Of a stretch of 64,000 nucleotides of DNA, positions 1 to 64,000 are shown piece by piece. Location: positions 3,072,001-3,136,000 of the forward strand of contig OY970218.1 in the NCBI GenBank assembly GCA_963713975.1, in the 5' to 3' direction. The notes beneath the pieces are model-generated. The model made no database searches. It saw nothing but the letters and a program-made list of their open reading frames with translations, and was not told the origin of the DNA. Numbering within the stretch: position 1 is the first letter of the stretch; the number at the start of each line of letters is the position of its first letter. Position numbers and translations under genes: made by a program. The stretch is from an uncultured Chloroflexia bacterium. Its GTDB lineage: Bacteria > Chloroflexota > Limnocylindria > Limnocylindrales > CSP1-4.

Positions 1-312
1 GTCCGGATCGCGCAGGAGGCGTCGGACCTCCATCACGCTGGCCGAGTCGATGGGTCCGTAGACGTGTGGGTAGATCCCGCTCGGATCGTCGAAGCGCCAC
101 GGGCTTCCGGTCCGGTCCAGGTCCAGCGTCAGCAGCAGGAACGGGCGCGGGTCGTCCCGGTAGAAGCGGTTGGCGACGACGACCATCTCGGCGTCACCGT
201 CCGTACAGTGGACGAACCCGTCCTCCGGGTACGCCGCGGGCAGGTACGGCGCAGCCGGGTCACGGCCGTCCCACGTCGCCTCCGGGATGAGATGGAGCGT
301 CGGGCGAGTCAC
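1..312 (-). CDS. DUF952 domain protein (3' end runs off the window)
   Basis: Not in the ORF track. Manual translation from GTG at 312 gives MTRPTLHLIPEATWDG...YPEDGFVHCTDG...ANRFYRDDPRPFLLLTLDLDRTGSPWRFDDPSGIYPHVYGPID. The GFxHC and YPHVYGPI motifs are typical of DUF952. GTGA overlap with the upstream stop. Confidence 0.85.
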   Translation of the reverse strand, partial: MTRPTLHLIPEATWDGRDPAAPYLPAAYPEDGFVHCTDGDAEMVVVANRFYRDDPRPFLLLTLDLDRTGSPWRFDDPSGIYPHVYGPIDSASVMEVRRLLRDPD

Positions 313-2261
313 TCGCCGGTCCCGGTAGCCGGCTCGTCGACGCTGACCCAGCGGCGGTCCAGCGGAACGTGGATCACCGTGGGACCCGAGGCTGCCAAGG
401 CGGTCCGCAAAGCGCCTTCGAAGGCCGCATCGCTGTCGACCCGAACGCCGCGGGCGCCGCACGCTCGGGCAGCCGCCGCGAAGTCCAGCGGCCCGAGGTC
501 GGTGCCGGGCGCCACGGGGCTCCCCTGCCGGTCCTGGTGAGCCCGGATCATCCCGTACCGCTCGTTGTCGAACACGATCGCGACCACGTGTGCCTCCTCG
601 CGGACGGCGGTCTCGACCTCGGCCAGCGTCATGCCCATGCCGCCGTCGCCGATCAGCGCCACGACGCGCCGCTCGCGATGGACGAGCGCCGCTGCGAGGG
701 CAGCCGGAAAGCCATAGCCCATCGCACCGGATGTCGGTCCCAGGAAGGTCCCGGGCCGCTTGAACCGGAGCCCGCGGGCCGCCCATCCCCCGAAGGCGCC
801 GGCATCGGTCGTCACGATGGCGTCGTCGGGCAGCAGCCTCCGCAGGTCCGCGATCACCTTGCCGGGATGGACGCCTGGGCCGGTCCATTCGCCGTTGTCC
901 ACGGTCGCCGCGATCTCCCAGGCCGCCCGGTCCACCGCGTTGTTGCGGTCCCGGGCCTGGAGAGGCTCCGCAGCCAGGACGGCTTCCTTCAGGCGGGCGT
1001 TCGCCGCCCGCAGGAAGGCCCTGGCGTCGGCCCGGATCACGCGCTCCGGAGCTTCGGCAAATCCTACCGGGCCCGTTCGAGGCTCGAGATCCACGTGGAT
1101 CCAGCACTGGTCCATCCCCGGGACCCGGTACCCGAATGAGGTGGGCTCGTTGAGCCGTGATCCGATGACGAGCAGCGCATCGGCCGCCTCAACGCGCTCG
1201 CGCACGACGCTCGGGCTGCCGAACCCGGTCATCCCGAGGTACAGCGGGTGGTCGTTGGGAATGACGTCGCCGCGGCGCCACGCCGCGATCACGGGCACGT
1301 GGAGCTGCTCCGCGAACCGGACCAGATCGTTCGAGCAGCGCGCGCGAAGCACGCCTGCCCCAGCGATGATGAGCGGCCGCTCGGCGGCGGCCAGGAAGTG
1401 CAGGACCGCGCGGAGGTCGGCGATGGACGGCGCCTCCGGATGCAGCCTGACGACGGGCGCCCGCGTGCCCTCCGGCACGGGAAGCTCCTGGACGTCCTCC
1501 GGGATCGAGATCAGTGCGGGCCCGGGTCGGCCGTCGACCGTGGCCCGGACCGCCTCCTCGAGCGTTGCGGCAGCGGTCGCGGGATCGTCGATCTCACCCG
1601 CCCACTTGGCCAGACCGCCAAGCGTCCGGACGAGGTCCACCTCCTGGAAGGCCTCGCGCCCACGGAGGCCACGCTCCACCTGGCCCACGATGACGAACAT
1701 CGGTGTCGAGTCCGCGGTGGCGGTGTGGATGCCGATGGCCAGGTTGGCAGCACCGACCGCGCGGGTGCCGAGACAGACGGCGGGACGACCGGTGAGCTGG
1801 CCGTACGCCTCCGCGGCGAACGCGGCTGCACCCTCGTGACGGGTCGCGACGACCCGGATGTCCGCGGCCACCAGCGCGTCCAGGATGGACAGGAAGCTCT
1901 CGCCGGCGACGGTGAACGCGATGCGGACGCCCGCCGCACGTAGCGTGGCGGCCACGAGCTCAGCGACGGTCCCGGGCTCCGCGGGCCCGGCGGGTGCCTC
2001 CGGCTCCGGCTCAGACTCCGGCTCCGGCGCCGGCTCCGGCTCCGGCTCCGGTGCAGGTTCCTCCGCGGTCGCGGGCTCCTCCTCGGCCGCGGCAGCCGAT
2101 TCCGGCTCAACTTCGGAAGCGGCCGGCGGCTCTTCCGCCGACGCCTCAGCCAGCTCGGGCTCCGGATCCGTCACCACCGGCTCCTCCGTCGATGCTTCGG
2201 GAGGGCTCACCTCGGTCGGGTCGTTTGGCTGATCGGTGGACTCGGCGCGGAACGGTTCCAT
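309..2261 (-). CDS. Thiamine-diphosphate-dependent enzyme, acetolactate synthase large subunit-like, with acidic Pro/Glu-rich N-terminal extension
   Basis: RHEGAAAFAAEAYG, GTRAVGAAN, FQEVD, GAMGYGFPAA and ThDP motif GDGG...N. The first ~95 aa are E/P-rich low complexity. Confidence 0.85.
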   Translation of the reverse strand: MEPFRAESTDQPNDPTEVSPPEASTEEPVVTDPEPELAEASAEEPPAASEVEPESAAAAEEEPATAEEPAPEPEPEPAPEPESEPEPEAPAGPAEPGTVAELVAATLRAAGVRIAFTVAGESFLSILDALVAADIRVVATRHEGAAAFAAEAYGQLTGRPAVCLGTRAVGAANLAIGIHTATADSTPMFVIVGQVERGLRGREAFQEVDLVRTLGGLAKWAGEIDDPATAAATLEEAVRATVDGRPGPALISIPEDVQELPVPEGTRAPVVRLHPEAPSIADLRAVLHFLAAAERPLIIAGAGVLRARCSNDLVRFAEQLHVPVIAAWRRGDVIPNDHPLYLGMTGFGSPSVVRERVEAADALLVIGSRLNEPTSFGYRVPGMDQCWIHVDLEPRTGPVGFAEAPERVIRADARAFLRAANARLKEAVLAAEPLQARDRNNAVDRAAWEIAATVDNGEWTGPGVHPGKVIADLRRLLPDDAIVTTDAGAFGGWAARGLRFKRPGTFLGPTSGAMGYGFPAALAAALVHRERRVVALIGDGGMGMTLAEVETAVREEAHVVAIVFDNERYGMIRAHQDRQGSPVAPGTDLGPLDFAAAARACGARGVRVDSDAAFEGALRTALAASGPTVIHVPLDRRWVSVDEPATGTGE

Positions 2262-2348
2262 TGAGGACCTCCTGCGTCCGGCCCTGACGGCGGTCCGTCC
2301 GGGGCCGGTGCCTGCGGGTGCGTGGGGAGCGCTGGAGTCGGGAGCTGA

Positions 2349-2459
2349 TCAGTTGGGGGCGACGTTGCCGGCGCCCGCCATCATTCCGGCCATCAGGCCG
2401 GCCACGACGACGAGAGCGACGACGATCATCACCATACGGGCCGCACGGGCTCCGGGCAT
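2349..2459 (-). CDS. Small (36 aa) single-pass membrane peptide
   Basis: ATG at 2459 preceded by AGGAGG. MPGARAARMVMIVVALVVVAGLMAGMMAGAGNVAPN* has a basic N-terminus and a hydrophobic core. Confidence 0.6.
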   Translation of the reverse strand: MPGARAARMVMIVVALVVVAGLMAGMMAGAGNVAPN

Positions 2460-2468
2460 GGGATCCTC

Positions 2469-2960
2469 CTAGCGGTAGTTCTCGAACTGGAGAGGAACGG
2501 CCTCGTCCAGTTCGCGCAGGCGCACGATCACCTTCTGGAGCTCGTCCCTGCTCTTGCTGGCGACACGGATCGCGTCGCCCTGGATGCGCGGCTGGACCTT
2601 GGGGAACTCGTCGCGGATCATCTTGACGAGCTTTCGGGCGAGGTCGTCCGGCAGGCCCCGCCGGAGCGTGATCTCCTGGCGCACCTTGTTGCCACCGGCA
2701 GGAAGCACCTCACCCCAGTCGAAGATCTTGAGCGACAGGTTCCGGCGAACGGCCTTGGATTCGATGAGGTCCCGGATCGACCGCGCCCGCATGTCGCTGT
2801 CGGTCACCAGGACGAGCCGGTCCTTCTCCTGGGCCAGGTCCACGTGGGCACCCTTGAAGTCATAGCGCTGCTGGACCTCGCGCCGGACCTGGTCCAGCGC
2901 ATTCCGCAGCTCCTGTTCGTCGAAGTCCGAGACGACGTCGAACGAGATCTCGCCCGCCAA
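2469..2960 (-). CDS. yajQ: YajQ family nucleotide/c-di-GMP-binding protein
   Basis: SFDVVS...QELRNALDQ...RYDFKG...IQGDAIRV..KSRDELQ...LQFENYR. TTG start at 2960 after AGGAAGGAG gives 163 aa. Confidence 0.93.
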   Translation of the reverse strand: MAGEISFDVVSDFDEQELRNALDQVRREVQQRYDFKGAHVDLAQEKDRLVLVTDSDMRARSIRDLIESKAVRRNLSLKIFDWGEVLPAGGNKVRQEITLRRGLPDDLARKLVKMIRDEFPKVQPRIQGDAIRVASKSRDELQKVIVRLRELDEAVPLQFENYR

Positions 2961-2974
2961 CCGCTCGCTCCTTC

Positions 2975-3358
2975 CTAGTCCGCGACGTGCTCGCGGGTCA
3001 CTGTCCACTGCTTCAGGCGCTCGATGCGCCCGTCATCCCCCGTCTCCGCGGCGAGGAAGCCCGCCTCCCGGACCTTGGCCCCGTCGCTGCGCCGGGTCCA
3101 GCTGGCGTGCCAGGCGGCGAGGACGGTCGCGCCCGAGACCCAGTGGCGCTCGATCGTGAGATCGAAGTACCGCTCGGCCTCGGCCGACTGCAGCAAGTAT
3201 GCCCGCAGGTCGTTGTGGCCGACCAGCGGAGGCGCAAACGGGTCCAGGACGACCTCCCCCATCTGGGCGAACAGGTCGGTGTACTGATCACCGTCGTACG
3301 CGGTGCGAGCCTTGATCAGGACCTTGAGCAGGTCATGGCCCTGCGCGTAGGTGAGCAT
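2975..3358 (-). CDS. NTF2/SnoaL-like fold protein
   Basis: 127 aa from ATG at 3358 (TGATG overlap with murC). Pattern DLF...DPF.PP.VG..DLRAY...GDDGRIERLKQW is typical of SnoaL-like proteins. Confidence 0.7.
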   Translation of the reverse strand: MLTYAQGHDLLKVLIKARTAYDGDQYTDLFAQMGEVVLDPFAPPLVGHNDLRAYLLQSAEAERYFDLTIERHWVSGATVLAAWHASWTRRSDGAKVREAGFLAAETGDDGRIERLKQWTVTREHVAD

Positions 3359-4935
3359 CAGCCGGCCGCCAGGTGCTCGAGCAGGAGCTCGGCGATACGG
3401 TACGAGCGTCCGCCACCCATGACGAGGACGGCGTCGCCGGAGCGGACCTCGCCCGCGAGCCAGCGCGCCGTCGACTCCACGGAGCCCGGCGCCGCAGTCG
3501 GGATCCCCGGAGCACGCACGGCGACAGCCGCGGCAAGGCCGGCGGCGGAGGCGATGGAGGTGTCCGGGTCGCGTCCGGCCCAGATGTCGGCGATGGCGAC
3601 AGCGTCGGCAGCCGCCAGAACGTCGGCGAACTCGTCCAGCAGGGCGGCCGTCCGGTGGAAGGTGAGCGGCTCGTAGACGGCCCAGACGCGCCGCCCAGGC
3701 TCGCGCTGGCGGACGGCCGCGAGGGTCTCGCGGATCGCCGTCGGATGATGGCCGTAGTCGTCGTAGACCACGACACCGCGGACCTCGCCCTTGCGTTCCA
3801 AGCGTCGGCCGACGCCCGCGAACGACCCGAGGCCGGCCGCGATCGCGTCCGCGCCCAGCCCCGCAGCCGCAGCCGCACCCGCCACGCCGAGCGCATTCGA
3901 CGCGTTGTGCCGCCCCGCCGTCGACAGGCGCAGTGGGATCCCGGTCCCGCCGTCCTGCAGCCCGATCACCATCAGCCGCGTGCCATCCGGATCCGATGAC
4001 GTGATCCAGGCGAGCAGGGCGGACGCAGGCCCGACGGCCGTCTGGAACCGATCCGTGATCCCTGCCGCGTCCGATGGCGAGGCCGGCCCGTCCACCAGCG
4101 CCGTGGCGACGATACGGCCTGGCCAGTCGCCCAGCCTCGCGGCCAGCTCCGCCACCCCATCGTCGGCCACGTTGGCCACGAGGACCGGCGTCCCCGATCC
4201 GGGCGCGCGGCCCTCCGCAGCCCGCCGGATCCAGCCCTCGAACGCGGCGAGGACCGCCGCCCGGTCCGCGAACACATCCGGATGGTCCCATTCGGCCGAC
4301 GTCAACACGATCACGTCGGGCCGGTACGGATCGAAGTTCCCGGCGTACTCGTCGGCCTCAACCACGAATGGTCGCCCCTCCCCTCGGCGCGCGGTGGCGG
4401 CAACCCCGATCCCGGTGAGCGCCGCCGGCAGGAGCGCCCCGACGAAGGCACCGGGATCGGCGCCCGCGGCAGCCAGCAGATGGACCAGCCAACCGGAGCA
4501 CGTGCTCTTGCCGTGCGTGCCCGCGACCGCGATCAGCTGGCGCCCCGCGGCTGCGTCCGCGACCACCTGCTGCCACGGCTCGAGTGGGATGCCGAGCTCC
4601 CGGGCGGCGAGCAGCTCGGCGTTGTCTGGGTCGATGGCGGTCAGTGCCTTGGTCACGGCGAGACGCGCCGGCGGCTCCGTGCCACGGACGTGCGCCGCGT
4701 CATGCTGACCCGCGATCGCGATCCCGCACGCCTCTAGCGCAGGGGTGTACTGGCTCGGACCGCCGGGGTCGCAGCCGTCCACGTGCGCGCCGGCCCACCC
4801 GGCCAGCAGCGCGGCCGCGGAGGCACCGGCACCCGCCGCCCCGACGATATGGATCCGCTCACCTGCCCGGATCGGGCGTGCGACTCGCGCGGACTCCAGG
4901 CCCGCCCCGATCTGCTCCGCCCCGCGCAACGTCAC
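3358..4935 (-). CDS. murC: UDP-N-acetylmuramate--L-alanine ligase (MurC family)
   Basis: IHIVG Rossmann start, AGTHGKST P-loop, VEADEY, WDHPD, GVGRRLE, DDYGHHPTAI. GTG start at 4935 overlaps the cinA stop. Confidence 0.88.
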   Translation of the reverse strand: MTLRGAEQIGAGLESARVARPIRAGERIHIVGAAGAGASAAALLAGWAGAHVDGCDPGGPSQYTPALEACGIAIAGQHDAAHVRGTEPPARLAVTKALTAIDPDNAELLAARELGIPLEPWQQVVADAAAGRQLIAVAGTHGKSTCSGWLVHLLAAAGADPGAFVGALLPAALTGIGVAATARRGEGRPFVVEADEYAGNFDPYRPDVIVLTSAEWDHPDVFADRAAVLAAFEGWIRRAAEGRAPGSGTPVLVANVADDGVAELAARLGDWPGRIVATALVDGPASPSDAAGITDRFQTAVGPASALLAWITSSDPDGTRLMVIGLQDGGTGIPLRLSTAGRHNASNALGVAGAAAAAGLGADAIAAGLGSFAGVGRRLERKGEVRGVVVYDDYGHHPTAIRETLAAVRQREPGRRVWAVYEPLTFHRTAALLDEFADVLAAADAVAIADIWAGRDPDTSIASAAGLAAAVAVRAPGIPTAAPGSVESTARWLAGEVRSGDAVLVMGGGRSYRIAELLLEHLAAG

Positions 4936-5429
4936 GCGGTGGCCGCGCCGTCGGCACGCTCGAGGAGCAGCTCCAGCGCCGCCTCCGCGCTCGCCCGCTT
5001 GTTGGACGATCGGTCTCCGGTCCACTGGAAGCGGCGCACCTCGGCAGGCCCGCCCCCGGCAACCGCGACGTAGACGAGGCCGACCGGCTTGGCCAAGGTG
5101 CCCCCGTCTGGCCCCGCCACACCGGTGACCGCGACGGCCAGGTCGGTGCCGAGCAGCGCGCGGGCGCCCTCGGCCATCGCGAGGGCCACCTGCGCGGACA
5201 CGGCGCCATGGGCGGCCAGGACGTCGGCGGAGACACCGAGCATGGCATGCTTGACGTCGTCTGCGTAGGCGATCACGCCGCCGCGCAGGCAGGCCGACGA
5301 TCCCGGCACCTCGGTCAGCAGGTGCGCGACCAGGCCACCGGTGCACGACTCGGCAGTGGCCACCGTCAGGCCGTGGGCCACGCAGCTGGCCTGCAGGCGC
5401 CCCGCGAGGTCAACGAGGGGATCCGCCAT
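4932..5429 (-). CDS. cinA: CinA C-terminal domain / nicotinamide-nucleotide amidohydrolase (PncC)
   Basis: TAESCTGG, PGSS, HGAVS, VTGVAGPDGGT..KPVGLV motifs. Confidence 0.92.
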   Translation of the reverse strand: MADPLVDLAGRLQASCVAHGLTVATAESCTGGLVAHLLTEVPGSSACLRGGVIAYADDVKHAMLGVSADVLAAHGAVSAQVALAMAEGARALLGTDLAVAVTGVAGPDGGTLAKPVGLVYVAVAGGGPAEVRRFQWTGDRSSNKRASAEAALELLLERADGAATA

Positions 5430-5430
5430 G

Positions 5431-6834
5431 TCAGGTCCGGCTGGTCTTGACCGGGTCTGCGGGTGGGGCGAAGAGCCAGGTCTCGGGATTGCCCTGCTTG
5501 GACATCCGCCCCAGGTCCTCGCCGTTGAGCGTGAAGTACGTCGCGCTGGACTTGCCGGTCCGCACCTCGACGGACTCTTTCGCCGTAAAGGTCAGGACCT
5601 TGCCAGGGCTGAAGACGGTCCCGGCCACGCCCGTCTGCTTCGAGATCTTCCCGTCCACCCAGACCTTGAGCCAGGCCGTCGATCCCTTGATGCTGACCAC
5701 GAGATTCACGCCCCGGTAGACGACCGAGACGTTGCGGCTCAGGCTGGTTGCCTTCCCGTCCGCAGACGTGGCGGTCGCGATGATCTGCCACTGGCCCTCG
5801 GACAGGTCCAGCGGCGTGTCGAACGAACCGTCCTCGCCCACCGGCACGGTGATCGGCCCGACTGTCGGACCAGCCGGGACAGGCTCCGCCGATGCCGAAG
5901 GCGCCGGCGATACCGGGGCCGAGGTCGCCACGGGCGTGCCGTCGCTGGTCGCCGTCTGGATCGCCTTGATGGACACGGTCGCAGCATTCGACGTCGTCCC
6001 ACGCACGGGGATCGCCCCGTTCTCGAACTGGGCCCCCTCCGCAGGGCTTTCCAGCGTGAGCGTCGGTGCCTCCGTGACGAGGAAGGGCACCGTGATGAAG
6101 ATCCGCTCCGTGTTCTCGGACGTCTTCCCGGTCTCCGGGTCCAGCGCGCTGACGTCGAACTGGTTCCGGCCGCGCCGGAGGTCGACGTCGACCGACCAGC
6201 GGCCGGAGGCATCGGCGGTGACCCGGTACGGCTGCTCCCGAGCGGCATCCGCCACGGTCACGGTGGCGCCGGGGATCGATTCGCCACGCAGCGTGAACGA
6301 GGTGCTGTCGTCGGCCACATCGAGGACGGCCTGCGAGGGGTTCGTGACGGCGAGCGTCGGCGGCTTCGCGAACCGCACCAGCTGGACGCCCATGTAGACC
6401 GCAAACACGCCGATCAGGATGGTGAGCAGGGCCGCGACCACGATCACCGGCGAGAATGTCAGGCCCTGACGGGGCGCGGCAAGTGGCTTGGGTACCGCGA
6501 GGGCCGGCTCGGTTGCGACCGATGCGTCGCCACGTTCCCGCTTCCACTGGCGGACCACATCGTCCGGATCGAGCCCGAGGTAGAGCGCGTAGTTGCGGAG
6601 GAAGCCCTTCGTGTACACCGATCCGGGCAGCTCGTTGTACTCGCCGTGCTCGAGCGCCGCGAGGTAGCGGGAACGGATCTTGGTGTCGCGCTCGGCGCGG
6701 TACAGGTCCACGCCCTTGCGCTCCCGGGCGGCGACCAGCCGCTCGGGCAGGGACGGACCTGACTCCGTCGCGTAGGCGCGGTCGGCATCGCGCGCTTCCG
6801 CGCGCGCCCGTCGCAGCCCGTCTCGCGTCGTCAT
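5431..6834 (-). CDS. rodZ: RodZ-like protein (HTH, TM helix, two Ig-like domains, DUF4115-like C-terminus)
   Basis: ARERKG..L...TKIR.RYL.ALE.G....LPG.VY.KGFLRNYA.YLGLD helix-turn-helix, then a TM segment and a C-terminal AWLKVWVDG...VRTG. Lies downstream of ftsK, the usual position. Confidence 0.8.
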   Translation of the reverse strand: MTTRDGLRRARAEARDADRAYATESGPSLPERLVAARERKGVDLYRAERDTKIRSRYLAALEHGEYNELPGSVYTKGFLRNYALYLGLDPDDVVRQWKRERGDASVATEPALAVPKPLAAPRQGLTFSPVIVVAALLTILIGVFAVYMGVQLVRFAKPPTLAVTNPSQAVLDVADDSTSFTLRGESIPGATVTVADAAREQPYRVTADASGRWSVDVDLRRGRNQFDVSALDPETGKTSENTERIFITVPFLVTEAPTLTLESPAEGAQFENGAIPVRGTTSNAATVSIKAIQTATSDGTPVATSAPVSPAPSASAEPVPAGPTVGPITVPVGEDGSFDTPLDLSEGQWQIIATATSADGKATSLSRNVSVVYRGVNLVVSIKGSTAWLKVWVDGKISKQTGVAGTVFSPGKVLTFTAKESVEVRTGKSSATYFTLNGEDLGRMSKQGNPETWLFAPPADPVKTSRT

Positions 6835-9554
6835 GCCTCGTCCTCGTCCTCGTCCGGCCCCGGACCGTCGTCGCGACGCAGGACCATCCGGGCATTCGAG
6901 CCGTCGAACGCCCCCACGTATCCCCGCGCCTCGAGCTGGTCCACGATGCGGGCAGCTCGCGCGTAGCCGATCTTGAGACGCCGCTGGAGCAGCGACGCCG
7001 AGGCGCGATCGTACTCCCGAATCACGGCGACGGCATCCGGCAGCAGCCGGTCGGCATCGTCATCGGCCAGGTCGTCGACGGATCCCGTGGCTTCCTCGTC
7101 GGACGTGATGATCGAGAGGTCATAGCGCGGATCATCGATCTGGTCGCGCCAGTACTGGGTCACCCGCCCGATCTCGGGATCGGACACGAACACGCCCTGG
7201 AGGCGCATCGGTCGTGGCAGGTCGGAGGGCTGGTAGAGCATGTCGCCGCGGCCGATCAGGTCCTCGGCACCCGGTGAGTCAAGGATCGTGCGGCTGTCGA
7301 TCTGGCTGGCCATCGCGAACGCGATCCGGCTGGGAAAGTTCGCCTTGATCAGCCCCGTGACCACGTTGACCGACGGCCGCTGTGTCGCTAGCACCATGTG
7401 GATGCCCGTCGCCCTGGCCTTCTGGGCGAGGCGCACGATCGGGTCCTCGACGTTCTTTCCCTCGCGCATCATGAGGTCGGCGAGCTCGTCGATGACGATC
7501 ACGATGTACGGCAGCCGATCCGCCGCGTCCACCCGGGTCTCGTTGAACGCCTTGATGTTGCGGGCCGTGGCGCCGGCGAACCGCCGGTAGCGGTTCTCCA
7601 TCTCGCCCACCGCCCACTTGAGGGCGGACTTGGCGCGCTCGGGCTCCGTGATCACCGGGACCAGCAGGTGCGGCAGGCCGTTGTAGCCCGCGAGTTCCAC
7701 GCGTGCCGTGTCGATGAGGATGAAGTGAACATCGTCCGGGGTCGCGTTGCACAGGAGGCTGGTGATGAGCGCGTTGACCATGACGCTCTTGCCCGAACCC
7801 GTGGCGCCCGCGATCAGCAGGTGCGGCATCTTGGACAGGTCCACGGCCAGCGCGCGGCCGGCCACGTCGCGCCCCAGGGCGAACGTCAGCTGCGACCCCG
7901 AGGCGGAGAAGTCCACCTCTTCCAGGATCCGCCGCAGCGTGACGATGTTGAACTCCTTGTTGGGGATCTCGATCCCGACCGAGCCTTTGCCGGGAATCGA
8001 CGCCTCGATCCGGATGCTGCGGGCCGCGAGGGCCATCGCGAGGTCGTCCGAGAGCGCCTCGATCCGGCTGAGCTTGACCTGGGGGGCGGGCTGGACCTCG
8101 TACTGGGTCACCACCGGGCCGGCATTGCGCCCGATGATCTGCGCCTGGATATTGAAGCCCGCCAGCTTGCGCACGATGATCTCTTCGTTGCGCGCGTGGA
8201 CCGCGTCCGCGATGTCCGTGGTGGCCGCGGACGGGATCTCACCCGGATCGAGCAGATCATGGGGCGGCAGGCGCCACTCGACGGCCTGGCCCGCTGGCGG
8301 CGAGTCCGAGGCGTCGGTGATGTCGTCGGGATCGCGGTCGACCGTGGGCGCCGGCTCCCCAGCAGGCGGGGGCGCGCCGTCGGGGCCGGTCATCGAGCCC
8401 GGAGCCACGACGGTCCCTGCACCCGCCGCCCGCGCCGGCGCGAAGGACGAGGTCGGCACCGCGGCGGGAATGCCCGGCTGCGCTCCATCCGCGCCCCAGA
8501 CACCCACGATCGCATCCGTGGCGTCGCGACCCTGGGCTCGCAGCACATGGCCCGCGGTCGTGAGACTACTATCCGGACCCGAGTCGGTCCAAACAGAGGT
8601 ATCGAGGGGCGCTGGACTCACATTCACCGGACTCCTGAGTACCTCGGAAGCCTGGTAGTTCAACACGGCCGAGAACAAGCGCGCTTCGGCCGTGCTCATC
8701 CGGAACCCAACCGGCTTTCGCTTGCTGCTGAAATGGAAGACGATTGTCGGCCCCACAAACAGACCGACCTGCTGCGCCACAGTGGTCAGAACTTCAACCC
8801 GGGGGATGTCCGCCGTGCTTGCTCTGCCGAGGAACACCACGCGTGACGATGTGAGCAGGACGGTGCCCACGTCAGATGCCTGAAGTGAGATGTGATGGTC
8901 CACCGAGTCTGCGCCAAAGGTTCCTAGCCGCACGGAAACGTTGTCCGAAACGCGAACCCGGGTTCCCGCGTACCCACCGGAGGTGCGACGAACCCGCTGT
9001 GGCTCCATCAGCTCCGCGCCCACCTCTATTAGGCCTACCTCGCCTGGCGACAAAGGAACCTTCGTGGAACTCAACACCGGCAAACTGACGCCCAGTTCGA
9101 TCTGTCGAACCTCGGCCTCTTCAAGACGCTGCTTGATGATCCCTCCAAGGCGCCGTGCGCTAGCGTTCGAGATCGCTGGATCTGGCCCAGTCATGAATGG
9201 CTCCACGGCCGCCAGCAACAGCTCGACTACCTTCTGGTGCCGCCCCACCCCTTCGATATTCGGCGCGACCGCTCGCGCCATATCAAGAAGTACTCCGTCC
9301 AACCCTCTCAGCGCGGACTCGACCATCGAGGTCCGCAGCTCCAGATCTGCGCGCGAGATCTTCGGAATTGCACCAATCGCCGCAGTGATCCGCTCACCTG
9401 CGAGTGGGTCCTCCCCACCGGAGGACACTGCCAAACCAATCGCGGCGGCAACATCCCTCGCGACCCGCGTGTCCAGGTCCCCGCGGCATCGGCCGCACAA
9501 CCGATCGTGACGGAAGAACCCGGTCCCGTCGCCGCATTGCTCACAGGCACTCAT
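6831..9554 (-). CDS. Chimeric FtsK-family ATPase: N-terminal Zn ribbon and PH-like domain fused to FtsK alpha/beta/gamma motor, no obvious TM anchor
   Basis: C-terminal ~480 aa carry GATGSGKS, IVIDELAD, ATQRPS and gamma SASLLQRRLKIGYARAARIVD. N-terminus has CEQC-x12-CGRC and DVGTVLLTSSRVVFLG. ATG at 9554 preferred because the longer ORF overlaps the upstream ftsK. Confidence 0.8.
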   Translation of the reverse strand: MSACEQCGDGTGFFRHDRLCGRCRGDLDTRVARDVAAAIGLAVSSGGEDPLAGERITAAIGAIPKISRADLELRTSMVESALRGLDGVLLDMARAVAPNIEGVGRHQKVVELLLAAVEPFMTGPDPAISNASARRLGGIIKQRLEEAEVRQIELGVSLPVLSSTKVPLSPGEVGLIEVGAELMEPQRVRRTSGGYAGTRVRVSDNVSVRLGTFGADSVDHHISLQASDVGTVLLTSSRVVFLGRASTADIPRVEVLTTVAQQVGLFVGPTIVFHFSSKRKPVGFRMSTAEARLFSAVLNYQASEVLRSPVNVSPAPLDTSVWTDSGPDSSLTTAGHVLRAQGRDATDAIVGVWGADGAQPGIPAAVPTSSFAPARAAGAGTVVAPGSMTGPDGAPPPAGEPAPTVDRDPDDITDASDSPPAGQAVEWRLPPHDLLDPGEIPSAATTDIADAVHARNEEIIVRKLAGFNIQAQIIGRNAGPVVTQYEVQPAPQVKLSRIEALSDDLAMALAARSIRIEASIPGKGSVGIEIPNKEFNIVTLRRILEEVDFSASGSQLTFALGRDVAGRALAVDLSKMPHLLIAGATGSGKSVMVNALITSLLCNATPDDVHFILIDTARVELAGYNGLPHLLVPVITEPERAKSALKWAVGEMENRYRRFAGATARNIKAFNETRVDAADRLPYIVIVIDELADLMMREGKNVEDPIVRLAQKARATGIHMVLATQRPSVNVVTGLIKANFPSRIAFAMASQIDSRTILDSPGAEDLIGRGDMLYQPSDLPRPMRLQGVFVSDPEIGRVTQYWRDQIDDPRYDLSIITSDEEATGSVDDLADDDADRLLPDAVAVIREYDRASASLLQRRLKIGYARAARIVDQLEARGYVGAFDGSNARMVLRRDDGPGPDEDEDEA
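6961..7022. repeat. 62-bp exact direct repeat, copy A (copy B at 9737-9798), encoding the FtsK gamma helix region
   Basis: gcgtagccgatcttgagacgccgctggagcagcgacgccgaggcgcgatcgtactcccgaat is read at both positions. Confidence 0.9.
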
Positions 9555-9600
9555 GCCAGGGAGCCCACTTGCCGGGTCGCGCTGGCGCCCGTTGCTGGGA

Positions 9601-12150
9601 TCACAGCTCGTCTCCATCGCCATCGAGGGAGCCATCGGGACCGTCGTCGCCACGCAACACAACTCTGGCGTTGGAGCCGTCGAAGGCACCGATGTACCTG
9701 CGAGCCTCGAGTTGGTCAATAATCCGGGCAGCCCGGGCGTAGCCGATCTTGAGACGCCGCTGGAGCAGCGACGCCGAGGCGCGATCGTACTCCCGAATGA
9801 CCCCTACCGCGTCCATCAGCAGGCGGTCGGCCTCGTCATCGGCCAGTTCGTCGACCGATCCGGTGGCCTCGCCGGTGAGCGACGTGATCGACGTGTCATA
9901 GCGTGGGTCCTCGATCTGCTCGCACCAGCATTTCACGATCCTGGCGATCTCGGCGTCCGAAACAAACACGCCCTGATGCCGAATGGGCCGCGGCACGTCG
10001 GATGGTTGGTAGAGCATGTCACCGCGGCCGATCAGGTCCTCAGCCCCTGGCGTGTCGAGAATGGTCCGGCTGTCGATCTGGCTGGCCATCGCGAACGCGA
10101 TCCGGCTGGGGAAGTTCGCCTTGATCAACCCCGTGACAACGTTGACCGAAGGCCGCTGCGTCGCGAGCACCATGTGGATGCCGGTGGCCCGCGCCTTCTG
10201 GGCGAGGCGGACGATCGGGTCCTCGACGTTCTTGCCTTCGCGCATCATCAGGTCGGCGAGCTCGTCGATAATGATCACGATGTACGGCATGCGGCGACGC
10301 TCGTCGATCCGCCGCTCCGGGTCAGGGCTCTCAGCGAGATCGTTGTAGGCGCGGATGTTGCGCGCCGCATGGGCGGCGAACGTCTTGTAGCGCCGCTCCA
10401 TCTCCAGCACAACCCAGTTGAGCGCAGCCTTGGCCTTCTCGGGCTCGGTGATGACCGGGACCAGGAGGTGCGGCAGTTTCTCGCCCTCGCTGTACGACGC
10501 GAGTTCAACGCGCTTGAGGTCCATCAAGATCATCCGGACCTCGCGCGGCGTTGTGTTGCATAGCAGACTCGTGATTAGGGCGTTGACCATGACGCTCTTG
10601 CCGGAACCGGTGGCGCCGGCGATGAGCAGATGCGGCATCCGGGCGAGATCCACTGCCCGTGCCCGGCCAGCGACATCGCGGCCCAGAGCGAAGGTAAGGC
10701 GGGATACACCGGGATCAGCGAGGTCTACCTCATCGAGAATCCGCCGAAGTGCGACGAGGTTGGACTCCTGGTTGGGGATTTCGATGCCTACCGCGGCCTT
10801 GCCGGGGATCGGGGCCTCGATCCGGATGCTGCGGGCGGCCAACGCCATCGCGAGGTCGTCGGACAGCTCCTTGATCCTGCTCAGTTTGATGTGAGCTGCT
10901 GGCTGGACCTCGTACTGCGTGACGACCGGCCCTGCGTTGCGGCCGATGATCTCCGCCTCGATCCCAAAACTCGCCAGTTTCCTCTTGATTAGCGCCTCAT
11001 TGTTCTTGTGGACGACCGAGCTGTCCTCAGGCTGCGTCGGCGGATCCCCGAGGTCGAGGAGATCCCGGGCCGGCAGTTGAAATTGCGCACCGTCCACGGT
11101 GATGGCCGCCCGCGAGGCGTCCAGAGGCGCATCGTCCGGGTGACCCATGGTCTCGGGCGACATGGCTCCCAGAGCCACAGTCCCCATCGTCCGAGGCACT
11201 CCTCCGCTGCTGTTCGTGTCCCCAATCGGCGCTTCACCGGCGTAGCCCTCGACGCCGGAGCCGACTGGAGCGCCGTTCATCCCCGATGACTCGGTCACAC
11301 CAGGCACGCGCGGCCGCGCAAACGTCGCAGACATCGGACCCGCGGTCGCGACGACAACCGGCAGGATGGCGCCGGTGTCCTCGCCGAAGGCCCCCGTCTG
11401 GCCAGGGGACTCAACGGCCGGGATCTTCTGGCCACGCCCGCGTCGGCCGGCATCCGCGGCTGAACCGTTGTTGGTCGTGGTGGTCGCGCCGGCCCCCGCG
11501 GCGGCCGCCCTGGTCGTCACCGTCGCCGGCGCCTTGGGGGTGCGGTCCTGGAGCGAGCCGCCGGCCACCTTGGCCAGGCCCGTCGCCGGCGCCAGCATGG
11601 AGCGCAGGGTGCGGTCAAAGGCGATGAGGAGCCCGGCAAGCAGGAGCACCAGCATCACCACGAACGCGCCGGGGGCCGTCAGCAGGGGCTCAAGCAGGCC
11701 GACGACGAACCGCCCGATCCGGCCGCCCGTGAACTCATTGAACTGGACCAGCTGGATGAGGCCGAGCAAGCCCACGTAGGCCATGCCGATGCCCAGGAGC
11801 GTGCGACCCCAGGGTGCTCCCGGCTCCTTGCCCGGCCCCCACTCCACGTACCAGCCCGAGAGGAGGAGCACGAACGGCAGCAGCCAGCGCCCTGTCCCGA
11901 AGAATGGCCCGGAAAGGTTGCGCCACCAGTCGGTGAGGCTGCCCTCGCCAGGGAGCAGGAGCGCGATCATCGTCACTGCCCCCAGGCCGAGCAGGAAGAT
12001 GCCGACCAGCGACCGGATAACTGCCGGCGAAAGCCCCAGCGAGACCTTGGGCAGCGGCAGGCCGCCGCCCTTCGAACGACTGCGCGACGCCGGTGAGCGC
12101 GTCGTCCGGCGCGTGGTGGAGCGCGGCGGCGTCCGCCGCGACTTCGCCAT
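9601..12150 (-). CDS. ftsK: DNA translocase FtsK/SpoIIIE (4 TM segments, linker, motor)
   Basis: N-terminal TM helices, PHLLIAGATGSGKS, DLKRVEL, IIIDELAD, gamma winged helix. Follows rnj. Confidence 0.93.
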   Translation of the reverse strand: MAKSRRTPPRSTTRRTTRSPASRSRSKGGGLPLPKVSLGLSPAVIRSLVGIFLLGLGAVTMIALLLPGEGSLTDWWRNLSGPFFGTGRWLLPFVLLLSGWYVEWGPGKEPGAPWGRTLLGIGMAYVGLLGLIQLVQFNEFTGGRIGRFVVGLLEPLLTAPGAFVVMLVLLLAGLLIAFDRTLRSMLAPATGLAKVAGGSLQDRTPKAPATVTTRAAAAGAGATTTTNNGSAADAGRRGRGQKIPAVESPGQTGAFGEDTGAILPVVVATAGPMSATFARPRVPGVTESSGMNGAPVGSGVEGYAGEAPIGDTNSSGGVPRTMGTVALGAMSPETMGHPDDAPLDASRAAITVDGAQFQLPARDLLDLGDPPTQPEDSSVVHKNNEALIKRKLASFGIEAEIIGRNAGPVVTQYEVQPAAHIKLSRIKELSDDLAMALAARSIRIEAPIPGKAAVGIEIPNQESNLVALRRILDEVDLADPGVSRLTFALGRDVAGRARAVDLARMPHLLIAGATGSGKSVMVNALITSLLCNTTPREVRMILMDLKRVELASYSEGEKLPHLLVPVITEPEKAKAALNWVVLEMERRYKTFAAHAARNIRAYNDLAESPDPERRIDERRRMPYIVIIIDELADLMMREGKNVEDPIVRLAQKARATGIHMVLATQRPSVNVVTGLIKANFPSRIAFAMASQIDSRTILDTPGAEDLIGRGDMLYQPSDVPRPIRHQGVFVSDAEIARIVKCWCEQIEDPRYDTSITSLTGEATGSVDELADDEADRLLMDAVGVIREYDRASASLLQRRLKIGYARAARIIDQLEARRYIGAFDGSNARVVLRGDDGPDGSLDGDGDEL

Positions 12151-12153
12151 CCG

Positions 12154-13821
12154 CTAGACCTCGACGACCACGGGGAAGACCATCGGGCGGCGCTTCGTCT
12201 GCTCGTACAGGAAGCGCGACACGCCGTCCTTGATCTGGACCTTGAGCAGCGCGATCTCGGAGATCCGGTCACCAGGCGAGTTCACGGCCACCTCGATGCG
12301 GCGGATCGCCTCCTCGATGATCCGGTCCTCCTCGGGTCCGTGGACGAACCCGCGGGTGATGATCTCGGGGCGCCCGACGACCTTGCCGTTCTGCTTGTCC
12401 ACCTGGACCACGATCATGAACATGCCGTCGTTGGCGAGCGCGCGACGGTCGCGCAGGACGATGTCGCCGACCTCGCCCACGGACAGCCCGTCCACGTACA
12501 GGTACCCGGCTGCGACCGGCTGGCCACGTCGGGCGCTGCCGTCCTCGAAGATCTCGATCGGCGTGCCGTTCTCGATGATGAACACGTTGCCGGGGTCGAC
12601 GCCGGTCTCGGTCGCCAGGCGGCCGTGCTGCACCAGCATCCGGAACTCGCCGTGCATCGGGATGAAGTAGCGCGGCTTGGTGAGCCCGAGCATTAGCTTG
12701 AGCTCCTCCTGGCTGGCGTGGCCCGACACGTGGGCCCGCTTGATCGCGTGGTAGAAGACGTTGGCCCCGGCCTTGAACAGGTTGTCGATGGTCCGCGCCA
12801 CGTATTCCTCGTTGCCCGGGATCGGGCTGGCCGACACGATCACGGTATCCCCGGGCTGGATCTCCACGAACCGGTGGTCGCGGTTGGCCATGCGGGCCAG
12901 GCCCGCCATCGGCTCACCCTGGGCCCCCGTGGTCGCGATGACCAGCTTTTCCGGCGGCACGTCCTTGATCTTGTCCTTGCCGACGACCATCGACGGCTCG
13001 TACTTCAGGTAGCCGAGGTCCGTGGCGATCCGGAAGTTCTGCTCCATGGAGCGGCCGATGACCGTCGTCTTGCGACCGAGGTCCGCGGCTGCATCGAGGA
13101 CCTGCTGGACGCGCGCGATGTTGCTGGCGAACGTGGCGATGATCACCCGCCCGTCCAGCGGCTCCATGATCTCGCGGAAGGCCTCTCCCACGATCCGCTC
13201 GGACGGCGTATAGCCCGGGTTCTCGGCGCGGGTCGAGTCCGAGAGGAGGCAGATCACGCCCTCCTCGCCCAGGCGGGCCAGGATGTGGAAGTCGGACAGC
13301 CTGCCGTCGACCGGCGTGTGGTCGAACTTGAAGTCGCCGGTGTGCACGACCGTCCCGACCGGCGTCCGCAGGGCGATGCCCATCGCGTCCGGGATCGAGT
13401 GGCCGATGCGGAACGGGATCGCCGTGAACGGCCCGATCGGCAGCTCGTCGCCGGGCTCCAGGGAGTGCAGCGGGTTGTTGTGGAGCTTGTGCTCCTTGAT
13501 CTTGTTGCCCAGGAGGCCACGGGCCAGGGTGCTGGCGTAGACCGGCACGCCGGGGAACTCGGGCAGCACGTAGGGCAGGCCGCCGACATGGTCCTCGTGG
13601 GCGTGGGTGATGAGGAATGCGCGGAGCTTGGAGCGGTTCTCCTTGAGGTAGGTCACGTCTGGAACGACGAGGTCGATGCCGAACATCTCCTCGTCGGGGA
13701 ACATCAGTCCGCAGTCGATGACGACGATGTCGTCGCCGTACTCGAACACGTAGCAGTTCTTGCCGATCTCCCCTACCCCACCGAGCGGGATGATGCGGAG
13801 CGGCGTGTTCGGATCAGCCAT
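12154..13821 (-). CDS. rnj: Ribonuclease J
   Basis: PLGGVGEIGKN, THAHEDHVG, HSIPD, TGDFKFD, GAQGEP, HVSGH. ATG at 13821. Confidence 0.96.
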   Translation of the reverse strand: MADPNTPLRIIPLGGVGEIGKNCYVFEYGDDIVVIDCGLMFPDEEMFGIDLVVPDVTYLKENRSKLRAFLITHAHEDHVGGLPYVLPEFPGVPVYASTLARGLLGNKIKEHKLHNNPLHSLEPGDELPIGPFTAIPFRIGHSIPDAMGIALRTPVGTVVHTGDFKFDHTPVDGRLSDFHILARLGEEGVICLLSDSTRAENPGYTPSERIVGEAFREIMEPLDGRVIIATFASNIARVQQVLDAAADLGRKTTVIGRSMEQNFRIATDLGYLKYEPSMVVGKDKIKDVPPEKLVIATTGAQGEPMAGLARMANRDHRFVEIQPGDTVIVSASPIPGNEEYVARTIDNLFKAGANVFYHAIKRAHVSGHASQEELKLMLGLTKPRYFIPMHGEFRMLVQHGRLATETGVDPGNVFIIENGTPIEIFEDGSARRGQPVAAGYLYVDGLSVGEVGDIVLRDRRALANDGMFMIVVQVDKQNGKVVGRPEIITRGFVHGPEEDRIIEEAIRRIEVAVNSPGDRISEIALLKVQIKDGVSRFLYEQTKRRPMVFPVVVEV

Positions 13822-13838
13822 GGTCGCCTCGATGCCGG

Positions 13839-14573
13839 CTAGAAGAGGGTGAGCTGGGATGCGTCGTCGGCCGCGGGATCGGCGGCGGACGGCGCAGGGG
13901 CATGAATGGGAGCGCTCGCGGGAGTGGAGGTCGGCGCTACGACAGGCGCTGCAGGCGCCGTGGCCTCGGCCTGGCGATCGCGATGGGCGCGGGCACGCAC
14001 CAGGACCTCGGGGACGCGCGCCATGTCCTCGAAGCTCTCGCGCTCGATGGCGGCCGTGCGCAGGGCGGCCGCAGGGTGATACATCGCGAACACGAGGGCA
14101 TCGAGGGCACCGGTCTCGGGGTCCGCCGCCACGCTGGTCCCGTGAACCTGTCCGATGCGTGCGCCGGGCATGAACGTGCCCATCGAGTAGCGGCCGAGCG
14201 TCACGACCATCGCCGGATCCAGCACCTCCAGCTGTCGTCGGAGGTGCGGCGCACAAGCGGCGATCTCGTCGGGCTGCGGGTCGCGGTTGTCGGGCGGCCG
14301 GCACTTCACGACGTTGGTGATGAACACGTCCTCACGCCGCCAGCCGATGCTCTCGAGGAGCCGTACCAGAAGTCCGCCGGCCCGGCCGACGAAGGGCCGT
14401 CCGTCGCGATCCTCGTTGAAACCCGGGCCCTCGCCCACGAAGACCACCTCGGTGTCAGGGTCGCCCTCGCCCGGAACCGCCTGCGTCCGCGTCTCGTGCA
14501 GGCGGCAGCCGGTGCAGGCACGGACATCGTTCGCGATCAGCTCGAGCGCCGCAAGGCGCTCGTCGCGGGTCAC
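13839..14573 (-). CDS. Uracil-DNA glycosylase family 4 (4Fe-4S)
   Basis: CTGCRL, GEGPG..ED..GRPFVGRAG, NVVKCRPPDNRDP, YHPAA. Confidence 0.92.
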   Translation of the reverse strand: MTRDERLAALELIANDVRACTGCRLHETRTQAVPGEGDPDTEVVFVGEGPGFNEDRDGRPFVGRAGGLLVRLLESIGWRREDVFITNVVKCRPPDNRDPQPDEIAACAPHLRRQLEVLDPAMVVTLGRYSMGTFMPGARIGQVHGTSVAADPETGALDALVFAMYHPAAALRTAAIERESFEDMARVPEVLVRARAHRDRQAEATAPAAPVVAPTSTPASAPIHAPAPSAADPAADDASQLTLF

Positions 14574-15730
14574 GCGGGTATTCCCCCGGACGCTCCCACG
14601 GCAACTCCGGACGCTCCCGCGCCGGATCCCGTCGCTCCCGCGGCGGCTCGCTCGCTGCCCTTGCGGATCCAGCCTCGCTCCACAAGGACCTCGGCGATCT
14701 CCACCGCGTTGGAGGCCGCTCCCTTGCGCAGGTTGTCAGACACGACCCAGAACGCGAGGCCGCGATTAGCCGCGATCGAGGGATCCTGGCGTACCCGGCC
14801 CACGAACACGAGGTCCGAGCCGGCGGCGTCCATCGCGAGCGGGTAGACGTTGTTGGCAGGATCGTCCTGGACGACGACGCCCTTGACCTCGGCGAACAGC
14901 TCTCGGGCCCGGTCGGGCGTGATCGGGTCGCGGGTCTCGACGTGGACCGCCTCGGAGTGGCTCACGAACACCGGCACGCGGACGGCCGTGCACGAGACAC
15001 GCAGCTCCGGCAGGTGCAGGATCTTGCGGCTCTCGGTGACGACCTTCCACTCCTCCTTCGTGTACCCGTTGTCCAGGAACACGTCGATGTGCGGAAGGGC
15101 GTTGAAGCCGATCACGTGCGGGTAGACCGTGGCGGTCTTCTCGCGACCTTCGGCGTGGGCCTTGACCTGCTCGTCCAGCTCCACGATCGCCTTCTGGCCC
15201 GTGCCCGCCACCGCCTGGTAGGTGTCCACCACCATCCGTTCGATGCCGACCGCGTCACGGAGCGCCATCAGTGGCGGCATGAGCTGCATCGTCGAGCAGT
15301 TGGGGTTGGCGATGATCCCCTCGTGCCACGCCAGGTCGTCCGGGTTGACCTGGGACACGACGAGCGGCACGTGAGGATCCATCCGCCACGCGCTCGAGTT
15401 GTCGATGACCGCTGCCCCGCGCTTCGCCGCTTCGGGCGCCAGCTCCTTGGAGGTACCGCCACCCGCGCTGAACAGCGCGATGTCCACGCCCTCGAACGCG
15501 TCCGGCGTCGCGAGCTCCACGGTGATGTCCTTGCCGTTCACGGTCACGACCTTGCCGGCCGAGCGCGCAGAGGCGAGGAGACGCAACTCCGTGTACGGGA
15601 GCCGCTTCTCGAGGAGCACCTGGATCATGGTCCGGCCGACGGCGCCGGTGGCGCCGACGACGGCGACGGTGAGCTTCTCAGGGCTGGTTTCGGGCATGGT
15701 CCGACCTGTTAGCGATAGGTTGTCGGGCAC
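14570..15730 (-). CDS. asd: Aspartate-semialdehyde dehydrogenase
   Basis: VVGATGAVG, DNSSAWRM, ANPNCSTMQ, DNLRKGAA. Start is either GTG 15730 (leaderless) or ATG 15697. Confidence 0.95.
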   Translation of the reverse strand: MPDNLSLTGRTMPETSPEKLTVAVVGATGAVGRTMIQVLLEKRLPYTELRLLASARSAGKVVTVNGKDITVELATPDAFEGVDIALFSAGGGTSKELAPEAAKRGAAVIDNSSAWRMDPHVPLVVSQVNPDDLAWHEGIIANPNCSTMQLMPPLMALRDAVGIERMVVDTYQAVAGTGQKAIVELDEQVKAHAEGREKTATVYPHVIGFNALPHIDVFLDNGYTKEEWKVVTESRKILHLPELRVSCTAVRVPVFVSHSEAVHVETRDPITPDRARELFAEVKGVVVQDDPANNVYPLAMDAAGSDLVFVGRVRQDPSIAANRGLAFWVVSDNLRKGAASNAVEIAEVLVERGWIRKGSERAAAGATGSGAGASGVAVGASGGIPA

Positions 15731-15798
15731 GGCGGGAGTATACCAGCGGGCTCCGGCGCGACCGCCGGGCCGGTCGCGCGGGCGGGCGCCTGGTCACG

Positions 15799-16809
15799 TC
15801 ACGCGTCCCTCGCACCCATGGACCCGGGCGCCGCTCCGCCGTGCCACCCGGCCAGCTCGCGCGCCAGGCCGGCGCAGACCTCAAGAGCGATGTCCGCGAA
15901 GGCGTGCGAGGCGGGGGTCCGGAAACGGTCGCGGTGCCAGATCAGGGCCACACGTCGTGGCGGCAGGTCCGTTGGGATGATGACCACCGACGGGTCCGAA
16001 GGATCTGTCGCGAGCAGCGGGACGAGCGCGACCCCAAGCCCGGCGCCGGCCATCGCCTGGACCGTCCCGTTGTCCTCGGAGCGGAACACGAACGTGGGTT
16101 CGACTCCCCGGGACCGGAGGTGCTCTTCTGTGTCCTTCATGCTGCCGCCGGATCGGAAGCCGATCAGCCGCTGTGCCCCGATCACCTCCAGCGCCGGATT
16201 GGATGGCGTGCTGGCAAAGGGCGAGTCTGTCGCCGCGACCAGCACGTACGGGTCCCGGACGAGCTGGACCGCCTCGAATGGCCCTGGCGAGACCGGCAGC
16301 GTCCCGAACGACAGGTCGATGGCCCCAAGCTCCACCAGCTCCCACAGGCCCTCGTCGTTCGCCTCGGTGAGCCGGACCTCGATGCCCGGCCACACCTGGG
16401 CGAAGCGCGTCATCACCGCCGGCAGGACCCGCGTCCCCACGCTCTGGAAGACCCCCACTCGGAGCGTCCCGGTCTCACCGGCCGCATACGCCAGCAGGTC
16501 GGCCCGAGCCGCCTCCAGCCGGTTGGTGATCGCCAACGTGTGGCGCAGCAGGAGCTCCCCCGCCTCGGTGAGCGCCACCGTCCGGCGCCCGCGCGATCGC
16601 TCGATCAGCCGCACGCCGAGCGCCGCCTCCAGCGCGGCGATGTGCTGGCTCACCGCCGGCTGGGTGTAGTCGAGCGCGGCCGCCGCGGCATGGAACGAGC
16701 CCTCCTCGGCCACCGACCGGAAGCTCATCAGCTGGCGCAGGCTCAGGTCGGACAGGGCGTCCGGCAGGACGACGGGCACCGCGGACGACCGATCACGTGC
16801 GTTTATCAT
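15799..16809 (-). CDS. LysR-family transcriptional regulator
   Basis: LRQLMSF..VAEEGSFHAAAAALDYTQPAVSQHIAALE HTH plus substrate-binding domain. Exact start uncertain. Confidence 0.92.
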   Translation of the reverse strand: MINARDRSSAVPVVLPDALSDLSLRQLMSFRSVAEEGSFHAAAAALDYTQPAVSQHIAALEAALGVRLIERSRGRRTVALTEAGELLLRHTLAITNRLEAARADLLAYAAGETGTLRVGVFQSVGTRVLPAVMTRFAQVWPGIEVRLTEANDEGLWELVELGAIDLSFGTLPVSPGPFEAVQLVRDPYVLVAATDSPFASTPSNPALEVIGAQRLIGFRSGGSMKDTEEHLRSRGVEPTFVFRSEDNGTVQAMAGAGLGVALVPLLATDPSDPSVVIIPTDLPPRRVALIWHRDRFRTPASHAFADIALEVCAGLARELAGWHGGAAPGSMGARDA

Positions 16810-16862
16810 TCCAGTCAGTATATGAGATTGCTCTTATTCCCGACAACGAGCAGGATTGACTC

Positions 16863-16973
16863 ATGGAAATCCTGATCGTCCTCCTGATCGCCATCGTCCT
16901 CGGCATCCTGGCCCAGACGGTCGGGGCCGACTCCCGCGACGCCGACCCCTGGCACGCCTCCCCCTCCTGGTAG
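16863..16973 (+). CDS. Small (36 aa) membrane peptide with GADSRD motif, divergent from LysR
   Basis: MEILIVLLIAIVLGILAQTVGADSRDADPWHASPSW*, with strongly GC3-biased codons. A -10-like CAGGAT lies 6 nt upstream of the ATG. Confidence 0.7.
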   Translation: MEILIVLLIAIVLGILAQTVGADSRDADPWHASPSW

Positions 16974-17049
16974 ACCCACCCCATCCCCGACACGTAGAAG
17001 CGGCCCGGCATCGAGTCCGCGGCGCTCCCTGGTTGGTTGTGGTGCCTTC

Positions 17050-17499
17050 TCAGGCGTCGCCTCGGTCAGGGGCCGGCCGCACCATCCACTGCTCCGGTTC
17101 CCCGAGCGGCTCGAACCCGAACCCCGCGTAGAGGCCGTGCGCGTCCTGGGTCGCGAGCATCATCCGCTTGAGGCCCTGCAGCCGGGGGTCGTCGATGATT
17201 GCGGCCATCAGCCGCTTCCCCACCCCGCGCCCGCGGTTGGACTCGTCGACGAGGACGTCGCAGATCCAGGCGAAGGTTGCCTCGTCGGTGACCACCCGCG
17301 CAAACCCGACCTGCCGACCATCGACGTATGCCCCGAAGCACAGGGAGTGCATGAGGGACCGCTCAAACACGGAACGGCTCCGCCCCAGCGCCCAGTAGGA
17401 GCGCTCCGACAGGGCCGGAAAGAGCCACCCGAGATCGAGTTCGGCCGGGTCCGTGGTGATCCGCACGTCGCCCTCGGGATACTCGAGTCCGGCCGTCAT
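17050..17499 (-). CDS. GNAT family N-acetyltransferase
   Basis: QVGFARVVTD, DVLVDESNRGRGVGKRL acetyl-CoA motif, LATQDAHGLYAGFGF. ATG at 17499. Confidence 0.9.
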   Translation of the reverse strand: MTAGLEYPEGDVRITTDPAELDLGWLFPALSERSYWALGRSRSVFERSLMHSLCFGAYVDGRQVGFARVVTDEATFAWICDVLVDESNRGRGVGKRLMAAIIDDPRLQGLKRMMLATQDAHGLYAGFGFEPLGEPEQWMVRPAPDRGDA

Positions 17500-17646
17500 G
17501 GGGTGATGGTACGCGGCATGACACAGCGGAACCCCTGCGGAGCGGTGGTTGTCCGGCCTATGATCCGGATGACCTGGCCACCGCAAATGGTGGCGCGTGC
17601 TCGTCCCGGACCGCGCCGATATGGACTGCAAAGCACCGGAGGCACC

Positions 17647-18324
17647 GTGGAAACCACCCGCAAGGCACCCTACTCCGTCTCCAACGACGGCACGGGGCCG
17701 TACGCCATGTTCACCTGCGAGTCGTGCGGGCGCGACTACCGCGCGCAGCCGGTCCTCGTGGAGGAGGTCAAGGAGACCCTCGCCAAGTCCGCCTTTGGCG
17801 GGTTCCTGCGCAACATCCCGATCGTCGGCGACGCCGCCGCGAACCAGGTCGACAACGACCGCTATCGGAACACGCTGACCAACGACGAGCTCGAGAAGGC
17901 CTGGGCAGAGGTGAAGGTCAACTTCGCCGAGTGCCAGTCCTGCCGCCGGGTCGTGTGCATCCCCGACTTCGACATGGCCTCCGGCTTCTGCAAGGAGGAC
18001 TCGCCGCGCAGCGAGGAACTCCAGGCGCGGGATGCACAGCAGGCCGGCGCAGCCGCCGCGGGCTTCGTGAGTGGCATCGCGAACGTGTTCGGGATCTCCG
18101 ATGCGATGAAGGCCGCGGCCGCCCAGCAGTCAGCTGGGGTCGCGCCGGGTGCCGCGCCGGCGGCCACGTGCGCCTCCTGCGGGGGTGCGCTGGCGGCAGA
18201 GGCGAAGTTCTGCGCCAGCTGCGGAACGCCCGTGCCCAGCAAGGCCTTCTGCACCGGCTGCGGGAAGGAGCTCGCGGCGGGCGCGAAGTTCTGCGCCCAC
18301 TGCGGCCAGCCCGCGGGCGGATGA
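17647..18324 (+). CDS. Multi-zinc-ribbon protein (C-terminal double zinc ribbon)
   Basis: GTG at 17647 after GGAGG. Cys motifs CESCG, CQSCRRVVC..C, then CASCG..AKFCASCG and CTGCG..AKFCAHCG. Confidence 0.8.
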   Translation: METTRKAPYSVSNDGTGPYAMFTCESCGRDYRAQPVLVEEVKETLAKSAFGGFLRNIPIVGDAAANQVDNDRYRNTLTNDELEKAWAEVKVNFAECQSCRRVVCIPDFDMASGFCKEDSPRSEELQARDAQQAGAAAAGFVSGIANVFGISDAMKAAAAQQSAGVAPGAAPAATCASCGGALAAEAKFCASCGTPVPSKAFCTGCGKELAAGAKFCAHCGQPAGG

Positions 18325-18363
18325 CGGCGCCCGCAGGGGAGCCGCTGCGGAACACCTGAATCG

Positions 18364-18400
18364 GAAGCGCCCCCCGGGCCCAAGGCCCGGGGGGCGCTTC
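18364..18400. terminator. 17-bp-stem hairpin between convergent zinc-ribbon gene and pnp
   Basis: gaagcgccccccgggcc-caa-ggcccggggggcgcttc perfect inverted repeat. Confidence 0.75.
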
Positions 18401-18416
18401 TCGTTGCGCGCTGGGG

Positions 18417-21002
18417 TTACTGGGCGAGGTGCCGCTGCATCGCGGCCTTGCGGGACAGGTTGACCCGGCCCTGGCGGTCGATCTCGGTGACCACCACCAT
18501 GACCTCGTCGCCCACCGACACGACGTCCTCGACAGACGGCACGTGGTAGTCGGCGAGCTCGCCGATCCGGATCAGGCCTTCCTTGCCCGGCAGGATCTCG
18601 ACGAAGCACCCGAAGGTCATCAGGCGCGTCACCTTGCCCAGGTACAGGGATCCGATCTCGACCTCGCGGGTGAGGCTCTCGATCCAGTTGATCGCCTTCT
18701 TCGAGTTCTCGCCGGAGACAGCGGCGATCTCCACCGTGCCGTCGTCCTCGACGTTGATCTCGGTACCGGTCTCCTCCTGGATCTTGCGGATCATCGATCC
18801 ACCCTTGCCGATGATCTCGCGGATCTTCTCGGGGTTGATCTTGATCGTGATGATCCGGGGGGCGAACTCGGACATCTCCTGGCGAGCCGAAGGCAGGACC
18901 GAGGTCATCTTGTCCAGGATGAACAGGCGGGCGGCGAGCGCCTGCTTGAGGCCCTCGCGGATGACCCGCTCGTCGATGCCCTTGACCTTGATGTCCATCT
19001 GCAGGGCGGTGATGCCCTCCGTGGTCCCGGTGACCTTGAAGTCCATGTCGCCGATCGAGTCCTCCTTGCCGAGGATGTCGGTCAGGACGACGAAGTTGCC
19101 GGTGTCACCGTCGAGCACGAGGCCCATCGCCGCGCCGGCGACCGGCGCCTTGATCGGCACGCCCGCGTCCATGAGGGCGAGGGTCGAGCCGCACGTCGAC
19201 GCCATGGACGTGGAGCCGTTGCCGGACACGACCTCGGACACGAGGCGGATAACATAGGGGAACTCCTCCTGCGTCGGGAGCACCGGCAGGAGCGCCCGTG
19301 CGGCGAGGTTGCCGTGCCCGATGTCCCGGCGGGACGGCCCGCGCATCGGCTTGTTCTCGCCGGTGCTGTAGGGCGGGAAGTTGTAGTGGTGGAGGTAGCG
19401 CTTGGACAGCTCGGGGCTGATGGTGTCGATCCGCTGGACGTCCGAGGACGGCCCGAGCGTGGCGACGGTCAGCGCCTGGGTCTGCCCGCGGGTGAACAGG
19501 CCGGAGCCGTGCGCGCGCGGCAGGAGGCCGACCTCGACCGAGATCGGGCGGATCTCGTCGGTGGCGCGGCCGTCCATGCGGATGCCCTCGCTGAGGACGA
19601 GCGCTCGGACGGTCTTCTTCTGGACGAGGCCGAACAGGCTCTTGCTGAACCGGGCATTGCGACGGGCTGCCTCGAGCAGGCGGGCGGACTCGTCCTTGTC
19701 GGTCCGGGTCGCCCTGACCGCGCCGGCGATGCCGTCCTTGAGTCCCTCGATCCGGCCGGGCAGGTCGTTGCCGAACCAGATCAGCAGGTTTGCCGTGGCT
19801 TCGGCGTCCGGCAGCGCGCGATGGTTCTCGCTGAGCTCGACGCCGAAGAACTTGGCCAGGGTCCCGAGCTTGTAGTTCTCGAGATCCGGGTAGCCCTCAC
19901 GAGCGATGACGAGCGTGTCCAGGTACGCGCCCTGGGGGATGCGGGTGCCGTCGCCGAGGGCTTCCTCGATGAACGCGATGTCGAACCCGACCGAGTGGCC
20001 GACGAGCGGCGCACTCCCGACGAACTCGAGCGCCTTGCGGGCGGCCTCGGCCGACGCCGGCGCGTTCTTGACGTCCTTGTCGGTGATCCCGTGCATCTGG
20101 TTGCCGACGATCGGCCGGCCCGGGTTCACGAGCGTGGACCAGCGGTCGGTGATCTTCCCGGCCTTGACCCGGACGGCGGCGATCTCGACGAGGTCGGCCA
20201 TCTTGGGATCGGTGCCGGTCGTCTCGACGTCCACGACCACGAACTCGCCGCCCGCCTTCGCCAGGTCGGCGAACTTGAGCACGGAGTCTGTGAGCGGCTC
20301 GAGGTACGGGACGAGCTTGGGCTTGCCGACCAGCTCGCGCAGCTTCTCCTGAATCTCGACCAGGGGCAGCAGGGAGCGCTGGGCGAACAGGATCGCCTCG
20401 GCCATCACGTCCTCGGGGAGGACCTTGACGCCCGCCTCGACCATCATGATCGCGTCGCGGGTGCCGGAGACGACCAGGTCGAGCTCGGAGTCCTGGAGCT
20501 CGGTGTAGGTCGGGTTGAGGACGAACTCACCATTGATCCGGCCGACGCGAACGGCGCCGACGGGACCCTGGAACGGGATCTCGCTGATGGACAGGGCGGC
20601 GGACGCCGCGATCGTCCCGAGGATGTCCGGGTCGTTCTCCTGGTCCGTGGACAGCACGGTGACCACGAGCTGGACGTCGTCCTTGTAGCCCTCGGGGAAC
20701 AGCGGACGGATCGGGCGGTCCGTGAGCCGGGCAGCGAGGGTCGCCGCCTCGGACATACGGCCTTCGCGCTTGATGAAGCCGCCGGGGATCTTGCCGGCCG
20801 CGTACATCCGCTCCTCGAACTCGACGGTGAGCGGGAAGAAGTCGAGACCGGGCCGCGGCAGGCTGCGGTTGGCCGTCCCGAGGACGAGGGTGTCCCCGTA
20901 ACGGAGGGTGACGGCGCCGCCGGCAAGGCCGGCGAGCTTGCCGGTCTCGAGCGTGAGCGTACGACCGCCGAACTCGATCTCGAGCGTGGTGGGTGTGGGC
21001 AC
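18417..21002 (-). CDS. pnp: Polyribonucleotide nucleotidyltransferase with inserted DEDDh exonuclease domain
   Basis: RNase PH1 (DFFPLTVE...PGGFIKREG..RLTDRPIRP), RNase PH2 (FTRGQTQ, RRDIGHG, GDMDFKV), KH (IIGKGG) and S1 domains. GTG at 21002 after AAGGAGGT gives 861 aa. Downstream of rpsO. Confidence 0.95.
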   Translation of the reverse strand: MPTPTTLEIEFGGRTLTLETGKLAGLAGGAVTLRYGDTLVLGTANRSLPRPGLDFFPLTVEFEERMYAAGKIPGGFIKREGRMSEAATLAARLTDRPIRPLFPEGYKDDVQLVVTVLSTDQENDPDILGTIAASAALSISEIPFQGPVGAVRVGRINGEFVLNPTYTELQDSELDLVVSGTRDAIMMVEAGVKVLPEDVMAEAILFAQRSLLPLVEIQEKLRELVGKPKLVPYLEPLTDSVLKFADLAKAGGEFVVVDVETTGTDPKMADLVEIAAVRVKAGKITDRWSTLVNPGRPIVGNQMHGITDKDVKNAPASAEAARKALEFVGSAPLVGHSVGFDIAFIEEALGDGTRIPQGAYLDTLVIAREGYPDLENYKLGTLAKFFGVELSENHRALPDAEATANLLIWFGNDLPGRIEGLKDGIAGAVRATRTDKDESARLLEAARRNARFSKSLFGLVQKKTVRALVLSEGIRMDGRATDEIRPISVEVGLLPRAHGSGLFTRGQTQALTVATLGPSSDVQRIDTISPELSKRYLHHYNFPPYSTGENKPMRGPSRRDIGHGNLAARALLPVLPTQEEFPYVIRLVSEVVSGNGSTSMASTCGSTLALMDAGVPIKAPVAGAAMGLVLDGDTGNFVVLTDILGKEDSIGDMDFKVTGTTEGITALQMDIKVKGIDERVIREGLKQALAARLFILDKMTSVLPSARQEMSEFAPRIITIKINPEKIREIIGKGGSMIRKIQEETGTEINVEDDGTVEIAAVSGENSKKAINWIESLTREVEIGSLYLGKVTRLMTFGCFVEILPGKEGLIRIGELADYHVPSVEDVVSVGDEVMVVVTEIDRQGRVNLSRKAAMQRHLAQ

Positions 21003-21084
21003 GTGTAAACGACCTCCTTGGTCGTGGACGGAGGAGCGACTGCGGCGGGTGGGGCCGGGTTTCGCCTGGGAGCCGTATTCGATC

Positions 21085-21108
21085 GACCCCGGGGCATGGC
21101 CCGGGGTC
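21085..21108. promoter_or_regulatory. Hairpin in rpsO-pnp intergenic region (terminator or processing structure)
   Basis: GACCCCGGG-gcatgg-CCCGGGGTC. Confidence 0.45.
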
Positions 21109-21124
21109 AGTGATGCGGCGAGTC

Positions 21125-21394
21125 CTAGCGGCGAAGGCCGAGCGAGCCGATGACGGCGCGATAGCGCGCAGGATCCTTCTTCACGAGATACGCGAGAAGG
21201 CGACGGCGCTGACCCACGAGCTTGAGGAGACCGCGGCGCGAATGATTGTCCTTCGGGAAGCGGCGGAGGTGCTCCGTCAGGTCCCGGATCCGCTCCGTCC
21301 GGAGCGCGATCTGGACCTCGGGCGAGCCGGTGTCGCCGTCCTTGACGGCGTAGGCGGCAATGACCTCTTGCTTCTTTTCCCGCGCGAGCGGCAC
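21125..21394 (-). CDS. rpsO: 30S ribosomal protein S15
   Basis: [20 protein letters not shown]...[22 protein letters not shown] at 21394 gives 89 aa. Confidence 0.97.
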
Positions 21395-21443
21395 TCGATC
21401 CTCCGACACGAACGATGGCGTGACTGTATTTCCTGTCTTTGAC

Positions 21444-21458
21444 CGGCGGAGGATAGCA
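21444..21458 (-). promoter_or_regulatory. rpsO promoter: extended -10 (TGcTATCCT) with GC-rich discriminator
   Basis: TGCTATCCTCCGCCG on the minus strand; the identical 15-mer occurs upstream of rplS. Confidence 0.6.
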
Positions 21459-21504
21459 GGCGACTGCCGCTTCGGGCAAACGCGGAGTCCCTGCAAGCCG
21501 GCAG

Positions 21505-22887
21505 TCAACCCGCCAGCGTCATCGCCAGCTCGGGCCGCAGCAGGAACGGGGGCAGGAAGGACGGCAGGTTCGAGAAAGGCAGGACGTCCGGGTGGAGATC
21601 GATCCCCAGGGCATCGCGCATGAACGCCCGGCGCGCCTCGATCCTGCGCCATGCATCAGGGTAGGCGGACGAGAACGCCTGTCGCAGGCCATCGTCGGCC
21701 AGCGCCAGGCCGTCCTCGATGTTGGTCGTGAACCAGGGCGTGCCGGTCGCCGGGATGATGTCTGCCTGGAGCGCCATCCCGGACCGGAGCTCGACCGTGG
21801 AGCCTGGGCCGATCGGCGAGTTGACCCACTCATCGAGATGGAGCTGGTGGCCCGGGTTGAGCCCGACCCCGAAGAAGGGGTCTCCCAGCCGCTGGTCGAT
21901 GATGGCCTGGAGCACGCCTCCCTGCTGCCCGACATGGAGCGCCCGATACCAGGCCGCAACGGCCTCGAAGTACGGGCCCACCAGCCGATCGACGTAGTCA
22001 CCGACACCATCCGGCAGCCCGGTGGCGTCCTCCACCACGAACCCCGCTCGACAGTTGAGCGAACCCCAGATCCCGAACGCGACGGTCAGGGGATCGCCCT
22101 TCTCGATCGGCCGGTCCCCCGGGCTGAGCAGGCCCAGGCGCGCGCGAGGCCCGGCCGTGAGCATCAGGTGGCAGGACAGCGGGGTGCCGTCCCAGCCCAA
22201 GAGGCGAACCGCCTCCGCCTCGGTCATCCCCGGCCGCAACCCGGCGAGCAGGCCGCGAATGCCGTTCGAGGTGCGGCACGCGGCATGTTCGAACACGGCG
22301 AGCTGGTCCACGTCGTTGATGACGCGCATGCCGTCGGCCGGGTCGATCAGCAGGCCGGCCGCATTCTCCACCCGCCCGGCTGCTCCAACGAGCGACCTGA
22401 TCGTGTCCGCGATGTAGGCGGGGACCTCAATCGTCGTCGGGTCGGCGAAGGTCTTCCAACCCACGACGCCCACCCGCGAGCCGGGTCCGACGCCCTCGTC
22501 CGCCAGGATCGTGGCAAGCATGCGGGAGCGATCCCGTGGCTGGCTGGGCAGGCTGAAGTCCTGGAACAGCTCCCGGCGCATCTCCAGCGGGGCCTCGCCG
22601 GCCGTCCCCCAGCACTCGTTGCCCACCAGGACGAGGGGCGGGTCGTCCGCGCCGACCACGAGCAACGCCTCCTCGAACCTGGGGTCGAACCCTGTCAGGT
22701 AGGCGACGTTCGCGCTGTGCTCCCGGTCCGCATAGACCACGATCCGGTCGTAGCCACGGCTGTCGGCGCGGGCGCGGAGCGCCACGATGCGCTCGGCGTA
22801 GCGCCCCCCGGGCAGCTCAGGCCGCGGGCCGGGTGGGCCGAACTCCGGCAGATCGATCGGAGCGAGTCGCGCAGGTCCCTCCCGCAT
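21505..22887 (-). CDS. Xaa-Pro aminopeptidase/creatinase-like (M24-fold) protein, function unclear
   Basis: [24 protein letters not shown]-domain; C-terminal NPGH..HLDEW, L..GM.LQ.D, NIEDG. ATG at 22887 overlaps the upstream stop. Confidence 0.65.
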
Positions 22888-24602
22888 CACCCGCCGCCCT
22901 CCAAGGCCGGCGGCACCCAGGGCACAGCACCGCTGGTGCCACGCTTGATCTCCACGAACTGGTTCGCGTCCACGGTGACCCACGGTCCAACCTCACCGTC
23001 CGGCCACGTCACCCGGACGTCGGCTCTCGTGGCGCCGCCCAGCCCCACGTGGAGCGGGCCGAGCCGGCCACCGATGTGTCCGCCGCCGATGGTGAGCTCG
23101 CGTCGAAGGATGGCCTCCCCCACCCTGACCTCGACGATGCTGCCGATGGCATCCCGGTTGCCGGCGGGTTGCACGACGCGGATGCCCAGCCAGCTGCCCA
23201 TCGCGGACGCGGCATCGGCCGTCCCCGCCCCGACGTTCCGCCACACCCGGACCGGCTCATCGACGTTGACCTCCACGAGGTCCGGCAGGCCGTCGAGGTT
23301 GAGGTCCGCGAGCGTCGCTCCACGGCCCAGGCCCATGCTCAGGATCCCTGCCTCCAGCGCACCCTCCGTGAACGTCCCGTCGGGCTGCCCCAGGAACAGG
23401 TTGCTGGGATCCTCCTTCGCGTAGTCCGCCACCCCGCCCACGTTGCCCTTGGAGACGAACAGGTCCACGAAGCCGTCGTTGTTGACGTCCTCAAACTCCG
23501 GGTGCCAGGCCGTCGACGGCAGGACATCGCCGCCGGTGAACGGCACGGCGGCGTTGACCCCTCGCTTGAGCGCGATGTCCCGGTACGTCGGCTGGGCGGG
23601 CCCGGCGAGCAGGGTCTGGAGCTTGTTGTCGCCCTGGCTGGTGAGATAGATCTCCGGCAGGCCGTCTCCGGTCAGGTCCTGGCTCGCGATGCCCATCCCC
23701 CAGATCTGCATGCTGACCCAGCCATCGTCGGCGGTATAGGCGCGCGGCGCGGCTCCGGGATCCATCCGCCACAGCTGGTCCGAGCCATCCGAGTAGTAGT
23801 GGCGGTCGTTGGTGACCCGCAGGTCCCTGCGGAGGGCCCCGTCCCACGAGCTGAACAGCATCGACAGCGTGCAGTAGCCCGGGGCGAGGGTCTCGGGAGC
23901 GGCGTAGCCACCCGCTTCCGTGGCGGGACGGTACAGGAGGCTCGGCTCGCAGTCGAAGGTCGGCTCGTGCGCGGCGTCGAGGGTCACGTAGTTGCCGAGG
24001 GCAAGGGTCGGCATGGCGGCGTAGCCTTCCCATGTCGCCGAGAGTGCCGTCGTCCATGCCTCGGGTGCGGCGAACCCCCAGGCCTCGTTGGCCCGCTCGA
24101 ACCGGCACCCACCCAGGCCCCGCAGGAGCACCGACTCCCCCACCCTGAGCACGGCCAGGTCCGTGCGCCCGTTTCCGTCGATATCGACCGGATAGGCACC
24201 CGTCACGCCCTCGAGGTCCGTCGCGGCATCGGCGATCCGCACGAAACGCAGCGCCCCACCGACGTCGCCGTCGTTGTGGAAGAGACCTGCCGGACCCGAG
24301 CCGCCGGCGACGTAGACATCCGGGCGGCCGTCCTCGTCGCAGTCCAGCACGGCGAGGCCTCCGCCGGTTGCATAGGTCACGCCGCCGCCGTACGTATGGC
24401 CCAGACCCGCTCCTGTGGTCTCCTCGATGAAGTGAGGCGCGCCAAGGGCAGCCTGCGGCGTGGACGACCCGACTCCGCGCACCGCCACGATGATGCCGAT
24501 CACGACGGCGACAACGACCACGACGAGTCCCGCCGCCCAACGGCCGACGCGACGCCGGCCGCCTGACCGGGGCACGATCGTCTCGCTGCCGGCCCCGCTC
24601 AC
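22887..24602 (-). CDS. CRTAC1-like protein (FG-GAP/VCBS repeats and ASPIC/UnbV C-terminus), N-terminally membrane anchored
   Basis: Repeated D.D.DG..D motifs (DCDEDGRPDVYV, DIDGNGRTDL, DLTGDGLPEI, DVNNDGFVDL, DLNLDGLPDL); NRDAIGS.VEV, LHVGLG, VTWPDG. GTG at 24602. Confidence 0.85.
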   Translation of the reverse strand: MSGAGSETIVPRSGGRRRVGRWAAGLVVVVVAVVIGIIVAVRGVGSSTPQAALGAPHFIEETTGAGLGHTYGGGVTYATGGGLAVLDCDEDGRPDVYVAGGSGPAGLFHNDGDVGGALRFVRIADAATDLEGVTGAYPVDIDGNGRTDLAVLRVGESVLLRGLGGCRFERANEAWGFAAPEAWTTALSATWEGYAAMPTLALGNYVTLDAAHEPTFDCEPSLLYRPATEAGGYAAPETLAPGYCTLSMLFSSWDGALRRDLRVTNDRHYYSDGSDQLWRMDPGAAPRAYTADDGWVSMQIWGMGIASQDLTGDGLPEIYLTSQGDNKLQTLLAGPAQPTYRDIALKRGVNAAVPFTGGDVLPSTAWHPEFEDVNNDGFVDLFVSKGNVGGVADYAKEDPSNLFLGQPDGTFTEGALEAGILSMGLGRGATLADLNLDGLPDLVEVNVDEPVRVWRNVGAGTADAASAMGSWLGIRVVQPAGNRDAIGSIVEVRVGEAILRRELTIGGGHIGGRLGPLHVGLGGATRADVRVTWPDGEVGPWVTVDANQFVEIKRGTSGAVPWVPPALEGGG

Positions 24603-26512
24603 GTGCCAGCCACACCGGCGTAGTAGCGCTGGGCCAGGGACCAGGCGCCGATCCCGCATTGGGAGCCCACGCGGCGGCCCTCGAGGTCGTCTGGCTCCAC
24701 GTGGATCCCGCCCCACAGGCGGGATCTCCCTGCCTGGTCCGCGGCGTCGAAGTACGTGGCCCACTCCAGGCGGATGTCCGTCGTCGGACCGGCTTCGAAC
24801 TTCAGCGACCCTGGCTTGATCGTGTAGGAGCTCTCCCCGCCCGGGAAGTACTCGCTGCCGGTGAACCCGGTCAGCACCTCGGCCGCGGCCCGGCTGAACG
24901 AGCTGTGGCCCGACACGTAGCCCGGGAAGGACGGCGTCACGAAGGTCGGGAGCTGGTAGGGAATCCAGTCCACCGCGCGGATCCAGCCCACGCCGGCGGT
25001 CTCGTTCTTCGGATCCTCCGGGGTTCCGGCCCAGGACAGGACCGCGATCTCGTTCTCGTGACCTGCGAGGGAGGCGTGCCGGCCCCCGGGGGCCGTGGAC
25101 GCACGGGTGATCAGCTCGATGAGGTCCGGGACCAGGGGCAGGCCCTCCGGGTCGTAGGACGGCTGCGCCGGGTCGCTCGACTGGCCCCGGCCACCCATAT
25201 AGCGGATCATCGAGATCGGCCGGACGCTGTCGTAGTAGCCCTTCAGGCCCCAGGCCGCGATCGCGGCGTCGTGGACCGCACCGTTCAGCGCGAGGTAGAG
25301 CTTCGTGTCCCACTCCAGGCGGTCGACCGGGTCACCGGTTCCGCCAACCCGGAGGTCGGGGTCGATCTCGTCCGACACGAGGTTCGCCAGCACGTTCCAG
25401 TGGCCGGGCGGCGTCTCCGAGCTGGGCCCGTCCGCCCAGAACTCGGCCATCACGCGTCCGTAGTCTCCCTGCAGGACGACGTCGGGCTCGTACGCCTGGC
25501 CCGTGACGGGGTTCACCGGGTGGCCGGTGCCATCGTCGGTGCCGAGATCGTTTGCGCCCATCGCATCCGGCGAGATGTCGATCAGGACGCCGTCCGACGG
25601 ATCGAGGAGGCTGCTGAGGCGGATCACCTCGACGGCGGCGTCCTTGTAGGCCTGGTCGGTGACGGGGTCGCCGAGCTGTGGCGGCGGACCCGGGTCGATC
25701 GGCGTGCCCGTGCCGCTGTCCACGGGAAGTGCGAATCCCTCCACGTGGCCCCAGTGGGGGCCGATGGCCTGCTGGACGCCGTTGGTGACGGGGATGCCGT
25801 TCTGCGAGATCATGTGCTCGATCTGCAGCGGCTGCCAGTGGTTCGGGTCCGTCATCGTGGCGCCCGGCTGGCTGACCACGAGGGGCGGGTTGACCGGCTT
25901 GTAGGCCGGCGCCGCGTAGCCGCCATCCTCGTTCGAGCCGTCGCCCTTGCTGTCCGCGATGACCGCAGCCGCGATGCGGTTCCCCAGTGCCGCCGGCGAG
26001 TCGCCCTCGGTCGTGACGATGTCAACCGGATAGCACAGGGCGTCCATGACGTCGGCGAACTCCGACAGCGAGTCCGAGCCGCCCGTGGCCTTGATGTACC
26101 GCTCGTTGAGGACCCGGTACGCCGCGTAGCTCATCGCCTCCTCGCGGGCGGCCGTCACGTCGTCCGCGTTGTGCTTCTCGGTCAGGAGGTAGCCGCGGGC
26201 GTTCTCATCGTAGGCGGCCCAGGCGTCCCACATCGCCACCGAGGTGTGGAACAGGTTGCGGGCATGGACGGTGGGCGCCGGCAGGGCCCTGCGGATCGCG
26301 TCCAGCAGCACCTCGTCCCAGCGACGTGCGACCGACCATTCCGGGTGGTCCGCAGCGGGCGGGCAGCTGGGAGCCGACACCCATGGCCGCGCGACGGCCA
26401 CGCCAACGCCTGCGATGACCACGAGGACGACCACCGCTGTGATCCCGGCAATCCGGCCCGTGCGCGCGCGTCGGCGCGGCGCCGGGGCGTCAGCGATCTC
26501 CGCCTGATCCAT
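24599..26512 (-). CDS. Vanadium-dependent haloperoxidase (PAP2 superfamily), probably exported
   Basis: Vanadate-site motifs WGLKGYYDSVRP, PSFPGYVSGHS, SRLWGGIH, plus FWADGP..ETPPGHW. N-terminal TM/signal segment. Confidence 0.85.
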   Translation of the reverse strand: MDQAEIADAPAPRRRARTGRIAGITAVVVLVVIAGVGVAVARPWVSAPSCPPAADHPEWSVARRWDEVLLDAIRRALPAPTVHARNLFHTSVAMWDAWAAYDENARGYLLTEKHNADDVTAAREEAMSYAAYRVLNERYIKATGGSDSLSEFADVMDALCYPVDIVTTEGDSPAALGNRIAAAVIADSKGDGSNEDGGYAAPAYKPVNPPLVVSQPGATMTDPNHWQPLQIEHMISQNGIPVTNGVQQAIGPHWGHVEGFALPVDSGTGTPIDPGPPPQLGDPVTDQAYKDAAVEVIRLSSLLDPSDGVLIDISPDAMGANDLGTDDGTGHPVNPVTGQAYEPDVVLQGDYGRVMAEFWADGPSSETPPGHWNVLANLVSDEIDPDLRVGGTGDPVDRLEWDTKLYLALNGAVHDAAIAAWGLKGYYDSVRPISMIRYMGGRGQSSDPAQPSYDPEGLPLVPDLIELITRASTAPGGRHASLAGHENEIAVLSWAGTPEDPKNETAGVGWIRAVDWIPYQLPTFVTPSFPGYVSGHSSFSRAAAEVLTGFTGSEYFPGGESSYTIKPGSLKFEAGPTTDIRLEWATYFDAADQAGRSRLWGGIHVEPDDLEGRRVGSQCGIGAWSLAQRYYAGVAGT

Positions 26513-26581
26513 CGGACTGGCTCCCGGATCGTTCTCTCGGCGCGGCCGGGTCCCTGATCCAGCCGCGGGTGACTGCCGTCA

Positions 26582-27568
26582 TCATCGCTCAGCGGCCGCG
26601 AACAGGCGCTCGATGACCCGCAGGTTGGCGATCGCATCCTCCAGGTCGAATGCCGGAGCAGCCCCGTCGATGACGACCGCCGCGAACTCCTCCGCCTCGA
26701 CGGCGTAGGGATCGGCCGGCGGCAGCTCGATTGTGGTCGTCGCCGGCGCCACGGGAGGATCCCCACCCGCCGTGACGTGGATCCGTGACGGCCGGTCCGG
26801 CGGGATGTTGAACGGGATGTCGATCGAGATCCGCCCCTCGGTCCCGTAGATGTGAACACGCTGGTCCGGCTCCACCTGGGTGGCGCAGGTGAACGTCGCC
26901 AGGCCCGACTCGAACGTCAGCAGCCCGCTCGTGAGGATGTCCACGCCGCTCCCGGGATCGCGGACGATGCCGGCGGCCACAGACACCGGCTCGCCGCCGA
27001 ACAGCATCCGCGACAGGTTCACGCAGTAGCAGCCGATGTCGTACAGAGCACCCCCGCCGAACGCGCCGATGTTCCGGATGTTCGCCGGATCGTCGTTGTG
27101 GTACGAGAACCACGAGTCAACCGCCCGCAGGCGTCCGATCCGCCCGGAGGCGACCAGGTCGCGAACCGCGAGCCACGACGGGTGCAGGCGGTACATGAAG
27201 GCCTCGGCCAGGTGCACGCCCGCCTCTCGGCAGGCATCGGCCATCTCCTGCCCCTCGGCCGCCGTCAGCGCCAGCGGCTTCTCGCACAGGACGTGCTTGC
27301 CGGCCCGGGCGGCCGCCATCGTCCACGCGGCATGGAGGTGGTTGGGCAGCGGGATGTAGACGGCGTCGATGTCCGGGTCGGCGAGCAGCGCCTCGTATGA
27401 GCCGTAGGCGCGCTGGATCCCCAGCGCGCCGGCGACCGTGCGGGCCCGCGACGCGTCCCGCGACGCGATCCCCAGCACCTCGCATCGCTCGGCACTGCGG
27501 ATCCCTGGAATGACCTTGCCGGTGGCGATGGCGGCCGTCGACAGCACGCCCCAGCGGAGAACGGTCAT
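26582..27568 (-). CDS. Gfo/Idh/MocA oxidoreductase (xylose 1-dehydrogenase-like)
   Basis: RWGVLSTAAIA, AVYIPLPNHLH, GKHVLCEKP, EAFMYRLHP, GGGALYDIGCY. ATG at 27568 after GGAGAGGAG. Confidence 0.88.
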   Translation of the reverse strand: MTVLRWGVLSTAAIATGKVIPGIRSAERCEVLGIASRDASRARTVAGALGIQRAYGSYEALLADPDIDAVYIPLPNHLHAAWTMAAARAGKHVLCEKPLALTAAEGQEMADACREAGVHLAEAFMYRLHPSWLAVRDLVASGRIGRLRAVDSWFSYHNDDPANIRNIGAFGGGALYDIGCYCVNLSRMLFGGEPVSVAAGIVRDPGSGVDILTSGLLTFESGLATFTCATQVEPDQRVHIYGTEGRISIDIPFNIPPDRPSRIHVTAGGDPPVAPATTTIELPPADPYAVEAEEFAAVVIDGAAPAFDLEDAIANLRVIERLFAAAER

Positions 27569-27685
27569 GACGCTCCTCTCCATCCGTGGTGCCGGATCGG
27601 GAACCCGGCCTGCTCCATCGCTGGGCCCCCGGCGCCGTCGATCCCGCGGACCCGGCACCCCCATCGGGCGTCGCAGAACTCGGAC

Positions 27686-27744
27686 TTGACAGGGACCTGT
27701 TGTTGGGAGAGTCTGGCACAAGTTTGCAAGAAAGGATCACAAAC
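27686..27744 (+). promoter_or_regulatory. Putative xylR promoter (TTGACA-17-GAGTCT) and ROK operator GTTTG-N13-CAAAC (27722-27744)
   Basis: Perfect -35 TTGACA at 27686 and an AT-rich inverted repeat just downstream; the motif recurs upstream of xylA. Confidence 0.6.
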
Positions 27745-27760
27745 CTTGCAGCAAGGTCGC

Positions 27761-28978
27761 GTGGATGCCGGGCAGCGCAGCGAGACGGTTCATCGGGCGA
27801 ACCTGTCCGCGATCGTCCGCGGGCTGCACGAGTCGGGTCCACTCTCCCGTTCGGTCCTGGTCGAGGCCACCGGCCTGACCCGGAGCGCCATCCACGGCCT
27901 CGTCGGCGAGCTGGTGGCCTCGGGCCTCGTGATCGAGGAGCCGGCGATGCGGGACGGGACGCCCGGCCGCCCATCTCCGCTGACGCGGGTCAACCCCGAT
28001 GCGGCGACGGTCGTCGCGATCGAGGTGCTCGTGGACTCCATCGCGGTGGCGCTGATCGGCCTGGGCGGTATGGTCCTGGACGTCCGCCGGATCGACCGGC
28101 CCCGTCGCCACCACGCGGTCGAGCATGTCGTCGCGGACCTGGCAGCACTGGTCGAGCAGATGCTGGATGAGAAGCCCGTGTCGATCACAGGCATCGGCGT
28201 CGCGGTTGCCGGCGTGGTGCGCAGGCAGGACGGCATGGTGACCACGGCACCGAACCTGGGCTGGGCGGATGTCCCCTTCGCCACCCTGCTCGCCGCCGCG
28301 CTGGCCGTCCGGTTGCCCATCACCGTGGCCAACGAGGCCGACCTCGGCGCGCTCGCCGAGCATCGGCGAGGCGCCGCCGTGGGCATCGACGACCTCCTGT
28401 ACGTCTCGGGAGAGGTCGGCGTGGGTGGCGGGATCATCACGGGCGGTCGTGCGCTCACCGGCGTGCTCGGTCTCGCCGGCGAGATCGGCCACATGACCCT
28501 GGGTCCGAATCGCGAGCCGTGCCGATGTGGCTCGATCGGCTGCTGGGAGACGGTCGTCGGCGAAGATGCCCTCCTGGCTCGTGCGGGCCTCCCGCCGGAC
28601 GCCGGGCGCGAGGGCGTCGAGCACGTGTTGCGGGAGGCGGCGAAGGGCTCCAGGGTAGAGACTGCTGCCCTGGAGCACATCGGACGCTGGCTCGGGATCG
28701 GCCTGGCGGGTCTGGTCAACTTGCTCAACCCGCAGCTGATCGTGCTTGGAGCGATGCACGGCCGCATCTACCCGGCGGTGCGTGACCTCGTCGAGTCGGA
28801 GCTCGATCGCCGGGCGCTGCCCGCCGCTCGCGCAACGGTCCGCATCGTGCCCTCGACGCTTGGCGTCGATGCGCCGTTGGTCGGTGCCGCTGAGCTCGCC
28901 TTCGAGCCGCTCCTGGCCGACCCGGCCGCCTACATGGAGCGCTTGGCTGCTCCATTTGCCATGGCGAGTGCCTCGTGA
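27761..28978 (+). CDS. xylR: ROK family transcriptional repressor (XylR-like)
   Basis: N-terminal HTH (GPLSRS.L.EATGLTRS), GRPS, NEADLGALAE, GEIGHM, CRCGSIGCWE. Sits in the xylose gene cluster. Confidence 0.85.
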   Translation: MDAGQRSETVHRANLSAIVRGLHESGPLSRSVLVEATGLTRSAIHGLVGELVASGLVIEEPAMRDGTPGRPSPLTRVNPDAATVVAIEVLVDSIAVALIGLGGMVLDVRRIDRPRRHHAVEHVVADLAALVEQMLDEKPVSITGIGVAVAGVVRRQDGMVTTAPNLGWADVPFATLLAAALAVRLPITVANEADLGALAEHRRGAAVGIDDLLYVSGEVGVGGGIITGGRALTGVLGLAGEIGHMTLGPNREPCRCGSIGCWETVVGEDALLARAGLPPDAGREGVEHVLREAAKGSRVETAALEHIGRWLGIGLAGLVNLLNPQLIVLGAMHGRIYPAVRDLVESELDRRALPAARATVRIVPSTLGVDAPLVGAAELAFEPLLADPAAYMERLAAPFAMASAS

Positions 28979-29118
28979 TGGCAGCTCGTCGTCCACTCGA
29001 ACACCGATCCACCGGGCCGCGTGTCCGGACCAGAAAGGGGCTCGCCTAACGATGTAGCATGCGGCCGCACCGGGCATCTTGAGGACGACACGGGTCGTCT
29101 CCATGGAGGAGGAAACAC

Positions 29119-30204
29119 GTGAGCATTCGCAAACTGGCTGCCATCGCGGGGGTCGCGGCCATCCTGGTCGCCGCCTGCGGGTCGAGCAGCTCCAGCCCTG
29201 CCGCCAGTGACGGCGGCGCTGCCGCGGTCGACTGCACGGTCGGCGTCTCGTGGAACAACTACCAGGAGGAGCGCTGGGCGAAGTGGGATGAGCCGGCCCT
29301 GAAGGCCGCCATCGAGGCCGGCGGCGGCAAGTACATCAACAACGACGCCAAGTCGTCCGCCGAGACCCAGGCCAGCAACGTCGAGAACCTGATCTCGCAG
29401 GGCGCGAAGGTCGTGATCGTCCTGGCCCAGGATGGCACGGCGATCAAGCCGGCCGTCACCAGCGCCATCTCGAACGGTGTCCCGGTCATCGCGTATGACC
29501 GCCTCATCGAGGATCCCGGCGCCCTGTACATCACGTTCGACAACAAGCTCGTCGGCAAGCTGGAGGCGGAGGCCCTCCTCAAGGTCAAGGACGCCGGCAA
29601 CTTCGTCGTCATCAAGGGCAACAAGGCCGACGCCAATGCCGACTTCCTTCGCGAGGGCATGGTCGAGGCCGGTGTCCCGGCCGTCGGCGAGAACTCGGAC
29701 AAGCTGATCAACGTCGGCGAGAGCTACACCGACAACTGGGATCCGGCGAACGCCCAGAAGTCGATGGAGCAGTTCCTGACAGCGAACGACAACAAGATCG
29801 ACATCGCCTTCGTCGAGAACGACGGCATGGCCGGCGGCGTCATCGCGGCACTGGCCGCCCAGGGCCTCGCGGGCAAGGTTCCGGTCTCCGGCCAGGACGG
29901 CGACGCCGCCGCCCTCAACCGGGTGGCCCTCGGCACCCAGACGGTCGACGTCTGGAAGGACGCACGCATGCTCGGCAAGTCTGCCGGTGAGGCGGCGATC
30001 CAGCTGTGCAAGGACAAGGACATCAAGAAGGCCGCCGGCACGGTGCAGTTCACCAGCCCCGGCGGCAACGACATGACTTCCATCTTCCTCGTTCCCCAGG
30101 CGATCACCCAGGACAACCTCAACGTTGTCCTCGATGCCGGCTGGATCACCAAGGACCTCCTGTGCAAGGACGTCCCGGCGGGGTCCGTCGCGGCCTGCGG
30201 CTGA
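29119..30204 (+). CDS. xylF: Xylose ABC transporter substrate-binding lipoprotein
   Basis: Lipobox VAAC; SWNNYQEERW, VIAYDRLI, YITFDN, NDGMAGG, VSGQDGD, TVDVWKD. Confidence 0.88.
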   Translation: MSIRKLAAIAGVAAILVAACGSSSSSPAASDGGAAAVDCTVGVSWNNYQEERWAKWDEPALKAAIEAGGGKYINNDAKSSAETQASNVENLISQGAKVVIVLAQDGTAIKPAVTSAISNGVPVIAYDRLIEDPGALYITFDNKLVGKLEAEALLKVKDAGNFVVIKGNKADANADFLREGMVEAGVPAVGENSDKLINVGESYTDNWDPANAQKSMEQFLTANDNKIDIAFVENDGMAGGVIAALAAQGLAGKVPVSGQDGDAAALNRVALGTQTVDVWKDARMLGKSAGEAAIQLCKDKDIKKAAGTVQFTSPGGNDMTSIFLVPQAITQDNLNVVLDAGWITKDLLCKDVPAGSVAACG

Positions 30205-30226
30205 CGACGACCACCTCGTGACCAGC

Positions 30227-30264
30227 GCGCCCTGCGCCCGCGTCCAGTACGCGGCGCAGGGCGC
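30227..30264. promoter_or_regulatory. GC-rich hairpin after xylF (mRNA stabiliser or partial terminator)
   Basis: gcgccctgcgcc-cgcgt-ccagt-acgcg-gcgcagggcgc near-perfect inverted repeat. Confidence 0.55.
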
Positions 30265-30299
30265 TCTCCGGTTCTGAGCCCGGTTCCAGAGGTCAGTTG

Positions 30300-31617
30300 A
30301 TGAGCGAGACGACCACCGCACCTCCGACGGCGACCGCCGAGCCGGCGAGCCCCAGGTCCTGGCGCTCGATGCTCCGGATGCTGGAGCTCGATACCAGGCT
30401 CCTCGGGATGATCGCCGCGCTGGCGGTGATCTGGATCTTCTTCAACGTCCTGTCGGGCGGCAACTTCATCACCGCGCGCAACCTGTGGAACCTGTCCGTC
30501 CAGAGCGCGTCGATCGCGATCATGGCGACAGGGATGGTCCTCATCATCGTGTCGCGCAACATCGACCTGTCCGTCGGGTCGATGCTCGGCCTCATCGGCT
30601 ACATCATGGCCATGGTCCAGGTGATCTGGCTCCCCAGCGTGTTCGGGGTCAGCTACCACGAGCCCTGGATCTGGGTCGCTGCCCTTGCCATCGGCATCGC
30701 CGCGGGCGCTGTGATGGGTGGCATGTCCGGCTTCATCGTGGCCTACCTCGGGGTGCCGTCGTTCATCGTCACGCTCGGCGGCCTGCTCATCTGGCGCGGC
30801 CTCATCTTCCGCTTCCAGCAGGGCCAGACCCTCGCCCCCCTCAACGACATCTTCCAGCTCCTTGGGGGCGGGCCGAAGGGCTCGCTCGGCGACACCGCGA
30901 GCTGGATCCTGGGCGTCCTCATCTGCGCCGGGATCATCTACACGCTGTGGGCCGGGCGGCGGCGGAAGGTCCGCTACGGCTTCCCGGCACGCCCCCTGTG
31001 GGCCGAGATCGTGGTCGGCGTGATCGGCTGCGGCGTCGTACTTCTGGCCATCTGGGTTGCCGTCAGCTACTCCTGGCCCGCGGCGCTGGCACCCAGTTCG
31101 CCCAGGAGCACGGGATCACGGAGCCGCCCGGCGGCCTGATCATCCCGACCGGCGTCGCGATCCCGGTCGTCATCATGCTCGGGTCGGCCTGGTCATGACG
31201 TACATGGCGACCCGGCGACGGTTCGGGCGCTACGTCTATGCCATCGGCGGCAACCCGGATGCCGCCGAGCTCGGCGGCATCAACGTGCGTCGCGCCATCA
31301 TGTCGACCTTCGTGGTCATGGGGATCCTGGCCGCGATCAGCGCTGCCGTGCAGACGGCTCGCCTGAACTCGGCGGTCACGAACCTCGGAGTGCAGAACGA
31401 GCTCGATGTCATCGCCGCCGCCGTCATCGGCGGGACCTCGTTCGCCGGCGGCATCGGGACGATCCCCGGGGCGATCCTCGGCGCCGTCGTCATGCAGTCG
31501 CTCCGCTCGGGCATGCTCCTCCTCAACGTCGATTCACCGACACAGGACGTCGTCGTCGGACTCGTGCTGGTGGCCGCCGTGGGATTCGACTCGTACATCC
31601 GCCGGCGGGCGAATTGA
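30300..31617 (+). CDS. xylH: Xylose ABC transporter permease, interrupted by two apparent single-base deletions (~31090, ~31183)
   Basis: Three consecutive frames join into one permease: NIDLSVGS...[10 protein letters not shown] / [31 protein letters not shown] / VGLVMTY...[15 protein letters not shown]...[14 protein letters not shown]. Confidence 0.8.
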
Positions 31618-31634
31618 GCGCGGGAGAGCCGGGA

Positions 31635-32456
31635 ATGACGATGACGAAGCAGCAGCAGCCGGTCCCCTCGCCCAGCATGGAAGCGCCTCCGCTGGTCGAG
31701 CTCCGCAACATCTATGTCGCCTTCGGCGGGGTCCATGCCGTCGAGGACGTCACCGTGGACCTGTACCCGGGCGAGGTCGTCGGGCTCGTTGGCGGCAACG
31801 GCGCCGGCAAGTCGACGCTCATCCGCACCCTGTCCGGCGCACATCCTGCGGACTCGGGCCAGATCCTCATCAACGGCAGGCCCATCGCCATCAAGAATCC
31901 GCGCGACGCGAAGTCGCACGGGATCGAGACGATCTACCAGACGCTCGCGCTCGCCGACAACATCGACGCGGCCGCGAACGTCTTTCTCGGCCGCGAGCTC
32001 CGTTCGCGGCTCGGGTCCCTCGACGACGCCGCGATGGAGGCGGCGACGAGGTCCGTGATGGGCCGGCTCAACCCCCGCTTCCAGAACTTCAAGACCGCCG
32101 TGAAGTCGCTCTCAGGTGGCCAACGCCAGTCGATCGCGATCGCACGCGCGGTCCACTTCAACGCGAAGATCCTGATCATGGACGAGCCCACCGCGGCGCT
32201 CGGCCCGGCAGAGACCGCGCAGGTTCGCGACCTCGTGATGCAGCTGAAGGCCGAGGGCATCGGCATCTTCCTCATCAGCCACGACATCCACGATGTGTAC
32301 GACCTGTCGGACCGCATCAGCGTGATGCTGCAGGGCCGCCTCGTGGGGACCGTGGACAAGAACGCCGTGACCAAGGACGACGTCCTCGGGATGATCATCA
32401 TGGGCAAGACGCCGGGAGAGGTCACGGAAGCCGACGTCACTGGCGTGATCCACTGA
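31635..32456 (+). CDS. xylG: Sugar ABC transporter ATP-binding protein (single NBD)
   Basis: [25 protein letters not shown]. Confidence 0.88.
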
Positions 32457-32479
32457 CGGTCAGGAGCGGGCCACCCGGG

Positions 32480-33973
32480 TCAGAGCCGGTGGAGCGACGG
32501 GGCAAGGGCCGGGTACAGCTCCCGGTACCGTGCATGCGCCTCCGCGTAGCCGGGCACGTCCGGTCCCGGTTCGGCCACGGGTGTCGCCCGGACCAGGGCC
32601 TCGGCAGCCGCCTGCACGGACGGGTACCAGCTGGCCCCCACGCTGGCCAGCACGGCCGCCCCGTAGGCGGCGCCCTCGGTCGTGCTCACCGTGGCGATCT
32701 CCGCGTAGAGGACATCCGCCAGGATCTGCCGCCACAGCGGGCTGGCCGTCCCGCCTCCTGACGCCCGGATCTGGTCGGGCGCCGGCATGCCCGCGGCGAC
32801 CATCAGGTCGAGACCATCGCGCAGTCCGAAGGCCACGCCCTCCAGGACGGCCCGGGTCAGGTGCCGCCGATCGTGCGCCAGCGTCAGCCCGACGAAGGCT
32901 CCACGGGCCTGCGGGTCGGGGTACGGGCAGCGCTCGCCGGACAGGTAGGGCAGGAACAGGACGCCGTCGCTCCCCGCAGGCACCTCCCCTGCCGCGGCCG
33001 CGAGGTCGCCGAACGGCTCGCCCGGTGCCACCGTGTCCCGGAACCAGCGCAGGCTGCCGGCCGCGGAGAGCATCACGGACATCAGGTGCCAGCGATCGGG
33101 CACCGCGTGACAGAAGGCGTGGACCAGCCCCGCCGGCTCGTACAGCGGGGCATCGGTCGTCGCGAACACGACCCCCGACGTGCCCAGCGAGAGCGCCATC
33201 CGCCCCGGCACCACGGCCCCGACGCCGACCGCGTTCGCGGCCTGGTCACCACCCCCCGCCACGATGGGCGTGCCCTCGCGCAGCCCGGTCTCGGCGGCGG
33301 CCCTGGCGGTGATGACACCCGTCACCTGCGGGCCCTCGAAGGTTGGCGGGAGCCACGCTCGCGGAATCTCCAGGGCCTGCAGCATGACGTCCGACCAGTC
33401 GCGCGCCGCCAGGTCGAACAGCAGCGTGCCGGCTCCGTCGGCCTTGTCCAGGGCGTGCTCGCCGGTCAGCTTCAGACGGACGTAGTCCTTGGGAAGCAGG
33501 ACATGCGCCACCCGCGACCAGGCTTCGGGCTCGTGGTCGCGGACCCAGACCAGCTTGGGCGCTGTGAACCCGGTCAGGGCGTCGTTGCCCGTGATCTCGA
33601 TGAGCCGCCGCGGGCCGACCGCCTGGCGGATGAGGTCGCACTCCGGCCCGGTCCGCTGGTCGTTCCAGAGGATGGCCGGGCGGACGACCCGATCCGCCGC
33701 ATCCAGCAGCACGAGGCCGTGCATCTGGCCCGTGAGGCCGACCGCCGCGACGGCTCCCGGATCCGTCCCGGTCGCGCCAAGGACCTCGCGGATCGCCGCC
33801 GAGGCGCCGGTCCACCAGGACTCGGGGTCCTGCTCGCTCCAGAGCGGGTGCGGCTGCTCGAATGGGTACTCGCGGGACGCGATGCCCAGGATCGATCCCT
33901 GGTCGTCCGCGAGGACCGCCTTGGTCGCCGTCGTGGAGACATCGATCCCGAGGACGGCCCCCCGCCCCGCCAT
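32480..33973 (-). CDS. xylB: Xylulokinase
   Basis: GIDVSTT, GLTGQMHG, LWNDQR, LLPKDY, GGGDQAA, SLGTSG, PYLSGER. Confidence 0.95.
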   Translation of the reverse strand: MAGRGAVLGIDVSTTATKAVLADDQGSILGIASREYPFEQPHPLWSEQDPESWWTGASAAIREVLGATGTDPGAVAAVGLTGQMHGLVLLDAADRVVRPAILWNDQRTGPECDLIRQAVGPRRLIEITGNDALTGFTAPKLVWVRDHEPEAWSRVAHVLLPKDYVRLKLTGEHALDKADGAGTLLFDLAARDWSDVMLQALEIPRAWLPPTFEGPQVTGVITARAAAETGLREGTPIVAGGGDQAANAVGVGAVVPGRMALSLGTSGVVFATTDAPLYEPAGLVHAFCHAVPDRWHLMSVMLSAAGSLRWFRDTVAPGEPFGDLAAAAGEVPAGSDGVLFLPYLSGERCPYPDPQARGAFVGLTLAHDRRHLTRAVLEGVAFGLRDGLDLMVAAGMPAPDQIRASGGGTASPLWRQILADVLYAEIATVSTTEGAAYGAAVLASVGASWYPSVQAAAEALVRATPVAEPGPDVPGYAEAHARYRELYPALAPSLHRL

Positions 33974-35307
33974 CAGCCGACTCGCCAGACGTGCCGGTTG
34001 ACCACGTTCTCGTACAGCTCCTGGTGGCCGGAGACAGGCGCCGGGTCGATCTCGCCGGCGGCCACGCGTGCCTCGAGATCCGCGAGGCTCAGCTCGCCCG
34101 ACATGATCCCCCTGCCCAGCTCGCCCGACCAGCCCGCATAGCGCTGCTCGACCATGGCCGCAAGCCCGCCATCCTCGATCATCGCCGCGGCGATCAGGAG
34201 CGCCTTTGCGAGCGTGTCGATCCCGCCGATGTGGGCGTGGAACAGGTCGGTCCGGTCGGTGGACTGCCGGCGCAGCTTCGCGTCGAAGTTGAAGCCGCCG
34301 GTGGTGAACCCGCCACCCTTGAGGATCTCGTACAGGGGCATCACCAGGTCATCGACGGAGTTCGGGAACTGGTCCGTGTCCCAGCCGTTCTGGGGATCGC
34401 CCCGGTTAGCGTCGATGGAGCCGAACATCCCGCTGGCCATCGCGTAAGCCACCTCGTGGTGGAAGCTGTGGCCGGCCAGCGTCGCGTGATTGGCCTCGAT
34501 GTTGGCCTTGAACTCGCCCTCGAGGCCGTGGCGGACGAGGAAGCCGTGCACGGTCGCAGTGTCGTAGTCGTACTGGTGCTTGGTGGGCTCCTGCGGCTTG
34601 GGCTCGATGAGCAGCGTGCCCTCGAAGCCGATCTTCGCCTTGTGCTCCGCAACCAGGTGGAGGAAGCGTGCCAGCTGGTCGCCCTCGCGCCGGAGGTCGG
34701 TGTTGAGCAGCGTGTCGTAGCCCTCGCGCCCGCCCCACAGCACGTAGTTGGTGCCGCCCAGGCGCTGCGTGACCTCGAGCATGTGCTTGACCTGCGCCGC
34801 GGCGTAGGCGAACACCTCGGGGTCAGGGTTGGTGCTGGCGCCGGCCTGGTAGCGCGGGTGGGTGAACAGGTTCGCCGTTCCCCACAGGAGCTGGACGCCC
34901 GTCCGCTCCTGGTAGCCCGCGGCGTCGTCGGCGAGGGCGTCGAGGTTCGTGCTGAACTCCGCAAACGACGCGCCCTCGGGCGCCACGTCCTTGTCGTGGA
35001 AGCAGTAGTACGGCGTCCCGATCTTGGCCAGGAACTCGAATGCGGCGGCCATCTTCAGGCGGGCCGCGTCCATTGGGTCCATCGAGGCATCCAGCCACGG
35101 ACGGTCCATCGTCCCGGCACCGAACATGTCGGTCCCGGGCCAGGCGAACGAATGCCACAGGCAGACGCCGATCCGAAGGTGCTCCTCCATCCGCCTGCCG
35201 AGGACCAGACGATCAGGCTGGTACACCCTGAAGGCCAGCGGATCGCTGGAGTCCGCGCCGCCGAACGGCACCCTGCCGGGCACCTCAGAGAAGAAGTCCT
35301 CGCCCAC
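33973..35307 (-). CDS. xylA: Xylose isomerase (class II)
   Basis: [63 protein letters not shown] at 35307 after GAGGAGG. Confidence 0.97.
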
Positions 35308-35340
35308 GCCGCGTCCTCCTCGCATCTGGCCCTCTGAAGG

Positions 35341-35363
35341 GTTTGTCAGACCATAACACATAC
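35341..35363. promoter_or_regulatory. Putative ROK/XylR operator upstream of xylA
   Basis: GTTTG-tcagaccataaca-CATAC has the same half-sites and 13-nt spacer as the site at 27722. Confidence 0.6.
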
Positions 35364-35422
35364 CCCATCGGACGCCATCGCCTCGATGGGGCGGACGGGA
35401 GCGGTGCCGTGCGTGTCCCGGG

Positions 35423-36199
35423 TCAGGTCCTGCCGGGAAAGGCCACCCTGACCCATGGCGCTGCCGGTGTCGCGGCCAGCCGCACGGAGCCGCCTTCGAT
35501 GACCGCCTCGTCGGGCGAGCCGGCGTGCACTGGGCCCACCTCTATCGCGTAGGTGCCATCCGGGGGCAGCGCGACGGGCAGTGGGAACCGCAGCAGGGTG
35601 CCTGGACCCGCAGCGGGGTTGACCGCCTGTCCCACCACACAGTGAGCGCGGCCCAGGAGATGCGCCGCGAGCCCCAGGTCCCCGGCGGCGATCGCCGCGC
35701 GAACCTCGGTACTGCGGACGGCTCGCCCGTCGAGCTCGTACGGTGGCATGACGACCACGTCGAACCCCACCTCCGCGCCAAGCGCGGCAAGCGCCTCCGG
35801 CGTGCCGGCCCGACGGTAGCCGAATGCCGCATCCGGAGTCATGAGGAACCCGGCCAGGGGCGCCCGGTCGGCGATCATCGCCACGAATGCGTCGTAGGTG
35901 GTCTCGCGCAGGTGCTGGTCGAAGTGGACGACGACGGTGGAGTCCACGCCGGCGCCGGCGAGTCGCTCCAGGCGCTCATCCGGGTCACACAGGAGCGGCG
36001 GCGCGGAACCCGTGATGATCTCGTCGGGATGGTGGTCGAACGTGATCACGACCGGGCGCGCGGCGCGGCGCCGCGCCTCCACCACGAGGTGCTCGAGCAG
36101 ATAGGCGTGCCCCAGGTGGAGCCCGTCGAACACCCCGACCACGACGAACACGGGTTCCGTGGAGCGCGGCAGATGATCGAGGCCCCGCGCGACATGCAT
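35423..36199 (-). CDS. ribF: RibF-like FMN adenylyltransferase with degenerate riboflavin-kinase domain
   Basis: [24 protein letters not shown]...GD...AAHLLGR. Only 258 aa; C-terminus lacks GR.LGFPTAN and E.H motifs. Follows truB. Confidence 0.75.
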
Positions 36200-36200
36200 G

Positions 36201-37247
36201 TCAGGCCAGCTCGGCCGCCGGGTCGTCGTCCCCGTTCACGGGCTCGGGCGCCGGCGCGGGCTCGGGCGCCGGCGCGGGCACGGGATCACGCCGGCTCGGA
36301 CGACCTCCATCCGCCGGCCGCTCGGCGAGCACCTTGTGGGGATGCAGCGCACCAGTCACGGCCCGGCACACGGCCGCGATCCCGCCGTCCGGACCGACGG
36401 CCAGCACCAGTGGCGCGTCGCGGACCTCGAGCGGTCGCTTCGGGGCCGTGATCAGCCCCTCGCCCAGGCGTCGGACCTCGTCCGCGGTGACGGGAGCGTG
36501 TGGGAGAGCCTCCAGGCCCGCGTCCACTGGTCGCAGCACGCGCTGGATCCCGGCGGGCCCGTCCGCTGCGTGCTCCCGCAGCTCCTCGAACGAGATCGAG
36601 TCCTCGAGACGGAAGCTGCCGGATGCGGTGCGCACCAGGGCGCCGAGGTAGGCACCGCTCTCGAGCCGGGCACCGAGGTCCCGTGCCAGCGCGCGGATGT
36701 ACGTTCCAGCCGAGCACTCGACGTCGACCACGGCCATCGGACGGGCCGGATCGGCATCGTCCCACTCGAGCATCGTCGCCTCGTGGATGACCACGTCCCG
36801 CGGCGCCAGCTCGACGGGCTCGCCACGGCGGGCCATCTGGTAGGCGCGGCGACCCTCCACCTGCACGGCGCTGTAGACGGGGGGAACCTGGCGCAGGGGC
36901 CCCGTGAACGCCGTGAGCCCGGACTCAACCTGCTCGCGCTTCAGCGCGGGACCGGCGATCGGTGTTCGCTCGCCATCGATGTCGTCCGTCGTGGACGACG
37001 CGCCAAAGCAGATCGTCGCCCGGTATCGCTTGCGGCCGCTGAGGTGGTACTCGACCAGGCGCGTTGCACGACCCAGGAACACGGGCAGCACACCCGCCGC
37101 GAACGGGTCCAGCGTCCCGCCGTGACCCACGCGTCTCGTGGACGACAGCCGGCGCACCAGCCCCACCACGTCGTGCGAGGTGGGCCCCGACGGCTTGGCC
37201 ACGACCAGGACGCCGTCAAGCCCGCCGCGACGGTCGCGCGGGCTCAT
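36201..37247 (-). CDS. truB: tRNA pseudouridine(55) synthase
   Basis: KPSGPTSHDVV, GHGGTLDPFAAG, QVPPVYSA, GTYIRAL. Confidence 0.96.
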   Translation of the reverse strand: MSPRDRRGGLDGVLVVAKPSGPTSHDVVGLVRRLSSTRRVGHGGTLDPFAAGVLPVFLGRATRLVEYHLSGRKRYRATICFGASSTTDDIDGERTPIAGPALKREQVESGLTAFTGPLRQVPPVYSAVQVEGRRAYQMARRGEPVELAPRDVVIHEATMLEWDDADPARPMAVVDVECSAGTYIRALARDLGARLESGAYLGALVRTASGSFRLEDSISFEELREHAADGPAGIQRVLRPVDAGLEALPHAPVTADEVRRLGEGLITAPKRPLEVRDAPLVLAVGPDGGIAAVCRAVTGALHPHKVLAERPADGGRPSRRDPVPAPAPEPAPAPEPVNGDDDPAAELA

Positions 37248-38275
37248 CGTCGGACCTCGGCCGCCAGGCGCTCTGCGACCTCGCGCACCGCGACCACGGC
37301 ATCGGCCAGCGGCAGTGGCACGGAGGCACCGGCGGCACGTGCGTGCCCTCCCCCACCGAACGCGCCCGTGAGCACGGTCGCGTCCACGCCGCCCGGCTTC
37401 GTCCGCACGGACAGGCGCGTGCTGCCGTCATCCTGCTCCTTGAGCAGCATGGAGACCTCCGCATCCTCGGACTGCGCGAGGAGGTCGATGATCCCTTCCG
37501 AGTGGGCGGGGATGGCACCGGTCTCGCCGAGATCGGCAGGAAGGAGCGTGGACCAGATCACCAGGTGGTCGGGCGATGTCCCGAGGCGGTCCAGCACCCG
37601 CCCGAACAGGCGGAGCTGCGCGTCCGGCTTCGTGCGGTAGAGCCGCCGGGAGATGTCCGACAGGGGCGCACCCTCCGCAACCAGGGCCGCCGAGACGGCG
37701 AGCGTCCGCGGCGTGGCGTTGGGGTGCGCGAAGGTCGCGGTGTCCATGACGATGCCCGCCATCAGCACATCCGCGAGCGCCCGGTCCGCGAGGCCGAGCG
37801 GCAGTCCGAGTCGCACCGCCAGCAGGGCGACCATCTCGCACGTCGCGGCCGCGTCGGGATCGATCCAGTCCGCGTCGCCGCTCCCCCCGTTCGACGCGTG
37901 GTGGTCGACGATCACGCGCGGGAGGGCGTCGAACAGGCCGGCGTTCCGGGTTGCCACGGCACCGACCCGCTCCGCGCTGGCGCAATCGGCCAGGACCAGC
38001 AGGTCGTACGCCTCGGCCGGGTCGGGGTCGGTGCGGAACCGCTCCAGGCCCGGCAGGAAGCCGTACAGGGGCGGGATGGGATCGGTGCACACGGCGGTCG
38101 CGCGACCGCCGAGCGCCTCCACCAGCAGGCAGATCCCCATCACGGCCCCGACGGTATCGGCATCAGGGTGCTCGTGGCTCACCGCCAGGACATGGCGGGC
38201 AGAGCGCAGTCGGGCAAGCACCGGCTCGGGCACGGCCTCAAGGGCGAGGGCAGACAGGTCCACCGGGCCGGTCAT
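37244..38275 (-). CDS. nrnA: DHH/DHHA1 phosphoesterase (NrnA nanoRNase/pAp phosphatase)
   Basis: HEHPDAD, VDHH, GIVMDT, FGGGGHARAAG; lies between rbfA and truB. Confidence 0.88.
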   Translation of the reverse strand: MTGPVDLSALALEAVPEPVLARLRSARHVLAVSHEHPDADTVGAVMGICLLVEALGGRATAVCTDPIPPLYGFLPGLERFRTDPDPAEAYDLLVLADCASAERVGAVATRNAGLFDALPRVIVDHHASNGGSGDADWIDPDAAATCEMVALLAVRLGLPLGLADRALADVLMAGIVMDTATFAHPNATPRTLAVSAALVAEGAPLSDISRRLYRTKPDAQLRLFGRVLDRLGTSPDHLVIWSTLLPADLGETGAIPAHSEGIIDLLAQSEDAEVSMLLKEQDDGSTRLSVRTKPGGVDATVLTGAFGGGGHARAAGASVPLPLADAVVAVREVAERLAAEVRR

Positions 38276-38904
38276 CCCTTGCCCGTCCCCTTGTTCGAGC
38301 CCTTGTTCGAGCCCTTGCTCGTCCCCTTGTGCGTCCCCCGCCCCCGGTCGGGCGGTCGCGAGGTGCCGCCACGGCCGGATCGCGGTCCGCCGGTGCCGCG
38401 CCGGGTCGAAGGACGATGAGCCACTGGCGCGGGCGGGATCGCGATCGCCTCGATGCCCTCCCCTGCCCCGGCATCAGACGGAGGCTCGGCGTCCCCCTCG
38501 TGAGGGAGGCGCCTGACCGGCGTCGGCAGGGACTCGTTGAAGGGGGTGACCTCCTGCGGATCCACGCCTGATTCCAGCTCCGTGAGCAGGTGGAGGACGC
38601 GGGTGCCCCGCTCGGCGGAGTCGTCGAGGTGGATGTGGAGCGCCGGGATGCGCTTGATCCGAAGGCGCTTGCCCAGCTCGTGGCGCACGTAGCCCATCGA
38701 TGCCTGGAGGGCACGCACCGTCTCCACCCGATCGCTCTTGCCGCCGATCACGCTGACCCAGACCTTCGCGTGGCGAAGATCGGGCGACGTCTCCACGTCG
38801 GTGATCGTCGCGAACCCGATCCGGGGGTCGGCGAGGTCCTTGGCAAGGAGCGCCCCGATCTCCTGGCGCAGGAGCTCGTCGACGCGATCTGTTCGCTGGC
38901 TCAT
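38272..38904 (-). CDS. rbfA: Ribosome-binding factor A with long C-terminal extension
   Basis: MSQRTDRV...DPRIGF.TITDVETSPDLRHAKV...IPALHIHLDDS. ATG at 38904. Confidence 0.93.
   Translation of the reverse strand: MSQRTDRVDELLRQEIGALLAKDLADPRIGFATITDVETSPDLRHAKVWVSVIGGKSDRVETVRALQASMGYVRHELGKRLRIKRIPALHIHLDDSAERGTRVLHLLTELESGVDPQEVTPFNESLPTPVRRLPHEGDAEPPSDAGAGEGIEAIAIPPAPVAHRPSTRRGTGGPRSGRGGTSRPPDRGRGTHKGTSKGSNKGSNKGTGKG
38276..38335. repeat. 5 x 12-bp imperfect tandem repeat (KGxx units) at the rbfA 3' end
   Basis: cccttgcccgtc/cccttgttcgag/cccttgttcgag/cccttgctcgtc/cccttgtgcgtc. Confidence 0.8.
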
Positions 38905-38989
38905 CGAAGTGTCCGCAACCTCAGCGTCGCTCGCCGGCGCACCCCGGGGCATCCGGGGCAGCCGGCGTCGTCGCCATTGGCCACGGGCC

Positions 38990-40900
38990 TCAGCCGGTGA
39001 CCCGGCTGCGGGTCTGGTTGGTGAAGCACTCGAGGATGTCGCCCTCGGCCAGGTCGTTGTACCCGGACAGGCCGATGCCGCACTCGAAGTTGGCCGCGAC
39101 CTCCCGGACGTCGTCCCGGAAGCGACGGAGCGAGTCCATCTTGTCCGTGGCGACGATCTTCCCGCCACGCCAGACGCGCACCCCACCGGAGCGCACGATG
39201 CGCCCGTCCGTGACGTAGCACCCGGCGATGACCGTGCTCTTGCCCACCTTGAAGATCTGGCGGACCTCCGCGCGGCCCTCGATGACCTCCACGATCTCCG
39301 GCTCGAGCATGCCCTTGAGGGCCGCATCGATGTCGTCCGTGAGCTTGTAGATGATGTCGTAGCGCCGGACGTCGACGCCCTCGGCCTCGGCGGCCCGGCG
39401 GGCGGTGTCCGTGATCCCGGTCGAGAAGCCGACGACGATCGCATTCGACGCCGTCGCGAGCATGATGTCGTTGTCGGTGATGTCGCCCGCGGCCTCGAGC
39501 AGGACGTTGATCTTGACCTCGTCCGAGTTGAGCTGCTCCAGCGCCTGGGTGATCGCGCCGAGCGAGCCCGAGACATCGGTCTTGAGGATGATCCGCAGCT
39601 CCTTGGCCTGGCCGGCCTGGATCTGCTTGTAGAGGTCCTCGAGGGTTGCGCGGCCCGAGCCTGCGCCGGCCTGGGCGGCAGCCGCGTTCTTGCGGGCCTC
39701 GACCTGATTGCGGGCGATCATGACGTCCGGCACGACGCGCAGGACGTCGCCGGCCTCGGGGACCTCGGACAGGCCGAGGATGACGGCCGCCGTGGCCGGA
39801 CCGGCCTTCGTGATCCGCTTGCCCAACGAGTTCTCGAGGGCCTTGATCTTGCCGAAGGTGTTGCCGGCGACGACGACGTTGCCGACCCGGAGCGTGCCGG
39901 TCTGGACGATGATGGTCGCGACGGCGCCGCGGCCCTTGTCGAGGCGGGCCTCGATGACCGTCCCGATGGCGTCGCGCTTGGGGTTCGCCTTGAGCTCCTG
40001 GAGGTCCGCCACCAGCAGGATGATCTCAAGCAGCTCCTCGATGCCGACGCGGGTCTTGGCCGACACGGGCACGAGGGGCGTGTCGCCGCCGTAGTCCTCG
40101 ACCACGACGCCGGCCTCGGCGAGCTCGGTCTTGACCCGGTCCGTGTTGGCGTCGGGCTTGTCGATCTTGTTCATCGCGATGACGAGCGGCACCTTCGCCG
40201 CCTTCGCGTGGCTGATGGCCTCCAGCGTCTGGGGCATCACGCCGTCGTCCGCCGCGACGACGATCACCGCGATGTCGGTGACCTTCGCCCCGCGGGCGCG
40301 CATCGAGGTGAACGCCTCGTGGCCCGGGGTGTCCAGGAAGACGAGCCGCTTGCCGTCCTTCGTGGTGACCTCGGAGGCGCCGATGTGCTGGGTGATGCCG
40401 CCGCGCTCCCCGGCCGCGACCGTGGTGGAGCGGATGGCGTCCAGCAGGCTCGTCTTGCCGTGGTCGACGTGGCCCATCACCGTGACGATCGGGGCACGCG
40501 GGACGAGGTCCGCCTCGTCCTCCGTCGCGTCGTCCCAGAGCTGCTCCTTGGCGGCCTCGGCGGGCACCCCGGCGCCCTCGGCCTCCTCGTCGTCGGTGAC
40601 AGCGGTGGCCTCCGCCACCTCGTAGCCGAGCTCCTCGGCCACCAGCGAGGCCGTATCGCGGTCGATCAGCTGGTTGATGGTCGCGAAGATGCCGCTCTTG
40701 ATGAGCTCGCGGATGATGTCCGCGGGGCTCACGGTCAGCAGCTCCGCGAGGTCCTTGACGGTGATCGTGGACGGCAGCTCGATCGGGCCACGCTCACTCG
40801 GGTCCACGACCGCAACGCTGCCCGGCGTGAACGCTCCGGTACGACGCGGGGGCTTGCGAGGGCCGCGACGGCCGCGCGTGCCGCTCCTACTCCTGGCCAT
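38990..40900 (-). CDS. infB: Translation initiation factor IF-2
   Basis: [34 protein letters not shown]. Confidence 0.97.
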
Positions 40901-41237
40901 GGGCTCCTCCTTCGGTGGTGTCGGTGTCAGGGTCGGGGTTTGATGTCGTTGGGCCGGCGGCGAGCGCGGTGACGAGGTCGTCGGGGAGCGCGACCTTCAG
41001 GGCGTGCTCGATGGCGCGCTTCCGGCGCGCGGTGTCCCAGCACGCCTCGGATCGGCAGAGGTAGGCGCCGCGGCCGGACATGCGCCCGGTCGGGTCGATG
41101 GTGACGGCCCCTTCGGGCGTGCGCACGACACGCACGAGGTCTCGCTTCGGCCGTGGCGTGCGGCAGGCAACACAGCTCCGCTCCGGGAGCCGTCGCGGCG
41201 GGGTGGTCCGGGCTCGCCCGGCGGATGCCGCGCCTAC
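40887..41237 (-). CDS. ylxR: YlxR/RnpM family protein (start codon uncertain, possibly GTA)
   Basis: PERSCVACR..RPKRDLVRVVRTPEG...GRGAYLC; lies between nusA and infB. Confidence 0.88.
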   Translation of the reverse strand, partial: VGAASAGRARTTPPRRLPERSCVACRTPRPKRDLVRVVRTPEGAVTIDPTGRMSGRGAYLCRSEACWDTARRKRAIEHALKVALPDDLVTALAAGPTTSNPDPDTDTTEGGAHGQE

Positions 41238-42556
41238 GACGACACCTCCTCGGATGGCTTCTTGCGGCTCCGCTTGGGGGCCTTCGGGGCCTCCGCGGCC
41301 ACGGCCGCCTCAGCGGGAGCCTCGGCAGGCACGTCCGCATGGACCTCTGGCGCAGGCGCCTGGTCCGTGGCCTCGACCGGCTCCGGCTGGGACTCCGGCG
41401 CAACCACGGCCTCCGGCTCGACCGCGGCGTCCGCCGGTGCGGAATCCGGCTCGACGGCAGCCTCCGGTGTGGGCTCGGGATCCACCTCGGCCTGCTCCGC
41501 GAGTGTGGCCGCTGCCTCGGCGACGGACACGTCGCTCCGGATGTCGATCCGCCAGCCCGTCAGCCGCGCCGCCAGGCGCGCGTTCTGTCCTTCGCGGCCG
41601 ATGGCCAGCGAGAGCATCCGCTCGGGGACGGTCACGTTCGCGATCCGGTGCTCCTCGTCGATGTCGACGCCCAGGACCTGGGCCGGCGACAGGGCGTTGG
41701 CAACGAACACGGACGCATCCTCGTTCCACGGGATCACGTCGATCTTCTCGCCGGCGAGCTCCGCCACCACGGCCTGGACCCGCGTGCCGCGCTGGCCGAC
41801 CGTCGCCCCGACCGGATCGAGACCGTCCTGGCGCGACGCCACGGCGACCTTGGACCGCGAGCCGGCCTCACGGGCGATGGCCTTGATCTCGACGGTCCCG
41901 GCGTGGATCTCGGGGACCTCGAGCTCGAACAGGCGGCGCAGGAACCCCTTGTGGGTGCGCGACACCATGACCTGGGGACCGCGGGCGGAGCGGCGGACCT
42001 CCAGCACGAAGGCCTTCACGGGCTGGCCGATCCGGTAGTGCTCGAGCGGGCTCTGCTCGGTCGTCTGGAGGACGGCCTCGTCCCCCTTGCCGACGTCGAG
42101 GATGATCGCGCGGGGCTCGACCCGGCTCACGGATCCGGTGATGAGCTCGCCCTCACGGGCGGCAAGCTGGTCGAACCGCTGGTCGCGCTCGACCTCGCGC
42201 ATCCGCTGGAGGATGATCTGCTTCGCCGTCTGGGCGCCGATCCGTCCGAAGTGCTCGGCATCAAGCTGCTCGAGCTCGATCACCCCGCCGGCAGCGACAT
42301 CGGGGTGCGACGCCTGCGCCTCCTCGACGGTCACCTCGACCATCGGGTCCTCGACCTCGTCGACGACGTAGCGACCCCGGAAGACACGGATCTCACCGGT
42401 CGCGGGCTCGATCCGGACGAAGATGTCCTCTTCGGCCGCGACGCGCCGGTAGGCAGCCTGGATCCCCTCCTCGACCGCGCGGATCAGGGCCTCCTGGGGC
42501 ACCTGCTTCTCGGCGTTGAGCTGGAGCAGCGCACCGACGAAGTCACGACTCATCAT
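41234..42556 (-). CDS. nusA: Transcription termination/antitermination factor NusA
   Basis: FGRIGAQTAKQ, LFELEVPEI, AREAGSRSK, LAIGREGQNARLAARLTGW; acidic C-terminal tail. ATG at 42556. Confidence 0.97.
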   Translation of the reverse strand: MMSRDFVGALLQLNAEKQVPQEALIRAVEEGIQAAYRRVAAEEDIFVRIEPATGEIRVFRGRYVVDEVEDPMVEVTVEEAQASHPDVAAGGVIELEQLDAEHFGRIGAQTAKQIILQRMREVERDQRFDQLAAREGELITGSVSRVEPRAIILDVGKGDEAVLQTTEQSPLEHYRIGQPVKAFVLEVRRSARGPQVMVSRTHKGFLRRLFELEVPEIHAGTVEIKAIAREAGSRSKVAVASRQDGLDPVGATVGQRGTRVQAVVAELAGEKIDVIPWNEDASVFVANALSPAQVLGVDIDEEHRIANVTVPERMLSLAIGREGQNARLAARLTGWRIDIRSDVSVAEAAATLAEQAEVDPEPTPEAAVEPDSAPADAAVEPEAVVAPESQPEPVEATDQAPAPEVHADVPAEAPAEAAVAAEAPKAPKRSRKKPSEEVSS

Positions 42557-42596
42557 GCGCCTCCCATGCTGACGGTCCTCGAGGCCCGCTTCCACA

Positions 42597-42659
42597 CAAA
42601 GAAACGTGGGCTGGTCACCCACGCTCGAAGGCGGCCTCTCTGAATTGGCCGCGAGTATA
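42597..42659 (-). promoter_or_regulatory. nusA operon promoter (-10 TATACT, 42654-42659) and leader terminator/attenuator
   Basis: Minus strand reads CGTGGG-tgaccag-CCCACG-TTTCTTT between the -10 box and the nusA start; resembles the rimP-nusA-infB leader attenuator. Confidence 0.65.
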
Positions 42660-42797
42660 CACCCGGACCCGTGGACGCCTCCCGGAGGGCGAGTCAGGGT
42701 ACCGTCAATCCAAGCGCCAGCAAGCCACCCGGGACGAGGCCCAGATGTCGTTCGAGATCCACCAGCATCGTGTGCTGGAGGACCCGGAGGGACGGAC

Positions 42798-42995
42798 ATG
42801 ATCGACCAACAGGACGAGGGCGATCGACCCTCGAACTCAGAACCGGTGACCGAGGACCCGGTGACCACGCGGGACCGGGTGTGGGGCTGGGTGGTGGTCG
42901 TCGGCGTGACGGTCACCTTGGTCGCGGGCAGCATCTGGATCCTGACCAACATCTTCCTCGGGCCCTGCTGCACGAGACCCGCGCCGGGCTACTAG
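42798..42995 (+). CDS. Small (65 aa) single-pass membrane protein
   Basis: ATG after GGAGGGA; acidic N-terminus, [29 protein letters not shown], then [11 protein letters not shown]. Confidence 0.5.
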
Positions 42996-44251
42996 TCCCC
43001 TGCTCGCCCGTACCGCCGGTCCACGTACGCCTCAAGCAGGTCGATGAACTCGGCCACGATCGCGTCCCCCCGGAGCGTCCGGTCCAGCTTCCCATCGACG
43101 AACACCGGCGCGACCGGCGCCTCGAACGTGCCCGGCAGGCTGATCCCGATGTCCGCGTGCTTCGACTCGCCCGGGCCGTTGACCACGCAGCCCATGACCG
43201 CGACCTTGAGCTCCTCCACACCCGGGTGGGTCTCCCGCCAGGACGGCATGCGGGTCTTGATGTGGTCCGTGATGTCGCGGGCCATCTCCTGGAAGAACGT
43301 GGAGGTCGTGCGGCCGCAGCCCGGACAGGCGGACACCTGGGGCAGGAACGAGCGCAGGCCCATGGACTGGAGCACCTGCTGGGCGACCTCGACCTCGAGC
43401 TCCCGGCCCGCGCCCGGCTCGGGGGTGAGCGAGACCCGGATCGTGTCGCCGATCCCCTCGTTGAGCAGGATCGCGAGGCCGGCCGTCGAGGCGACGATCC
43501 CCTTCATCCCCATCCCGGCCTCGGTCAGGCCCAGGTGGAGCGGGTAGTCCGAGCGTGGCGCCAGGCGCCGGTACGTGTCCACCAGATCGCGCACCCCGGA
43601 CACCTTGGCCGAGATGATGATCCGGTCGTGGCGGAGGCCCGTCTGCTCGGCCAGGTCCGCGGAACGCATCGCGGACTCGATCATCGCGTCGATCATCACG
43701 TCCCGGGCATCGCGCGGCTCCGCGCTGCGGGCGTTGGCCTCCATCAGGTCCGTGAGCAGCTGCTGGTCCAGCGAGCCCCAGTTGACCCCGATCCGGACCG
43801 GCTTGTCGTGCTCCACCGCCGCGCGAACGATGGTCGCGAAGTTGGCGTCGTGGTACTTGCCGCCCACGTTGCCGGGGTTGATCCGGAACTTGGCGAGCGA
43901 GGCGGCCATCTCCGGGTACTCGACCAACAGCTTGTGGCCGTTGTAGTGGAAGTCCCCGATGACCGGGACATCGACGCCAAGGTTGTCGCGCAGCTTGCGG
44001 ATCATGGCCGGAACGGCGGCCGCGGCCGTCTCCGTGTTGACCGTCACGCGGACGAGCTGGGAACCCGCGTGCGCGAGCCTCGCGACCTGCAGGGCGGTGC
44101 CGTCCGGGTCGGCGGTGTCCGTGTTGGTCATGGACTGGACGACGACCGGGTGGGCGGACCCGACGAGGACACCACCCACGTCCACCGAGACGGTGGGCCT
44201 CCGTACTGGCCGGAGTGCGTCGGGCGGGGTCACGGCATCGGGCGAGGTCAC
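42992..44251 (-). CDS. ispG: HMBPP synthase
   Basis: [54 protein letters not shown]. Confidence 0.97.
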
Positions 44252-45489
44252 GGCGTGCCGCCACCCACCTGCCGCACGACGTCGAACACGGTGATCCAGA
44301 TCAGGAACGTGAACAGCGCCACGAACCCGATCGCGTACGTCAGCTGCTCCGCGCGCAGGGAGATCTTCCGCCCATAGCGCGGGATCGCCTTGAGCAGCAG
44401 CATCAGCATCCGTCCCCCGTCGAGCGGCGGGAACGGCAGGATGTTGACCAGGGCCAGGTTCGCGGACAGGATGCCGGCCACGTAGAGGGTCATGATGGGT
44501 CCGCCGGTGCGGAAGACGTCGCCCAGCGAGGTCGCGATGCCGACCGGCCCGGAGACCGGCGGCGCGGCGGTCGGATCGCTGGCGATCGAGCCGACGAGGC
44601 TGCCGAGCCCCTCGAGGATCAGGCCGAACCAGCGCACGGTCTCGGCGGCGCCGATGCGGGCCGCCTCGCCCAGCGAGCGCCCGGTGGTCCCGCCGGGGAA
44701 CACCGACTCGAACCCGCCCTCGCCCGCCCGGATCCCGAGCGCGCCCTTGCCGGCGTCGATCTCCTCCTGGGTGCGCAGGGTGACCACCACGTCGGCCTCG
44801 GTGCCGTCCGGGTAGAGGACGCCGACGGTCACGGTCCTGCCGGCGTTCTCGCGCAACCCGTCGATGACAGACGCGCCGTTGTAGAGGCTGAAGAAGTCGT
44901 AGCGCTGGCCGTCGATGCTCACGATGGCCTGACCCCCCTCGAGCCCGGCGGCAGCCGCGGGAGACCCCGATTCCACCGTTTCGAACTTGAGGCCGATGAG
45001 CGGCGTGGCCAGCCAGGCGATCGCGGTGAAGATGGCGAAGGCAAGCAGGAGGTTCATCAGGACGCCGGCGACGAGGATGCCCTGCTTGACGGCGAGTCGG
45101 GCCCGGCCGAACGAGCGCGGGTCATAGCTCTCTCCGCCGTTCTCGTCCTCGAGCTTGACGAACCCGCCGATGGGCAGCCAGTTGAGCGTGTACTCCGTCC
45201 CGGGCGGGATCTCCGGCGTCTCGAGCACCGCCTCGTGGGCCGCCTCGTCATCGCGGGTGGCCGCGAGCGCCTGCTCCCGCGCGGCAGCATAAGCCGCGGT
45301 ATCGGTGGCGGACACCCCGCCCCGGCCCAGGCTCCTGGCCCTGGGCGGGAAGCCGACGCCGAACTCCAGCACGCGTATGCGCGCGAGGCGGGCGGTGATG
45401 AAGTGGCCCAGCTCGTGGAACAGGACGATCCCGCCCAGCACCACGATGAACAACAGGATCGTGGTGAGCGTGTCGATGATGGTGCTCAC
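44248..45489 (-). CDS. rseP: RIP metalloprotease (M50, PDZ)
   Basis: [33 protein letters not shown]. Confidence 0.92.
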
Positions 45490-46703
45490 GCGGAACCTCC
45501 AGGGGAGCCCGCGGCGAAGCAGGCACGGACCTCGAGGTCCAGCTCGACGAGCGCGGGCACGTCAGGCGCCTGGTCGGGACCCTCGCCGAAGCGGCGCACG
45601 GCCGCCTCCAGGAGGCGCGGGATACCCGGGAAATCGAGGGTCCGATCGAGGAAGCGGGACACCGCCACCTCGTCGGCAGCGATCAGCGCCGCGGACGCGC
45701 GACTGCCGATGCGGCCCGCATCGCGGGCGATCCGGAGGGCCGGGAAGCGGGCCTCGTCGGGGGCACGGAAGTCGAGCCGGGCGGCGCCCACCAGGTCTGG
45801 CGGGGTCGTCGGGGACGGCAGACGATCCGGGTAGGTCAGGGCGTACTGGATGGGAAGGCGCATGTCGGGTGTGCCCAGCTGGGCCTTGAGGGAGCCATCG
45901 ACGAACAGGACGGCGGAGTGGACGACGCTCTGCGGATGCACGACCACGTCGATGGCGTCGTAGCCGACATCGTACAGCCAGTGCGCCTCGATGACCTCCA
46001 GGCCCTTGTTGACGAGCGTGGCGGAGTCGACGGTGATCTTGGCGCCCATGGTCCAGGTCGGGTGCCTGAGGGCCTGCTCCGGGGTCACGCTCGCAAGCTG
46101 CGCGGGCGTCGCATCGATGAACGGCCCCCCGGAGGCAGTGAGCACGAGGCGCGCGATCCCGGCCTTCGGCTCTCCGACCAGGCACTGCCAGATGGCAGAG
46201 TGCTCGGAATCGATCGGCCGGAGCCAGGCGAGCGGTGTCGCGAGCGGGTCGGCAGCATCGGCGGCGGCCCTCGCGGCCGCCTGCGCAACGGCCTCCGCCA
46301 TCACCAGGTGGCCGCCGGCGACGAGCGTCTCCTTGTTGGCGGTCGCGACGACCTTGCCCGCTCGCAGGGCCGCGAGGGTCGGGCGCAGCGACACCACGCC
46401 GCCGGTTCCGATGATCACGAGATCGACGTCGTCCCGGGTGGCGAGGTCGATGAGGGCGTCCGCTCCGCGGACGCGGACCGTTCCAGGCGGCAGGTCCAGG
46501 GCGGAAGAATCATCGGCGAGGGCTACCGCGTCGGGTCGGAGGCGCCGTGCCTGGCGCTCGAGCTCGGGGCCGTTGCGGCCGGCCGCGATCGCCACCACGC
46601 GGAACCGGTCCGGGTAGCCCTCGAGGACCTCGACCGCCTGGCGGCCGATGCTTCCCGTCGAGCCCAGCAGCGCAACGCCCAGGCGACGACCGTCAGCGAA
46701 CAA
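45486..46703 (-). CDS. dxr: 1-deoxy-D-xylulose 5-phosphate reductoisomerase
   Basis: LLGSTGSIG, ANKETLV, PIDSEHSAI, LTASGGPF, HPTWTMGAKITVDSAT. Start taken as TTG 46703. Confidence 0.95.
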   Translation of the reverse strand: MFADGRRLGVALLGSTGSIGRQAVEVLEGYPDRFRVVAIAAGRNGPELERQARRLRPDAVALADDSSALDLPPGTVRVRGADALIDLATRDDVDLVIIGTGGVVSLRPTLAALRAGKVVATANKETLVAGGHLVMAEAVAQAAARAAADAADPLATPLAWLRPIDSEHSAIWQCLVGEPKAGIARLVLTASGGPFIDATPAQLASVTPEQALRHPTWTMGAKITVDSATLVNKGLEVIEAHWLYDVGYDAIDVVVHPQSVVHSAVLFVDGSLKAQLGTPDMRLPIQYALTYPDRLPSPTTPPDLVGAARLDFRAPDEARFPALRIARDAGRIGSRASAALIAADEVAVSRFLDRTLDFPGIPRLLEAAVRRFGEGPDQAPDVPALVELDLEVRACFAAGSPGGSA

Positions 46704-47517
46704 GCGCGACCACGTACAGCGCGACCACGGGACCCGCGAACAGGAACGAGTCGATCCGGTCCAGGATTCCCCCGTGGCCCGGGATGAGCGTCCCCGAGTC
46801 CTTCGCACCGGCGGCTCGCTTGAGCATCGACTCCGCCAGGTCGCCGGCCTGCGCTGAGAGCCCCAGGAGCGGCCCAAGGACCAGGGCTCCCAGGGGCTGC
46901 TGGCCCATGGCCGCCAGCATGAGCATGGTCACGAGGGTCGTCGCCACGAGGCCCCCGACCAGGCCCTCGATGGACTTGGCCGGCGAGATGTGGACGATGA
47001 ACTTGTGGCGGCCGATCTGGCGGCCGACCAGGAACGCGCCCGTGTCGTAGCTCCAGACGCCCAGCACCAGGAGCAGGATCCAGCCACGCTCGGCACCGAT
47101 GGGGGCCAGCACCGAGCCTTCGGGAATGGCGGGTCCGAGCGAGGCGACCAGCAGGATGAACCCGATGAGTCCCACGTACAGCGCACCGAACACGGTGGTG
47201 AACCAGGCGACCAGCCCATCCCGGGGGTCGATGCGCGAGAATGCGCCGACTCCGGCCAGCACGACGCCGACGCCCACCAGCAGCACGCCCGCGTCGCTCG
47301 TCGGGCGGATTGCCGCCACGAGCACGAAGGCCACGGCGAGCGCGGTACCGAACAGGTGGAGCGAGGGGTATCCCGCGGATTTCAGCAGCCGGAACACCTC
47401 GAGTGCCCCCAGCGCGGCGATGAGGACGACGAGTGTCGCGATCGCGGGCAGCCCGATCCAGAGGGCGACGAGCAGGACCGGGACGAGGACCAGGGCCGAG
47501 AGCGCGCGCGTCTTCAA
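46693..47517 (-). CDS. cdsA: Phosphatidate cytidylyltransferase
   Basis: ISPAKSIEG, GDLAESMLKR..GAKDSG.LIPGHGGILDRIDS. TTG start at 47517. Confidence 0.94.
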   Translation of the reverse strand: MKTRALSALVLVPVLLVALWIGLPAIATLVVLIAALGALEVFRLLKSAGYPSLHLFGTALAVAFVLVAAIRPTSDAGVLLVGVGVVLAGVGAFSRIDPRDGLVAWFTTVFGALYVGLIGFILLVASLGPAIPEGSVLAPIGAERGWILLLVLGVWSYDTGAFLVGRQIGRHKFIVHISPAKSIEGLVGGLVATTLVTMLMLAAMGQQPLGALVLGPLLGLSAQAGDLAESMLKRAAGAKDSGTLIPGHGGILDRIDSFLFAGPVVALYVVALVR

Positions 47518-47530
47518 CTCGTCCTCAAGG

Positions 47531-48346
47531 CTAGCGGCCGAAGCGGCGCGTGCGCCGGGCGAACTCGACCAGCGCCGTGTCGAAGGCATCCGGACCGAAG
47601 TCCGGCCAGAGGCAGTCCGTGAACACGAGCTCCGCGTAGGCCGACTGCCAGATCAGGAAGTTGCTGATCCGCTGCTCCCCGCCGGTGCGGATCACGAGAT
47701 CCGGATCGGGCAGCCCGCCTGTGTACAGGGCGTCGCCGATGGCCCGCTCGTCGATCTGCTCGAGGGGGATGCCGGAGGCCATCAGCTGCCGGAACGCATC
47801 CACCAGCTCGGTCCGGCCCGCGTAGTTCCAGGCCACGTTGAGCTGCAGGCGGGTGCCCTCGGCGGTCCGGCCCAGCGCCCCCTCGATCGCCGAACGGGTC
47901 TCCTCGGGGAGCTCGGCGAGCCTGCCCAGCAGGCGGACGCGCACGCCCTGCGCCGCAAGCTCCTCGGTCTCGCTCGCGATGGCCCGGCCCAGCAGGTCGA
48001 ACAGGCCGGCGACCTCGTCGTCCGAGCGTGCCCAGTTCTCGCGGCTGAAGGCATAGAGCGTGAGCATCGGGACACCGCGTCGGACCGCGTGCTCCAGCAG
48101 GCTCCGGACGGCCTCGACACCGGCCGCGTGCCCCTCGAAGTCGCTCGTGCCGTGGGCCCTCGCCCACCGCCGGTTGCCGTCCATGATGATGGCGACGTGA
48201 CGCGGCAGGTCCTCGGGCGACAAGAGCGGCGCATCCACGTCGGGCGCGACGAGTGCCGGCGCCCCCGTCTCGCCCGCGCCGTGGTGGGCGAGCGGCGGGG
48301 CGTCGGTCGGTCGTGCCGGCGTTCGATCAAGCGGCGCCTGGGCCAC
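47531..48346 (-). CDS. uppS: Isoprenyl (undecaprenyl) diphosphate synthase
   Basis: HVAIIMDGNRRWA, YAFSRENW, IRTGGEQRISNFL.WQ, RRFG. Confidence 0.95.
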   Translation of the reverse strand: MAQAPLDRTPARPTDAPPLAHHGAGETGAPALVAPDVDAPLLSPEDLPRHVAIIMDGNRRWARAHGTSDFEGHAAGVEAVRSLLEHAVRRGVPMLTLYAFSRENWARSDDEVAGLFDLLGRAIASETEELAAQGVRVRLLGRLAELPEETRSAIEGALGRTAEGTRLQLNVAWNYAGRTELVDAFRQLMASGIPLEQIDERAIGDALYTGGLPDPDLVIRTGGEQRISNFLIWQSAYAELVFTDCLWPDFGPDAFDTALVEFARRTRRFGR

Positions 48347-48903
48347 TAGACCTCGAGGACCTCCTGCTCCTTGACGGCCCCGAGGCGATCGACGTCATCG
48401 ATGACCCGGTCCGTGATCTTCTGGAGCTGGTCGATCTGCCGGTGCGCCTCGTCGGCGCCCAGCGTGCCGTCCCGCTCCTCCTTCTTGATGGCGTCGTTGG
48501 CATCGCGGCGGAGATGGCGGATCTCGACGCGGGCCTCCTCCATCCGCTTGTGGACGCTCTTGACGATGTCCTTGCGACGCTCTTCGGTCAGCTGCGGGAT
48601 GTTGAGGCGGACGACCGTGCCGTCGACGTTCGGCATGATGCCGATGTCGCTCTTCATGATGGCCTTCTCGATCGCCCCCAGGACACCCCTGTCCCAGGGC
48701 TGGATGACGACCTGGTGGGCCTCCGGAACGCTGATCGACGCGAGCTGGTTGAGCGGGGTCGGAGCGCCGTAGTAGTCGACGAGCAGCCGTTCCACCAGGC
48801 TGGTGGATGCGCGGCCGGTGCGCAGACCCGAGAAGTCGCGCTCCATGGCCTCAACGGCGCGGAGCATCTTGCGCTCCGACTCGGCAAGGATCTCGGTGGT
48901 CAT
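48346..48903 (-). CDS. frr: Ribosome recycling factor
   Basis: [26 protein letters not shown]; 185 aa from ATG 48903. Confidence 0.97.
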
Positions 48904-49694
48904 CCGGTGGCTCCTCCGGGCTCGACGGAGATGAGGGTGCCGACCTGCTCGCCCTGGGCAACCCTCGTGATGTTGTCGGGCGCGTTCAGGTCGAACACCA
49001 CGATCGGGAGATGGTTCTCCATGCACAGCGAGACGGCCGCGGCATCGAGGACCTTCAGCTGGTCCTTGAGCACGTCGTGGTAGCTCAGGGTCTCGTAGCG
49101 GCTGGCGTTGGGGTTGGTCATCGGATCCGAATCGTAGACCCCGTCCACCTTCGTCGCCTTGAGCAGGACCTCGGCGTCGATCTCGACGGCCCGCAGGGCC
49201 GCCGCGGTGTCCGTGGTGAAGTACGGGTTGCCGGTGCCGGCAACGAAGATGGTCACGCGACCCTTCTCGAGGTGCCGGACGGCGCGGCGACGGATGTACG
49301 GCTCGGCGATCTCGTTCATCGCGATCGCCGACATGACCCGCACCGGGATCCCGGCTCGCTCGATGGCGTCCTGCAGGGCCAGGCCGTTCATGACCGTGGC
49401 CAGCATGCCGATGTAGTCGCCGGTCGCACGGTCCATGCCCTTGGCCGATGCGGCCAGGCCACGGAAGATGTTGCCGCCACCCACGACGATGCCGACCTGG
49501 ACGCCCATCCCGTGGACGATCCCAACCTGCTTGGCGATGAATGCGCAGAACTGCGGATCGACCCCGTACTGGCGCTCCCCCAAGAGGGCCTCGCCCGACA
49601 GCTTCAGCAGGACCCGGCGGTAGCGGAGCCGGCCGTCGACCGGGGCCGGTTTCGGCCCCTCGCCCGTGCCGGTCTCGCGACCGGCGTCCGTCAC
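48900..49694 (-). CDS. pyrH: Uridylate kinase
   Basis: [37 protein letters not shown] at 49694. Confidence 0.97.
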
Positions 49695-50287
49695 ATCTCC
49701 TCCCCGAGGGCGAAGCGCACGAAGCGGCGGACGCGGATGTTCTCGCCGATCGTTGCGATCTGCTCGGTCACCAGGTCGCGCACGGTTCGGTCCTCGTCGC
49801 GGAACGGCTGCTCCAGGAGACAGACCTCCTTGTACCACTTGGCGAGCTGCCCCTCCACGATCTTCTCGCGGATGGCCTCGGGCTTCGCCTGGACCGCCTC
49901 GTCGTCGGCGAGGGCGGCCTTCCTGGCACTGATCACGGCCTCGGGGATCGCGTCCACATCCACGTAGAGCGGGGCAAGGCCGGCGACCTGCATCGCCAGG
50001 TCCCGCACGAGCTTCTGGAACTCGTCCGTGCGGGCGACGAAGTCCGTCTCGCAGTTGACCTCGATCAGCACGCCGACGCGGCCGCCGGTGTGGATGTAGC
50101 TGCTGACCAGGCCCTCGCGGGCGTCACGGCCGGCCTTCTTGGCGGCGGCGGCGAGGCCCTTCTCGCGCAGGTGCGCGACGGCCTTGTCCATGTCGCCGCC
50201 GGTCTCCTCCAGCGCGCGCTTGCAGTCCATCATGCCGGCGCCGGTTCGCTCGCGCAGCTCCTTGACCGCCTCGGCGGTGATTGCCAT
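49691..50287 (-). CDS. tsf: Elongation factor Ts (short form)
   Basis: [36 protein letters not shown]. Confidence 0.97.
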
Positions 50288-50418
50288 CTGTCCGTGCTCC
50301 TGTCGATCGTGAGCGCGCGGCCGGGCCGTGCGCGGGTGGGTTCATCTCGACCGAGCGCGCCCAAGCGCCTCGGGTGCGGTGCCCGGGAGCGCGGCGGCCC
50401 CGCGGTCCCGGGCCGGGA

Positions 50419-51351
50419 TCAGTCGCCCGGCTTCGCGGCCTCGCCGGCTGCCTCGGCCTCCGGGGCGGCGGGGAGGGCCTCGGTCTCCGGGGCGGCATCG
50501 GCCTTCGGGGAGCCGGGGAGCAGGTCATCGTCCATGTCGGGGTCGAAGGAGAGCGTCCCCCCGGCGGCGAGCTGCGCGACCAGGTCGGCCGCGGCCGCCT
50601 CGTCGAACTCCGGCTCATCGATGGCCTGGGGCACCGGCTCGTCCGCCTCGGCCGAAGCGTGGGCCGCCCGTTGGCGGGCTCCCTCGATCGCGGCGTCCGC
50701 GACCAGCTGGCAGAGCAGCCGGATCGAGCGGATCGCGTCGTCGTTGGCGGGGATGATGTAGTCCAGCTCGTCGGGGTCGACGTTGGTGTCGCCCGTGCCG
50801 ACGACCGGGATCTCGAGCTTGTTCGCCTCGGTGACGGCGATCCGCTCGCGGTGCGGGTCCACGATAAAGATCGCGCCCGGCTGGCGCTTCATCTTGCGGA
50901 TGCCGCCGAGCGTCGCCTGGAGCTTGTTGAGCTCCTCGGTCAGCTTGGCCGCCTCCTTCTTCGAGAGACGGTCGAAGTCGCCGGCCATCTGGCGGGCCTC
51001 GAGCTGGTCGAGCAGCCCGATGCGCTTCTTGATGGTGACGAAGTTGGTCATCATGCCGCCGAGCCAGCGCTTGGTCACGTACGGCTGGCCGGCGCGGATG
51101 GCCTCCTGCATGACCGGCTCCTGGGCCTGCTTCTTGGTGCCGACGAAGAGCACGCTCTCGCCCCGCGCGACGGTCTCCGAGACGAACTCGAGCGCAAGGT
51201 CCAGGCGCTTGACAGTCTGCGCCAGGTCGATGATGTGGATGCCGTTGCGCTCCGCGAAGATGTACGGCTTCATCTTCGGGTTCCAGCGACGGGTCTGGTG
51301 TCCGAAATGGACGCCGGCCTCAAGCAGCTGGCGCATCGAGACGGTGGGCAC
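50419..51351 (-). CDS. rpsB: 30S ribosomal protein S2
   Basis: [39 protein letters not shown]; acidic tail. Confidence 0.98.
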
Positions 51352-51540
51352 TGGGTGACCTCCTGCGGTTCTGCCTCCGCGGATCCCCGGCGGGGGCCCC
51401 GGTCCGGCGCTTCATGGCCAGTCCGGCGGCACCGTCCCGTACGGGTTGGCGATCCGCGTGTGTGCTCCGCTCCGGATGGTCCGGCGCGGGCGTGCATGAT
51501 CCCCGTGGCCATCCCACGGGCGGCGCGGAGTGTAGCACAG
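51352..51540 (-). promoter_or_regulatory. rpsB promoter (TGcTACACT, -10 at 51529-51534) and structured S2 leader
   Basis: Extended -10, then a ~170-nt leader containing CACACACGCGGAT paired with ATCCGCG-GAGGCAGAACC, resembling rpsB autoregulatory leaders. Confidence 0.6.
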
Positions 51541-51646
51541 CGTCCGTTCCGGACCCTCCGCGAGTGCCGGTCCTGCGGGCGTCGCCGGGCGCGCTGGTGG
51601 CACCGGGGGATGTGGGCGCGCGGCGGGTCCCCGGGCCATTGTCAGC

Positions 51647-52039
51647 CTACAGGGCGATAGCGAGGTGGTGGCGGATGCTCAGCCGCCCGTCCGCGTCGCG
51701 GTCCACGGCCACGAGATCCACGCGGATCGGGATCGGGGGCAGTGGACGTCCATCGGGCAGCCTGCCCGCAGCCAGGAGCGCCCCGACGCCTCGTCGCAGG
51801 GTCATCCGCTTCCGGCGGTCGAGCGTCTCCTCGGCCAGCCCGAAGTCGCGGCGTCCGCGCCGTCGGACCTCCAGGACGACGAGTGCCGAGGGCGGGCCGG
51901 GGTCGATGGCAACCAGGTCCAGCTCATCCCGGCCGAGACGCACGTTCCGGGCGAGAATCGTCCAGCCGGCACCCTCCAGCCGCGCGGCGACCAGCCGCTC
52001 GCCGGCGTCGCCGATCCGTTGCGAGTCCGTGGACGTCAT
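51647..52039 (-). CDS. YraN family nuclease-like protein
   Basis: GDAGERL.A..L...GW.IL.RN....DELDLVA...VLEVR.R; follows rnhB. Start uncertain. Confidence 0.8.
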   Translation of the reverse strand: MTSTDSQRIGDAGERLVAARLEGAGWTILARNVRLGRDELDLVAIDPGPPSALVVLEVRRRGRRDFGLAEETLDRRKRMTLRRGVGALLAAGRLPDGRPLPPIPIRVDLVAVDRDADGRLSIRHHLAIAL

Positions 52040-52132
52040 CCGATGCACGACCAGAGGATCGGCCGTGGCGCTCATCACCGGCTTACGCCCGTGGACGTTG
52101 CCCGCCACCCGGGATCGACCGGTCGTTCCACG

Positions 52133-52864
52133 TCACCTGCTGACGGCGAGCGCCTCCGCGGCCAGCTGGTCGGCCTCGTCGGTGCCGGTAGCTCCACGGG
52201 GCCCGTCGCCCCGACCCTCGAACAGCGAGAGCTGGTCCCCGGCAAGCAGGACGCGGAGCGCCTGGAAGCTCCGCCGGTGGTGCGGCGTGAGGCCGTGGGC
52301 CCGGATGGCATCGCGATGCTCGCGGGTCGCGTACCCGGAGTTCCGCTCCCATCCGTACTCGGGGTAGCGGGCGGCGAGGCGGGTCATCATCCGGTCCCGC
52401 ACCGTCTTGGCCACGACCGATGCACACGCGATCGAGTAGACGAGCGCGTCACCGTCCACGATCGCGGTGTACGGCCCGACCTCGCGCTCGAACCCCCCGA
52501 TGCGCAGGCCGTCGACCAGGACGTGGTCGTGACCACCCAGCCGCGCGATCGCCCGGCGCATCGCCAAGTGCGTCGCATGGTAGATGTTGAGGCGGTCGAT
52601 GTCGGCCACCGACGCGGCGCCGACCCCGACGGCGATTGCGCGCCGCCAGATCACCGGCGACAGGCGCTCGCGCTGGGCCGCCGACAGCGTCTTGGAGTCA
52701 CGGACACCGGGGATGCGGTGGCAGTTGGGCGACATGATCACGGCGGCGGCCACGACCGCCCCGCAGGTCGGCGCCACGCCCACCTCGTCCACGCCCGCGA
52801 TCCGCGCGGCCCCGGCGCGCCACAGCGGGCGCTCCCAGCGAAGGGTCGGGACGATGACTGCCAT
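52133..52864 (-). CDS. rnhB: Ribonuclease HII
   Basis: AGVDEVG, VRDSKTL, LVDG, GDALVYSIACASVVAK..RD, GYAT.EH, HHRRSF. Confidence 0.92.
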   Translation of the reverse strand: MAVIVPTLRWERPLWRAGAARIAGVDEVGVAPTCGAVVAAAVIMSPNCHRIPGVRDSKTLSAAQRERLSPVIWRRAIAVGVGAASVADIDRLNIYHATHLAMRRAIARLGGHDHVLVDGLRIGGFEREVGPYTAIVDGDALVYSIACASVVAKTVRDRMMTRLAARYPEYGWERNSGYATREHRDAIRAHGLTPHHRRSFQALRVLLAGDQLSLFEGRGDGPRGATGTDEADQLAAEALAVSR

Positions 52865-52911
52865 CGCCGGACAGGGTATCGCGCCGCCCTCCTGGTGGCA
52901 CACTGGGATAC

Positions 52912-53745
52912 GTGCAGCGCCCGTTCGCCCAAGTCGACGTGTTCACCACCGGGCCGGGTCTCGGCAATCCGCTCGCGGTTGTCCTCGACGGCACCGGTCT
53001 CACGTCCGCGGAGATGCGGCGGTTCGCCCGCTGGACCAACCTGTCCGAGACGACCTTCGTGCTGCCGCCGGACGACGATCGGGCAGACTACCGCGTCCGG
53101 ATCTTCACCCCGGACGATGAGCTGCCCTTTGCAGGCCATCCGACGCTGGGCACCTGCCACGCCTGGCTGGAGGCTGGCGGGATGCCGCGGTCGTCCGAGA
53201 CGGTCGTGCAGGCGTGCGGCGCGGGGCTCGTGAGGGTGCGCAGTGACCGGGACGGCAACCTTTCCTTCGCCGCACCGCCCATCGTCAGGTCCGGGCCCGT
53301 GGACGAGCCCCTGGTCGAGAGGATCGTCGCGTCGGTGGGACTCTCACGGTCCGACGTCGTCGACGCCCAATGGGTCGACAACGGGCCGGGCTGGGTGGCG
53401 GTCCTGCTGCGCGATGCACAGGCGGTCATGGACGTGACGCCGGGCGACGTCTTCCTGGACCTCGGCCTGCTCGGCCTCCACGCGCCGGGGTCGGAGGTCG
53501 CGCTCGAGGTACGCGCCCTGTACCCGCAGAACGGCTACGTCGTCGAGGACCCCGTGACCGGCAGCCTCAACGCATCGGCGGCGCAGTGGCTGATCGCGAC
53601 CGGACGGTTGGCAGCTCCATACACCGCCGCCCAGGGCGGCGCCATCGGGCGGGCAGGCCGGGTGAGGATCACCCAGGACCCGGATGGCACGGTGTGGACC
53701 GGCGGGCGGTCGGTCACCGTGGTCCGAGGCGTCGTCGAACTCTGA
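52912..53745 (+). CDS. PhzF family isomerase
   Basis: VDVF...GNPLAVV, NLSETTF, RIFTP..ELPFAGHPT, EDPVTGS. Confidence 0.92.
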   Translation: MQRPFAQVDVFTTGPGLGNPLAVVLDGTGLTSAEMRRFARWTNLSETTFVLPPDDDRADYRVRIFTPDDELPFAGHPTLGTCHAWLEAGGMPRSSETVVQACGAGLVRVRSDRDGNLSFAAPPIVRSGPVDEPLVERIVASVGLSRSDVVDAQWVDNGPGWVAVLLRDAQAVMDVTPGDVFLDLGLLGLHAPGSEVALEVRALYPQNGYVVEDPVTGSLNASAAQWLIATGRLAAPYTAAQGGAIGRAGRVRITQDPDGTVWTGGRSVTVVRGVVEL

Positions 53746-53772
53746 CGACACCCCGACACCACCGGCGTCCGG

Positions 53773-54306
53773 TCAGCCGGGATGGGCGGTCCGGTACTCC
53801 TCGATCGCCTGCTCGAAGGTGTGATCCGAGGTGATGTCGAGGTGCACGACGGGCTGCGCAGCATGGAACTCGGTCGTGACCGCCACGAAGTCGGTCCACG
53901 CATCCACGCCCTGCGGGTCGAGCGCGACCACGAGTCCGCTGCGGCCGGCCCGCATCGCGTCGGTCACCGCCTCCAGGTCCTTGTGCTGCATCCCGCTGTC
54001 GCGCAGGGCCACGACAGCCCCGATCCCGGCGCCGATCACCACGGCGCCTAGCCCCACCGGCCCAGCCGCCACGAGGAGCATGCCAATCGCGCCGCCGACC
54101 AGGCCCCCACGGGTGCTGCCGGGGTCGACGCCCTTATCGCCCTCGATCCTGACCTTGCCCTCGCTGTCCTTGGTCGCGAGCGCCCAGTCGAGGACCCGGA
54201 TCACCTTGGCCGAGTCCGCCTCCTGAACCAGGCTGAGGACGTTGCGCGCGATCATCTCCTCCGAGAAGCCCATCAGGACGAGGTGGGCGGCTTTCAGCTC
54301 AGACAC
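53773..54306 (-). CDS. DUF1269-like membrane protein
   Basis: Central glycine-rich hydrophobic hairpin GGLVGGAIGMLLVAAGPVGLGAVVIGAGIGA followed by DSG. Confidence 0.6.
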   Translation of the reverse strand: MSELKAAHLVLMGFSEEMIARNVLSLVQEADSAKVIRVLDWALATKDSEGKVRIEGDKGVDPGSTRGGLVGGAIGMLLVAAGPVGLGAVVIGAGIGAVVALRDSGMQHKDLEAVTDAMRAGRSGLVVALDPQGVDAWTDFVAVTTEFHAAQPVVHLDITSDHTFEQAIEEYRTAHPG

Positions 54307-54380
54307 GGGGTCGATGCCTCCTGGGGGCGGGCCGGGCGCCGCCTGCGAGCACAGGCTACATCGCCAGCGGCCCGGACACG

Positions 54381-54408
54381 AAACGACCCCCGTACGGGAC
54401 GGGGGTCG
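54381..54408 (-). terminator. Rho-independent terminator after rplS
   Basis: CGACCCCCGT-loop-ACGGGGGTCG followed by TTT on the minus strand. Confidence 0.7.
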
Positions 54409-54452
54409 GACGAGATTGCAGCCGCGGACCGATGGGTCCGGGCGGACGCGGG

Positions 54453-54797
54453 CTAGCGGCGCTCGCGGAGCGTGGTCGCGGCCTTGCCGACGCGGTTGCG
54501 AAGGAAGTACAGCTTGGCCCGGCGGACCTGGCCGTGACGGACGACCTCGATCCTCTCGATGCGCGGGCTGTGGAGCTTGAAGGTGCGCTCGACGCCGACG
54601 CCGGACGCGATGCGGCGGACCGTCATGGCCGACGCGATCCCGCTGTTGCGCATCCGCATGACGAGGCCTTCGAAGACCTGGATGCGCTCGCGATTGCCTT
54701 CGACGACCTTCGCCGACACCTTCACGGTGTCGCCGGGGGTGATCACCGGCAGGTCTGTCCGCAGCTGGTCCTGGACGATCTCGTTGAGCACGTTCAC
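54453..54797 (-). CDS. rplS: 50S ribosomal protein L19
   Basis: [41 protein letters not shown] at 54797. Confidence 0.97.
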
Positions 54798-54884
54798 GGT
54801 AGGAGGATCCTTGTTCGGTCGTCGGCAGCCGCGGCTGCAGGGGTCACGGGTTCCGGGGCGGCGGGCCACTGCGGGCGCGGCCGA

Positions 54885-54899
54885 CGGCGGAGGATAGCA
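54885..54899 (-). promoter_or_regulatory. rplS internal promoter (extended -10)
   Basis: TGCTATCCTCCGCCG, identical to the rpsO element. Confidence 0.6.
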
Positions 54900-54915
54900 C
54901 GACGGCGCCCCCGTG

Positions 54916-55698
54916 TCAGGCCTCGGTACCCCCGCCAGGTGCGTCCCCGACCCCGCCGGCGTCGGGATCGGCCCGCAGCTCCGCCCTCAGGTCGGCCAGC
55001 ATCGATGCCTCCTCCCGGGTCTGGGTACGACCGGCCAGCAGGTCCGGCCTGCGGACGAGGGTCCGGCGGAGGGACTCCCGCAGCCGCCACTTGCGCACCT
55101 GCTCGTGGTGGCCCGACACGAGCACCGGCGGCACCGATACCTCCTCGAATGTGGCGGGTCGCGTGTACTGCGGGTATTCGAGCAGACCCGCGGCGAAGGA
55201 CTCCTCGTTCGTGGAAGCCTCGTCGATCGCCCCGGGCAGAAGACGCAGGACCGCGTCGAGGACGACCAGGGCCGCGAGCTCGCCGCCGGTCAGCACGAAG
55301 TCGCCGATCGAGATCTCCAGGTCCACCATCGAGCGGATGCGCTCGTCCACCCCTTCGTAGCGCGGACACAGGAACACCAGGTGAGGACGCTCGGCGAGCG
55401 TGTGGGCAACCGGCTGGCGGAACACCTCGCCGGCCGGGTCGAGCAGGATCACGGTGGAATCGGGGCGCCGGAGCTCGGTCAGCGCGGCCGCCACGACCTC
55501 CGGCCGCAGGACCATGCCCGCGCCGCCGCCGTAGGTGTAGTCGTCCACGGTCCGGTGACGGCCCAGGCCCCAGTGACGGAGATCGTGGACCCGGACCACG
55601 GCGAGCCCGCGCTCCTGGATGCGGGCCGGGATGCTCGCCCCGAGGGGGCCCTCCACCATGGGCGGGAAGAGGGTCAGGATGTCGACCTCGAGGGCCAT
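54916..55698 (-). CDS. trmD: tRNA (guanine-N1)-methyltransferase
   Basis: [42 protein letters not shown]. Confidence 0.97.
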
Positions 55699-56423
55699 CA
55701 GGCGCCCGGGGCGCCCGGGTCCGAGGCGACTGGCTTGCGGACCGGTCCGGTCCCCGGCTTCGGCTGAGCAGGTCCCTTGGGCTTGGCCTGCTTCCTCGGG
55801 CGCCGGTCTCGGGGCCGAACGTAGTCCTCGTCGTCCACCGGTCGCGCATCCATGTCCAGCGCGTCCAGGTCGACGATCATCTCGCCCCTGTCCGGCGCGA
55901 GCTCGGCCACGATCCCGCGCACGCCCGGCACGTCGAGCTCACCGCGGGGGCCGCGCACCACGAAGACCTCGGCGCCGCCGGCCCGGTAGATCTCCACGAC
56001 GGAGCCCAGCTCCTCGCCGGTCGTCGAGCGCACGGCGAGACCCTCAAGCTCGTGGAAGAGCCAGCGTCCGGGCTCCCGCTCCTCGACGGGTGCATCGATC
56101 TCGAGGTAGCGGTCACGCAGCGTCTCCGCCGCGGCGCGATCGGGTGTCTCCGCGAAGCGCAGCCACCAGCCCGGGCCATCCGCGACCGGCGAGGCCTCCG
56201 CGATAGTCAGTCCCGTGCTCGTGCCCTCGAGGTAGAGCGTCGCGCCGACCGTGAACCTTTCCTCCGGACGGTCCGTGAGGAGCTCAACGCGGGTATGGCC
56301 GCGCAGTCCACGGAACCCGCGAACCAGGGCGACCACGAGCCGCGCCGGGGTGGCGCCTGGCGCGGCAGTGTCGTGGTCGCCGGGCGCCGGTGTGGCGTCG
56401 TCGGCGGAGGGAGTGGGCGCCAG
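55698..56423 (-). CDS. rimM: Ribosome maturation factor RimM (start probably CTG 56423, otherwise GTG 56336)
   Basis: RLVVALVRGFRGLRG, ELEGLAV....GEELG.V PRC barrel; lies between khpA and trmD. Confidence 0.85.
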   Translation of the reverse strand: MAPTPSADDATPAPGDHDTAAPGATPARLVVALVRGFRGLRGHTRVELLTDRPEERFTVGATLYLEGTSTGLTIAEASPVADGPGWWLRFAETPDRAAAETLRDRYLEIDAPVEEREPGRWLFHELEGLAVRSTTGEELGSVVEIYRAGGAEVFVVRGPRGELDVPGVRGIVAELAPDRGEMIVDLDALDMDARPVDDEDYVRPRDRRPRKQAKPKGPAQPKPGTGPVRKPVASDPGAPGA

Positions 56424-56433
56424 GACCGGCTCC

Positions 56434-56667
56434 CTAGACGATCTCGAGGCTGACCGGCTCGCCCGACCGGGCGGACGTCACCTTGAGCAGGGTTCGGAGG
56501 GCCTTGGCGACGCTGCCGTTGCGCCCGATGACCTTGCCCATGTCGGCCTCGGCCACGTGGAGCTCGATGACCATGCCGTCCTCGCCGTTGACGACGTCGA
56601 CGGTCACGGACTCGGGATCATCCACGAGGGACTTGGCCACGTATTCGACGAGCTCTGCTGCTGCCAT
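56434..56667 (-). CDS. khpA: KH domain RNA-binding protein
   Basis: ELVEY.AKSLVDDPE...DMGKVIGRNG..AKALRT; 77 aa. Confidence 0.92.
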   Translation of the reverse strand: MAAAELVEYVAKSLVDDPESVTVDVVNGEDGMVIELHVAEADMGKVIGRNGSVAKALRTLLKVTSARSGEPVSLEIV

Positions 56668-56674
56668 CCCGGGC

Positions 56675-56929
56675 CTACTTGGCGGCCGGCAGCACGCCGG
56701 CCTGCCTGAAGAGGCGGCGGACGGTATCCGAGGGCTGGGCGCCCTTGGACATCCAGTCCTTGGCCTTGGCTTCGTCGACCACGAGCTCGACCGGGTCGGT
56801 ACGCGGGTTGTAGTGCCCGATCGTGTCGATGGCTCGGCCGTCGCGGGCGGAGCGGCTGTCGGCAACGACCAGCCGGTAGCTCGGCTGCTTGGTCGCCCCG
56901 ACACGGGTCAGGCGGATTCGGACGGACAT
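56675..56929 (-). CDS. rpsP: 30S ribosomal protein S16
   Basis: [33 protein letters not shown]. Confidence 0.97.
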
Positions 56930-57010
56930 CTGGTTTCGGTGCTCCTCCATGGGCGGGTCCTTGGGCCGGACCCGCGAACGCTGGGCTGGGTGGATGTGGT
57001 GGCGGCGCGG

Positions 57011-58936
57011 TCAGCTCCCGACCACGCTGATGATGACGGTTCCGCTGTCGATGGTCTCACCGGGGACCGTGGTCCCGATGATGCTGTCGAATGCGGCGAG
57101 GTAGGGCTTGGCATTGGCGTCGTAGTCCGACCGGGCGTCAGCGGGGACCATACCCTCGATGAAGCCGCGGATCCCGGCCACGTCGACCCAGAACATCGCG
57201 GAGTTGCTCTTGCCGGCCTTGTCCAGCGCGGTCGAGAACCGCTCGGTCGTCGCGAGCGACGCGCCGGTGCTGGCGTCCAGGACCCCCTTGACGAAGTCCG
57301 TGCCGTAGCCGATCACGACCACGTCGTCGGTGACCGCGTAGGCGATCGACAGGTCGGCGGGCACCGGCGCGTCGAACATGGACACGTCGCCTGCCAGGCC
57401 ACCCAGGCCGATGACGGTGATGGTGGTCCCGGCGTACGGTTCCTCGGTGACGGTGATGCCGGCCTGGGCGCCTCCGAGCTGGAGCAGCGCCTTGAGCTGG
57501 CCCAGGAGCTTGTCAGCGGCGGCTGCGTCGGTGGGGACGATCACGACGCCGCCGCCCACCTTGTCACCATCCACCGTGAGGGCAATGCCGGCCTCACCGA
57601 TCCAGCCGGTGGCAGCATCGAAGCCGCCCACGAGCGCGAGGGCGTCGTCAACCTGCTTCACCGCGTCGCCCAGCGAGGGGTCGGCAGCCAACTGGTCCTT
57701 CACCTGCTTGATGGTCTTGCCGACGTCGTGACCCTCGGCGAGGAACACGGTGGTCGGCGGCACGAGGCTCGGGATCTTGGACACGGCGTTCTGCGGCGCA
57801 CCCGCCGACTCGACGTGCGGGGACCGGGTGTCGACGACGAATGCGCCATCGCGCACGCTGATCGACGCTGCGGCCCACGGCGCCACGAAGTCCTGGACCA
57901 TCGCCGGCAGCTCCGGCAGCGCCTCGGCGGCGGGTCCTGCGAGGTTCGTGGCTCCCTTGACGATGGCGGCGGTGTCGACGTAGGCGAAGCCGAGGCGGTC
58001 GCCCGTGAGCGATGCTTCGGCGTCCTGGAACTGATTGTCCGTGGGCAGGCCCGTCTTCCCGCCGGTGTCGATGGCGGCCTTGACCGATGCCAGGTCGCCG
58101 ATCGCGAGGACGGGTCCGGTGACGGCGTACGCCCCGTGGGCGTCGGCGGCCATGCCGCTCGAGCCCGCCGGCGGGCTCACCGTCGTGATCGTCACGCCGT
58201 TGTAGGTCTTGGTGGCGGTGGTGCCACCCTCGCTCGCCACGAGGCCGTCCGCCCAGGCCGATGCCTTGGTGGCGTCCGTGACGCTGAGCAGGACCAGTGC
58301 GCGGGCTCCCGCGGCATCCGCGGTCGCCGGCAGCGGCCCGACGCTCGCCCCGACCTGGCCCCCGAACCATGGCTCGATGTCGGTCTTGTAGCTCTGGCTG
58401 CCGTCGGTCGCCTGCCCGACCAGCTGGTCCAGGGCTTCGGACAGCTTGACTGGGAACGCAGCCTGGTCCTCGAAGCCCGGGATGGCCTTCATGACCTTGG
58501 CCAGCTCCGCGCCCTGGCTCCCCGGGAGGTCCAGGCGGAACTCGGCGTAGGCGACGCTGTCGGCAGGCGTCCAGGCGAGGACGGATGGGTCGCCGGAGTC
58601 GCTGGTGAGCAGGCTGGCCGCGCCCACCGCCGCAAAGACGACGAGGAGCGAGATCACACCCGCCACGACCCACTTCAGCCGGCTGCGACCCGGACGGGCC
58701 GCCTTGGGTGCAGCAGCGACGGGGCTGGTCGCAACGGTGTCGGGCGCGGCCTCGGCCGGCGCGAACTGTGGCGCCGCCGCGGGCGGCAGCGGGACCGCGG
58801 GCGGCGCATCGGCAGCTGTGGGCGGCGCATCAGCCGCCGCGGGCGGCGCGGACTGCGCCGGGGCCGCGGGCGGCCCGGCCGGCGCGGACTCTGGCTCTGG
58901 AGCCCGGTAGACCTGAGTCGGATCCTGGTCAGTCAT
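57011..58936 (-). CDS. DUF3352-like membrane-anchored protein
   Basis: Pro/Ala-rich N-terminus, TM helix, P..SVAY, YKTDIEPWFGG; two repeated halves (..YNGVTITT / ..YAGTTITV). Confidence 0.65.
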   Translation of the reverse strand: MTDQDPTQVYRAPEPESAPAGPPAAPAQSAPPAAADAPPTAADAPPAVPLPPAAAPQFAPAEAAPDTVATSPVAAAPKAARPGRSRLKWVVAGVISLLVVFAAVGAASLLTSDSGDPSVLAWTPADSVAYAEFRLDLPGSQGAELAKVMKAIPGFEDQAAFPVKLSEALDQLVGQATDGSQSYKTDIEPWFGGQVGASVGPLPATADAAGARALVLLSVTDATKASAWADGLVASEGGTTATKTYNGVTITTVSPPAGSSGMAADAHGAYAVTGPVLAIGDLASVKAAIDTGGKTGLPTDNQFQDAEASLTGDRLGFAYVDTAAIVKGATNLAGPAAEALPELPAMVQDFVAPWAAASISVRDGAFVVDTRSPHVESAGAPQNAVSKIPSLVPPTTVFLAEGHDVGKTIKQVKDQLAADPSLGDAVKQVDDALALVGGFDAATGWIGEAGIALTVDGDKVGGGVVIVPTDAAAADKLLGQLKALLQLGGAQAGITVTEEPYAGTTITVIGLGGLAGDVSMFDAPVPADLSIAYAVTDDVVVIGYGTDFVKGVLDASTGASLATTERFSTALDKAGKSNSAMFWVDVAGIRGFIEGMVPADARSDYDANAKPYLAAFDSIIGTTVPGETIDSGTVIISVVGS

Positions 58937-58954
58937 GGTTCCTCGTTCCCCCGC

Positions 58955-60289
58955 CTAACGGCGTCCGAGAAGCTGGCCCATCGCGGCACGGCGTCCGCCT
59001 GCACCCGACAGCTGCTTCATGAGCTTCTGCATCTCGCTGAACTGTTTCACGAGGCGGTTGACCTCCGGAAGGGAGGTCCCCGACCCGGTTGCGATCCGGC
59101 GGCGCCGCGAGGCATTGAGAACCCCGGGCTCCCGACGCTCGCGCGGTGTCATGGACAGGATGATCGCCTCGACCCGCTTGAGATCCCCACGGTCCACGGC
59201 GGCCTGCGCCTCATTGGCCATCCCGCCCATGCCGGGGATCATCCCCATCAACTGGCCCATCGGGCCCATCTTCTGCATCTGGCGCATGGATCCCAGCATG
59301 TCCTCGAGGGTGAAGGCACCCTTCCGGACCTGCTCCTCGAGCTTCGCGGCCTCCTTCTCGTCGAAGGCCTCCTGGGCACGCTCGACCAGGGTCAGCACGT
59401 CACCCATGCCGAGGATGCGCCCCGCCAGCCGGTCCGGGTGGAAGACCTCCAGCGCGTCCGTCTTCTCGCCGGTGCCCAGGAACTTGACCGGGATCCCGGT
59501 GACGGCGCCAATCGAGAGGGCCGCGCCGCCGCGGGCGTCCCCGTCGATCTTGGTCAGGACGAGGCCCGTGACCGGCACCGCGCCCGCGAACCCCTGGGCG
59601 ACCGTGACGGCCTCCTGGCCAGTCATCGCGTCGACCACGAGCAGCGTCTCGACCGGCCTGGTGGCCGCTGCGACGGCGCGGATCTCGTCCATCAGGGCGT
59701 CGTCGATGGTCAGGCGCCCGGCGGTGTCGATGATCACGGTGTCCCGGCCGATCCGCTTCGCGTGCTCGATGCCACCGCGGGCGATGTCGATGGTCGGGGT
59801 GCCGACGGGCGCGCGATAGACCGCGACGCCGATGCTCTTGCCAAGCGTCTCGAGCTGGTCTGCGGCGGCAGGTCGATAGGGATCGGCGGCGACCAGCAGC
59901 GGCTGCCGGCCGAGCTTGATGATGTGCTTGGCAAGCTTGGCGGCCGAGGTGGTCTTGCCCGAGCCCTGCAGGCCGACGAGCGCGATCACGGCGGGATTGC
60001 CGACCAGCTTGAAGTTGCGGTCCCCCGTCGAGAGCAGCGCCGTGAGCTCCTCGTGGACGATCTTCACGACCTGCTGCCCGGCCGTCAGGCTCTCGAGCAC
60101 CTCGGCCCCGATGGCGCGCTCACGGACGCGGGCCACGAACTCCTTGACGACCTTGAAGTTGACGTCTGCTTCGAGGAGGGCGAGGCGGACCTCACGCATG
60201 GCCGCGTCCACGTCCGCCTCGGACACGCGACCACGACCGGTCAACCCGGCGAGGGTCTTGCGGAGGCGGTCACTGAGGCTGTCGAACAT
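58955..60289 (-). CDS. ffh: Signal recognition particle protein
   Basis: ALLEADV, GLQGSGKTT, DTAGR, TKIDGDARGG, Met-rich M domain. Confidence 0.98.
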   Translation of the reverse strand: MFDSLSDRLRKTLAGLTGRGRVSEADVDAAMREVRLALLEADVNFKVVKEFVARVRERAIGAEVLESLTAGQQVVKIVHEELTALLSTGDRNFKLVGNPAVIALVGLQGSGKTTSAAKLAKHIIKLGRQPLLVAADPYRPAAADQLETLGKSIGVAVYRAPVGTPTIDIARGGIEHAKRIGRDTVIIDTAGRLTIDDALMDEIRAVAAATRPVETLLVVDAMTGQEAVTVAQGFAGAVPVTGLVLTKIDGDARGGAALSIGAVTGIPVKFLGTGEKTDALEVFHPDRLAGRILGMGDVLTLVERAQEAFDEKEAAKLEEQVRKGAFTLEDMLGSMRQMQKMGPMGQLMGMIPGMGGMANEAQAAVDRGDLKRVEAIILSMTPRERREPGVLNASRRRRIATGSGTSLPEVNRLVKQFSEMQKLMKQLSGAGGRRAAMGQLLGRR

Positions 60290-60445
60290 GCGAAGACGGC
60301 GACCCTTGGCTGTCGGTGAGGATCAGGCCGCACGGCGGAGGCCGGCGGATGGTGCGCGGGTTCTGGCGACACCGAGGCGTCCGGAGTGTACGTCATGCAC
60401 TGTGCCAGTGCCCCCGCCGAAGGTCCCGGGCGGTACCCTCCCGCG

Positions 60446-61753
60446 GTGACCGCGGACCCCCTGCTCGATCCGATCCCGCCCACGCACGATATCGCCCCCT
60501 CTCCCGGGCTCCGGCGGAACCGGGCCTTCCTGCTGGTGTGGGGGGCGGCGACGATCTCCGTGTTCGGGTCGTTCGTCACCCGGATCGCGCTGCCGTTCGT
60601 GGCGATCGAGACGCTTCACGCGGGGCCGATCGAGATCGCCGCGCTGCGCAGCCTGGACCTCGTCGCGGCGCTGCTGGTGGGGTTCGTGGCCGGCGCGTGG
60701 GTGGACCGGCTGCGCCGGCGCCCCGTGATGATCTGGTCCGATCTCGGCCGGGCGGCCCTGCTGGGCTCGATCCCGGTCGCGGCCATCGGCGGCTGGCTCA
60801 CGCTCCCCCATGTCTTCATCGTCTCGTCGCTCGCCGCCGTCTTCACCACGTTCTTCGACGTCGCCGACAAGGCATACCTGCCGGCCGTTGTCGGCCGCTC
60901 GGATCTCGTACGCGCCAACGGGGCCCTGGCCGCCACCAGCAGCGCCGTGGAGTTCCTTGCCTTCGGCGCCGCCGGGTTCCTGGTCAAGCTCCTCACGGCG
61001 CCGATCGCCATCGCCATCGACGCGTGCTCGTTCCTCGTCTCCGCCCTGCTGCTGGGTGGCATCCGACGACCGGAGGCGGCGCCGCCACCAGCGGCGGACC
61101 GTGCGCCGGTGCTCGCGGAGATCCGGGAGGGCATGCGGCTCGTTGCGGACGATCCGATCCTGCGCGGCCTGCTGTGGGGCACGATGGGACTGGCGGCGAT
61201 GTGGGGCGTGTTCGGCGCGACGTTCCTGCTGTTCGCGAACGGCGAGCTTGACCTGGATCCCGCCACGATCGGGGTCGTGGCGGCGCTCGGCGGCTTCGGA
61301 TCGCTCATGGGCGCGCTGCTAGCGGAGCGGTCTGCGCGGCGTTTCGGACTGGGCCACCTGGTGGTCGGCTCGCTCCTGCTCGCGGCCCTCGGCAACCTGC
61401 TGATCCCGCTCGCCCCCGCCGGGCTGCCGCTGGTCGCGGTCGCCTTCCTCGTGGGCCAGCAGCTGATCGGCGACACCGCCGTGACGGTGTTCGACGTCAC
61501 CGAGGTGTCCATCCGCCAGGCCCGCGTGCAGGACCGGCACCTGGGTCGGGTCAACGCGACCGTCAGGGTCGTGATGGTCCTGGCACAGCTGCTCGGGACG
61601 GTGGCGGGCGGCATCCTGGCGGAGGTCATCGGCCTGCGCGGGGCGGCTTTCCTCGCGCCCGTGTTCGCGCTCGTGGGGTCGGTTGGGCTCTACCGGTCAC
61701 CGGTGTGGCGGATCCGGCGCGCCGACGCGGTCGACCGGGAGGCCGCGGCGTAG
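60446..61753 (+). CDS. MFS transporter (DHA3/macrolide efflux-like)
   Basis: About 12 TM segments, AGAWVDRLRRRPVMI..D motif. GTG at 60446 lies 6 nt after TACCCT. Confidence 0.88.
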   Translation: MTADPLLDPIPPTHDIAPSPGLRRNRAFLLVWGAATISVFGSFVTRIALPFVAIETLHAGPIEIAALRSLDLVAALLVGFVAGAWVDRLRRRPVMIWSDLGRAALLGSIPVAAIGGWLTLPHVFIVSSLAAVFTTFFDVADKAYLPAVVGRSDLVRANGALAATSSAVEFLAFGAAGFLVKLLTAPIAIAIDACSFLVSALLLGGIRRPEAAPPPAADRAPVLAEIREGMRLVADDPILRGLLWGTMGLAAMWGVFGATFLLFANGELDLDPATIGVVAALGGFGSLMGALLAERSARRFGLGHLVVGSLLLAALGNLLIPLAPAGLPLVAVAFLVGQQLIGDTAVTVFDVTEVSIRQARVQDRHLGRVNATVRVVMVLAQLLGTVAGGILAEVIGLRGAAFLAPVFALVGSVGLYRSPVWRIRRADAVDREAAA

Positions 61754-61781
61754 CCGTTCGGAGACGGCCTCGGTGGGACCG

Positions 61782-62963
61782 CTAGTCGAACAGGGCCTCC
61801 ACGAAGTCCTCGGGGTCGAACGGGAGCAGGTCCTCCGCCTTCTCCCCCACCCCGACGAACCGGACCGGGACGCCGAGATCCTTCTCGATCGCGAACACGA
61901 TGCCGCCCTTCGCCGTCGAGTCCAGCTTGGTCAGGACCACCCCGGTGAGGCCGACCACCTGGTGGAAGGCCTTCGCCTGGGCGAGCCCGTTCTGGCCGGT
62001 GGTGGCATCGAGCACGAAGAACGTCTCGACCCGGGCACCCGGGATCCGCTTGTCGATCATCCGGCGGACCTTGCTCAGTTCGTCCATCAGGTTTGACTTG
62101 GTGTGGAGCCGGCCGGCTGTGTCGGCGATCAGGATGTCGGCGTGGCGTGCGATGGCCGCGTCGAGGGCGTCGAACACCACGGCAGCAGGGTCGGCGTTGG
62201 GAGCGTGCGCCACGATCTCCGACCCGGTGCGCTGGGCCCAGATTCGGAGCTGGTCGATGGCGGCGGCCCGGAACGTATCGGCGGCCGCAAGCACCACATG
62301 CCGGCCGCTGGCCCGCTCGCGCGCGGCGAGCTTGCCGATCGTCGTGGTCTTGCCGGTCCCGTTGACGCCGACCACGAGGACGATTGCGGGCGCGCCGTCG
62401 GCGGCGGGGACGGGCTCCCAGTGCTCCGCATCGCGCGGTGCGAGCAGGCCGGCGAGCTCGCTTCGCACCGCCACCTCCGCGCTGACGTCCCGGCGCTTGC
62501 GGGCGCGCTCCACCAGATCCATGGCCAGGACCGCGCCGACGTCACCGGTGATCAGCGTCTCCTCGATCTCGTCCCAGTCCGCGTCGCCGCCGACCCCGAA
62601 CGCGTCGCGTAGGCGGGCCCCGAACCCGGTCCGGGATTTCTCCAGGCCCTGCTCGAGCTGCTCGCGCTCGCGCTCGCGACGCTCGGCATCGGCCTTCTCG
62701 GGGCTGTAGTCGGCGCCCCACGCCCACTGGGCCTCCGGCTCCGGTTCGGGTGCCGGTTCGGGCTCGGGCACGGGCTCGGGTTTCGGCTCGGGCTCGGGTT
62801 CAGGTTCGGCCACAACATCACCGGGCGAGCCCTGCTGCCACTCGTCGCCGATGAGGTCCGCGGCGCCATCGACGGGCAGCTCGGGCTGCCCGAGCAGCTC
62901 GGGCTGCGGGGGCAGCTCGGGCTGCGGGTCCTGGGGCTGGCCGCCGCGTCGGAAGAGCCGCAT
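61782..62963 (-). CDS. ftsY: SRP receptor FtsY
   Basis: GVNGTGKTT, DTFRAAA, DTAGR, TKLDSTAKGG; acidic N-terminal domain. ATG at 62963 (TAATG overlap). Confidence 0.96.
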   Translation of the reverse strand: MRLFRRGGQPQDPQPELPPQPELLGQPELPVDGAADLIGDEWQQGSPGDVVAEPEPEPEPKPEPVPEPEPAPEPEPEAQWAWGADYSPEKADAERREREREQLEQGLEKSRTGFGARLRDAFGVGGDADWDEIEETLITGDVGAVLAMDLVERARKRRDVSAEVAVRSELAGLLAPRDAEHWEPVPAADGAPAIVLVVGVNGTGKTTTIGKLAARERASGRHVVLAAADTFRAAAIDQLRIWAQRTGSEIVAHAPNADPAAVVFDALDAAIARHADILIADTAGRLHTKSNLMDELSKVRRMIDKRIPGARVETFFVLDATTGQNGLAQAKAFHQVVGLTGVVLTKLDSTAKGGIVFAIEKDLGVPVRFVGVGEKAEDLLPFDPEDFVEALFD

Positions 62964-63259
62964 TACCGCTCCTCGTCCTCCTTGGCCTCGGGCATCGGGA
63001 CGATCGGGGCCGGATCGACCTCGCCCCAGCCACCCAGCAACGCACCGGGCGCCTCGGCCAGGTCCCACTCGAGCTCGTTTGGCTCTGGGACGACCTGGTC
63101 CGGCGAGCCCTGCTTCCACTCGTCGCCGATGAGGTCCGGCTCGAGACCGCCCTCCGGGTACAGCGACCTGACCATGCCCTCGGGCACATCGGCCTCGGCG
63201 GCCGGTTCCTGCTCGGGCTCCTGGTCCTGCGGCTTCTCGCCGTGATGGAACGGGTTCAT
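62963..63259 (-). CDS. 98-aa acidic protein paralogous to the FtsY N-terminus
   Basis: Stop/start overlaps with both smc (TGATG) and ftsY (TAATG); shares DLIGDEWxQGSP with FtsY. Confidence 0.7.
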   Translation of the reverse strand: MNPFHHGEKPQDQEPEQEPAAEADVPEGMVRSLYPEGGLEPDLIGDEWKQGSPDQVVPEPNELEWDLAEAPGALLGGWGEVDPAPIVPMPEAKEDEER

Positions 63260-64000
63260 CAGCGCTTCCTGCCTTCCGAACGCCCACCCCCGGCGCCCTC
63301 GAGATCCCCGCGGACCTCGGTGCTCCGGTGGTCGGCCATGGCCTGCGCCTCTTCGAGGCGCAGGCTGATGACGCGGCTGACGGAGTCGTCGCCGACCGTG
63401 ACACCGTACAGGGCGTCGGCGACCTCGATCGTGCCGCGGTTGTGGGTGATGACGATGAACTGCGTCTGCGCAGTGAGCTCGCGCAGGGCATCCGTGAAGC
63501 GGCTGACGTTCGCCTCGTCGAGGGCTGCATCGACCTCGTCCAGCACGCAGAACGGCGCGGGCCGCACCTCGAGCATCGCGAACAGGAGCGCGACCGCGGT
63601 GAGGGCCCGCTCCCCGCCCGAGAGCATCGACAGCGCCTGGGGCTTCTTGCCCGGCGGGCGCGCCGTGATCTCGATGCCGGTCGCGGACAGGTCAGCCGGG
63701 TCGGTGAGCGACAGCTTCGCGAAGCCACCCCCGAAGAGCTGTTGGAACCGGCGGTCGAACGCGACCTCCAGGGCGGCGAACGTCGCCCGGAACTGGGTCG
63801 CGATCAGGTGGTCGAGATCCGCGATCAGGCTCCGCGTCTTCGCGATCGCATCGCGCAGGTCCTTGTCCTGTGCGTCCAGGGTCTCGAGGCGCTCCCGCAC
63901 GGCCCGGTATTCGTCCACCGCGAACGGATTGGCCGCACCCATCTCGTGGAACCGGCGGCGGAGCGTCGCAAGGCGACCGGGCGACGGCGCTTCGCCATCG
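63259..64000 (-). CDS. smc: Chromosome partition protein SMC, C-terminal part
   Basis: PPGKK, LSGGER, PFCVLDEVDAALD, QFIVITHN; upstream of ftsY. Confidence 0.93.
   Translation of the reverse strand, partial: DGEAPSPGRLATLRRRFHEMGAANPFAVDEYRAVRERLETLDAQDKDLRDAIAKTRSLIADLDHLIATQFRATFAALEVAFDRRFQQLFGGGFAKLSLTDPADLSATGIEITARPPGKKPQALSMLSGGERALTAVALLFAMLEVRPAPFCVLDEVDAALDEANVSRFTDALRELTAQTQFIVITHNRGTIEVADALYGVTVGDDSVSRVISLRLEEAQAMADHRSTEVRGDLEGAGGGRSEGRKR

Follow-up and report, generated by a model that had tools for sequence, protein, structure and literature searches.

The closest analogue of the gene pair described here is SpoIIIE and SftA of Bacillus subtilis. One study describes SftA as soluble, recruited to the septum and active before closure, and SpoIIIE as acting on trapped DNA (PMC5357621). 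Our pair, ftsK-A and ftsK-B, likewise consists of one anchored paralogue and one that lacks a transmembrane (TM) segment, with motor and gamma domain kept in both. Unlike SpoIIIE and SftA, the two genes are adjacent, apparently young and confined to a single lineage; one motor appears to be xenologous, derived from a sister group of species, and the soluble ftsK-B bears an N-terminal domain of predicted zinc-ribbon, helical and PH/GRAM-like parts. A second comparison is with the single-copy FtsK of the genus (e.g. in G013, the closest relative sampled, and G018), which lies in the same rnj-ftsK-rodZ synteny with an ATGA overlap. Its orthologous halves are the N-domain of ftsK-A and the linker, motor and gamma domain of ftsK-B. 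In this genome, by contrast, the halves sit in two genes, with 2,890 bp of foreign sequence between them.

In the window (the whole 64,000-nucleotide stretch analysed), the minus strand carries rnj, ftsK-A, ftsK-B and rodZ in that order (Table 1). The stop codon of rnj, the upstream neighbour, lies 3 nt ahead of the ftsK-A start, and the gene is colinear with relatives. At the other end, the rodZ ATG overlaps the ftsK-B stop as ATGA (6831–6834), an overlap already noted in a sequence-only reading of this DNA. That reading also described two adjacent genes with full FtsK motors and a membrane anchor in the upstream one, and both points hold. Complete FtsK_alpha, FtsK_SpoIIIE and FtsK_gamma domains (Pfam) are present in both genes, while hydrophobic segments (residues 36–70, 117–137 and 148–183) and a weak FtsK_4TM match are found in ftsK-A alone. 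In ftsK-B no membrane segment is predicted, and no 19-residue window reaches 1.6 (Kyte-Doolittle). No promoter-like or terminator-like site was seen in 6500–12600, spacer included. The stored gene call for ftsK-B (P0003) sets the start too far downstream, at a GTG within the PH-like fold.

Table 1. Features of the rnj-ftsK-A-ftsK-B-rodZ locus, in window coordinates
Feature	Position	Strand	Remarks
rnj (ribonuclease J)	12154..14304	-	Pfam RNase_J_b_CASP 2.1e-47, RNase_J_C 2.4e-25
ftsK-A, 849 aa	9601..12150	-	Native membrane N-domain plus inserted linker, alpha/beta motor and gamma
Native part of ftsK-A, residues 1-253	11392..12150	-	Membrane domain through conserved GRRGR...PGQTG motif
Lineage-specific insert, 2,890 bp	8502..11391	-	Missing in 6/6 aligned relatives
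Linker A, residues 254-344 of ftsK-A	11119..11391	-	'AFG...GPMSATFA' type of the A clade
Motor A, alpha/beta/gamma, residues 345-849 of ftsK-A	9604..11118	-	Apparently xenologous; A clade in motor tree
Spacer, 46 nt, ftsK-A stop (TGA 9601-9603) to ftsK-B start	9555..9600	-	
ftsK-B, 907 aa, ATG at 9554	6831..9554	-	New N-domain plus native linker, motor and gamma
New N-domain X, 351 codons	8502..9554	-	CxxC...CxxC zinc ribbon, five helices, PH/GRAM-like fold (predicted), 45-residue tail
PH/GRAM-like fold in X, model residues 160-309	8628..9077	-	Structure comparison
Native linker B, from VWG	8310..8501	-	'VWG...SSFAPARA' type, common to G013
Motor B, alpha/beta/gamma	6834..8309	-	Positional and phylogenetic orthologue of relatives' single ftsK motor
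rodZ, downstream neighbour	5431..6834	-	Pfam HTH_25 3.7e-22, RodZ_C

In all six relatives aligned with blastn, the locus is continuous from 11393 to 8469 and colinear on both sides, and the sequence in between (8470–11392 of the window) is skipped. Just 45 bp separate the two flanks in G013. Sequence comparison places the insert limits at 8502–11391, plus or minus one codon, close to the ~2.9 kb cassette (~8510–11390) proposed earlier. The insert runs through linker A, motor A, gamma, a stop, the spacer and an X ORF without a stop, and X is in frame with the native linker at the conserved PGQTG/VWG motif. The junction codons are CAG ACC GGC / GTG TGG GGC in G013, CAG ACG GGG / GCC TTC GGC in gene A and ATC GTG GGT / GTC TGG GGC in gene B. 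The point at which native sequence breaks off in gene A is also where it takes up again in gene B, in register, and the remnants of the linker align in register, as had been claimed. Such a shared junction point is a coincidence if the join was purely illegitimate. The insert has no flanking repeats and no duplicated homology beside it. It also has no integrase gene, again as read from the sequence; because it comprises only parts of the two ftsK ORFs, there is no room for one. One full ftsK motor was found at the locus in each of the 24 genus genomes searched.

The insert is compositionally foreign to this genome, and the break is far beyond chance. Its GC content is 64.5%, compared to a genome mean of 70.8% (sd 1.9%), placing it in the lowest 0.5% of 7,244 equal-size windows, and its tetranucleotide distance is matched by 1% of 400 random windows. 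Low GC3 coincides with the insert: values are ∼0.90 in the TM part of gene A, 0.77 in linker A, 0.82 in motor A, 0.70 in X and 0.91 in motor B. Codons ending in A or T make up 9.9% of the TM part, 23% of linker A, 17.6% of motor A, 29.9% of X, 14% of linker B and 9.1% of motor B. For motor A, the GC3 of 0.82 compares with 0.92–0.97 in seven relatives, A-type ones among them (0.95 in G018 and G004). The motor is the highest-GC3 part of ftsK in all six relatives profiled; in gene A it falls below the TM part. The sequence-only reading had suspected this break from local GC, which is indeed 58.3% at 10681–10740 and 71.7% at 7861–7920, and from codon choice. Its quoted codons are exact: CTA ATC ACG AGT CTG CTA TGC AAC ACA in the upstream motor (10578–10552) versus CTC ATC ACC AGC CTC CTG TGC AAC GCG in the downstream one (7769–7743).

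The two motors, which share 73% protein identity over 510 aligned positions, differ in ancestry. In the motor tree, B is sister to the only motor of G013 (SH-aLRT 96; 93% identical). A belongs to a different clade (19 rows, support 100), which also holds G004, G018 and the metagenome proteins P0005–P0020; the best match of A is P0006 (89%). The downstream motor is not the outlier, in line with its earlier description as host-like. Values of pS between A and B are 0.36–0.62 in all 60-codon windows, a stretch of identical protein included, and these windows revealed no gene conversion between the two. Motor A is not a recent copy of motor B. It is ‘foreign’ in the sense of coming from related species in the same genus, not a distant donor. 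Linker A agrees with the A-type at nine informative columns, with G013 at none and with neither at five. At columns that separate G013 from the A-type majority, residues 254–849 of gene A follow the A-type at 67 columns and G013 at 2, while residues 126–253 follow G013 at 5 and the A-type at 1. The native N-domain of A is 82% identical to G013 (199/244) versus 75% to P0007 (184/244), and in the N-domain tree ftsK-A is sister to G013 (support 89).

X is a real protein domain. It belongs to no Pfam, PHROG, NCBIfam or PADLOC family; homologues number 189 at E ≤ 1e-3 (best 1.2e-42, 36% identity) and align from residue 1. Its predicted parts are a zinc ribbon, a bundle of helices and a fold of the PH/GRAM type, and its structure model has a pLDDT of 77. 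VIA-align matches the PH/GRAM fold of the model to myotubularin-related protein 2 (Z 13.3, rmsd 2.4, 106 aligned), the Lam6 PH-like domain (Z 12.2) and Vps36 (Z 11.7), and Foldseek finds the Vps36 PH domain (E 3.7e-4). None of the 69 other genus genomes holds a close homologue, and two hold distant ones (27–28%). Genome and metagenome scans yielded neither a close relative of X nor a donor of the insert, and two metagenome contigs that carry A-type ftsK show the usual rnj-ftsK-rodZ arrangement and lack X. Two other X-FtsK fusions were found, P0128 (736 aa) and P0125 (463 aa, truncated). Like ftsK-B, each has an N-domain of this family (31–42% identity) followed by an FtsK motor, which is 63–68% identical to the genus motors compared and 59% to a family-f2 motor. 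P0128 also resembles ftsK-B in having DTA in place of the conserved D-x-K lysine, but its alpha domain is missing, as is most of its linker. P0125 differs from ftsK-B in its degenerate Walker A.

We lean towards the view that one 2,890 bp foreign piece split a single ftsK into two complete genes. The sequence-only reading had drawn the same picture, of an anchored FtsK restored and the original motor left under a foreign N-terminus, and relatives, trees and composition largely support it. The event would fall on the branch leading to this genome, once G013 had diverged. Foreign DNA would have entered at the boundary of membrane domain and linker, within the genus-wide PGQTG/VWG motif, bringing an A-type linker, motor and gamma, a stop, 46 nt and an X ORF that reads into the native linker. 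As a result, the native membrane anchor would drive a borrowed motor in ftsK-A, and the original motor, its anchor lost, would lie under X in ftsK-B. The likeliest route of entry is recombination with DNA from a related species or an element, in which ftsK homology would have guided one side and the second side was probably joined illegitimately at GGN-G microhomology. In homology-facilitated illegitimate recombination, known from naturally transformable bacteria, homology anchors one end and microhomology joins the other, and neither an integrase nor repeats are involved. Unlike that process, the putative event here, whose mechanism is read from the junctions only, cost no recipient DNA and produced two in-frame genes. 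The order of events is argued from parsimony and composition only and is not proven, and no near neighbour dates the insertion, because DNA identity to the closest relative is only ∼86% on one flank and ∼83% on the other. A single transcript would yield both proteins. FtsK-A would do the septum-anchored job, and FtsK-B may work as a hexameric DNA pump, either cytoplasmic or targeted peripherally, and recognise the polarity motif that FtsK-A reads. Such a division of labour would resemble that of SpoIIIE and SftA.

The strongest competitor, which we regard as unlikely, is an older pair with later loss. The common ancestor of this genome and G013, with a wholly A-type ftsK, would have gained a complete X-linker-motor gene of B type downstream, and G013 would have lost linker A, motor A and X through an in-frame deletion that rebuilt PGQTG-VWG. 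The flank trees favour this idea: N-domain and rodZ group this genome (G000) and G013 with A-type species, G024, G012 and G015, and the motor tree places B and G013 apart from that position (support 88). Such a placement would fit a native A-type gene whose B-type part came later. Moreover, the entire gene A resembles P0007 (75% in the N-domain, 82% in the rest), X-FtsK fusions occur elsewhere as whole genes (P0128, P0125), and a single loss suffices. However, the discordance between flanks and motor is not significant, since the AU test leaves the flank grouping unrejected on the motor data (p-AU 0.08). The scenario calls for two events, and one of these must be a deletion that is exact and in frame. 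It does not account for GC3 being lower in linker A and motor A than in the TM part and in G018 and G004, and the incoming gene would be compositionally mixed, with X at 0.70 versus motor B at 0.91.

A sub-case of the insertion scenario, somewhat less probable still, has a ready-made mobile gene as its source. A small circular or concatemeric soluble X-FtsK copy from a lower-GC element would have paired with the host ftsK, and a single crossover at the 5' edge of homology would leave a circularly permuted gene as the insert, its original order being spacer, X, linker A, motor A, stop. The insert ends do join into one open X-linker-motor gene, lowered GC3 is common to its three parts, homologous pairing yields in-register junctions, and X-FtsK genes exist. 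Motor DNA of ftsK also moves within the genus, as ectopic motor-only copies in G104, G206 and G233 show. On the other hand, a crossover would hardly be expected at the poorly conserved edge when the motor offers a long conserved core. The insert lacks duplicated flanking homology, no A-type X-FtsK gene was found, and the DTA signature of X-fused motors sits in B, not A.

Both motors are under purifying selection and both genes have been kept: dN/dS is 0.14 and 0.13 for motor A (vs G018 and G004, respectively) and 0.12 for motor B (vs G013). Walker A, Walker B and ATQRPS (residues 512, 629 and 663 in ftsK-A) are intact in both, and the gamma recognition helix is identical. Across 44 anchored FtsKs, 251 columns reach 97% conservation or more; A deviates at 2 of these and B at 4. 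In A, G818R replaces an otherwise invariant gamma glycine, and in B a conserved lysine is lost (DLK to DTA); either could mean altered instead of conserved activity. It is doubtful, a shade more so than the mobile-gene origin, that ftsK-B is no longer a segregation enzyme, being either a decaying remnant of the displaced motor or a protein drifting to another use, such as DNA translocation in defence or for a mobile element. Its terminal branch is four times that of G013 (0.076 vs 0.019), and the DLK lysine is lost in P0128 as well. Walker A is degenerate in P0125, and P0128 has no alpha domain. Mrr nucleases carry PH-like relatives of X as fusions (P0209, P0231), one of them with an FtsK gamma domain, and defence proteins such as SspH have FtsK-like motors. 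Yet all 907 codons of ftsK-B are open, dN/dS is low, few conserved positions are changed, the catalytic motifs and recognition helix are intact, no PADLOC model matches X, and the gene lies among housekeeping genes, not in an island.

Both motor types are present in the genus, as a false join of co-occurring A-type and B-type strains in the assembly would need. Such an artefact is very improbable: the genome is one 3.62 Mb contig, long frames stay open across both junctions, and the GC3 of motor A is unlike that of any sampled strain. Nor can a strain chimera provide X: neither the six relatives nor the two metagenome contigs inspected showed it at the ftsK locus, and no close copy was found in the 69 other genus genomes. 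Tandem duplication in place followed by divergence of the motor copies, which adjacency, common orientation and shared domain order might suggest, has almost no probability left, as it is refuted by the AU test (A and B forced together are 143 lnL worse; p-AU 7e-16), faces an A–B dS of 0.82, as large as between species clades, and leaves X unexplained.

The ectopic motor-only copies in G104, G206 and G233 represent extra genus-type motor DNA, 77–88% identical to motor B. Unlike ftsK-B, they lie elsewhere in the genome, lack an N-domain and begin at the conserved linker end, and each is interrupted by one or two frame changes. The copy in G104 adjoins ZacA- and ZacB-like genes.

The source genome (G000) is a single contig of 3.62 Mb with 70.8% GC, and the window corresponds to G000:C1:3072001-3136000. 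Judged by the source names of its nearest proteins, it belongs to Candidatus Limnocylindrales (Chloroflexota). The genes rnj, ftsK-A (A), ftsK-B (B) and rodZ are arranged head to tail, all on the minus strand (see table). No full FtsK beyond A and B was found in the genome, the third Pfam FtsK match being a 40-residue P-loop hit. Scans of the ftsK locus for promoters and terminators returned nothing, and the tight gene spacing together with the lack of terminator-like sites suggests a single transcript. The stored call for B (P0003, 679 aa) begins at a GTG inside the PH-like fold and is 228 residues too short; we fixed the start at the upstream ATG because the best homologue of the new N-terminal domain (X), P0124, aligns from X residue 1. 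The late start of P0003 makes about 730 nt appear intergenic. RodZ carries Big_6 (1.7e-7) and Glucodextran_B (2.8e-12) matches, Ig-like / Glucodextran_B-like, between HTH and RodZ_C. All specific details of the sequence-only reading were verified, namely the ATGA overlap of the downstream ftsK with the rodZ start, the codons quoted for the two motors, the two local GC values and the linker remnants.

Coordinates of features at the ftsK locus and of related loci in other genomes
Feature	Sequence	Position	Strand	Remark
rnj	window	12154-14304	-	3 nt gap to next gene
ftsK-A	window	9601-12150	-	849 aa; 46 nt spacer to next gene
ftsK-B	window	6831-9554	-	907 aa from ATG 9554; ATGA overlap with next gene
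rodZ	window	5431-6834	-	last of the four-gene row
Insert	window	8502-11391		2,890 bp, ± one codon
X	window	8502-9554	-	new N-terminal domain of B
Part of B missed by P0003	window	8871-9554	-
Motif ending the N-domain	window	~11392-11445
DTA of motor B	window	~7704-7712		P0002 residues 670-672
Protein with distant X module	L043 (G041:C87)	415-2400		661 aa
Ectopic motor-only ftsK	L082 (G104:C1)	8040-9525
Ectopic motor-only ftsK	L083 (G206:C3)	7613-9075
Ectopic motor-only ftsK	L084 (G233:C14)	254-1701

Both proteins contain FtsK_alpha, FtsK_SpoIIIE and FtsK_gamma (Pfam, E 1e-21 to 1e-60). The alpha domain (PF17854) spans residues 359-460 of A (1.5e-30) and 484-587 of B (2.4e-29; P0002 numbering), while the RecA-like beta motor (PF01580) is matched at 1.2e-58 in A and 4.3e-60 in B, and the gamma winged helix (PF09397) at 3.2e-21 and 4.8e-23, respectively. 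GATGSGKS (Walker A), DELADLM (Walker B) and ATQRPS, which we take to be the 'arginine finger', are all present in each protein. The membrane anchor of A gives an FtsK_4TM match below the cut-off (21.2 versus 23.1 bits), yet three long hydrophobic stretches are evident. B is without a membrane segment, its maximum 19-residue hydropathy being 1.53, with nothing at or above 1.6.

Comparison by blastn with six relatives (G013, G005, G022, G009, G024 and G018) showed the locus to be colinear on both sides, with the middle skipped. In G013, the closest relative, which has a single ftsK, window positions 15499-11393 match at 85.9% and 8469-4000 at 82.5%, and only 45 bp lie between the two segments. 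All genus FtsKs share GRRGR...PGQTG followed by [V/M/A]WG, with AFG instead in one clade. The residues at the junction (slash) are PGQTG/VWGSES in G013, PGQTG/AFGEDTG in A and ...DAIVG/VWGADGA in B. Native sequence thus stops in A and restarts in B at the same point, which sets the limits of the insert, and the shared GGN-G leaves a latitude of one codon either way. As a separate observation, GRRGR-x(9-11)-PGQ[TV]G-[VMA][WF]G ends the N-domain in all 29 of the genus-level FtsKs compared, and the insert lies exactly inside this motif.

At 8502 and 11391 we found no repeat pair of the kinds sought (terminal inverted repeats, att direct repeats, target-site duplication), and the sequences upstream of the two junctions aligned no better than shuffles (20/500 and 297/500). 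The insert consists of two partial ftsK ORFs whose PHROG and Pfam matches are to FtsK only; it holds no recombinase or transposase, in agreement with the earlier statement that no integrase is present. Two candidate remnants were dropped: a frame-shifted GRRGR...PGQTG upstream of VWG in B, which did not rise above shuffles, and a trace of the rodZ 5' end within the 46 nt spacer, which was too weak to call.

Each of the 24 genus genomes searched has one full motor at the ftsK locus, and extra matches are split pieces or distant. In a six-frame search covering all 69 other genomes of the genus, X had two distant matches (27-28%) and no close one. Across 400 genomes of the order there were six matches, all distant; across 400 genomes of the class the X profile found five, three of which are stand-alone genes of ~280-390 codons.

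The two motors differ in ancestry. In a motor tree of 47 rows (quick IQ-TREE search, SH-aLRT support; L025, an incomplete match, was omitted), motor B lies in the main genus group as sister to the motor of G013 (93% identity, support 96). Motor A falls in a 19-row clade on a stem of 0.33 (support 100) that also holds G004, G018 and metagenome proteins, its best match being P0006 at 89%. Holding A and B as sisters costs 143 log-likelihood units (p-AU 7e-16), which rules out duplication of ftsK in place. Linker A is likewise of the A-clade type, GAFG.D...GPMSATFAP.R. We also scored gene A at the columns that set G013 apart from the majority residue of nine A-type proteins. Residues 254-849 agree with the A type at 67 columns, with G013 at two and with neither at 15; residues 126-253 agree with G013 at five and with the A type at one. 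Residues 1-125 agree with the A type at seven columns, which may be changes private to G013. Correspondingly, the N-domain of A is 82% identical to that of G013 and 75% to that of P0007, an A-type protein, and for the rest of A the values are 71% and 82%.

A family-wide search with motor A, drawn without G004 and G018 and including four unpublished genomes, matched 381 of the 400 other genomes covered, always at 80% identity or less. Two A-type metagenome contigs were retrieved with a degenerate DNA pattern encoding YSEGEKLPHLL, a peptide of the A clade. One (L070) carries an ordinary rnj-ftsK-rodZ row and the other (L071) rnj and ftsK, ending after ftsK; X is absent from both. The ordinary row seen in L070 and in G018 indicates that, in a group of related species, ftsK is normally of the A type. 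This clade (G004, G018, L070, P0005-P0020) has a small insertion, SYSEGEKLPHLL, and dN/dS is 0.31 between motor clades, as compared to 0.08-0.17 within clades. Together with the long stem, these sequence comparisons suggest that an essential motor underwent a burst of change at the protein level inside a single genus.

Composition also sets the insert apart. Among 7,244 genome windows of equal size, its GC content (64.5%) ranks within the bottom 0.5%, lying 3.3 sd under the mean, and its tetranucleotide distance is matched by 1% of 400 random windows. Codons ending in A or T number 25 of 253 in the TM part, 21 of 91 in linker A, 89 of 505 in motor A, 105 of 351 in X, 9 of 64 in linker B and 45 of 492 in motor B. 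GC3 is 0.82 for motor A, 0.91 for motor B and 0.92-0.97 for seven relatives, with the A-type G018 and G004 both at 0.95. In 6/6 relatives profiled, the motor is the highest-GC3 part of ftsK, and in gene A it lies below the TM part. The lowered GC3 indicates a common past for linker A, motor A and X, spent neither in this chromosome nor in any sampled A-type chromosome.

The sequence-only reading proposed that a cassette had entered an ancestral single ftsK, and this is probably right: six relatives are colinear without 8502-11391, the motors are of different ancestry and the composition is foreign. We therefore lean towards one insertion in the G000 lineage, the simplest reading. Since the junctions are in register, ftsK homology would have brought the incoming DNA and the host gene together. 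At least one side would have been joined illegitimately, as suggested by the GGN-G overlap and by the absence of any duplicated homology. A variant, in which a ready-made soluble X-FtsK gene integrated into the host ftsK, is possible, since the insert drawn as a circle reads as a single intact gene (spacer, X, linker A, motor A); this route, however, needs a crossover at a weak edge of homology. In an unlikely third scenario, the native gene was A-type, X arrived later with a B-type motor, and G013 then suffered a deletion. Such an older pair would fit the N-domain and rodZ trees, which group G000 and G013 with the A-type species and G024/G012/G015, whereas in the motor tree B and G013 join G005 and others (support 88). 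Against the older pair, the grouping in the flank trees is not rejected on the motor data (AU test, p 0.08), and the low GC3 of motor A would go unexplained.

A far more speculative idea, to which we give little credence, is that X-linker-motor genes form a small class of recombinase-free mobile genes that find the host ftsK by motor homology. If so, integration at the N-domain/linker boundary would, in a single step, swap the motors and leave an anchored and a soluble gene where there had been one essential ftsK; ectopic motor-only ftsK copies in other species and two degenerate X-FtsK fusions, P0125 and P0128, would then represent stages before and after this one in a single cycle.

Between A and B, dS is 0.82, and pS is 0.36-0.62 in every 60-codon window. 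This range holds even for residues 645-704, where pN is 0.01. The high pS in a stretch of identical protein led us to reject gene conversion between the two motors, and the stretch is invariant in all genus FtsKs, so its identity reflects constraint. Comparisons with relatives gave dN/dS values of 0.14 (A versus G018), 0.13 (A versus G004) and 0.12 (B versus G013). Terminal branches of the motor tree measure 0.14 for A, 0.076 for B and 0.019 for G013, those of A and B both being longer than those of their nearest relatives.

At the 251 columns where 44 anchored FtsKs show conservation of 97% or more, A is changed at E427K and G818R, the latter near the gamma helix LLQRRLKIGYARAAR, which is the same in A and B. 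B is changed at S521G, P574S, R665H and K672A. The last of these converts DLK, the form found in the genus (the sister family has DPK; D[L/P]K in the 44 anchored FtsKs), to DTA, and P0128, the other full X-FtsK fusion and an independent one, has the same change. The common DTA could be either convergence tied to anchor loss or a small conversion tract. With P0128 lacking the alpha domain and P0125 having a degenerate Walker A, the DTA of B hints that X-fused motors may drift from the canonical enzyme over time.

X has no hit to any family model of Pfam (even at E 10), PHROG, NCBIfam or PADLOC. Scanning 1.84 billion representatives in full with HMMER yielded 189 homologues at E<=1e-3, the best of which, P0124 (326 aa), is 36% identical over aligned residues 1-304 (E 1.2e-42). 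The structural model of X (pLDDT 77, 7-row alignment) comprises a CxxC...CxxC ribbon, five helices and a beta sandwich with a C-terminal helix; strands at 174-285 and a helix at 288-307 fit a seven-stranded beta sandwich capped by a C-terminal helix. Structural comparison of the sandwich with PH/GRAM domains gave MTMR2 (Z 13.3, rmsd 2.4, 106 residues), Lam6 (Z 12.2) and Vps36 (Z 11.7), and Foldseek matched it to the Vps36 PH domain with probability 1.0 (E 3.7e-4). The second half of X is accordingly modelled as a PH/GRAM-like fold. X itself has no sequence match to the Pfam PH, GRAM or bacterial PH families, and its homologue P0143 matches GRAM at 1.5e-6.

Among the 150 best of the 189 homologues, 126 have no Pfam family at E<=1e-5 and 11 have a Pfam zinc-ribbon hit. 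Added domains are an FtsK motor in two (P0125, P0128), SHOCT in four, and GRAM, DnaJ, TPR and PG_binding in one each. In P0231 the PH-like module of X occurs with FtsK_gamma and an Mrr nuclease, and in P0209 with an Mrr nuclease only (one homologue each). A language-model atlas contributed, as leads only, clusters of ~300-residue hypothetical proteins from several phyla. Querying 5.8 billion proteins by word matching with X and the adjoining junction returned only the mis-started gene call of G000 itself; scans of genome contigs and metagenome contigs found no X relatives, and the N-terminal part of P0128 had no match in the genome-contig scan. The predicted X homodimer scored 0.00, without control runs. 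The neighbours of stand-alone X homologues in three genomes (G116, G050, G041), based on a crude GC3-based ORF pick, showed no clear pattern. Away from the ftsK locus, G041, a relative within the genus, also encodes a protein (L043) with a distant X module first (profile E 4.5e-20) and an unrelated C-terminal half.

With its native divisome-facing N-domain, A would act at the closing septum. B, whose gamma recognition helix equals that of A, would be a soluble or peripherally attached hexameric pump that X would place or regulate. An anchored and a soluble FtsK-family pump in one cell are known from SpoIIIE plus SftA, and the available portion of a review asks what advantage two translocases bring (PMC5357621). 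In domain make-up, B resembles the SftA kind, having no transmembrane segment and keeping motor and gamma. In the portions of the literature available, we found no description of a pair like A and B, its origin, or X-FtsK fusions.

Our evidence comes from one genome, its sequence and predicted structure. If a single insertion is correct, the birth of an anchored/soluble pair has been caught nearly clean, with limits known to a codon and motors of known, different ancestry. The ancestral state would then be kept in 69 sister species, and later substitutions are readable, the released motor having lost a conserved lysine lost likewise in another X fusion. The locus would thus offer a natural experiment on splitting an essential gene without function loss, on the front-end needs of a soluble FtsK and on motor changes after anchor loss. 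The zinc-ribbon/PH-GRAM module, widespread as a ~300-residue protein, joins the list of FtsK partners.

A second ftsK copy, motor-only, occurs at an ectopic site in each of three other genus species (see table). These copies are 77-88% identical to motor B, with GC3 of 0.90-0.93, begin at the conserved linker end RDPEDVTDA and contain one or two frame changes. The copy in G104 lies in a stretch of 62-65% GC beside genes resembling ZacA (7.6e-64) and ZacB (8.1e-34) and an ORF of 743 aa that is rich in Cys.

Follow-up and report, generated by a model that had tools for sequence, protein, structure and literature searches.

The pnp gene in the analysed stretch of DNA (64,000 nucleotides from the genome of an uncultured member of the Chloroflexota; hereafter the window) encodes a PNPase that carries, in frame and within its all-alpha domain, a DEDDh-type 3'-5' exonuclease (Exo) domain with a full set of catalytic residues. 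On balance the data favour the view that this protein is a bifunctional PNPase, the only one in its genome, into which a DEDDh domain of DinG/PolC type was inserted once, and that hydrolytic trimming of 3' ends is the most likely job of the added domain.

The coding sequence occupies positions 18417-21002 on the minus strand (861 amino acids plus stop), beginning at a GTG at 21002 with AAGGAGG upstream, and lies in a minus-strand open frame of 18417-21479 that amounts to 1,020 amino acids when counted from a TTG. Directly upstream, on the same strand and in the canonical order, is rpsO, which encodes ribosomal protein S15 (21125-21400; Ribosomal_S15, E 2.5e-34). The initial annotation of this DNA had reported an 861-residue product encoded after rpsO with no frameshift needed, and the frame is indeed uninterrupted by stop or frameshift. 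A scan of positions 18100-21800 for promoters and terminators returned no promoter-like site and a single terminator-like site that did not score above shuffled sequences. The organism's own genome (OY970218.1) consists of one contig of 3.62 Mb and is 92% complete; its PF01138 matches are confined to pnp and one rph-sized frame, showing that pnp is present as a single copy.

Analysis of the 861-residue product with Pfam identified RNase_PH in two stretches (PF01138, E 8.4e-51), RNase_PH_C in two (PF03725), and KH_1 (PF00013) and S1 (PF00575), every one of them above its cut-off. Reading from the N-terminus, with all features on the minus strand, the first RNase PH domain, PH1 (20574-20966, approximately residues 13-143, contig positions 3092574-3092966; PF01138, 82.7 bits), is followed by the RNase_PH_C domain of that half (20376-20567, residues 146-209) and the N-terminal part of the all-alpha domain (20247-20327, residues 226-252), in which a predicted helix at residues 239-249 leads into the insert. 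The inserted DEDDh (DnaQ-like) domain spans 19782-20240 (residues 255-407) and covers all 164 positions of the RNase_T (PF00929) profile (E 7.9e-27; 95.2 bits, cut-off 24; 98.3 bits in the genome-wide scan). The C-terminal part of the all-alpha domain (19557-19781, residues 408-482) then connects to the catalytic second RNase PH domain, PH2 (19155-19556, residues 483-616), in which the phosphate/metal-binding motifs are conserved, and the protein ends with the KH (18678-18851, residues 718-775) and S1 (18447-18662, residues 781-852) domains. The NCBIfam PNPase equivalog TIGR03591 recognises the product with 934.1 bits (cut-off 525.05), its match being broken into two stretches by the insert, whereas the canonical PNPases of sister families match the PNPase model contiguously over positions 2-688.

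The region that corresponds to the all-alpha domain, and that hosts the Exo, is not shortened, contrary to the initial annotation. The span from the conserved GKPK to DGR is 248 residues in the fused protein versus about 88 in the class's canonical PNPases, and some 95 residues remain outside the 153-residue Exo, in which the AlphaFold models place one helix ahead of the insert and three behind it. The sequence of this region has diverged, PF03726 matching just the last 30 residues of its C-terminal part (positions 51-80 of the 81 in the profile) with 19.8 bits, short of the cut-off of 24.6. The helix of Exo III is predicted to extend without a break over 36 residues (396-431), and helices at 436-450 and 454-472 come after it. 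The full-length AlphaFold model is of moderate quality (mean pLDDT 69.9, pTM 0.67), with low confidence at residues 49-86, 489-557 and 781-861, while the Exo-plus-helical region has a pLDDT of 82-94 in that model and a mean of 84.9 when modelled as a module. The best 50 Foldseek matches of the full model were all PNPases, and the solved PNPases among them, none longer than 730 residues, contain no extra catalytic domain.

All of the residues that define a DEDDh active site are present in the insert. The motifs VVVDVETTG (20214-20240), HGIT (20082-20093), GHSVGFD (19980-20000), LDTL (19911-19922) and HRALPDA (19803-19823) were each found where the initial annotation had placed them, and they supply the D-x-E of Exo I, the Asp of Exo II and the H-x4-D of Exo III. 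The catalytic codons, also on the minus strand, are D258 (20229-20231), E260 (20223-20225), D341 (19980-19982), H394 (19821-19823) and D399 (19806-19808). The in-frame fusion with complete catalytic residues that had been proposed from the single sequence is thus upheld, and these five residues are, in addition, invariant in 104 of 104 fused sequences. They are likewise unchanged in 41 of 41 sequences drawn from three families and reaching down to 63% identity, as are Thr261, Thr262, His336, Phe340, Arg395 and Ala396, which lie beside them. Mean column conservation across the 104 fused sequences is 0.86 in the Exo, 0.84 in PH1_C and 0.90-0.94 in the PH domains. Invariance of the DEDDh residues across diverged sequences is the pattern expected for a working active site; as judged from these alignments the insert is under strong purifying selection across the three families, and we infer that the Exo is active. 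A catalytically silent module, acting in binding, gating or as a scaffold, is a very improbable alternative, as it would leave unexplained why the five catalytic and six neighbouring residues never vary, and why the active site is kept in inserts that share just 44-47% identity between the two most distant fused families. Such a module might, for example, hold 3' ends or regulate the access of phosphate or nucleoside diphosphate through the pore. The phosphorolytic motifs are conserved as well. The GDMDFK motif and the NGS-T/S-S stretch, whose residues presumably fulfil the phosphate- and metal-binding roles of PH2, are invariant in 41 of 41 sequences and align with those of solved PNPases.

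The distribution of the fusion was determined with a query that spans the junctions, by its full-length matches, in families of the class Limnocylindria labelled f1 to f5. It was present in 137/137 sampled genomes of f1, 16/16 of f2 and 143/153 of f4 (the fused families), and in 1/92 of f3, on a likely contaminant contig, and 0/2 of f5 (the unfused families), where matches were otherwise weak and split. The same query detected the fusion in none of 198 genomes from other Chloroflexota families. A separate search listed at least 120 protein clusters that share this combination of Pfam domains, and a contig scan of species-representative genomes yielded 292 relatives, all of them uncultured MAGs. 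It should be noted that a count of PF00929 matches (386 of 401 class genomes, in frames often of 850-1000 amino acids) was rejected as a census of the fusion, because the best f3 match belongs to a DinG-like Exo-helicase whose length is similar.

The window derives from an uncultured genome, and this alone invites the general caution that the fusion might be chimeric, stem from wrongly joined contigs or have arisen by the recent insertion of a mobile element. The probability of any of these is practically nil, as hundreds of independent assemblies, megabase contigs included, carry the fusion with identical junctions, an observation that refutes an artefact. The GC content of pnp is even (0.62-0.73 in 300-base windows), and the Exo tree mirrors that of the PNPase core. 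The junctions, for which the initial annotation had suggested confirmation by spanning reads, are both bridged by short contigs of relatives (for example 20187-20426 and 19560-19966) that were obtained from four public runs and cover 30 of 30 bins of the stretch. These contigs display 80-95% likeness to the window, and RNA libraries account for two of the four runs, which is no proof of transcription; the best share of the stretch's sampled words in any public run was 0.25, none reaching half.

In a tree of the PNPase core from which the insert columns had been removed, rooted with four outgroup rows, the fused proteins form one clade (100/99) that is sister to f3 plus f5 (100/100). The Exo domains likewise group together in a single clade (92/91), which divides internally as the core tree does. 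These data support a single gain of the fusion in the common ancestor of f1, f2 and f4, with vertical inheritance since. Independent fusions did not emerge from the best 150 of 31273 representatives matched by the insert, in which sequences of at least 48% identity were exclusively members or fragments of this family; ten other insert matches that were scanned proved to be PolC fragments, FAN1/VRR_NUC-Exo proteins, Exo-BRCT proteins or an Exo domain alone.

By kinship the insert belongs with DinG, PolC and DnaQ and not with Orn and RNase T. Its best NCBIfam matches are the DEDD exonuclease PRK07883, PolC and DinG, and its best sequence matches in the PDB are PolC exonucleases (5e-23 and 7e-22) and DinG (4e-14). 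With respect to fold, Staphylococcus aureus DinG is the best match (E 1e-10), while PolC superposes with an rmsd of 2.2 over 162 columns; in Foldseek the module model matched DinG, PolC, DnaQ, RNase T and ExoX, all at probability 1.00, as befits a DnaQ-like fold. Orn and RNase T are absent from the best 25 of 65 matched NCBIfam families and from the PDB sequence matches at E 1e-5, and their fold matches rank below those of DinG, PolC and DnaQ. The initial annotation had called the domain DnaQ-like and had named DnaQ, RNase T and Orn together as hydrolytic DEDDh enzymes; close kinship with Orn or RNase T is not supported by the sequence and fold matches. The Exo tree that the initial annotation had called for left 19 of 50 inner branches open and the deep nodes unresolved, so that no donor can be named; an attempt to read the donor from the free tree, in which the PNPase-Exo is not sister to the DinG-Exo of the class, was dropped. 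A tree in which these two groups are joined has a log-likelihood 7.43 units above that from the free search (p-AU 0.611). The test does not reject a DinG sister group; the clade to be tested was chosen with the tree already in view. The class's own DinG-Exo, which is 36-40% identical to the insert, may be its sister.

The nuclease complement of these genomes bears on what the insert might do. Compensation for missing RNase R/II was considered and rejected, as RNB would be expected to be absent from the fused and present in the unfused families. This is not so: RNB was found in 4/401 genomes of the class (f1 1/137, f2 1/16, f3 2/92, f4 0/153, f5 0/2) and in 17/221 genomes of the phylum, being absent from the remaining 204. 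RNase R/II is thus missing phylum-wide, from unfused families too, and its absence does not explain the fusion; f3 and f5 manage with a canonical PNPase on the same RNase background. The organism's own genome has no RNB, no PF01612 and no RNase E/G; it does encode RNase J, RNase Y, an rph and an NrnA-like protein, the last of these a DHH/DHHA1 protein whose gene lies within the window. The one other PF00929 protein in that genome is a generic DEDDh of 188 residues, and in 7 of 13 genomes of its genus the pnp insert is the sole PF00929 match.

Elsewhere the limit products of 2-5 nt are hydrolysed in trans by Orn or REXO2, and Orn and RNase T act as homodimers. It is conceivable, although rather unlikely, that the insert is a dedicated nanoRNase for such products as they leave PNPase via the helical-domain pore. 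The failure to find an Orn/RNase T equivalent, together with the sparse PF00929 complement of the genus, would fit such a role, as would an insert in the domain that, in the available text of PMC2723993, lines another path by which the phosphorolytic site can be reached; a partnership of mitochondrial PNPase with REXO2 is described in the accessible part of PMC7261184. With an NrnA-like candidate at hand, however, oligonucleotide finishing does not require the insert, which moreover is not of the Orn/RNase T type and shows no sign here of the homodimer pairing of those enzymes. The finishing of oligonucleotides, which the initial annotation had suggested as a possible role of the Exo, thus does not call for the domain as far as this inventory goes.

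The distribution of the DinG-type Exo-helicase differs between fused and unfused families. It was found in 38/39 genomes of f3 and 1/1 of f5, compared with 1/35 of f1 (a weak match), 0/5 of f2 and 1/40 of f4 (again weak); in a sample of the phylum it was present in 135/180 genomes of other families versus 1/20 of the fused families. The comparison protein from f3 comprises RNase_T, DEAD and Helicase_C_2. The organism's own genome encodes no DinG-type Exo-helicase, and the helicase part of the class DinG-like protein returned no match there by tblastn. As a correlation this complementarity is weak, because the genomes are related and the pattern goes back to one or two evolutionary events. In phyletic pattern the insert takes the place of the DinG-type Exo-helicase, which the initial annotation had not anticipated and which favours DNA or RNA-DNA hybrid ends as targets more than that annotation had assumed.

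A serious, if less probable, reading is that the added domain works chiefly on DNA or R-loops, with PNPase providing a platform rather than a partner in RNA decay. DinG and PolC exonucleases are its nearest relatives in both sequence and fold, the fused lineages lack an Exo-helicase that is common in the phylum, and the grouping of the PNPase-Exo with the class DinG-Exo is not rejected. Bacillus subtilis DinG, according to the portion of PMC12525004 available, degrades single-stranded DNA as well as the RNA strand of hybrids and clears R-loops; B. subtilis PNPase is credited in the accessible text of PMC2709576 with 3'-5' exonuclease activity on single-stranded DNA and involvement in repair, and human PNPase is linked to R-loop homeostasis in what is available of PMC12430004. 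Against this, the host protein is the sole PNPase, retains KH and S1 and is encoded in the rpsO-pnp order, which together point to a main life in RNA metabolism. Furthermore, the helicase part of DinG is retained nowhere in the genome, the phyletic pattern comes down to those few events, the two Exo groups are not sisters in the free tree, and the clade for the AU test was chosen post hoc. With respect to the substrate of the Exo, RNA ends in decay or processing have about an even prospect, DNA or R-loop ends appear appreciably less probable, and a role on both kinds of end is less probable still. It should be noted that B. subtilis DinG, in the same partial source, prefers single-stranded DNA and the RNA of hybrids and leaves free RNA uncut with Mg2+ (PMC12525004). 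The nearest characterized relatives of the insert differ in substrate, which was counted against the preferred reading of a bifunctional PNPase.

Under the preferred reading of a bifunctional, 3'-end-trimming PNPase, the Exo would have entered the all-alpha domain at the loop that follows its first helix. The ring would retain its phosphorolytic sites, and each protomer would gain a metal-dependent hydrolytic site, presumably on the face of the trimer opposite KH/S1. The initial annotation had proposed the same placement, which agrees with the position of the host domain in the literature: in the text available from PMC2723993, the helical domain of PNPase lies on the side of the ring away from S1/KH and contributes to the pore that leads to the active site. 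The long continuous helix may hold the Exo near the side pore of the helical domain, by the phosphorolytic site. The most likely task of the Exo would be the hydrolytic trimming of 3' ends that are poorly handled by phosphorolysis, or under unfavourable phosphate chemistry; candidate ends are short remnants, RNA paired to DNA and single-stranded DNA. The setting for such a role would be lineages without RNase R/II, RNase D, RNase T or Orn, in which the DinG-type Exo-helicase has been lost. Two different chemistries are probably combined in a single enzyme for the trimming of nucleic-acid ends. In a more speculative version, which is unlikely as a whole, the fused protein would be a single-chain bacterial counterpart of the exosome plus Rrp6 with a real hand-over, its DEDDh domain derived from the lineage's own DinG and serving both RNA decay and hybrid or single-stranded DNA ends. 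Three DEDDh modules would then crown the exit face of the ring beside the helical-domain pore, such that a stalled 3' end or limit fragment could pass to a hydrolytic site in the same particle.

Canonical PNPases (TIGR03591; Escherichia coli 3gcm and 7ogk, Caulobacter crescentus 4am3, Streptomyces antibioticus 1e3h) share the PH1-all-alpha-PH2-KH-S1 order and the location after rpsO, and the PH2 catalytic half of the fused protein aligns end to end with solved examples (E 4e-99). In contrast to these enzymes, the fused protein contains about 155 additional residues, which constitute a second catalytic domain in the all-alpha linker. The DinG-type Exo-helicases (S. aureus 8zef and 9ii8, and B. 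subtilis DinG as covered in the accessible part of PMC12525004) contain DEDDh motifs identical in kind to those of the insert. The fused protein, however, lacks a helicase domain, and its Exo is internal rather than N-terminal. The PolC proofreading domain (9qpc, 2p1j) is 36% identical to the insert over the superposed columns and is likewise lodged inside another domain, RNase_T lying within the PHP match in PolC-like Pfam hits. Here, by contrast, the host is a template-independent phosphorylase and polymerase domains are absent. The eukaryotic RNA exosome combines a PH-domain ring with a hydrolytic DEDD-superfamily exonuclease, Rrp6 and Rrp44 being separate subunits; Rrp6 and RNase D are DEDDy enzymes. 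The Caulobacter degradosome pairs PNPase with RNase D (PMC4245959, available in part), and mitochondrial PNPase pairs with REXO2, as the portion of PMC7261184 at hand describes. In all of these systems the hydrolytic 3'-5' exonuclease, of the DEDD superfamily, is a separate polypeptide recruited to the PH-domain ring, whereas here a DEDDh domain is covalently built into each protomer.

PNPase is among the most conserved RNA-degrading machines. To our knowledge the order of its domains is considered constant all the way from bacteria to human mitochondria. The fused enzyme may thus be viewed as a natural experiment that couples phosphorolysis with hydrolysis in an abundant uncultured class of the Chloroflexota, and, as a compact and expressible protein, it would allow one to ask how 3' ends are shared between two chemistries. 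It could also inform the role of the poorly understood helical domain and pore, and it raises the question of whether a DinG-type repair nuclease can be re-housed on an RNA-decay platform. A literature search found no description of a PNPase-DEDDh fusion, in line with the statement to that effect in the initial annotation; the protein is, however, already present in public databases under automatic names, and is thus undescribed rather than unseen. Some sources call the same protein 'polyribonucleotide nucleotidyltransferase' and others 'DNA polymerase III epsilon subunit family exonuclease', a conflict that matters for annotation.

The pnp gene lies on the minus strand of the window in an open frame that a frame scan placed from 21479 to 18417. 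The biologically sensible start within this frame is GTG at 21002, with AAGGAGG eight bases before it, giving a product of 861 residues. rpsO (ribosomal protein S15; 21125-21400) is directly upstream, and pnp is thus in the canonical rpsO-pnp position. Pfam assigned two RNase_PH, two RNase_PH_C, a KH and an S1 domain to the product and, between the two RNase PH halves (PH1 and PH2), an RNase_T/DEDDh domain (Exo; residues 255-407) that spans profile positions 1-164 of 164 (E value 7.9e-27). A scan of the source genome with PF00929 located the insert at 19782-20240 on the minus strand. The NCBIfam PNPase equivalog (cut-off 525) matched at 934 bits, its alignment being divided into two stretches by the insert. 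By the family models tested the protein is both a PNPase and a DEDDh protein. Each Exo motif listed in the initial annotation was found at its position and base composition is uniform along pnp; together with the Pfam and NCBIfam matches, these data confirm the proposed in-frame DEDDh domain inside a PNPase.

The accompanying suggestion that the helical domain is shortened was contradicted by the spacing from GKPK to DGR, which is about 88 residues in canonical PNPases of the class and 248 in the fused form; subtracting the 153-residue Exo leaves about 95 residues. In structural models a predicted helix (239-249) precedes Exo, two (436-450 and 454-472) follow it, and the Exo III helix extends unbroken as a 36-residue predicted helix (396-431). 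The full-length model is mediocre (mean pLDDT 69.9, pTM 0.67), although the region 240-480 still has pLDDT 82-94; when residues 226-482 were modelled as a separate module, the mean pLDDT was 84.9. [quoted passage not shown] By analogy, we infer that three Exo modules would crown the ring face opposite S1 and KH.

The source genome, a single 3.62-Mb contig estimated to be 92% complete, contains RNase_PH domains only in pnp and one rph-sized frame. A protein-collection search with residues 225-480 returned at least 120 clusters at 71-91% identity; among the 120 listed, all combine PF00929 with RNase_PH domains, the majority having a length of about 861 residues. In species-representative genomes, a scan detected relatives encoded in 292 stretches; all 80 of those retained derive from uncultured metagenome-assembled genomes, several being on megabase contigs. 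Both junctions are bridged, and the entire 1.3-kb stretch is spanned, by short contigs that belong to relatives and come from two DNA and two RNA-library runs; the RNA-library contigs are taken as support for the architecture and not as expression. The junctions therefore recur across independent assemblies, megabase contigs included, and the check for a chimeric assembly failed to refute the fusion. The clusters are named Chloroflexota or Candidatus Limnocylindrales by NCBI and ‘DNA polymerase III epsilon subunit family exonuclease’ by JGI. No description of a PNPase-DEDDh fusion was found in searches of the main text of openly available articles, and PNPase, exonuclease, RNase and DinG have zero occurrences in the principal 2026 study of these lineages (PMC13212565). 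As it is present in public databases under automatic names, the architecture is undescribed rather than unseen.

The distribution of the fusion was explored in 401 genomes of the class titled Limnocylindria/Limnocylindrales in NCBI, which comprises five families (f1-f5). A first family scan detected PF00929 in 386 of the 401. This number was rejected as a fusion count, as the best f3 match is a DinG-like Exo-helicase of similar length. Because the PF00929 count overstates the fusion, a junction-spanning query (residues 170-520) was run over the same genomes, with a bimodal outcome. Fused genes were matched in 137/137 f1 genomes (E 1e-117 or better, one truncated at 3e-75), 16/16 f2 genomes (14 at about 1e-128 to 1e-137, two at about 1e-70) and 143/153 f4 genomes (all 1e-42 or better, mostly 1e-96 to 1e-108), the ten unmatched f4 genomes being 62-92% complete. 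The 92/92 matches in f3 were split pieces (1e-7 to 5e-25) and the 2/2 in f5 reached 1e-17 to 1e-18; neither family is fused, with one exception in f3, and their PNPases match the family model contiguously over positions 2-688. The exception, G259 (6% contamination), has a contig (G259:C380, about 1.1 kb) bearing a piece of an f1-like fused pnp (72% identity); the contig is probably a binning contaminant. Five fused-gene contigs (L022, L074, L077, L081 and L083) are in bins that carry the title Actinomycetota, Thermomicrobiales or Anaerolineaceae, which most likely reflects submitters' labels or mis-binning, not separate fused lineages. In a phylum sample the fusion occurred in the source genome, 8/8 f1, 1/1 f2 and 13/13 f4 genomes, and in none of the 198 genomes from other families. 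Among the genomes behind the class counts, 13-14 carry an unpublished flag (f4: G087, G249, G159, G296, G384, G096, G314 and G123; f3: G106, G091, G112, G067, G238 and G151) and the phylum DinG search includes another, G556; no sequences from these were used and the conclusions are independent of them.

A PNPase core tree (609 columns, with insert and helical columns removed; 18 rows, four of them an outgroup from other families of the phylum; L100 and L109 dropped by a motif filter) placed the f1, f2 and f4 fused proteins in one clade (100/99), sister to f3 plus f5 (100/100). In the Exo tree the fused-protein domains likewise formed one clade (92/91) with the same split of f4 from f1 plus f2. 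As both trees give a single fused clade, one insertion in the ancestor of f1, f2 and f4 is the simplest account.

The best NCBIfam models for the insert are the DEDD exonuclease PRK07883, PolC and DinG. By sequence, the nearest solved structures are PolC proofreading domains (9qpc, 5e-23; 2p1j, 7e-22), followed by S. aureus DinG (4e-14), then Cas2-DEDDh and DnaQ, with RNase T and Orn absent from the matches at E 1e-5. Fold comparison of the module model also ranked S. aureus DinG (E 1e-10) and PolC (rmsd 2.2 over 162 columns, 36% identity) best, above RNase T, ExoX, Orn and REXO2. Among the best 150 of 31273 matches in 1.84 billion representatives, identity to the insert falls to 47% or less past the fused family; ten such matches scanned were PolC pieces, FAN1/VRR_NUC-Exo, Exo-BRCT or Exo alone. 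The fused protein belongs to neither Orn nor RNase T and, lacking a helicase, is not a DinG. The carrier of the class's other DEDDh domain, in f3, is a DinG-type Exo-helicase (RNase_T, DEAD and Helicase_C_2), the helicase part of which was detected in 38/39 f3 and 1/1 f5 genomes, against 1/35 in f1 (35% identity, in a 2041-residue frame), 0/5 in f2 and 1/40 in f4 (a fragment); it was not found in the source genome. In the phylum sample the full f3 protein matched 135/180 genomes of other families versus 1/20 of fused families, the matches often beginning at residue 1-9 and thus including Exo. The Exo-helicase is therefore ancestral and was lost in the fused clade. In the free Exo tree the PNPase and DinG groups are not sisters. 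A tree constrained to join them lay 7.43 log-likelihood units above the free search and was not rejected (p-AU 0.611), for a group named post hoc, after the tree had been seen. The complementarity of DinG and fusion represents one or two events among related genomes, and movement of the Exo module from DinG to PNPase is a lead, not a demonstration.

Mean column conservation across 104 fused sequences is 0.86 for Exo, 0.84 for PH1_C and 0.90-0.94 for the PH domains. In a 41-sequence alignment of f1, f2 and f4, down to 63% identity, the residues of Exo I (D258, E260, T261 and T262), Exo II (H336, F340 and D341) and Exo III (H394, R395, A396, D399 and A400) are invariant, as are the stretches GDMDFK and NGS-T/S-S, which we take to be PNPase active-site motifs. 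Solved PNPases can be aligned with the PH2 half over its whole length (best E 4e-99). Over the insert, identity between the two most divergent fused families is only 44-47%, so the invariance of the catalytic residues is meaningful. From sequence, both active sites look alive, and a silent, purely structural Exo is unlikely given its invariant catalytic residues. The favoured reading, somewhat more likely than not, is that the fused protein is a bifunctional 3'-5' exonuclease, in which the ring would perform phosphorolysis as in any PNPase and the tethered hydrolytic site, on the opposite face, would take 3' ends that phosphorolysis handles poorly.

The substrate of this second site may be RNA 3' ends: the fused enzyme is the cell's only PNPase, KH and S1 are retained, and other hydrolytic 3' exoribonuclease families sought in the genome were not found. 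Searches of the genome for the RNB family (RNase R/II), PF01612 (RNase D type) and RNase E/G gave no match. About 5 kb from pnp is an RNase J gene (about 12166-13797, minus strand; G000:C1:3084166-3085797 on the source contig; TIGR00649, 592 bits), and RNase Y is encoded elsewhere, which indicates a Bacillus-like RNA-decay toolkit; RNase PH and a RecJ-sized DHH protein are also encoded. A pure nanoRNase role for Exo is possible but not required, as an NrnA-like DHH/DHHA1 protein of 343 residues (37244-38275, minus strand) is a nanoRNase candidate. Apart from pnp, PF00929 matches just one protein in the genome, a stand-alone generic DEDDh protein of 188 residues (G000:C1:3379669-3380169; 1456-2022 of the retrieved sequence L002; minus strand; 40 bits) that is absent from many relatives and fits none of the Orn, RNase T and DnaQ equivalogs; 7 of 13 genomes in the genus have no PF00929 match besides the pnp insert. 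Loss of RNase R/II was rejected as the cause of the fusion, since RNB is nearly absent in unfused families too (4/401 class genomes, fused and unfused families alike; 17/221 in the phylum sample). Its rarity across the phylum is unusual for bacteria, RNB being present in 11 of 14 control genomes. Alternatively, Exo may act on DNA or RNA-DNA hybrid ends, as the insert is related to DinG and PolC, and the fused clade no longer has DinG. B. subtilis DinG cuts ssDNA and, in hybrids, the RNA strand, whereas free RNA with Mg2+ is left uncut (PMC12525004), and B. subtilis PNPase acts in repair as a 3' exonuclease on ssDNA (PMC2709576).

The proposed bifunctional enzyme functionally resembles three pairings of a PH ring with a DEDD nuclease: the exosome with Rrp6, Caulobacter PNPase with RNase D (PMC4245959) and mitochondrial PNPase with REXO2 (PMC7261184). 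In these systems the nuclease acts in trans, whereas in the fused PNPase it is covalently part of the active ring.

The rpsO-pnp spacer (21003-21124, minus strand) contains a 10-bp G+C-rich hairpin right past the rpsO stop; a 141-nt stretch has a folding energy of -52.1 kcal/mol (z -2.04), equalled by 4 of 200 shuffles. By comparison with the E. coli pnp leader, the hairpin could be an attenuator or processing site. Convergent with pnp is an open frame (17137-18324, plus strand) whose C-terminal part has repeated, zinc-ribbon-like C-x2-C pairs; it overlaps an opposite-strand GNAT acetyltransferase frame (17050-17631), and over the overlap one alone may be real. Directly upstream of rpsO, a 492-residue open frame (21505-22983, minus strand), a putative gene, gave no Pfam match at E 1e-4, and at 22887-25313 (minus strand) is an 808-residue protein that combines FG-GAP-like repeats with an ASPIC/UnbV domain.
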